Assembly (NCBI GenBank): GCA_002269645.1
Contig: NIVC01003978.1
Location: 1-31,026 of the forward strand
Source of the DNA: Macrostomum lignano
Taxonomy: Eukaryota
Length of the DNA: 31,026 bases
Direction of reading: 5' to 3'
Below the pieces are notes generated by a model. It was not told the origin of the DNA and did no database searches. It saw nothing but the letters and a program-made list of their open reading frames with translations. This document shows, piece after piece, positions 1 to 31,026 of the stretch (positions are counted from its first letter, which is position 1; each line of letters begins with the position of its first letter). A program made the translations under genes and the position numbers.

Positions 1-443
1 CAGGACGAGAAGCTGATCGTGCGCATCCTTGACCAGATGCTGTCAGAGGAGAGCATCCACCCGCATGGCCATGGAGGGTAAGCACAAGGGCAAGTTGCCT
101 ACGTACTCCGGGTTGCCCAGGACGAGGAGAACGCCGATCTGGGCATGGGCAAACTGGAAGTCATGGCCGAGGGCAACATGGACGTCATCACTAAGATGAA
201 GGACAAGCCGACCGTGGCCATTATCACTAATCTGATGTGCGAGAAACGAGCGGTGGACGCTATGATGCAGGATAAGACCACCTACGTTCGCTACGAGACT
301 AAAGGCGGCGATTCGCACGTCTACACTATCGGGTTTATTGGTCCGCACAAGTGCGTCAGCACTAAACTGCGGCGGTTGGGCGTGACAGGCGGGCCAAGAT
401 TGCTAGCGGCAATACGACGACTCGATTGTTGGGCACGTTTCAG
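1..443 (+). CDS. PNP_UDP_1 (nucleoside phosphorylase/nucleosidase) domain gene, internal exon (gene 5'-truncated by window; 3 apparent single-base frameshifts)
   Basis: Frame-repaired translation: QDEKLIVRILDQMLSEESIHP/MAMEGKHKGKLPTYSGLP/DEENADLGMGKLEVMAEGNMDVITKMKDKPTVAIITNLMCEKRAVDAMMQDKTTYVRYETKGGDSHVYTIGFIGPHKCVSTKL/AVGRDRRAKIASGNTTTRLLGTFQ. The 'VAIITxxxxEKxAVDAM' and 'GNTTTRLLGTFQ' segments are PNP_UDP_1 N-terminal elements recalled from invertebrate homologues. Indels: +1 near 64, -1 near 119, -1 near 370. The exon may begin at 4 (CAG acceptor at 1-3). Donor CAG|GCAAGT at 444. Confidence 0.8.
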
Positions 444-533
444 GCAAGTTCTTAGAAACTGCGATTTTTACATTCTTTATTAGCTAAATTTCGCATCGTT
501 TTGGGCAAGCTGACAATGTGTCTACACAAGATC

Positions 534-775
534 GGTGGACACCCCACAGTGTCTCTGTCCCAAATTGATGGACACCACAGTATCTCTATCCCAGATTGAT
601 GGACACCCCGCCCAAATTGGTGACACTCCGACAGTGTCTCTGTCCCAAATTGGTGGACACCCAACAGTGTCTCTGTCCCAAATTGGTGGACACCCCGACA
701 GTGTCTCTGTCCCAAATCGGTGGACACCCCGACAGTGTCTCTGTCCCAAATTGGTGGACACCCCGACAGTGTCTC
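534..775. repeat. 34-bp minisatellite in the first visible intron of the PNP gene
   Basis: About 7 imperfect tandem units of GGTGGACACCCCGACAGTGTCTCTGTCCCAAATT. Explains the repetitive ORFs at 452-847. Confidence 0.92.
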
Positions 776-855
776 CTCTTGGCACCTCTTAGTGTCTCCT
801 AGTCTCGGACACCCCGCCTTTGATTGAGCATCTGATTGATTGATCACCTGTGCAG

Positions 856-1116
856 GACATTGAGCACGTGCTGCTAGTTGGCGTCTGCGGCTCGGTGTGC
901 AACCTGGGCGACCTGGCCAAGAGCAGCCGCCTTGGCGACATCATTATCGCATCGCCCAGCCGCGAGCAGGACAGCGCCTACATCTACTGCGACAATGTCG
1001 ACGAGGACGACTCCGGGCAGTTCAGCTTCAGCCTGAAGAACTGGACCATCCCGGATCCCAGCCTCATGCGCAAAGCTGCCAGTCTGGTTAATGAGTACGG
1101 GCCCAGCTTTGAGAAT
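856..1116 (+). CDS. PNP_UDP_1-domain gene, internal exon
   Basis: TGCAG acceptor at 851-855 and GTAAGT donor at 1117, both phase 0. Encodes DIEHVLLVGVCGSVCNLGDLAKSSRLGDIIIASP...PSFEN, containing the 'LVGxxG' and 'RLGDII' PNP motifs. Confidence 0.88.
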
Positions 1117-1503
1117 GTAAGTGCGCTTTGCGTCTTGCGTCTGAGAACCACTTGGAGTTGGGATTGTCATGTCCGTTAAAAACGCCTCTAGCACGCCTCA
1201 GATACGACTCTACGGTCCCAGAGTCGTTATAGAAACACCCCAGAGTCGTTTTAGAGTCACAGACAATAAAACGCCTCAAATTGACTCGTTAACGACTTTT
1301 GGGCGACTTGTACCGTGACATCTTTTCGTCTTAAGGTCGTCATAGATTGATAGATACGACTTTATTGTCGCTTTCATTTTACCCGTTACCTGGAACGACT
1401 CAGAAGCGACTCTGGGATGCTTCTTGGCCTAGGTACCATTTTCATCGGGATGCATCTGGGAACCACCTCGAATTGGGCTGTCAAGGGTGAGTTGAATTGA
1501 GTA

Positions 1504-1748
1504 ATCTCAAGGATCCAGGGATCGGTTGAGATCAGAATCATCTCAAGGATCCAGGGATCGGTTGAGATCAGAATCATCTCAAGGATCCAGGGATCGGTTG
1601 AGATCAGAATCATCCCAAGGATCCAGGGATCGGTTGAGATCAGAATCGTCCAAGGATCCAGGGATCGGTTGAAATCAAAATCATCTCAAGGATCCAGGGA
1701 TCGGTTGAGATTAAAATCATCTCAAGGATCCAGGGTCCAGTTGAGATT
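1504..1748. repeat. 36-bp minisatellite in the second visible intron of the PNP gene
   Basis: About 7 units of GAGATCAGAATCATCTCAAGGATCCAGGGATCGGTT. Explains the repetitive ORF 1386-1613 (ILISTDPWILEM repeats). Confidence 0.93.
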
Positions 1749-1804
1749 ACCGTGTCCTAGATCCAGGCACCCCACTGCATCAGCGGCCGACCCGCACCCC
1801 GCAG

Positions 1805-2227
1805 GCGCCGTGGAACCAGCTCTTTGCCGAGGTGGTCAGCCAGCTGTCCGACTTTGCCCGGCCGGAAGGCGTCGAGGACAAGGTGCAAATGCAGCTGGGC
1901 GACGGGCAGATCATCGAGATCGCCCCGCCGAGCATCGACCGCGCCGGCAACTGGCCGATGGTGCGCCTCGGGCCGCTCGGCTGCGGCAAGCCGGTGGTGT
2001 CGGACACCTACCTGCGCACCGCATTCGCCGACGAGCGCGGCCTGCTTGGCTACGACACCGAGTTCGACCAGGTGCTAGAGAGTATCCTTGGCAACCGGTG
2101 CAACTCGTTTCTAATTGTGCGCGCCTGCTCCGACTATCACGACGGTCAGAAGGGAAACGTGTGGCAGCCGTACGCCAGCATGCAGGCTGCCGCCTTTGCC
2201 AAATCGGTGCTGCTGCAGCTGTCTTAA
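1805..2227 (+). CDS. PNP_UDP_1-domain gene, terminal exon
   Basis: CCCGCAG acceptor at 1804 (phase 0). Encodes APWNQLFAEVV...VRLGPLGCGKPVV...LLGYDTEFDQVLESILGNRCNSFLIVRACSDYHDGQKGNVWQPYASMQAAAFAKSVLLQLS*, the C-terminal 'IRGxSDY...WQPYA..AAA.AK' PNP pattern. Stop TAA at 2225-2227. Confidence 0.88.
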   Translation, partial: APWNQLFAEVVSQLSDFARPEGVEDKVQMQLGDGQIIEIAPPSIDRAGNWPMVRLGPLGCGKPVVSDTYLRTAFADERGLLGYDTEFDQVLESILGNRCNSFLIVRACSDYHDGQKGNVWQPYASMQAAAFAKSVLLQLS

Positions 2228-3199
2228 CTCTGCTCCCCGCGTCTGGCCGGTGTTTCTAACTCCCAATCATACTGTAGTAACTCAGTTATATTTGATTCAA
2301 TAGGAAATTACAGCTATAGAGATATGGAGATGTCATACATGCAGCGGACATTAAGTTCAAACTAAACTAACAAAGAATTCAATTTCTTGAACATTGTACC
2401 GTTGATTCTCTTGCGTCTCCAACAGCCAACACACTACGACGGGATCAATATGGATTGATTTAAATCTGATCGATATTAATTTTTTTCATATTTACTTATA
2501 AGTAACATTAGCACTATTTCCATTATTAGTAATCCATTATTATTACAGTAGTATTTGTGTTTGCAGTTTATTTTGTTCAGTAAAAATGAAAGTACCAGCT
2601 TTACTTGTTTTTTTTATATTATTCTTTAATTTCTGTCTGTCTGTCCTTAGGCTAATTGTACAACTTTAACCATATTTTTCTATGTTTTCATAGAGTGAAT
2701 TAATATGTATCGATGAGTCTACAAAATGTCTTCCTTTATTATTACTGTTGTTATAGAAAATCTATTTACATAATTAGATACAATAATATATATCATTATA
2801 TTGACCTTCGCTTTGTCTAGCCCTTAGATTGTTGCGTTCCATCTGCCTGGTTGTGCTTATTGTGCTGCTACGAGTACATGTACACTGTACACACGCTCTC
2901 ACAGGGAATGTATGTACACTCACTTCTTTGGGTGTGTATCATGGGTGTGAATCGCCCAATAACTTGGAAAGACAATTCGTTCTAGGGGAGATAAGATAAG
3001 AGATGAAACAAAATTAGGGGTGTGTGAGTGGGTCGGAACACAGTATTAAAAAATCGATATTTGAGTAATAAACTTCAGTTTATCGCGCGGGCACGATAAA
3101 AGGGGAGATAGAAAGACACCAGTGTCGAGCCGTCGACAGCTCAGCATGCACAAAAGCCAATAATTAATGCTGGTTATTTAACCTACTGATAGCGTGCTC

Positions 3200-3445
3200 T
3201 TCTCTGCCTATTGCGGTAGCTTTTACAGCGGCTCCGCATTGTGAAATCCATTCCAATATGCTGCACTGTGAGCCCGTGATTTTTTATTTGAAGCTAATTA
3301 TTTAACCCATCTTTTCTCCCTAGCTTCCAATTTTACCTCCATTAAATCTTTAATCGACTCTAATCCGACATTATTAACCAATTTTTCATAGGCTGACTGT
3401 GCTAAAAACAAATTATCCATTATTGCTTTCTTTAAACATTGATAT
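3200..3445 (-). pseudogene. Possible degraded GIY-YIG endonuclease C-terminal fragment (Penelope-like or other element relic)
   Basis: Minus-strand reading YQCLKKAIMDNLFLAQSAYEKLVNNVGLESIKDLMEVKLEAREKRWVK*LASNKKSRAHSAAYWNGFHN. 'LEAREKRWVKxL' resembles the GIY-YIG 'LxxRExxWIxxL...GxN' tail. It has an internal stop and no GIY/YIG motif was seen. Confidence 0.25.
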
Positions 3446-3539
3446 AATTACTATATTTATACAGCTCTGATTATTCTGGCCAATTACTGTAGTAACTGTA
3501 CACATTTAACGTGTACATTGTGTCTAGATGTTACGTATA

Positions 3540-3788
3540 CTCAGCAACATCGAAAAGTCGCCATCACGAAAGATTCCGTCTGTGGACGCCACTTTTGAGA
3601 TTGCAGGTAATAAAGTCTCTCAATCTTTGCGTAACTTAGCGTCACTCGGAATGAAGTGGGGGAGCTCTGTGCGAGTGTTGGACGGATTAAAGCTACCCTG
3701 ATCGGTTTTTCGTATCTTTTGTTTCAGAAATAGTCCAAGAGAAATTGCTCACTAGCGCATAGAGTGCCGACTTTTCAATGTTGCTGAG
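3540..3788. mobile_element. 249-bp MITE, Tc1/mariner-type (TA target-site duplication)
   Basis: 21-bp TIRs with one mismatch: CTCAGCAACATCGAAAAGTCG (3540-3560) and CGACTTTTCAATGTTGCTGAG (3768-3788). TA on both flanks (3538-3539, 3789-3790). Confidence 0.8.
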
Positions 3789-4707
3789 TACATGCTACGC
3801 TCATTGTGTGTACATGCTTAGTGCACTGCACTTACATGGTACATGCTTGAGTGAGCATTGTATGCGTATACGATGAGTACGAGCAACTTTCATTGATTGC
3901 CTGCCAGTAATTGATTTGTGATTTCAATGACCGAATGATTTTTCCGCTTCAATTTTCTACGCGAATGACCCCATTATATCAAATCTGATAAACCTGATCA
4001 ATTCAGGGTTTTCAATCCTGATTTAAATTAAGCGCTAAATCATAATCATAATTTTAATGTGTTTAAACACTGCACCAGCTTTGCTATATTTTGTCTCTGT
4101 CAAGCCATAGTTTTATACCTTTTTAAAACTGACTAATAAACACGTTTATTCTTTAAAAAATACAGCGAGTTTTGCCCGCTAAGGGATTGAATATGTCAAT
4201 ATATAAAAATTATTTATTTCAGTTTTGATATTATTAACTGTGTGTGTATTAATTTTCGTAACTACATATTTGTTAAAATAGGCTAGTGGTTAGATAAATA
4301 CTTTATTAATTAGGCCCGTTTATGTTAATTTTAATTTGTAAGGCTTGTCTGCCGTCATACAGATTTATTTGATTCCCGCACCGTCTACACCATTTTACCT
4401 CCTATTTTGAACAAAGTCTTGTTCAAAAGAAGCAAGCAGAATTTCCATTTAAACAAAGTCCCTTTCTATTGTAGGATTCATACATCGATTTTTTGTGCTT
4501 AAATGGTCTATGGCACTCGTGCGCTGCGCTGCGATGTATGAGTTGCATTGTATTACGTTGGCTTAATACTTTAGATGGCGCGTTAGATGCACGCTCAGTT
4601 AATTTGTCTTAACCATAGACAAAAATGCGTGAAAGGCACGCAAGTTGATTGAGTGTTGCGAAGAAGGGAATAAGAAGCTGTTAAATTAAAATCATTTGTG
4701 AGAGAAT

Positions 4708-5097
4708 ATGGCTGAGCCACCAACTAAAGTCAGACTTCTGAATCTGAGCAAATTTCCAAACGAAATGATTTCCGGCTTGTCCACCAATGAGATTGACGAC
4801 ATTCTGAACGAGCCTGATAATCTACCGGAGTCGGCAATTGATCGAGAAGAGGAGGATCTTCTGGAGGCACTTTTCAAGAAGATACCTGACGAAGAAGCTG
4901 AACTACTTGAATTGGAACAGCTCGTTTCCGAAATCGAGGACACCGCTGCTAGTAAAAGTGTGACAAAGGCTACCGAATATTATGTCGGTAAGTTGCAGAG
5001 CTTCATGGAGAACCATCCGTCAGTTCAGCGTGATTTGGCGACTTCCAAATGCAGAACGCCTTCATCCTCATTCGCTTTCCCTGTCAATGATAGGTAA
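4708..5097 (+). CDS. Acidic 129-aa ORF in an ~840-bp insert (4472-5312); weak resemblance to the N-terminus of Crypton/DUF3504 tyrosine-recombinase proteins
   Basis: Open frame, D/E-rich N-half, then SKSVTKATEYYVGKLQSFM, similar to the 'xNTxKxTxWAVxxFxxW' helix recalled from Crypton-type YR proteins. Flanked by a 16-bp perfect inverted repeat (4578-4593 / 5282-5297). Family assignment is tentative. Confidence 0.35.
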   Translation: MAEPPTKVRLLNLSKFPNEMISGLSTNEIDDILNEPDNLPESAIDREEEDLLEALFKKIPDEEAELLELEQLVSEIEDTAASKSVTKATEYYVGKLQSFMENHPSVQRDLATSKCRTPSSSFAFPVNDR

Positions 5098-5531
5098 TCG
5101 TCTACGCAGTCTACCTTGTTTACACAGTTCCCTGTTATTCGTTCGTTGTACTTGTAGCAGAAGTATACTTATTAAAATATACTCACTTTCCGTGCATTAC
5201 ACGCACGCGTTAGACGCACGCTTGTTGCCTTTACTCAGATAGAAAATTGCCATAGACACCTACATTAGATGCACAGTAAATCGTGCATCTAACGCGCGCC
5301 AGCGTGTTACAATGAAACAGAAGAACTTCAATTCAGACTGTCTGTGGCCAAAGTTGTCCCCGAGTGACGCGCATGCGCAGATTTGAAATTCAAAAGAAAC
5401 AAAGTCACACTCTATTTCGACAGAGATTTTTGCACATACATTTAGATACGAGTAAATTTTTAGTACATTAATCTAACTTTTGTTTTTCCTGTACTGCATA
5501 ACTATACAATCGTTGCGCAATAAGAAACGAT

Positions 5532-5902
5532 ATGAATGCTGAAGATAAGATTGAAGAAGACGATGAATTGCTGGTAGATGGAATCGATGAATTTGAAGCA
5601 GAATTCGATGAAGATATCATGGAACAACAGCCTCGGCAGTGCGCTATTGTTTAAGCAACAGTGACAGAGACCGTATCATCAGGGCTGCTGATCGTGGGGA
5701 TTACTTTGTGGAACTGGCGCGCCAACTTGGAGTCAAGAGGTCAACAGTGTACACGATTGTGAGGTCAGGGAGAGCGGAAAAGCAGCCTACGAGATTCCGG
5801 ACACCATTCAGGTCAGGCGGCTTCCACCATACAGTTCATTTTTTAGTCCTGTGGAAGGCCGCTCTGAAGAGAGAACTGGCAATTGATGGTCAGGTGTCTT
5901 AA
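5532..5902 (+). pseudogene. Internally deleted Tc1/IS630-family (DDE_3) transposase relic
   Basis: Acidic leader MNAEDKIEEDDELL..., then a frameshift into HTH-like RYCLSNSDRDRIIRAADRGDYFVELARQLGVKRSTVYTIVRSGR. This joins directly to IQVRRLPPYSSFFSPVE (the LPPYSPxLNPIE motif that precedes the catalytic E) and then WKAALKRE in another frame. The two catalytic D regions are missing. Confidence 0.8.
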
Positions 5903-6822
5903 GTTGGCCAACTGACACTGTCTGGTTCCTGTTTTTCATTTTACTCTTATGTTCGTCGATATGTTGTGTTTTATCCCTTTTGTCGAAATAGAGTGTGACT
6001 TTGTTTCTTTTGAATTTCAAATCTGCATTCGGGGACAATTTTGGCCACAGACAGTCTGAATTGAAGTTCTTCTATTTCAATAGAAAGGGACTTTGTTTGA
6101 TTTGAATTTCCGCAAGGGCTGATATTTCTTAAAGTGTTTGAATTGAAGTTCTGCTTGTTTCTTTTGAACAAGACTTTGTTCAAAATAGGAGGTAAAATTC
6201 CTAATTTAGTGGTGGTTCAGTCTTCCACTTACATCTTGCTTCTAATCAAGTAAGGCATGGATTTGGGACTAAGTTTCTCCTTTCTCATTTCGATAATCCA
6301 TTCGCTTAGTTCAGCTAGACAAAATCCTGTCTGTTTCAACTCATTTTTCCGAAGACAAGTTTAACTAATATTGGATTCTTATTTTATCTAATAGGGTTCA
6401 CGTTCATCTTCAAACTGACGTACCGTCGAGACCTTCGGCATGATGAGAAATAAGATTTGCCAGACTTTGAATTGGTTGCTAAATCTGTCAAAGCTGCTGT
6501 CATTGAGCTTTTTATAATTGCTGACAGTGACAGTAACCTTGTTAAAAAAGCTTTTTAATAAGTCTATGTGGTCAAATGATGAATATTTATTTGCCCGGGG
6601 TTGAATTCGCATCTTCAGCTTCAGAGTTTCGTTGGTTTTGGTAAAGTCATGTTTCAAGCTCTTAATAATTGTTTTAAACTTTTTCATTCTTGTGAAGTTT
6701 TATTTCAACTCATGCAGCTGAGGTTATAATATACATAGGTTAGTATATAAGGTTACGTACTTCGAGGTACATGAGATAAAGCAAAGTGGCAAAATTGATT
6801 AAATATAGGATTCAATACTTGG

Positions 6823-6984
6823 AAGCACTCAAAACCAAGTATTGCGTAGTATTGTAATCACCATATATTACTCGTGCATTAAATGATTCTAGCCAATACG
6901 CAATCACGAGCCATTTCAGCACGCTTTTTGCGTTTGATGCACGCTTTTACACATTTATATCGTGTTACTTGGTTTTGAGTGCTT
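6823..6984. mobile_element. 162-bp MITE-like element with 19-bp perfect inverted ends
   Basis: AAGCACTCAAAACCAAGTA (6823-6841) and TACTTGGTTTTGAGTGCTT (6966-6984). No clear TSD. Confidence 0.55.
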
Positions 6985-9542
6985 AAATGTCCTGTTCACC
7001 AGTACGCGAAGCATTGAACAGCGAAATGTTAAATTGTTTGGCAATGCAAGATTAAATTGTGTCCTCGCAGCATTAACTAGGCTGCAAAAAGGTATATTTA
7101 TTCGTCCTTGTCAAAGAAACTTGTTTCAACTCAATCAGCAAAAAATATTATCCCACTTTATTCATTTATTATTAAAGAATGAATAAATCCCATTTGTCCT
7201 TATCTGCAATGCGTCAGCGGTCAAATCGTGGAATTCAATTGTCGTGCTCCCAGAAACGTTGGAAACTACCGCACAACGACTGCGTCACGTTTTTTCTATT
7301 CGGGATGTTTGAGGATTACTTTCACCAGTCCTATTGTACTGGTGGTTTGCAAAGTACGCTTGTACACTAACGGGCTGCGTTTGTGGGCTGATTAGAACCA
7401 CTCGCACCTTAACTTTGCGACGCCATAAGATATGTGAGACTCCCATCTGCCTCGGTCAGCAATCATCATCGAAGCCCATCACCCGGCTTTTATCAAAGTC
7501 CAGGTTCAGCAGCAAACCAATACCTGCCGTACTGTTTAAATATAGTATTCAAAACTCTGACCACAGAATGCGTTCTGGCAGATCCACCCAGCACCCGGTC
7601 CAGTCTCACCGTGTGCCCATCAGCAGCTTACTTTCCCACAAGGACTACTAGACGAAGTGTTCCTCGTGGTCCTTGCTTTCTCACTGTCTGTCATCCAGTC
7701 TCCAGATCTCATTCGATTTGCTTTGACCTTGCACAGCTTGCTTGCTTTTACTGATGCACTTGACAACTACCAGCGACATTTCCTTCTTCATAACTCTGAA
7801 ATATTGATTTAAGCATTGGAACAAATCACCAGGTGAATGATGAGGCTCTCTGTCAGCCGCACTCAAAGGGAGAACTCCGTCTCTAGGAGCTGCTTGACTG
7901 GTCCAGTTGTCCAGGCCGCCAGCCACGCCAGAGCTGCTTTCCTCCATCTGCCATGACGTGCTGCCTACGCTGCTCGCTTTCGCAGCATTCTGCTTTATTG
8001 CAGAATGGCTTGCATATCTTTCGAATCGTCCCTCTCACTAGAATAAGCGTAGGCTTTTTGTACCCATGACGCGTGTACTGGGGCCCGTGCTATGAAACTG
8101 GGAGTCTGGGAAACTGCTATGAAAATGGCTTGTCTTTGATTTGTCTTGGAAACTCTCATTGCAACCTGGTGATGTGGCGAAGTCCAGCAAAGCTCTGGGC
8201 CAGCATCGATCTGGTTCATAATATGCAGTTGATGACCACTCTTGGGCTAGGACACTCTTGACTCCTAGCGATATGGTTACCACACTGGCGCAATTCAAGT
8301 GGGAGTTACAATTCAGACTGAATTTAAATACAAACCTGTTGTGATGCAATCATTATCAGAATCCAATCAGTCAGCTTTTTCTCTAACTTACACTTGATTG
8401 ATCTAGGAGATCAGTCTATTGGCTCCTCTACACTTGCCTTGGGAGTTAGGAGTGGAATCCTACAGTCCTAGTTTTACAATACGCTCGCTCCTAAAGTTGA
8501 CTTCTAAAGGATCATTCTCTCCTATCTCCGAGAGTTCGCTCCTAGCTTAGCACGCTCACTTCTAACTGTTGCACTCCTATTAGACTCTTTCAAGCGACCC
8601 CCAAACACTTAAACTTGAATTTTGCTTCATAGCATGCGCTGCTGCCTCAAGTGTTAGAGTTAGAAAGCACTCGACTCGACTCTTAATCCTAGCTTCATTG
8701 CACGGGTCCCTGTGACGATCGATATACGAGCGTATTTTATAAGTCAGATGATTGGGGAAGGGGTTGGGTGTTGCACGCGCACGGGCGCAGCCGCACGATA
8801 CAAGCACCTGCCCCCCAAAAAAGAAGCGCGACAAGAGGAGTGCGCTCAGCACAACATAATAGAGTTGAATGCTTATATATGCGAGCGTACCATTAAGATA
8901 AGAGAAGCTAGTATAGTTCCTTCCCTCTACTCGTACTCGTAGTAGCGTAGAGCTAAATTTACTCGGGCCAATCGACAAAACTAACGTTAAGCAACACATC
9001 TAAAGGTAATATGCATCAGAGTACTTAATTGTTTTTAAATTCCATGTCTTGCGCATGCATCGCAGCATAAATTTACAATTCAAGGGATTTGTTGACTGTT
9101 AAGATTTTACGCAAAGACAAATGGTTGGTTTTCATTTTCTATATTTCCAGCTGTAAAAGTTGCCATTGGGTGTTATATCAAATTACTCTCAACAGCGACG
9201 TGACTCTCCTACCTGGAAAAAATAGGCAGAAAGTTTCTTTCCATCTAGGGCAGAGACTAAACGCCTTTATTCTTACATGAATTGAGCAGTACGAGTAGAA
9301 GTCAGTCGACATCAGTATTAAAAAAACTGTTTATGAAAGACCAAGGTTATACGAGCACCCTTTCGCCATAATAGTTTGTGTTTCAACAAGCCTCCGACGC
9401 ACTGCCTCTCGAATTATCTGGTTTCCAGGTTGCTTTGAACTCACGGATTCCCCCGTCGGGGCTGCTTTACAGAACGACGACCGGGGGGTAAGCTTTGTAC
9501 TATTTGTTGCCATCGATTCCTTCTAGCTTGCTTTCGATTTGC

Positions 9543-10900
9543 TTTCAAAGAAATCAATAGAAAGGGGTCGACTTAGTTCTCACATATTCAAACAATACTT
9601 TTACCTGCCGCTTGCTTAGTCCCCAATTAAGCACAAAATTTCAACTCTCAATTCAGGCTCGTGACCCTCTAAAATTAATTAACAATAAAAATGTTCCCAG
9701 TTGTCTCGCCAGGCTCCTTCTACATTCAACCTCACCCATTGTACAAATCCAAATACCAATGCAAGAAGAGATGTACTTGGTACATGCAAAACTTGTGGCC
9801 TCAAGTAGAATTTAACGTTTGGAATATTAATCAGGCCCTTAAAAACTCTGCAGAATTATAAGACAGCTTTAAACTGAGTACTGTAAACGAAAACATGGAA
9901 CTAAAATTCGCCGTCTAGGTTGTTCTTTGTGAGCAATGCATTCATTGTGGAAGAGAGTCCTTCAGAGCTAGAAAAGAATCTATTTTTTACAAAAGGTATT
10001 GTAGTAGGAAACATTCTTTTGGTGACCGTTTGCAAAATTCATGTGCTGTTTTTCAGTAATGCGTTACCATCAAGCTAATTTTAAGTGACTGAAGAGAGAA
10101 CTAAACCTTCTAACTTCCTTCTAAAAATGGAACTGACTTGTCTGGCCTTCTGGCCTTCTTAACTCCAATTTCTTTCAACTGTCTGCCCAGTTCTTTATTT
10201 GGAGCATGCAGTAAAAAACCCTCCGCTGCATTACTTACTCTCTTTCCTCACACACCCGCAGAAAAGAAATTGAAGTTAAAATATGGTGGAGTTAAGAAAC
10301 AAGGAACAACCTAGACGGCGAATTTTAGTTCCATGTTTTCGCTTACAGTACTCAGCTTAAAGCTGCCATATAAATTTCTGCAGAGTTATAGTAGCTGTCA
10401 TAATATTACTCCATCCTGTTGAAACATTTGCATATACCGAGTACATTCCGTTTTCACTGGTATTTAATGGGTGAGGTTGGACATGAAGGAGCCTGCTGGC
10501 AAGACAACTGAGAACATTCTTATTGTAAATTAATTTTTAAGAGAGTGACGAGCCTGAACTGATAGTCGAAAGTTGTTAGGATCTGGTTTTGGGCAGCGAA
10601 TTGAATTCGGTTTGAAGAATGCGTATTGAAAATGAATAATGAAAGGATTGAGTAAGTAGTGAGTAGAAGTAGTATGTTGGGGTTTTAGATTTAAGATAAT
10701 GTTATTAATTTTTAGATTTTTTGAGGATAATGAATATTGAGTTAAGGGATTATAGAAGTAAAAAAATCCTTGAAAAGTGATTTCGACTTTCACTTTAATT
10801 GATTTGAGTGATTGGGGGTTAAGCAGGCGGCAGGTAAAATTATTTTGTTAAAATAGATTTTCGAACTAAGTCGACCCCTTTTGATTGATTTCTTTGGAAA
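9543..10900. mobile_element. Old foldback / long-TIR element (arms ~9543-9930 and ~10299-10900)
   Basis: Collinear inverted matches include CAAAGAAATCAAT..AGGGGTCGACTTAGTTC vs GAACTAAGTCGACCCCT..ATTGATTTCTTTG, TTTTACCTGCCGC vs GCGGCAGGTAAAA, TTCAGGCTCGT vs ACGAGCCTGAA, and GAAAACATGGAACTAAAATTCGCCGTCTAGGTTGTTC vs its reverse complement at ~10304-10340. The right arm carries an ~200-bp AT-rich insert; the spacer is ~370 bp. Confidence 0.8.
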
Positions 10901-11132
10901 TAATATAGATTATTACGATCAATGGAATTATGAAGGAAGTGAAGGAAATTTGTCCGAAAATAAACCTCATCTACTAGCTATCGTGTATATAAAATACGAT
11001 TGCTTATTTAATCGTTAAAAAATTGTACTATTCTGAGCCGGGAATGTGTTGTCTGTGGTAATTTTTAACAAAAACTAGGATATTATATCATATAATCTCA
11101 TCGAAATCAGGAGCAATCGAATTTAATATATG

Positions 11133-11277
11133 ATAAACGCCGTTTAATTCATCATAGTCTATGGTTAGAATATCCTCGGCTACAATCAATGGTCCTCGGC
11201 TCGCTACGCTCGCCTCGAGACCATTAAACGCAGCCTCTGACATTCTAACCACAGAATGTGAATTAAACGGCGTTTAT
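11133..11277. mobile_element. 145-bp palindromic (hairpin) MITE-like element
   Basis: ATAAACGCCGTTTAATTCA (11133-11151) and TGAATTAAACGGCGTTTAT (11259-11277) are perfect inverted repeats. Imperfect pairing continues inward (TGGTTAGAAT/ATTCTAACCA, AATGGTC/GACCATT) around a CTCGGCTCGCTACGCTCGCCTCGAG loop. Confidence 0.75.
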
Positions 11278-11451
11278 TATTTACTTAAAAACACGGCGTG
11301 CATTGAAAAATTCCAAGAAACTGACCAGAAAGAAGCGAACATCCTGAAAGTCACATTGCGTGTCACTCTGAACCACCTTTAACAAAAATTTTTACCTACG
11401 ATTGATCTTACATAAATCGAGCAGCTAATATTTCTAAAAGCGCAAACATAT

Positions 11452-11476
11452 AACTCTTCTCATTGAAATCTGCAGG
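11452..11476 (+). promoter_or_regulatory. Putative 3' splice (or trans-splice) acceptor just upstream of the VLIG start codon
   Basis: TAAC branch-like motif, CTCTTCT pyrimidines, then CTGCAG ending at 11476, 35 nt before the ATG at 11511. Suggests a 5'-UTR intron or outron. Confidence 0.35.
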
Positions 11477-11510
11477 TATCTTCAATAAAATTTGAAGCTA
11501 TAAGCAACTG

Positions 11511-14500
11511 ATGGAGGCTCCCAGTGGATTACATGGTTCAAAACCGAGTGAACCACTGGAAGGCAACAGTAACCATGAAGAGAAGCCAAACGCGAAGACA
11601 TTGGAAGAGCAGAAAGAGGAGCTACAGAAATTAGAAATACAAAAAGAAAGCCTAAAAGTAGAAGAAGAAATGGAAGACATTGAAAGGCGGAGAAAGAACA
11701 AGAAATTCGAACAACAGGATTTGAAACTGTCAGAAATTCCAGCACCAGTCGAGGCGCCAGAAGTACCGAGTGAGCTCACTCAGATGAGCAAAACACAAGC
11801 ATTATCTGAAGAGGATATCAAGAAAAACATAGCAAGCCTCTGGACTACGAAAGAGGGGTCACCGCAGCCAGTGTGCACGGTGGATGCGAATGCTGTGGTT
11901 GCAAACGCATCGGGTGAACATCTGCAAAGAGGGATGAAGCTTGAAGGAGGAGTCTGGAAGCAATGCAGCTCGACTCGGCTGCTCGAACCCGCAACCGGCG
12001 TGAAGTTAGTGCAGCCATCTTGTGCATTGCCAGCTGATGAATCGACTTTTGAGTTTTTTAGCAGCGAGAATCTTAACAAATTCGCTGCTTACATGTCTTC
12101 CTCCAGCGTTCAGTCTTTATTCAGCGTGACTGGCATGCTTGCAGCATTTGAACTCGCTGCTTCTGCTAAAAAAGACTTGCGGCCAGGCGAAAGCAAACAA
12201 TCAATGCAGCAGAGCTCTGAGTCTGTGTATGCAAAGTGCACAGTGCACACGGTACCAACGGCTGCGTGTCTGCTGGAGTGCAGCAATCTGCATCTTTCTG
12301 GCAGGGCTATTGAGGAGCTGCAGAACATCGAAGCCATGATGACATGCAAGTCAGATGTCACTGAAGAGGCAGTGAAATTCTTCGATCAGTACGGCAGTCA
12401 TGCAATTGCTGGAATGATTCACTTTGGTGGAGTGCACATCACAACTGCTCATGCGCTGTACCAATCCAGTTCGAGTATGGAAATGATTAAGAATAGCGTG
12501 AGCAAAGCTTTAGCTGCTGCTGTTAAAGGTGGAAATTTATTTATCAAGGTCGAAGCTTCAGTTGGTGCTGCGAGCTCATCGGAAGATAATTCTGCGGACA
12601 AAAGAGAGAAACAGAGTTCGAATGTGCAGCTCAAAAGTCAAATGATCGGAGGAGCTCCAGGAGCGAGCTCGGTGTCCAAGTGGTTCGAAGGTCTTATGCA
12701 AGACAGCAGCACTTGGGCAGTGATTGACGGCAGCAGTGCCACAGTGCCTGTATGGCAGATTGTCAAGGCAAACAGGCAGCACTTCCAGGATGCCGACGCT
12801 CTGGCCAACGCTTTGAAAAAATCCTGGGAGGAGCGCACAGGACAAAAGGCGCCTGCTGAGAGCAGTGATTCTTACAGACAGGCAGTCAGCTGCGTACAGC
12901 AGCGCATTGATGAATTCGCACAGCGAGTGGAAAAGGAAAATTTATCAGAAGAGAATTGGCATCTGCAGCTGCAGACATTGTGCGAGAGAGTAGAAGCAGT
13001 TGAGCAGCTAACAGATGAAGAGAAAAGGGGCGTAAGCTGGACACGGAACCCTCATTTTCATACTATCATGCTAGCTGTCGTTCAAGCTTTGCCTACAATA
13101 AGAGATGCAATTAAGCCAATCAAATCGCACATTTCTTACTTACTCCAAATGAGTGGCAGCTGCAGCTTTCCTATGAAAGGCCGGCTCTATTTCCAGCTGG
13201 CTTGTGAACAGGATGAAAATTACAGCAAGCTCACCGACATGGGACTTGACTGCCCGCTGAAGCTGGCAGAGGCAGTGGAGCAAACTGTGCTGCCAGATCT
13301 TCAGGCTTTTAATGTGCAGCACGAAGGAGACAGTGAGAAGCAGCGCAAAGTGCTGCAGCTGGTTTTCGTCGATCTGAATACAGCGGTGCAGCATCTACTA
13401 AGGCGACTGAAGGAGTCTGGTGATGCAGAAAAGCACTTTTTAACCTGCACCGCTCTTGCTCGCAACTCCTATTCGCTACAAAACGACATTTTTGAGAACC
13501 TTAAAAATCCAGAAAGTCTTCAGCATCTGGCGCAGAGTTTGAAAGAAAGCGCGCAACAACTTTCTGTTATAAAGGAAAGCTCCGAGCCAGAGTTTGTGCA
13601 GGCACGACTGTTGCACACAGCGATGGACGCAAGATTTGACGATGGCTGTTGCTTTCATGTGGCTGACTGGATCTTGCTATTTCAACAAAGCGGCATACAG
13701 TGGGCTGCACCTCTAAATGAAAAACTGACTGATATTGCAGACAACAGCAGCAGGGCCTGGAAGGAACTGAATGAAGTGGTGACGCATCTGTTGAGTAATT
13801 TCAGCGATAATGGACAGCCATTGCAGCTTCCAGAAAATATGGTCAGTGAACTGCGAGACGCTCGATCAAATACTTCTGAAGTGGTTGTGACAAATAGCTA
13901 TAAACAACAATTAGACAAGGATGAGATGGCTCTTATACAGCGGCTTGGGTTGGCAGAATATTTTCCTTCAAAAATCGGCCTTATTGATGTCATGAAAGTG
14001 GGTGATGAGATGTATTCTGCTGCCTCTGATGCCACACGGCTACCTCAGAAGATTTTAAAGTCAATCATTCAGGCGGACTACAAGTCCGGCTTTGAAATCG
14101 TTGAAGCTTGTAACATAAGCCCATCGGAAGGTAAGAAGGCGGTTTCTCAAAGCTTCTGGGATGACGAAGACGATGAGGAGGACATGGCACACGAAGCAAA
14201 AGAAGAAGAAGAAAAAGAAGAAGAGGCAAAAAAACTGCACTACTCAGATGTATTACTGGCTTGTCTTCTGAGCTGCAACATGCGGCTTCAGCAACTCCTG
14301 GCTGAGAAGCTGAATGACTGCAAGCATGCCTTTCCTATCGCATCGGCCTGCGCCGGTTCCCTCAAACTCCGAGTTTGGTCACTACGCAGCTGCTGTTTTG
14401 TGCACCCTGATCCGCAGCAAGGGGGCAAAGTTTTACGGATTTCGTCTGACGTGGACAAATTTCCCATCATTTCCTTTGTGAGACTTGGAAACTCTCAATT

Positions 14501-17500
14501 CTCAAAGTCCAGTCTCATCAACAAGTGCATTAGTGACAAGCATGAGCTTTTTCCTGAGTTCAACTCTAACTCACCCAGCAGAACAATTAGTGATGGATCG
14601 ATAGAGCTGGCATGGGCAGTTCCTGATCCGCAGAACGAGTCTCTGGGTCTGCAGCAAGTCACCTGCGTTCTGAATCTACGAGGAGACGGTCTGCTGCATC
14701 AAGAGCAGCTCAAGTTGCTGTCACGTCTGTCTGCATGTGTTGTTGTAATGCTTCCTGAGAGTGACACAGAAACAGATTCGGTTCTGACTGCACTGTACCG
14801 AATCATGGAACGAAAGAGAAGTATCGTTTTGGTACGCACTTCGGAGAAAGTGCCACAGTGCATGAAGAAGGCCAAGAAGGAATTAGATGCGATGGGAGGC
14901 CTCTTTCATGGCATCACCTGCTGGAGCAAGAAGGATCAAATGTCGCCCAAGAGCATTGCATGTGAGATGAAGAAAGTCCTTTCGAAACTCGATCTTAAAA
15001 TGAAACTATCACTTGATGAAATCTCATCCATGGGTGACTTTCTGAGATGGCAAGTTGACGAAAAGCAACCAGTAGTACAGCAAGCGGTGAAGGCTGCTCA
15101 GACTGTAATGCAGTTTATCGATGAGAAGGAGGATCTGGCTGTCAGCAGGAACAAGAATTTGCCTCTCAGTGGCAGCATGTGGCAGACGATAGCAAAAAGG
15201 AACAAAAACCTGTACAGAGACAACAAACGAATGGATTCAAATAAGAGGGCCAAATGGGTTGAAGCTGAGAGAGACGAAATTCGGAAGGAGAGAAAGCGCC
15301 AATTTCTTTTTTTAAAGGAGCATGGGGAAGCCAACAGCTTTCTTTTTCAATTCATGATGTATGCAAGTAAAGCAACTGATGATTCGTGCAGAGAGATCTT
15401 CATGCAGAGGATGAAGCTCAGTCTTGACAGTCTGTGCCGTAGGAAGCTGCCGCAGCTCACATCTAATTATCAGCAAGCTCTTGTACGGAATAGAGAGGCT
15501 CAGAATAAAACTTTGAATGTAAAGTCCTGCAATGATGAGCTTGTAAAATTGGAAAAAAAGATGGAAGATTCCGCATTTGGATTAGAGCAGGTGTTTCGGG
15601 AGATCGGGCAGACGTACGAAGCTATTCATCACTGTTGCCGCTCGCAAGTTGCGTCAGCAGAAAGCGACTACAAAAGCGTGTTGACAAGTTTCGCAGCAGA
15701 TCTCCTGTTGAAAGGTGAACCTCTCGAAGTGATGGATGGGAATGCGTCTGCATGTCCTGTCGACTGGGTGTCAGCTGTGCTCGAAGCCGTAGAGAAAAAG
15801 GTTGGCAAAAAATCACTACTGGTATTGGCAGTGGTGGGACTGCAGAGCTCAGGAAAATCAACTCTGCTGAATTCTCTTTTTGGGTTGCAGCTTGCAGTGA
15901 GCGCGGGCCGCTGTACGAAAGGAGCGTTTCTTCAGCTGGTGCCGAATGACAAGCAGAAGTCCCAGCTGAATGCAGATTACATTGCCGTCATCGACTCTGA
16001 AGGTTTGAGGTCGTCAGAGATCGCAGAAGGCTCAATGACTCACGATAATGAGTTGGCAACCATGATTATTGGATTGGCAGATGTCACCATCATGAACATG
16101 TACGGAGAAGGACTCACTGACACAAGGGACATTTTGCAGGTGGTCGTGCATGCCTTCCTGAGAATGAAAGCTGCATTTGGAGACATTATCAAGAAGAAGT
16201 CTTGCATTTTCGTTCATCAAAATGTGGCTGCCGTCAATGCAGCTGAAGAGACTCGAGTTGCCAAGGAAAAGCTGTTGACACAACTGGATCAAAGCACTAG
16301 GGATGTAGCAAAAGAGGAACAGCAGCTTGAGGTAACCCGGTTCACAGATGTGATTGAGTTCGCGGATAGTAATATATTTTTCCTGCCTCATCTGTGGGAG
16401 GGCAAGCCGCCAATGGCCCCCGTCAGCCCTGACTATTGCAAGGATGTAATGAAAGTGAAAAGGAGGGTTATTGAACTTTGAAATGTCTCTCTGACAGCAA
16501 CCTCTCCTTTAGCGAACTCTCACAGCGCATAAAAGATCTGTGGAATGCGGTGCTGAAGGAAGACTTCGTATTCAGCTTTCAGAATACAATTGAGCTCCAG
16601 GCGTACCGAGATGTGGAGCAAAAGTTTGCGGAGTTGAAGATGATGATTGAGAAAGCTGCATCAGATTGGTTGTGTAGCAACATCACACTGATTTCTGGAA
16701 GCAGCTCAAGTGAAAAACTCGAGAATAATTTTAGAGATGCAGAAAATAAAATGAGGACTCATATCTTTGGAGTTGCTCAAACGGTGTCAAAGGAAATGAC
16801 CGAGTTCATCTGTAGCCATCGGAAGAAGGAGATCTGTAAGAAGTGGCAGCAGGAAAGGGAAAATGCCCTTAGAGATGCTGCGGACAAAGCAATAAGCGAA
16901 ACCCATAGCAGTCTCATGCGGTCCAAGGAGATACAACGCGTGAAGCTGCTCAATCAGAATGATATGGGAAAATATCGAGAAGAAATTCTGGAGAGAGCAA
17001 AAAGACTGGCCAATGAAAAACAAGGAAAGAAGATGAGTGACCAACAGCTGGAGGTACAGTTCAAGGAGATGTGGAGCAGATTTATGAGTGAAGTGCGGCT
17101 GGAAAAAACTGATGTATGGGATGGAGAGAATATCTTGAAATCTGTTCTTGACCAGAACATCTATAATCAAGGACCACTGCTTAACAAGGAATGGGACGCT
17201 AGACATGCTGTGCCATTTGCTGGGCAGCGAATTTCAGGCTCATTTCCGCTTATGCGTGTTGAAAAAGATGACTTTTCACATGTTACTGGTTGGAATAAGG
17301 TTTGGAAAGAGATTAAAAAGTCATTTGGCTTTGAGACTGCAGAGGGCTATGTACACTCTGAATGCAATGAAATTCTGAAGGAAGCTGATGAAGTGCTTGA
17401 TCAGTCAAAGACCTTGGAGCCGAAAGTAAATTTGAGATTAGCGCTGACTCAAATCGTCAGCAGTATCCGCGATCACGTCTCCATGTTCAACTCCAGTGAC

Positions 17501-18807
17501 ACCGAAGGTAAAAAACCAAAAGTGTCGCTAAAGCCAAACCTCGCCATAAAGCTTTCTGTACACGCAGGCCGCTCTGCTGAGATGATTCTCAGAAAAAGGC
17601 AGGGTGAGTTCGATGCACAGTATGGACTGAAAGCTCAGCTCGAGTCTTTCAAAGAGACCGCTTTTACTGTCTTTAAGAGTCTGTACAAAAAAGAGAGTGA
17701 AGAAGTTATGGCTGCCAACTTTATTGCCAGCAGCATAAAACAAGCTGCGATCGTGCAGGTGCGTCAGTTGGTAGCAAACCGTGTTACACTCGACATAGAA
17801 TCCCAGTTTTCAGGCATGAAGCTTGGGCTCATTAAAGCGATTTTAAGGGACTTAGCAGACAGAGAACCATTTCAAGAATTTCAAGCCTACCTACACAACA
17901 GCAAACAGTTTGCGGAGAGTTGGCTGGAAGCCAAGATGAAGTATTATTTGCTTAAAAAGGATGATGAAACGAAGCGCACACGACTGCGGAATCTCATTAA
18001 AGACAATGCTGGTGTCTTGATTGGAAACGTTGAGAAAGATATCCGCGACGCTGCAGACAGTGTTCATTCAACGAATGCCCAGAATGCGGTGACTGGCTGC
18101 AGCCTGGGTACGTTGGTGCATGTATTCTGTGAAGGACAGAGAACTCTCGGGATAACACCCGACGACTTTGAGCAAATCAGCCAACTTTCTGTCGCAAAGC
18201 TGTCGGATTTTATCCGGGTGTTAAAGACGAAGATCAATGACTTAACTGAGCAAATTGAAACGCAGCTGGACGTCCCACTAGAAGAGTTTGACTGGGGTCA
18301 GAAGAGTCCCCATTTGTGCGCCTGTGAAAGGCTGTGGGGCTGTCCTGAGCAGTGCCCGCACTGCAATGAGCCATGCACAAATATGACCGGATGTGGTTCA
18401 GGTAATAAGCATTGCTGCATGCAACACAGGATTAGGTGTGTGTGGAGTTCTATAGAAACACCGATGAAAACAGATTGGGGTGATTTAGGAACATGTGGCT
18501 ATCATATCGCCGAAAAAGAAGAATTTTGGTGTACTCCACATGTAAGAAAACTGGAAGATGCGAACCTTATGCGAAGCAATATAAAGACAGAAAATACCAC
18601 AGCTACTCGGATTTTCACAAAATATTCCTTGATTGGAATGTCCTGCCGGATCAAGCAATGGATAACTGCGACTATTGGAAATGGTTCCTCGTCACTTTCA
18701 AGGAGGAACTTGAGAATTACTACAACTGGAAAGTCTGTGATATTCCTGACTACGGCGTTACCAAAACCCAAGCAATCGAAAGTCTGGACAAACTGTACAA
18801 GGGCTAA
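11511..18807 (+). CDS. GVIN1: Very large inducible GTPase (VLIG / GVIN1-like), single coding exon, ~2432 aa after repairing two -1 frameshifts (~16477-16479 and ~18524-18535)
   Basis: ORFs 11511-16481, 16478-18817 and 18493-18807 join into one VLIG-type protein. N-terminal: 'ANASGEHLQRG', 'VPTAACLLECSNLHLSGRAIEELQNIE' and 'FFDQYGSHAIAGMIHFGG'. URGCP-like middle: 'LGLAEYFPSKI' and 'HYSDVLLACLLSCNMRLQQLLAEKLNDCKHAFP'. GTPase: G1 GLQSSGKSTLLNSLFG (15837-), G2 GRCTKG, G3 DSEGL, then HDNELAT and FVHQNV. Post-GTPase: 'RIKDLWNAVLKEDFVFSFQNTIE'. C-terminal: 'LWGCPEQCPHCNEPC' and 'DWNVLPD...YWKWF'. The symbol denotes family similarity, not proven orthology. Confidence 0.93.
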
Positions 18808-20492
18808 CTATATATGAAAGATCATCGATAAGACATCTGCTTCTCGGTGACGAGTTGCATTGACGTTTGACAAATTTTCTGTTCAAAATTTATTTGTCCG
18901 AAACTTGAAACAATAATAGCTTACAGCAGTTATAGGTTACAATATAGGTCCTGCTGCTATTAAGATAATTTTCCTAATTATCAATCTCATAGACAGACTG
19001 AATATTTTCGAAATATTTCGGACAAAAAATGAAAACTCTTGCAGTTTTAATTTTGTTTTCTACGCTCTGTTTATTGGTATAAAGTTTTTATCCTTTTAAA
19101 TTACGTAAAAAGACCGGAAATTTTGAAACTGTATGATTCCAATTTTTGTCGCTTTTGCTCGCGGAGTCAGTTTGAACTGCACTGTAGATTTTAACTGATT
19201 CGGTATTTGCAGAAGTTTCCTTTTTGTAGCGTGTTGTTCTTCTCGCTTTAATTTTCTATGTTTTTCATTATGCTATTTAGCAGGTATTCTATTACGAGCG
19301 TATGATTCCGAGCAAATTTTAAACTTGAAAAACAACAATATTTTGCGCTTTTCCTCGTCTTTATCAACTTTTGGTTCTACGTCCTTTTGCTGAAATCCTC
19401 GAAATATTTCTGATTCTTGACTGTGTTCGTCAACTGAGTTCAAAACAATCTAGCTAGCTCGTATCTATATAACTTTTTGGGGATTTTTGTTCTCCTACTA
19501 TTCAAACTTTCCCCCTTTTTAAGCTGTGCTTAACAATGACCTTAACACACTATTATTTAGTAGCTTATTCAATAACTCTCCATTAATCATTTTTTATTAC
19601 ACTTTATCAGTGCTAAACGCCTAAACTATGCTATCGGCGAGTGAATAGCTTGAGAAAGTCGCACAAATTTTCCCGAAGGCAATTAGACACATTCAGCTTT
19701 GTCAAAATTGGAAAATTAGGAAATAAATAATTCGTCTGTGAGCCCGGGATTCTTTTTACAAATCCGATACTTTGTCAGACCAGTCGACGACAGACAGACC
19801 CCACGGTTCTTCACTTGGGTCTTGGTGTCTTCAATTTCTTCAAATTTTTAATGCAACTTCGGCGGTTGTTAACATTCTAGCTAGAGCTTAGTGTTGGCAT
19901 GAAGTCCTAACTACAGTAATTAGCTATTCAAATTACTCCCTCGGACACCGACTAAGGACTGACATGGGTTTACGTAAAGTTGATATCCCCTTTTATGCGA
20001 CGACCCTACAGGCTATATCACATGGATAATTTTGTTTAATCTTTGTTATTCGTTCAATATTATAGGCATGTACGTGTGGCGGTCTTTTATCCACTTTTTG
20101 CGTATTTATCCCGTAGCTATAGCTAATCAATATTAAATATTTATCCAGACAAAAATATACATGTTTTATGCACTAAAACGGACACGATTTTTTCAACTAT
20201 ATTTAATTAGTCCCTCATCACACTATTGGCTTTTCTGCATTCATACTTTCCTATTAAAAGTGAAAAAAACAAATAATGTGAAGATGAAGCATTGAGTTAT
20301 GTTTCAAAACTTTTCGTTCTGCAGTTCTTGAGCTCCAATTTTAAGCTCTCTGGGGCGTTAAGAGCCTGTAATATTTATTTACGGTAACCCACCGATAGCT
20401 GTATGTAGATATCAATTTTCAAGGCATCAAAGTTATAACAGTTATTCAGTTTTTTAGTACAAAACCAGATCGTACAGAACTAAAAGCACACA

Positions 20493-20580
20493 TCAGTAGA
20501 GACTGCAGCTGTGCACGTTGCCCGCTGGGCAGCCGAACGCTTTGGCAAAACCCGGAGCGTTGGACAGAACTGTGTTGGCC
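20493..20580 (-). CDS. Neprilysin/M13-like gene, terminal exon
   Basis: CTGCAG acceptor (20586-20581), phase 2. Encodes ANTVLSNAPGFAKAFGCPAGNVHSCSLY*, matching the M13 C-terminal 'xxGxLSNxxxFxxAFxCxxG...CxxW' motif. Confidence 0.85.
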
Positions 20581-21370
20581 CTGCAGATTGAAATAATTGG
20601 AACATTGGAACATATTCGTCATACATGTTGACTAATTACGAGTATATGGGTTGCAGTTTATTATAAATTTCTGTTGTTGCGAAGTGCCTTTCCCGGGAAA
20701 AAAACATGCTGAAACTTCCCAAGTCAACCATGTACTTGGATGACATTGTTGACTTATCAAGTTTGCAAAGTATCATTGTCATGAACTTAGAAAGTATGCA
20801 ATGTTCTTGTCCAACTTCAATTGACTTGCAAAGCTTACAAAGTACTGCACGCCCTGTCTCTACATCCAAGTACTTCGAAAGTACTTGAGAAGTGACTCGA
20901 GAAAACATCGTAAGTACTAAAGGAAAGTACTTATTGAATGCACTTGGAAAACTTAAAAAGTTAATGGGCGGTACTTGCCTCGAGGTTGCATTGCGTTGAC
21001 CAAGTACTCAGCAAGTTTGGTTTGTTCTTATTTCTCTGTTTAGCAGATTTATACATGTACGAGCGTAGCTTATGCTCATAGGTGAAGTTAGTTCACAGGG
21101 GCCTTTAGCTGCCTCAAATTAAGGCAAGCAATCATACGGATGAGGACTCAACCACACATTCGCACAAAGTTTACAACAGCATCTTCACTCAATTCCGAAC
21201 TCTAACCAGACAGACACGTCATCACTAAAATACTCTTCTCCCCTTTTAGATGAAGTTGAGCTGAAGAAAGTTTGGCAATAAAATGATTGAAAATAGTTTG
21301 CCTAACTTTTAACACCTCAGGAACACAAAAAATGAACTTCTTCAAAGATTTCCCTGCCCGAGGAACTCAC

Positions 21371-21525
21371 AGAGCCCGGCTCAGAATCAGAAGAGCATCA
21401 TCGCCATCCGAATGTTTAAAGCCGTCAGAGTCGTGAAATTTGCCGCCGAGGCCTCGTCGCCAATCGGCGCCTCTGCTGGCGCGGCGCACCGCCAGACCGC
21501 TGGCGCCGCGCTTGTGGCAGAACTT
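21371..21525 (-). CDS. Neprilysin/M13-like gene, probable penultimate exon
   Basis: TTTCAG acceptor (phase 0) and GTGAGT donor (phase 2) fit both neighbouring exons. Begins KFCHK, equivalent to 'Q|xWC' of M13 proteins. The rest is about 26 aa longer than typical and lacks the HSP motif. Confidence 0.5.
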
Positions 21526-21754
21526 CTGAAATCACGGCGACGAACATTAAAATCACGGGTTGATTAAGATTTTGTGCATGCATCCAGCTTTTATGCCGTA
21601 GCCCCATAGTCAAGCGCGGCGCTCTGATGTTCTAGCGGCCCAAGCTCGATTCCAAGTGCAGTCGCATTAATTCTGGGGCTATAGATTGGAATCTCGGCTT
21701 GGCTCTGCTCGTGCAATTAACGCCCTAGAGGTCCATTCCCCAAGACACAGTGAA

Positions 21755-21856
21755 GTGTACATGCCTAACGATAAATAAAGTTAGGGCCGCTGTACACTCC
21801 TGTGTGAGTGTGTGCCTGTGCGTATGACTGCGTACGTATCCGCGCGCCTGTGTGCC
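21755..21856. repeat. Short dispersed repeat, copy 1 of 3 in M13 introns
   Basis: GTGTACATGCC..ACGAT..AAAG..AGGGCCGCTGTACAC.CCTGTGTG..GCGTACGTA; shared with 22067-22168 and 24721-24801. Confidence 0.7.
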
Positions 21857-22066
21857 TTCTCAGGCCGGGAAGTCGGCGGAATGAGCAGTTATGAATCTCG
21901 CCGGTTGTGTGACAATGTCGCTTAAAGTGCACCAGGATGCGCACAGCCCCCTGCCTCTAACAAAGAAAAAAAATTTATAATACTAAAATCGCGGTACCGT
22001 GTCTATGTGACTATCGAACCAGGTACCGATTCTGCAATAATTAAACATTAACATCATGGACACAGA

Positions 22067-22168
22067 GTGTACATGCCATACGATTAGAAAGTCAAGGGCC
22101 GCTGTACACCCTGTGTGATCGAGTGTGTGAGTGCGCGCCTGCGTACGTACCCGTGCGCGCGTGCGTGC
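22067..22168. repeat. Short dispersed repeat, copy 2 of 3
   Basis: GTGTACATGCCATACGATTAGAAAGTCAAGGGCCGCTGTACACCCTGTGTG..., similar to 21755-21856. Confidence 0.7.
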
Positions 22169-22294
22169 TCGGGGATCAGGGGATTGTTGACCTGCTTTAA
22201 CTGAATTTTATTCAAAGTTCAACAGCAGAGTAACTCCTAAACAGTATCAATTAGATTTGTGTCGACTCGTCATAAGAGTACTGCTTAGAGTTAC

Positions 22295-22474
22295 CTGCAT
22301 ATAGAACACGTAGAACATCTGGTCCTCGGTGAGGTGCAGCAGCGGCAGCCGCTTGTCCGGCCGTCCGCCTTGCAGCCGGTGGGCGTCAAACTGAGCTCGA
22401 GCTGAGCTGACCGCGGCCATCTCCCTGGCTGTCCAGTTGCTCAGTAGCAGCCTCTGATGCTGATTGCGCTCGCT
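22295..22474 (-). CDS. Neprilysin/M13-like gene, exon
   Basis: TATCAG acceptor and GTAACT donor, phase 0/0. Encodes SERNQHQRLLLSNWTAREMAAVSSARAQFDAHRLQGGRPDKRLPLLHLTEDQMFYVFYMQ, matching 'TLGENIADxGG...LPGLxxTxxQLFFxxxAQ'. Confidence 0.85.
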
Positions 22475-22552
22475 CTGATAAGGGATGGAGAGAGCAGCTG
22501 AAGGCTGTAAAGTTGGCAAGTCTTTGTTTAAAACCATTATAAATTGTCTTGC

Positions 22553-22650
22553 CTTAAACAAGTCCATGATGCATGCCGTTCGCTTGCGATATTCGGAAAT
22601 TGTGGCGTCTGACCACCAACCGCTGGTCCTCTGCGCTTCGTATGCGTGAC
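22553..22650 (-). CDS. Neprilysin/M13-like gene, exon
   Basis: TTTTTTTCCTGCAG acceptor (phase 1). Encodes (S)HAYEAQRTSGWWSDATISEYRKRTACIMDLFK, matching 'xxYD...WWxxxTxxxFxxRxxC'. Probable AAG|GCAAGA GC donor. Confidence 0.8.
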
Positions 22651-22748
22651 CTGCAGGAAAAAAAAGTTATCAAAAATTTGAGCCAAATAATTCCAGTCTG
22701 GACTCATACGCTTGTTTTCACGACGGAGCTGTCTTCTCTCCGACAAAT

Positions 22749-24207
22749 TCACTGTCATCTCTCTGATCAAGTCACTGTCATCTCTCTGACCAAGTCACTG
22801 TCATCTCTCTGACCTAGTCACCGTCATCTCTCTGACCAAGTCAAAATCATCTCTCTGACCAAGTCACCGTCACTTCTCTGACCAAGTCACCGTCACTTCT
22901 CTGACCAAGTCACCGTCACCTCTCTGACCAAGTCACCGTTACCTTTCTGACCAAGTCACTGTCATCTCTCTGACCAAGTCACTGTCATCTCTCTGATCAA
23001 GTCAACGTCACCTCTCTGACCAAGTCACTGTCATCTCTCTGACCAAGTCAAAGTCATCTCTCTGACCAAGTCACTGTCATCTCTCTGATCAAGTCAACGT
23101 CACCTCTCTGACCAAGTCACTGTCATCTCTCTGACCAAGTCAAAGTCATCTCTCTGACCAAGTCACTGTCATCTCTCTGACCAAGTCAAAGTCATCTCTC
23201 TGACCAAGTCACTGTCATCTCTCTGACCAAGTCACTGTCATCTCTCTGACCAAGTCACCGCGTCATCTCTCTGACCAAGTCACTGTCATCTCTCTGACCA
23301 AGTCACCGCGTCATCTCTCTGACCAAGTCACCGTCATCTCTCTGACCAAGTCACCGTCACTTCTCTGACCAAGTCACCGTCACCTCTCTGACCAAGTCAC
23401 CGTCACCTCTCTGACCAAGTCACCGTCACTTCTCTGACCAAGTCACCGTCATCTCTCTGACCAAGTCACCGTCATCTCTCTGACCAAGTCACCGTCATCT
23501 CTCTGACCAAGTCACTGTCATCTCTCTGACCAAGTCACCGCGTCATCTCTCTGACCAAGTCACTGTCATCTCTCTGACCAAGTCACTGTCATCTCTCTGA
23601 CCAAGTCACCGTCATCTCTCTGACCAAGTCACCGTCACTTCTCTGACCAAGTCACCGTCACCTCTCTGACCAAGTCACCGTCACCTCTCTGACCAAGTCA
23701 CCGTCACCTCAAGTCACCGTCACCTCTCTGACCAAGTCACCGTCACCTCTCTGACCAAGTCACCGTCATCTCTCTGACCAAGTCACCGTCATCTCTCTGA
23801 CCAAGTCACCGTCATCTCTCTGACCAAGTCACCGTCACTTCTCTGACCAAGTCACCGTCATCTCTCTGACCAAGTCACCGTCATCTCTCTGACCAAGTCA
23901 CCGTCATCTCTCTGACCAAGTCACCGCGTCATCTCTCTGACCAAGTCACCGTCACCTCTCTGACCAAGTCACCGTCATCTCTCTGACCAAGTCACCGTCA
24001 TCTCTCTGTCCAAGTCAGCGTCATCTCTCTGACCAAGTCACCGTCATCTCTCTGACCAAGTCACTGTCATCTCTCTGACCAAGTCAAAGTCAAAGTCATC
24101 AATCTAACCAATTCATTGTCATCTCTTTAACCAAGTCATTGTTATCTATCTGACAAAGTCAAAGTCAAAGTCATCTCTCTGACCAAGCCACCGTCATCTC
24201 TCTGACA
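22749..24207. repeat. 23-bp minisatellite (~1.45 kb, roughly 60 units) filling an M13 intron
   Basis: Unit CTGACCAAGTCACCGTCATCTCT with variants (CACT/CACC, CAAA, +CG). Confidence 0.97.
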
Positions 24208-24237
24208 GATTCGCTGTCATCCCTACGCAGCACTCAC

Positions 24238-24529
24238 TTGTAATGTCAAAGGACTGCAAGATTTCATGCGCCATCATGCTGGCAGCCCCGCTGTAGGCCA
24301 GCAGCTGCGGCAGGCCGGCCGACGGGAACAGCGGCACCTGCAGAGCGCCCGCCTGAGCCAGCAGCTCGCGGTCGTAGGCCAGATAACGAAGTCCAGGCTC
24401 CCACAGCTGGCCCCAGTGCTGGAAATCCAGCGGATTGTAGGTCTGGGTGAGCAGCCGGGCCTGGCGAGTCTTCCAGTAGTTGATGCAGCTCACAATCAGG
24501 CTGAAGTAGCTGTGCGTACTCGGATCAAT
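24238..24529 (-). CDS. Neprilysin/M13-like gene, exon with degenerate zinc-binding motif
   Basis: TTTCAG acceptor and GTGAGT donor (phase 0/1). Encodes IDPSTHSYFSLIV...EPGLRYLAYDRELLAQAGALQVPLFPSAGLPQLLAYSGAASMMAHEILQSFDIT, aligning with 'VNAYY...NxIxFPAGILQxPFF...NYGxIGxxIGHEITHGFD'. Confidence 0.88.
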
Positions 24530-24720
24530 CTGAAACGTACAGGAAATCTGCATGGAGTTGCTGATGCTGCTGCTTGGAACAACACTCTTAACAGGGCAGC
24601 ACAGTGGAAAATGCGTCTGACTGGTCTCGCGCCACGACCCCTGGTATGATGACGCGATAAATTGACAAGGGTTGCCGTGCCATTCACGCCCATGAGGGCC
24701 CAGCCCCCAAGGCACAGAAA

Positions 24721-24801
24721 TTGTACATGTACGCTGACGATTAGAAAGCCAGTCAGGACCGCCGTACACCCTGCGTGAGCGTGTGTACCCTATTGGCGCG
24801 C
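24721..24801. repeat. Short dispersed repeat, copy 3 of 3 (more diverged)
   Basis: TGTACATG...ACGATTAGAAAG...GGACCGCCGTACACCCTGCGTGAGCGTGTG. Confidence 0.6.
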
Positions 24802-24899
24802 TTGTAGGTTTTCAGGAGTCAGTGGAACGGGAAGAATTGTCGAAGTGCTGGTTGTGAGACGATATATATTAAATATGTATTGAGCAGTAAGCTACTCAC

Positions 24900-25076
24900 C
24901 TGGCGGAACTCCGCGTCCAAATAACTGTCATCCCAGGCCTCATCTGGGTAGCCGGTTTTCTCCACCATGTCGGCCAGTCGCTGCTTGGCTCGACGCTTCG
25001 TCTCGTTGTCCATCCAGACCAGCCGGTTGATGCTGTCCTTCGCAGCCCGGCGCATCTTCTCGAAAAGAGCACCGGC
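24900..25076 (-). CDS. Neprilysin/M13-like gene, exon
   Basis: TGCAG acceptor and GTGAGT donor, phase 0/0. Encodes AGALFEKMRRAAKDSINRLVWMDNETKRRAKQRLADMVEKTGYPDEAWDDSYLDAEFRQ, with the M13 'WMDxxTKxxAxxK...GYPD' motif. Confidence 0.92.
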
Positions 25077-25424
25077 CTGCATGCGCGAGTCAGGTGTGAC
25101 AGCTCGAAATTAGCGAAACAGGAGTTGCCTAGTTCTCACCTACTGGACTTGGGACAGCTGCACTTTTGTTTGTTTGCCGTGCAGTTATGAATGCCTTTTT
25201 AACCTCACAGTCAGTAAGCCTGTGAAATCATGTCGGATGCTGGTTCAAATAACTTTATTAAACTGGTTTACCGATAGTGACGGTCTCAAACGTCAAGCTT
25301 AAAAATGGAAAAAAAACCTTTCTCTTTAACAATTTTTAGCTAAATTAGGCCTTCATAAATAAAAATTCCTAATACTAAAGCGTTAAATCCTGTTCTTACC
25401 AGTGCTCCTTGGCCTGAGTGCAGT

Positions 25425-25477
25425 CCGTACTTATGTACTCCTGTACTTGTGTACTCCCGAACTTGTGTACTCCCGTA
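25425..25477. repeat. 16-bp minisatellite, left part (interrupted by the retrotransposon)
   Basis: Units of CCCGTACTTGTGTACT that continue at 29799-29855. Confidence 0.85.
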
Positions 25478-25690
25478 TGTTGTGTTCTAGTTGATTGATT
25501 AAATTCAATTCAGTTGGAGACACTTGAGTCTCGCTCAATATATTTATACTCATGTGCACGTTGAAAACAGTGTTACGCAATCGAAACAACGATACCATGA
25601 TTGAACGCACGATGCATATAAGGTAATTGAACAATTCTAGCCTCAAAGTTAGTTAGTTACAACACCTAGGCCTGATGCACAGTCACTACA
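25478..25690 (-). repeat. 3' LTR
   Basis: 213-bp direct repeat of 29586-29798, immediately preceded (on minus) by the PPT. Confidence 0.96.
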
Positions 25691-28600
25691 TTCTCCCCCT
25701 TCCGGAAGAGGATAACGCGCCGGTTGCCGTCGAGCTCGAGTTGACCTTCGAAGTTCAGGTGGAGGTGGCGGCTCGCCCGTCCGTGGGGCGGAGCCGGCGG
25801 CAGCGGCAAATCGAACCAGTCGTCCTCTTGGTCGGCCGCGCCGTTGTCAGCCGGTGGGCTGTTGCACTTAACCAGCCGACTCGCTTGCCACTTTGTACCG
25901 TCGGACAGCACGAAGGTGTTGCGCCCTGCTTTGGAGGCGATCTTTAGCGGTTCCTTCAGTCGGGTCGCCAGCTTGTGCGCTCGGTGCGGCGTCTGTCGCC
26001 AGACCCAGTCTCCGGCCTGGAGCATAGAGTCACGAGCTCGCCTTCGCTTGTTGGTGTAGTCGGCATTCTTGGCTTGCCTCTGTGCGATACTGTCTCGCAG
26101 GTCGCTGTCGTCCCGCTGTTGCACTGGAGTTGGCCTGAGCAGCTGCAGTCCGGACCGCAGCTTGCGCCCGATCATCAGCTCGGCTGGAGTCAGCCCGGTG
26201 AGAGCGTGCTGGCTGGTCCTGTAGGTCTTGAGCACCAGGTCGATAGCGTCCTCGAACTTCGCTCCCGCCCTCAGGTTCGCTGCCAGGCCCTCCTTCAGAC
26301 TCCGGTTGAATCGCTCGACTCCGCCGTTGCCTTGCGGGTAGTACCGGCTCACTCGGCTGTGCTTGATGCCCTCGGCTCGCAGGAACTCTTCGAACTCGTC
26401 GCTGACGAACTGGGGTCCGTTGTCGCTGATCAGCATCTTCGGGACTCCCCACCGGCCGAATAGCTTCCGAAGCGTCTTGATGATGTTGGCAGAGGTGACG
26501 GTTTCCATGGCTGCAATCTCCGGCCACTTGCTGTACAGGTCGTGGATCACCAGTAGAAACCGCTGGTGTCGAGGAGCCGCGGCGACCTCGCCGAAGATGT
26601 CGATCTCGACCTTGTCCCACGGTCCATCTGGCCACTCGATTGGTGTCACGATCGTCTGTTGAGGCTTGCCGGACTTCTCCGCCAGAGTGCAGGCCGTGCA
26701 GTTCTTGACGTAGTCCTCCACCTGCCGGTCAATTCCAGGAAACCAGACCGTGTCGCGGCACCGCTGCTTTGACCGAACGACGCCCGGATGCCCTTCGTGG
26801 GCCTCCTCGATGACTTGAAGTCGCAGGCTCGTCGGGATGATCGCGCGTTCACCACGACCGAGGCACTGACCGTTGTTCCAGCAGAACAGCTCGTCCCGGA
26901 CGTTGAAGTACGGCTTTAGAGAGCTGTCCACCTTCGTTGGCCAGCCGCCCGAGATGTACTGCAAAACCGCCTGCAGCACTTCGTCCTCCTTGGTCGCCGT
27001 TGCCAGTGCGTCTGCCGTCAGCGTTGTCTTCGAGTCGACGACTGCGTAGACGTAGCCCTCCTCGTCGGTCTCCTCGGCTGGAACGCGCTCCGTCGTGGCC
27101 CATCTGGACAGCATGTCCGCGCACTTGTTGTCAGCGCCAGGGATGTGCTCAAACCGAACGTCGTAGCCGCGAAGTCTCTCGACCCATCGATGAATGCGAA
27201 GAGGCCTGTGCCCCATGCCTTTCGAGTCGAGCAGAGTTGTCAGGGCCTTGTGGTCGGTGCGCAGCGTTACTCGTCTGCCGTATAGATAGTAGTGCCAGCG
27301 TTCGATGCTCCATACACAGGCCAGGGCTTCTCGCTCTCCGGCTGAGTATCGCTTTTCCGCTGGGCTGAGTGCTCTCGATGCGAACGCGATTGGCACCTCT
27401 TTTTCGTTTTGTACTTGGCTGAGCACTGCCCCCAGTCCGTCTAGACTTGCATCGCAGGTGACGTACGTCTCAGCTTGGCAGTCAAAATGAGCTAACACTG
27501 GGCTGCTGGTTACGGCTGACTTGAGTGTACGGAAGGCTGTACGTTCCCGCTCACCCCAGTGCCAGTCCGCGTCCTTTTTGAGCAGTTGTCTCAGAGGCTC
27601 GGCAATTGCTGAGTAATGCGGTATGAACTTGTGCAAAAAGTTCACTGCCCGAGAAACGATTGAATTTGCGCGACCGTTGATGGCTCAGGAATTCTTAGAA
27701 TTGCGTCGACGTTGCACTTGGTCGGTTTGATGCCGTCTGCAGAGATGACCAATCCGAAGAAATCCACGCTCGCCTGCCGGAATTTGCACTTCTCTCGATT
27801 GAGTGTGAAGCCTTCGCGATGAATCCGCCCTAGGACTTCTCGGAGGTTCTTGTCGTGCTCAGTCTCGTCCTTGCCGTGCACCAGGATGTCGTCCACGATG
27901 TTGATGGCGCCAGGAGCTCCTCGAAGCACCGTCTGCAGGGCTCGCTGGAAGGCAGCTCCGGAGCTAGATAGCCCGAATGGCACCACGGTGAACTGGTACA
28001 GGCCGGCATCGGTGATGAAGCACGTCAGTCCTCGAGAGTCTGGATGCAGCGGAATCTGCTGGTAGCCTTGACGCAGGTCCAGCTTGCTGAAGCACTTCGA
28101 GCCGTTGATGCTGGCCGATAGGTCCTCGATTGACGGTACCGGATAGCGGTCCGCGATCACCGCCTTGTTGACCTGCCGCAGATCCACGCAGAGACGAACC
28201 TTGTTGGACTCCTTCTTGCGCGTCACGACAACGTTGCTAACCCACTCGGACGCGTCGACCTTCTCAATGATGCCCTGTTGCTCCATCCGGCTGATCTCTG
28301 ACGTCACTTCGTCCTTCAGGCCGATCGGCAGCTTCCGCATTGGCTGAGACACTGGCTTGACCGAGGCGTCGATCTTTGTCCGGTGAATGAAGCTCTTGGA
28401 CCGGCCCAGACCGTCGAAGATTCCGGGGAAGTCGCGCTCGATCGTAGTCTCGCTGATGCTCATCACTCTGTTGTCACCTTGGAAGATTTTGAATCCGAGG
28501 GCCTGAAACAGGTCGCGGCCCAGGATGTTCGCTCCTTTGTCGGCGACGTAGAATGTGGCTTCTGTCCTGATGCCGTTGAACGTCACTGGAAGCTCGACCT

Positions 28601-29584
28601 TGCCGATGGTCTTGATCGCAGATCCGCCGTATGCCTCCAGTTTTGTGCTCGTCGGAAGCAGCGGGTGCCTAGCGAAGGACTTCTTGAACGTCTCCATGTT
28701 GAGCAACGAAACGGCAGCACCGCAGTCGATTTGCAGTCGAATCAGCTGTCCGCCCAGACGGCATTCGCAGAATAAGCTGTCTGTGCTCTTGTTGTTCACG
28801 GCCAGGACCGTCAGACTGGACTCTGCAGGCTCTTTGGTGTCGATCGCAGAGACCGCTTTCATGCGGCACATTTTCGCGAAATGGTTCGTCTTGCCGCATC
28901 GTCTGCATTTCTGGCCCATCGCCTTGCATTCGCCCTGTGTCCGTGGTTGCCTCCGCATCGAGTGCACTTTGGACCTGCTGCTGCGGTCTTCTCATGGCGA
29001 GCAGCTGGCTTCGGCTTCTTGCTCAGCGCCTTCACGTGGAGCTCTGGGCCGCTGACCTGCTTGGCATCTTTGATGGCTGCTTCGATTCGCTCAGCCTTCT
29101 TGATGGCGTCATCTAGCGTCAGATCGTCCTCCTCCATCAGGAGTCTTTCCCTAATGCGAGGTACGCAGGTTTTCTCCACAAGTTGGTCTCGAATCATTTC
29201 GTCGTGAAAGGTGTCAAATTTGCAGTTTGTTGCCAGTTCTCTCAGGGCCATCACGTAGTCTCCGATGCTCTCGCCGTCGTGCTGGGCTCGCTGCCGAAAG
29301 GCGAAGCGCTCTGCTATGACGCTTCTCGACGAGCTGAAAATCGCCTTCAGTGCCTTTTTGGTCTCCTGAAGCGACTTGCTTGCATCGACGTTTGCAGCTC
29401 GGCGGCGTCCTTCCTCACCAAGCAGATGCAGGAGGATCGCCTTTTTCCGACTCTCTGATGCCTCTTCGAGAGCTCCAGCTACCAGGAAGTTCTCAAATGA
29501 CTTGATCCACCTTGCCCATGGCACAGGAGGTTCGCCTGGTACTGGTTGAAACTCCGCTGGGTACGGGAGTCCGCTCGTCGCCAT
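25649..29584 (-). CDS. Gag-Pol polyprotein (~1312 aa after repairing three -1 frameshifts at ~28941-28946, ~27648-27650 and ~25785-25788)
   Basis: Gag MATSGLP...ERFAFRQRAQ..GESI..Y...LRELATNC; two Zn knuckles CTRCGGNH...C and CRRCGKTNHFAKMC; protease LQIDCGAAVSLL; RT 'LDLRQGYQQI', 'PFGL', 'NIVDDIL'; RNase H 'TCDASLDGLGAVL', 'EREALA', 'TDHKAL'; integrase 'AHEGHPG..C..C', 'EIDIFG', 'SDNGPQF', 'NGGVERFN'. The repaired tail ELRRSTRARRQPARY runs on into the LTR, stop at 25651-25649. Confidence 0.92.
25691..25702 (-). promoter_or_regulatory. Polypurine tract GAAGGGGGAGAA
   Basis: Purine run directly abutting the 3' LTR. Confidence 0.9.
29574..29583 (-). promoter_or_regulatory. Primer-binding site TGGCGACGAG (tRNA-Ser(GCU)-type)
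   Basis: Starts 2 nt after the 5' LTR. Complementary to the ...CTCGTCG-CCA 3' end recalled for metazoan tRNA-Ser(GCU). Confidence 0.8.
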
Positions 29585-29585
29585 T

Positions 29586-29798
29586 TGTTGTGTTCTAGTT
29601 GATTGATTAAATTCAATTCAGTTGGAGACACTTGAGTCTCGCTCAATATATTTATACTCATGTGCACGTTGAAAACAGTGTTACGCAATCGAAACAACGA
29701 TACCATGATTGAACGCACGATGCATATAAGGTAATTGAACAATTCTAGCCTCAAAGTTAGTTAGTTACAACACCTAGGCCTGATGCACAGTCACTACA
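29586..29798 (-). repeat. 5' LTR
   Basis: Minus strand TGTAGTGAC...CACAACA, identical by eye to 25478-25690. TATAAATA box at 29649-29656 on the minus strand. Confidence 0.96.
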
Positions 29799-29855
29799 CC
29801 GTACTTGCGTACTCCCGTACTTGTGTACTCCCGTACTTGCGTACTCCCGTACTTG
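29799..29855. repeat. 16-bp minisatellite, right part
   Basis: CCGTACTTGCGTACTCCCGTACTTGTGTACTCCCGTACTTGCGTACTCCCGTACTTG. Confidence 0.85.
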
Positions 29856-29961
29856 CCCGTCTCCGACTGCTCGTTGGCCACATTTTCGCTTCTTTTCATT
29901 GGCTGACACCGACATTCTGTCTGTCATTGCACTTTTTGAATGTGTTCGACAAATTAATTAC

Positions 29962-30214
29962 CCTGGCCTTGGCGCCTGGTTCGAAATTGTTGCGAACGAA
30001 GAGCGCCGACAGAGCCTGGTTCATGCCCCACCGCACGGTCTCCAGGCAGTCAGTCGCTGCGTCGTCACCACCACTGCCGCCGTCGACGCCAATTGTGAGC
30101 CCGTTGCTGGGCCAAACTATTCGTCGGTAGGCGGCAAATCTGAGCCGGTACTCGCCGCTCAGATCCCATTGGAAGAAGGCGATCAGGGTCCAGGTGAGGT
30201 AGTTGTTCATCTTT
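29962..30214 (-). CDS. Neprilysin/M13-like gene, exon
   Basis: GAGCAG acceptor (phase 2) and GTAATT donor (phase 0). Encodes KMNNYLTWTLIAFFQWDLSGEYRLRF...DCLETVRWGMNQALSALFVRNNFEPGAKAR, with the M13 'NYLxW...LS...C...M..A...LFV...F....K' pattern. Confidence 0.88.
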
Positions 30215-30269
30215 CTGCTCGGGGTGCGGCCAATGAAAAAAATTAGTCTCTTCCAAAAGCTCGAAACAC

Positions 30270-30768
30270 CTCGAAACTTCCTAACCTGGAAACTTCCCAA
30301 CCATGGAAACTTCCCAATCTGGAAACTTCCCAACTTTAAAACTTCTCAACCTTGAAGCTTCCCAACCTGGAAACTTCCCAACCTTGAATCTCCCAACCTT
30401 GAATCTCTCAACCTTGAATCTCTCAACCTTGAATCTCCTAACCTTGAATCTCCCAACCGTGAATCTCCTAACCTTGAATCTCCCAACCTTGAATCTCCTA
30501 ACCTTGAATCTCCTAACCTTGAATCTCCCAACCTTGAATCTCCTAACCTTGAATCTCCCAACCGTGAATCTCCTAACCTTGAATCCCCAACCGTGAATCT
30601 CCTAACCTTGAATCTCCCAACCTTGAATCTCCTAACCTTGAATCTCCCAACCGTGAATCTCCTAACCTTGAATCTCCCTACCTGGAAACTTCCCAACCTT
30701 AAAACTTCCCAACCTTAAACTTCCCACCCCGAAACTTCCCAACCTTGAATCTCCCAACCTCGAAACTT
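30270..30768. repeat. 15-bp minisatellite in an M13 intron
   Basis: Units AACCTTGAATCTCC(C/T) flanked by AACCTGGAAACTTCCC variants. Explains the LNLPT/GDSRL repetitive ORFs. Confidence 0.95.
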
Positions 30769-30926
30769 AATTTTAGTCTAAAACGACGTGAATGGCGTCT
30801 AATCAGACTCAATCTGCAGTCTGGTAAATTAAAACTCGAAAACTGCGTTTTCTCAATATCTCTGAGTGCAGACTCAGCGTTTCATTAAACTTTTTAATCG
30901 GCCTTTTCTCAATAGACCAACTTTAC

Positions 30927-31026
30927 CGATTGAAGTCAGTGGGGCTGCCTCTGCGCATGGAGTCCAACAGGTCCCGCAGCTGGTCAACATAATACCAGTC
31001 AGTCACCAGCACCTGGGTGTCGTTTC
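30927..31026 (-). CDS. Neprilysin/M13-like gene, exon (runs off the window edge)
   Basis: Encodes NDTQVLVTDWYYVDQLRDLLDSMRRGSPTDFN(R). GTAAAG donor at 30926, phase 2, matches the phase of the next exon. Fits the M13 'ExVxVxxxxYxxxLxxLL' segment. Confidence 0.8.

Follow-up and report, generated by a model that had tools for sequence, protein, structure and literature searches.

The window, a 31,026-nt stretch of the Macrostomum lignano contig NIVC01003978.1, carries on its forward strand a gene of the VLIG/GVIN family. The gene was delineated from open reading frames and by tblastn with paralogous and orthologous proteins, along which the frame switches twice and homology is unbroken. Its parts, with amino acid (aa) positions where they apply, are as follows.

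11511–18807, +: whole intron-less VLIG-family gene, ~2432 codons in three successive frames
11511–11885, +: N-terminal leader, aa 1–125 (translation)
11886–12860, +: MACPF-like domain, the conserved VLIG N-domain, aa ~126–450 (Pfam, profile, AlphaFold2, Foldseek)
12057–12221, +: first helical cluster, candidate membrane hairpin TMH1, aa 183–237, 55 aa (AlphaFold2)
12390–12431, +: MACPF-type signature (single six-frame match; conservation in the family alignment)
12462–12620, +: second helical cluster, candidate membrane hairpin TMH2, aa 318–370, 53 aa (AlphaFold2)
12642–12764, +: conserved distal MACPF core, MIGGAP (second Gly-Gly), W..GL, TWAVIDG, and VPVWQIV
12861–14237, +: helical linker region, aa ~451–909 (AlphaFold2, helices where the modelled segment ends)
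14238–15110, +: URGCP domain, aa 910–1200
15273–16439, +: VLIG-type (URGCP-like) GTPase domain
16473–16475, +: frameshift 1 (ATT GAA/CT TTG); residues 1670 and 1672 of P0003 match different frames, at 16472 and 16475
16475–18531, +: C-terminal helical region, second frame (tblastn of Macrostomum, urchin, and tarpon VLIGs)
18341–18430, +: Cys/His cluster CPEQCPHCNEPC...CCMQHR
18529–18534, +: frameshift 2 (..TGT ACT CC/ACA TGT..), where homology changes frame
18532–18807, +: conserved C-terminal tail, third frame, ..DYWKWFLVTFKEELE.. (tblastn to P0022 and P0003)

The domain order is a charged leader, the MACPF fold, the helical linker, URGCP, the VLIG-type GTPase, the helical region, the Cys/His cluster, and the tail. 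An in-frame stop lies directly upstream of the ATG, and the leader is highly charged, being rich in Lys and Glu over its first ~90 aa. Since no hydrophobic signal peptide was found in the leader (aa 1 to 125), the protein is presumably cytosolic. The linker at aa ~451 to 909 matched no Pfam family above the cut-off, and its conservation is weak and limited to Macrostomum and urchin proteins. The body that follows is the one that the first-pass annotation had proposed, with URGCP, GTPase, and Cys/His parts: the first two match PF25496 (E = 3.7e-44, 152 bits) and PF25683 (E = 7e-112, 374 bits), and the C-terminal Cys/His cluster, which is kept in 10 homologues, aligns with CTEQCPFCGEPC...CVQHR of a Lytechinus VLIG. 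The GTPase domain contains an intact P-loop, GLQSSGKST (aa 1443 to 1451, positions 15837 to 15863), and DSEG (aa 1495 to 1498, positions 15993 to 16004). The tail, including ..YWKWF.., aligns with urchin and vertebrate proteins, and the gene stop is the TAA at 18805 to 18807. Homology to Macrostomum, sea-urchin, and fish VLIGs is collinear over the full length.

The claim that a full-length protein is encoded does not hold for the sequence as assembled, in which two 1-nt frameshifts interrupt the frame. At the first, allowing the loss of 1 nt restores ..RRVI-E-TLKCLS..; at the second, homology quits the second frame after EEFWC and restarts in the third frame at STCKKTGRC. An intron at the frame changes was rejected because paralogue homology reaches to within 2 to 5 nt on both sides of each shift; inspection by eye around 16446 to 16512 revealed no GT..AG pair of the right phase. 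Both frameshifts are most simply single-base losses, and they represent either assembly errors or very recent inactivation of one copy in a multi-copy family. In the corrected frame of ~2432 codons, the only stop is the terminal one.

The signature at positions 12390 to 12431 (+) translates as YGSHAIAGMIHFGG in the frame of the open reading frame 11511..16481, which confirms the motif on which the first-pass annotation was built; the flanks cited there (LSGRAIEEL, KVEASVGAASSS, SVSKWFEGL, and WAVIDG) all share that frame. A six-frame search of the whole 31-kb window with the relaxed pattern [YWF]G[TS]H-x7,8-GG gave this one match only. The classical MACPF signature is (Y/W)G(T/S)H(F/Y)x6GG. 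Compared to it, YGSH and GG are present and conserved, Ala occupies the aromatic position after His, and the spacer is longer by one residue, so that the caveat entered earlier about the x7 spacing and the Ala was correct. The inspected VLIG sequences have the same +1 spacing. When 31 homologous N-domains with identities of only ~19 to 25% to the Macrostomum N-domain were aligned (alignment A1), the F before the GSH...GG core and, within that core, the S, the H, and the two G were conserved to at least 90%. Since these core residues persist across 31 diverged N-domains, YGSHAIAGMIHFGG is not a chance string. In the distal core, conservation in A1 is complete at G291 and reaches at least 90% at G292, W302, L306, T312, W313, and W326.

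The fold of the N-domain was assessed by several methods. The Pfam MACPF family (PF01823, gathering cut-off of 21.5 bits) matches aa 230 to 395 with 34.0 bits (E = 4e-8). Single-sequence phmmer with aa 1 to 530 against PDB sequences returned no MACPF, only spurious helical matches; a family profile was therefore needed, and it matched complement C8alpha (8e-6) and pleurotolysin B (2e-5). The top matches of this profile in the PDB, gp41 sequences, were rejected as artefacts of an engineered SGG linker and a coiled coil. The AlphaFold2 model of the Macrostomum N-domain (pLDDT of 76.7, pTM of 0.68) has a secondary-structure order that fits a bent central beta-sheet with two flanking helical clusters (CH1/CH2). 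When this model was compared to the PDB with Foldseek, the best 50 matches were all MACPF structures (E down to 1e-10), with low TM-scores to solved MACPFs (0.3 to 0.37). A model of a frog VLIG N-domain (pLDDT of 80.1) likewise had only MACPFs among its best 50 Foldseek matches. Nine of the 31 family members match Pfam MACPF individually; it was not detected in the four full-length VLIGs tested, from tarpon, sturgeon, a bird, and urchin. Overall, Pfam, the PDB-sequence profile, and AlphaFold2 with Foldseek support the N-terminal MACPF-like module suggested from the letters alone, and the structural check named beforehand, AlphaFold/Foldseek on the N-domain, came out as a predicted MACPF fold with nothing but MACPFs among the best 50 matches.

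In the AlphaFold2 model, TMH1 is located between core strands and has a low-confidence tip, and TMH2 is a helix followed by a low-confidence loop. Across the 14 tabulated sequences, TMH1 is 51 to 57 aa long and TMH2 is 53 to 62 aa long. Per-sequence beta-amphipathicity of the TMH regions, calculated against shuffles, gave z values of −1.1 to 2.3, and the Macrostomum copy's own values (0.8 and 1.6) are non-significant. The per-sequence test was replaced by a family-averaged column profile of period-2 hydropathy, in which the strongest signal of the domain falls at the centre of TMH1 and the third-strongest at the centre of TMH2.

Word-indexed searches with the N-domain or its alignment found two to three proteins only; an exhaustive HMMER search was informative and matched the N-domain to 344 clusters at 50% identity. 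The VLIG body is also present in at least 85 of the best 150 N-domain matches. The proteins closest to the N-domain plus linker are A0A1I8G4K9 and A0A1I8H5V1 of M. lignano (90 to 91% identical), in agreement with the invertebrate host proposed earlier. Both are named “MACPF domain-containing protein” in UniProt, and both are fragments (626 and 677 aa) that end before the GTPase. Because these 90%-identical models stop there, the MACPF-plus-VLIG architecture cannot be seen from their annotation. The M. lignano paralogues PAA65305.1 and PAA93654.1 have the same full architecture as the window gene and are ~26 to 27% identical to it in the N-domain and 38 to 40% in the GTPase body.

Outside flatworms, phmmer gave E values between ~1e-18 and 1e-23 for matches of the N-domain to the N-terminal parts of full-length VLIGs from tarpon, sturgeon, lamprey, frog, bird, and urchin. 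The domain heads ~2400-aa proteins annotated as “interferon-induced very large GTPase 1(-like)” in lamprey, bichir, sturgeon, tarpon, frogs, a bird, and sea urchin; in alligator, the match is to a partial GVIN1 model consisting of the N-domain only. Therefore, two further claims of the first-pass annotation have to be revised. An unusual fusion is not supported, since the same N-domain is found on vertebrate and sea-urchin VLIGs and the frog N-domain models as MACPF. Neither is the view of VLIG as mainly a vertebrate protein: bivalves, krill, urchins, and M. lignano all have VLIG-like proteins, many of them, in public annotation. No paper meaningfully linking VLIG/GVIN to MACPF was found in the library searched; the two co-occurrences of the terms are fish transcriptome lists.

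Compared to vertebrate VLIG/GVIN1 (mouse VLIG-1 and human GVIN1), the window gene belongs to the same ~2400-aa size class, has an intron-less coding region, and follows the same order of N-domain, URGCP, VLIG-type G domain, helical region, Cys/His cluster, and tail. In contrast to them, it resides in a flatworm, where no interferon system is expected, and carries two frameshifts as assembled; its N-domain passes Pfam MACPF, unlike those of the four proteins tested from tarpon, sturgeon, a bird, and urchin. With pore-forming MACPFs (pleurotolysin B, perforin, C9, and MPEG1/perforin-2), the Macrostomum domain has in common the predicted bent central sheet, two ~55-aa helical clusters, the YGSH...GG hinge, and the second Gly-Gly. 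It differs from them in the absence of a signal peptide, hence the presumed cytosolic location, and of C2, EGF, TSP, or P2-type membrane-targeting domains, in the 2000-aa GTPase that follows, in a sequence identity of only 9 to 17%, and in the +1 signature spacing. The GBP1 coatomer and gasdermin-type cytosolic pore formers are offered as functional analogues only: the proposed logic, in both cases, is that an assembly formed in the cytosol under the control of a nucleotide or signal acts on the membrane of a microbe or of the host and in the end damages it. GBPs lack any MACPF domain.

We are highly confident that this intron-less Macrostomum locus belongs to the giant dynamin/GBP-like GTPases of the VLIG/GVIN family and that the MACPF fold is the ordinary N-domain of the family, which the VLIGs of vertebrates and echinoderms have as well and which has stayed closer to classical MACPFs in the flatworm lineage. 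The combination of this identity, the MACPF fold, and the mechanism proposed below is probably the best overall explanation of the data. Pore formation by the N-domain, and with it the GTPase-gated pore-former of the first-pass annotation, is putative. The most likely mechanism, which we put forward tentatively and by analogy, is a GTPase-driven coat on a microbe or vacuole followed by MACPF membrane permeabilisation. GTP-dependent self-assembly of the GTPase body would coat an intracellular microbe or its vacuole, on the model of human GVIN1; the coat would crowd the MACPF N-domains onto the target membrane; and the two helical clusters would refold into amphipathic beta-hairpins, permeabilising that membrane. 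The conserved TMH lengths, the period-2 signals at the TMH centres, and the conserved Gly-Gly hinges speak for such a mechanism. The low TM-scores, the +1 signature spacing, and the non-significant TMH amphipathicity and two frameshifts of the Macrostomum copy speak against it, as does the fact that, to our knowledge, known MACPF pore-formers act from the extracellular or lumenal side and not from the cytosol.

Several MACPF-fold proteins are not known to be lytic, for example, astrotactin-2, which is among the Foldseek matches. The fold could likewise have been kept in VLIGs as a non-lytic target- or lipid-binding module or as an oligomerisation scaffold, the protein acting as a GTPase coat only, in the way reported for human GVIN1; we consider this a serious alternative, if a less probable one. 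Human GVIN1 coats cytosolic Burkholderia, and its functional open reading frame, the source of the observed activity, is only 1808 aa (bioRxiv 10.1101/2025.03.24.645074), so that the human protein probably coats bacteria without a MACPF domain. The non-significant TMH amphipathicity of the Macrostomum copy is in line with a non-lytic module, as is the fact that Pfam misses the domain in the four full-length VLIGs tested from vertebrates and urchin, which indicates that it is highly diverged. However, both hairpin lengths and the beta-amphipathic centre are conserved from flatworm to vertebrates, the hinge glycines are nearly invariant, and a pure scaffold would have no obvious need for any of these features. 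A coincidental motif on an unrelated alpha/beta domain could account for the negative single-sequence phmmer search, the non-canonical spacing, and the modest TM-scores. This reading is effectively refuted by the agreement of three independent methods (Pfam, family profile, and Foldseek), by the reproduction of the Foldseek result with the frog orthologue, and by the family members that reach Pfam MACPF on their own.

Whatever the N-domain does, this Macrostomum copy may be a pseudogene, a decaying member of a multi-copy family among repeats and transposons, in which the frameshifts are real; we regard this, too, as possible rather than probable. The two frame changes are independent, the copy has an LTR retroelement, a Tc1-like fragment, and satellites as neighbours, and M. 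lignano has at least five other VLIG-type proteins. An exact look-up in public assemblies found no called gene with the 1656-aa open reading frame product on record. Yet besides the two 1-nt events, there is no stop in ~2432 codons, every domain scores as intact, and frameshift 1 falls in a short A run (GAA/CT), where long-read assemblies would typically lose a base. No near-identical copy spanning frameshift 1 was found, the best match being 39% identical over half the query, with at most 45% over shorter stretches.

As far as the window is concerned, the result is a modest one: a further member, possibly broken, of a flatworm family that exists in multiple copies and whose fragments already carry the label “MACPF domain-containing” in UniProt. 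For the family, the MACPF-fold N-domain is an overlooked feature of VLIGs at large and not a flatworm novelty. VLIG/GVIN proteins are the least understood large immune GTPases, and the first mechanistic GVIN1 paper describes only an unnamed “N-terminal domain” and mentions neither perforin nor a pore (bioRxiv 10.1101/2025.03.24.645074). If the family N-domain has a MACPF fold, a concrete effector hypothesis follows, namely, that GTPase assembly drives membrane insertion, and the architecture would be older than interferon by hundreds of millions of years. It is conceivable, though on balance unlikely, that all VLIG/GVIN proteins from flatworm to vertebrate derive from an ancient bilaterian fusion of a MACPF with a dynamin/GBP-like GTPase and act as cytosolic GTP-gated pore-forming effectors. 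If so, the GVIN coat on bacteria would ancestrally have been a delivery platform for a perforin-like pore.

Translation of 12390-12431 (+) gives YGSHAIAGMIHFGG, the MACPF-type motif picked out in the first-pass annotation, and all neighboring strings quoted there were also found by translation. A relaxed form of this motif occurs only once in a six-frame translation of the entire window. The VLIG gene covers two ORFs, the second directly following the first in a different frame, and Pfam places three domains on the first ORF.

11511..16481, + strand: first ORF of the VLIG gene, 1656 aa
aa 230-395 of first ORF: MACPF (PF01823), 34.0 bits, gathering cut-off 21.5, E = 4e-8
aa 910-1200 of first ORF: URGCP (PF25496), E = 3.7e-44
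aa 1255-1643 of first ORF: URGCP-like/VLIG-type GTPase (PF25683), E = 7e-112
16478..18817, + strand: second ORF of the VLIG gene, 779 aa

Weaker echoes of dynamin, GBP, and RHD3 GTPases were also detected by Pfam in the first ORF, and the GTPase motifs are intact (P-loop GLQSSGKST and DSEG). The N terminus is Lys/Glu-rich and charged, without a hydrophobic signal peptide; a cytosolic location is therefore expected, as for other large immune GTPases. Newer families (PF26772, PF26773, PF25974, and PF26771) appear in precomputed Pfam lists of VLIG homologs recovered by the GTPase-body search and are absent from the Pfam scans done here. Therefore, the linker and C-terminal regions of VLIG may already bear family names.

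Taken as a single sequence, the N-terminal region gave no informative match among PDB sequences. Searched exhaustively with HMMER, aa 90-530 matched 344 clusters at 50% identity (E <= 1e-3). We aligned 31 diverse N-domains, each just 19-25% identical to that of the window (alignment A1). Conservation in this alignment is 90% or higher, up to full invariance, at the S, H, and two G residues of the GSH...GG core, at the F that precedes the core, at a further Gly-Gly pair, and in the motifs W..L....TW and VW. Nine of the 31 members individually match Pfam MACPF, and the A1 profile matched complement C8alpha (E ~8e-6), pleurotolysin B (2e-5), and Plu-MACPF (0.013) among PDB sequences. The AlphaFold2 model of the window N-domain built with A1 (pLDDT 76.7, pTM 0.68) has long core strands plus a pair of helical clusters, and confidence is low only at the tips of these clusters. 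When this model was compared to the PDB with Foldseek, all 50 best matches were MACPF proteins, namely pleurotolysin B (1e-10), GNIP1Aa, C9, C6, MPEG1, C8, a Bacteroides MACPF, Mpf2Ba1, astrotactin-2, perforin, TgPLP1, and Plu-MACPF. At 0.3-0.37, TM-scores to the matched structures were modest, which is to be expected when a domain has diverged and its hairpin regions are mobile. The structural match on which the first-pass annotation had made its MACPF-like module depend was thus found, and the predicted MACPF fold of the N-domain stands.

The combination of this domain with a GTPase body is not peculiar to the flatworm and proved to be widespread. BLASTP comparison with segments of the window showed the URGCP/GTPase body in at least 85 of the best 150 N-domain matches, usually together with the C-terminal region; full-body matches are typically 2300-2650 aa long, with the N-domain at residues ~100-550. 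They include proteins named "interferon-induced very large GTPase 1(-like)" in tarpon, sturgeon, lamprey, and frog, "VLIG-type G domain-containing protein" in bichir, a second frog, and a bird, "interferon-induced very large GTPase 1-like" in the sea urchin Lytechinus pictus, and several M. lignano paralogs. A partial alligator interferon-induced very large GTPase 1 model (918-948 aa) has the N-domain without the body. Nor is VLIG known mainly from vertebrates, as had been supposed: VLIG-like annotation already exists, in the GTPase-body search, for mussels, scallops, clams, pearl oyster, krill, urchins, and M. lignano.

Pfam MACPF was not detected at E <= 0.01 in full-length VLIGs of tarpon, sturgeon, bird, and urchin (P0009, P0021, P0044, and P0022), whose N-domains are clear homologs of the window's. 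A model of the frog Pyxicephalus N-domain (P0060; pLDDT 80.1, pTM 0.72), built from the same shared 31-sequence alignment as the window model, again drew nothing but MACPF-fold proteins among its 50 best Foldseek matches, with pleurotolysin B first at 1e-11. Therefore, the current Pfam MACPF profile misses most of the VLIG clade, and a diverged, predicted MACPF-fold N-domain belongs, as judged from non-mammalian sequences and models, to the VLIG family as a whole; the flatworm copy is simply one in which Pfam can see it. At 1808 aa, the functional ORF of human GVIN1 (bioRxiv 10.1101/2025.03.24.645074) has a length suggesting that the N-domain may be missing there.

The window gene adds one more member to a known family. 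The nearest database proteins, A0A1I8G4K9 and A0A1I8H5V1, are fragmentary models from Macrostomum lignano, a free-living flatworm; they are 90-91% identical and already named "MACPF domain-containing protein" in UniProt. Relative to these models, the window gene would be a paralog within M. lignano or else a close congener's copy, and public assemblies held no exact match to its first ORF. No paper tying VLIG/GVIN to MACPF or perforin was found in the searchable literature, and InterPro, AlphaFold DB, or subscription literature might note such a link; the family-wide MACPF reading may therefore be unreported.

As assembled, the gene does not encode the full-length protein claimed for it. When VLIGs of Macrostomum, urchin, and fish were used as tblastn queries, homology was collinear and switched frame twice: between 16472 and 16475, where paralog residues 1670 and 1672 abut, and between ~18529 and 18535, where the match in one frame stops after ..EEFWC and is taken up in another at STCKKTGRC... 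Introns are ruled out, there being no room at either site, and each change is explained by a single-base loss (ATT GAA/CT and ACT CC/ACA, respectively). With both bases corrected, ~2432 codons are read to a sole, terminal stop at 18805-18807. The homolog search found no near-identical sequence spanning the frameshift sites, which represent either assembly indels or very recent inactivation of this copy; that the copy is a pseudogene is a serious but minority prospect.

The surroundings contain the following features.

145-483, 850-1179, and 1832-2227, + strand: three ORFs (109-131 aa), protein-like in composition
536-775 and 1504-1747: short tandem arrays, periods 31-54 bp and 36 bp, in the GC-rich (0.54) left end of the window
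5639-5902, + strand: 87-aa ORF, Sleeping-Beauty/Tc1-type transposase HTH (PF25787, E = 7e-6, below the curated cut-off)
22731-24206: satellite, 23-bp unit GTCATCTCTCTGACCAAGTCACC, ~64 copies, 89% match
25425-25477 and 29799-29856: 16-bp tandem unit CCGTACTTG[T/C]GTACTC, ~3.5 copies, on both sides of the retroelement
25666-29584, - strand: Ty3/gypsy-like LTR retroelement with three ORFs, downstream of the VLIG gene
25666-27645, - strand: its RNase H and integrase
27642-28967, - strand: its zinc knuckle and reverse transcriptase
28859-29584, - strand: its gag (PNMA-like)
30279-30764: satellite, 15-bp unit, ~32 copies

With the retroelement, satellites, and Tc1-like fragment nearby, the VLIG gene thus sits in repeat-rich DNA. 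GC content is ~0.57-0.61 in the retroelement versus ~0.45 in the gene. The reverse transcriptase and RNase H/integrase ORFs overlap by 4 nt in different frames, and the 16-bp unit probably lies inside the element's two LTRs. The 23-bp satellite accounts for strong negative GC skew at 23-24 kb; the 15-bp satellite yields artefactual ORFs with GDSRL repeats. The HTH ORF is probably a DNA-transposon remnant. The three leftmost ORFs, without a Pfam match at E <= 1e-3, could be exons of a gene upstream of the VLIG locus.

The two helical clusters, TMH1 and TMH2, are candidate membrane hairpins of 55 and 53 aa in the window copy and of 51-57 and 53-62 aa, respectively, across 14 tabulated sequences. 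Shuffle tests of single-sequence amphipathicity gave z scores from -1.1 to 2.3. More can be read from the family-averaged hydropathy profile, in which the strongest period-2 (beta-amphipathic) signal of the whole domain falls at the center of TMH1 and the third strongest at the center of TMH2. These centers, drawn by AlphaFold as helix or low-confidence loop, would lie in the membrane as the tips of the hairpins if a MACPF pore formed. On sequence grounds, this looks like the appearance expected of a MACPF domain still able to insert, which is not proof. The main rival, that the fold serves binding or oligomerization only, is credible, at rather less than an even chance. A number of proteins with the MACPF fold are not known to be lytic, and we know of no cytosolic MACPF pore-former.

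Our analysis establishes the identity and fold of the protein, shows its conservation across the family, and finds its set of GTPase motifs intact. For pore formation, we tentatively propose, at somewhat short of even likelihood, that GTP would drive the GTPase body to assemble on the membrane of a microbe or vacuole, a step taken by analogy from the coat that human GVIN1 forms on Burkholderia (bioRxiv 10.1101/2025.03.24.645074). Such assembly would concentrate the MACPF domains, which might then insert.
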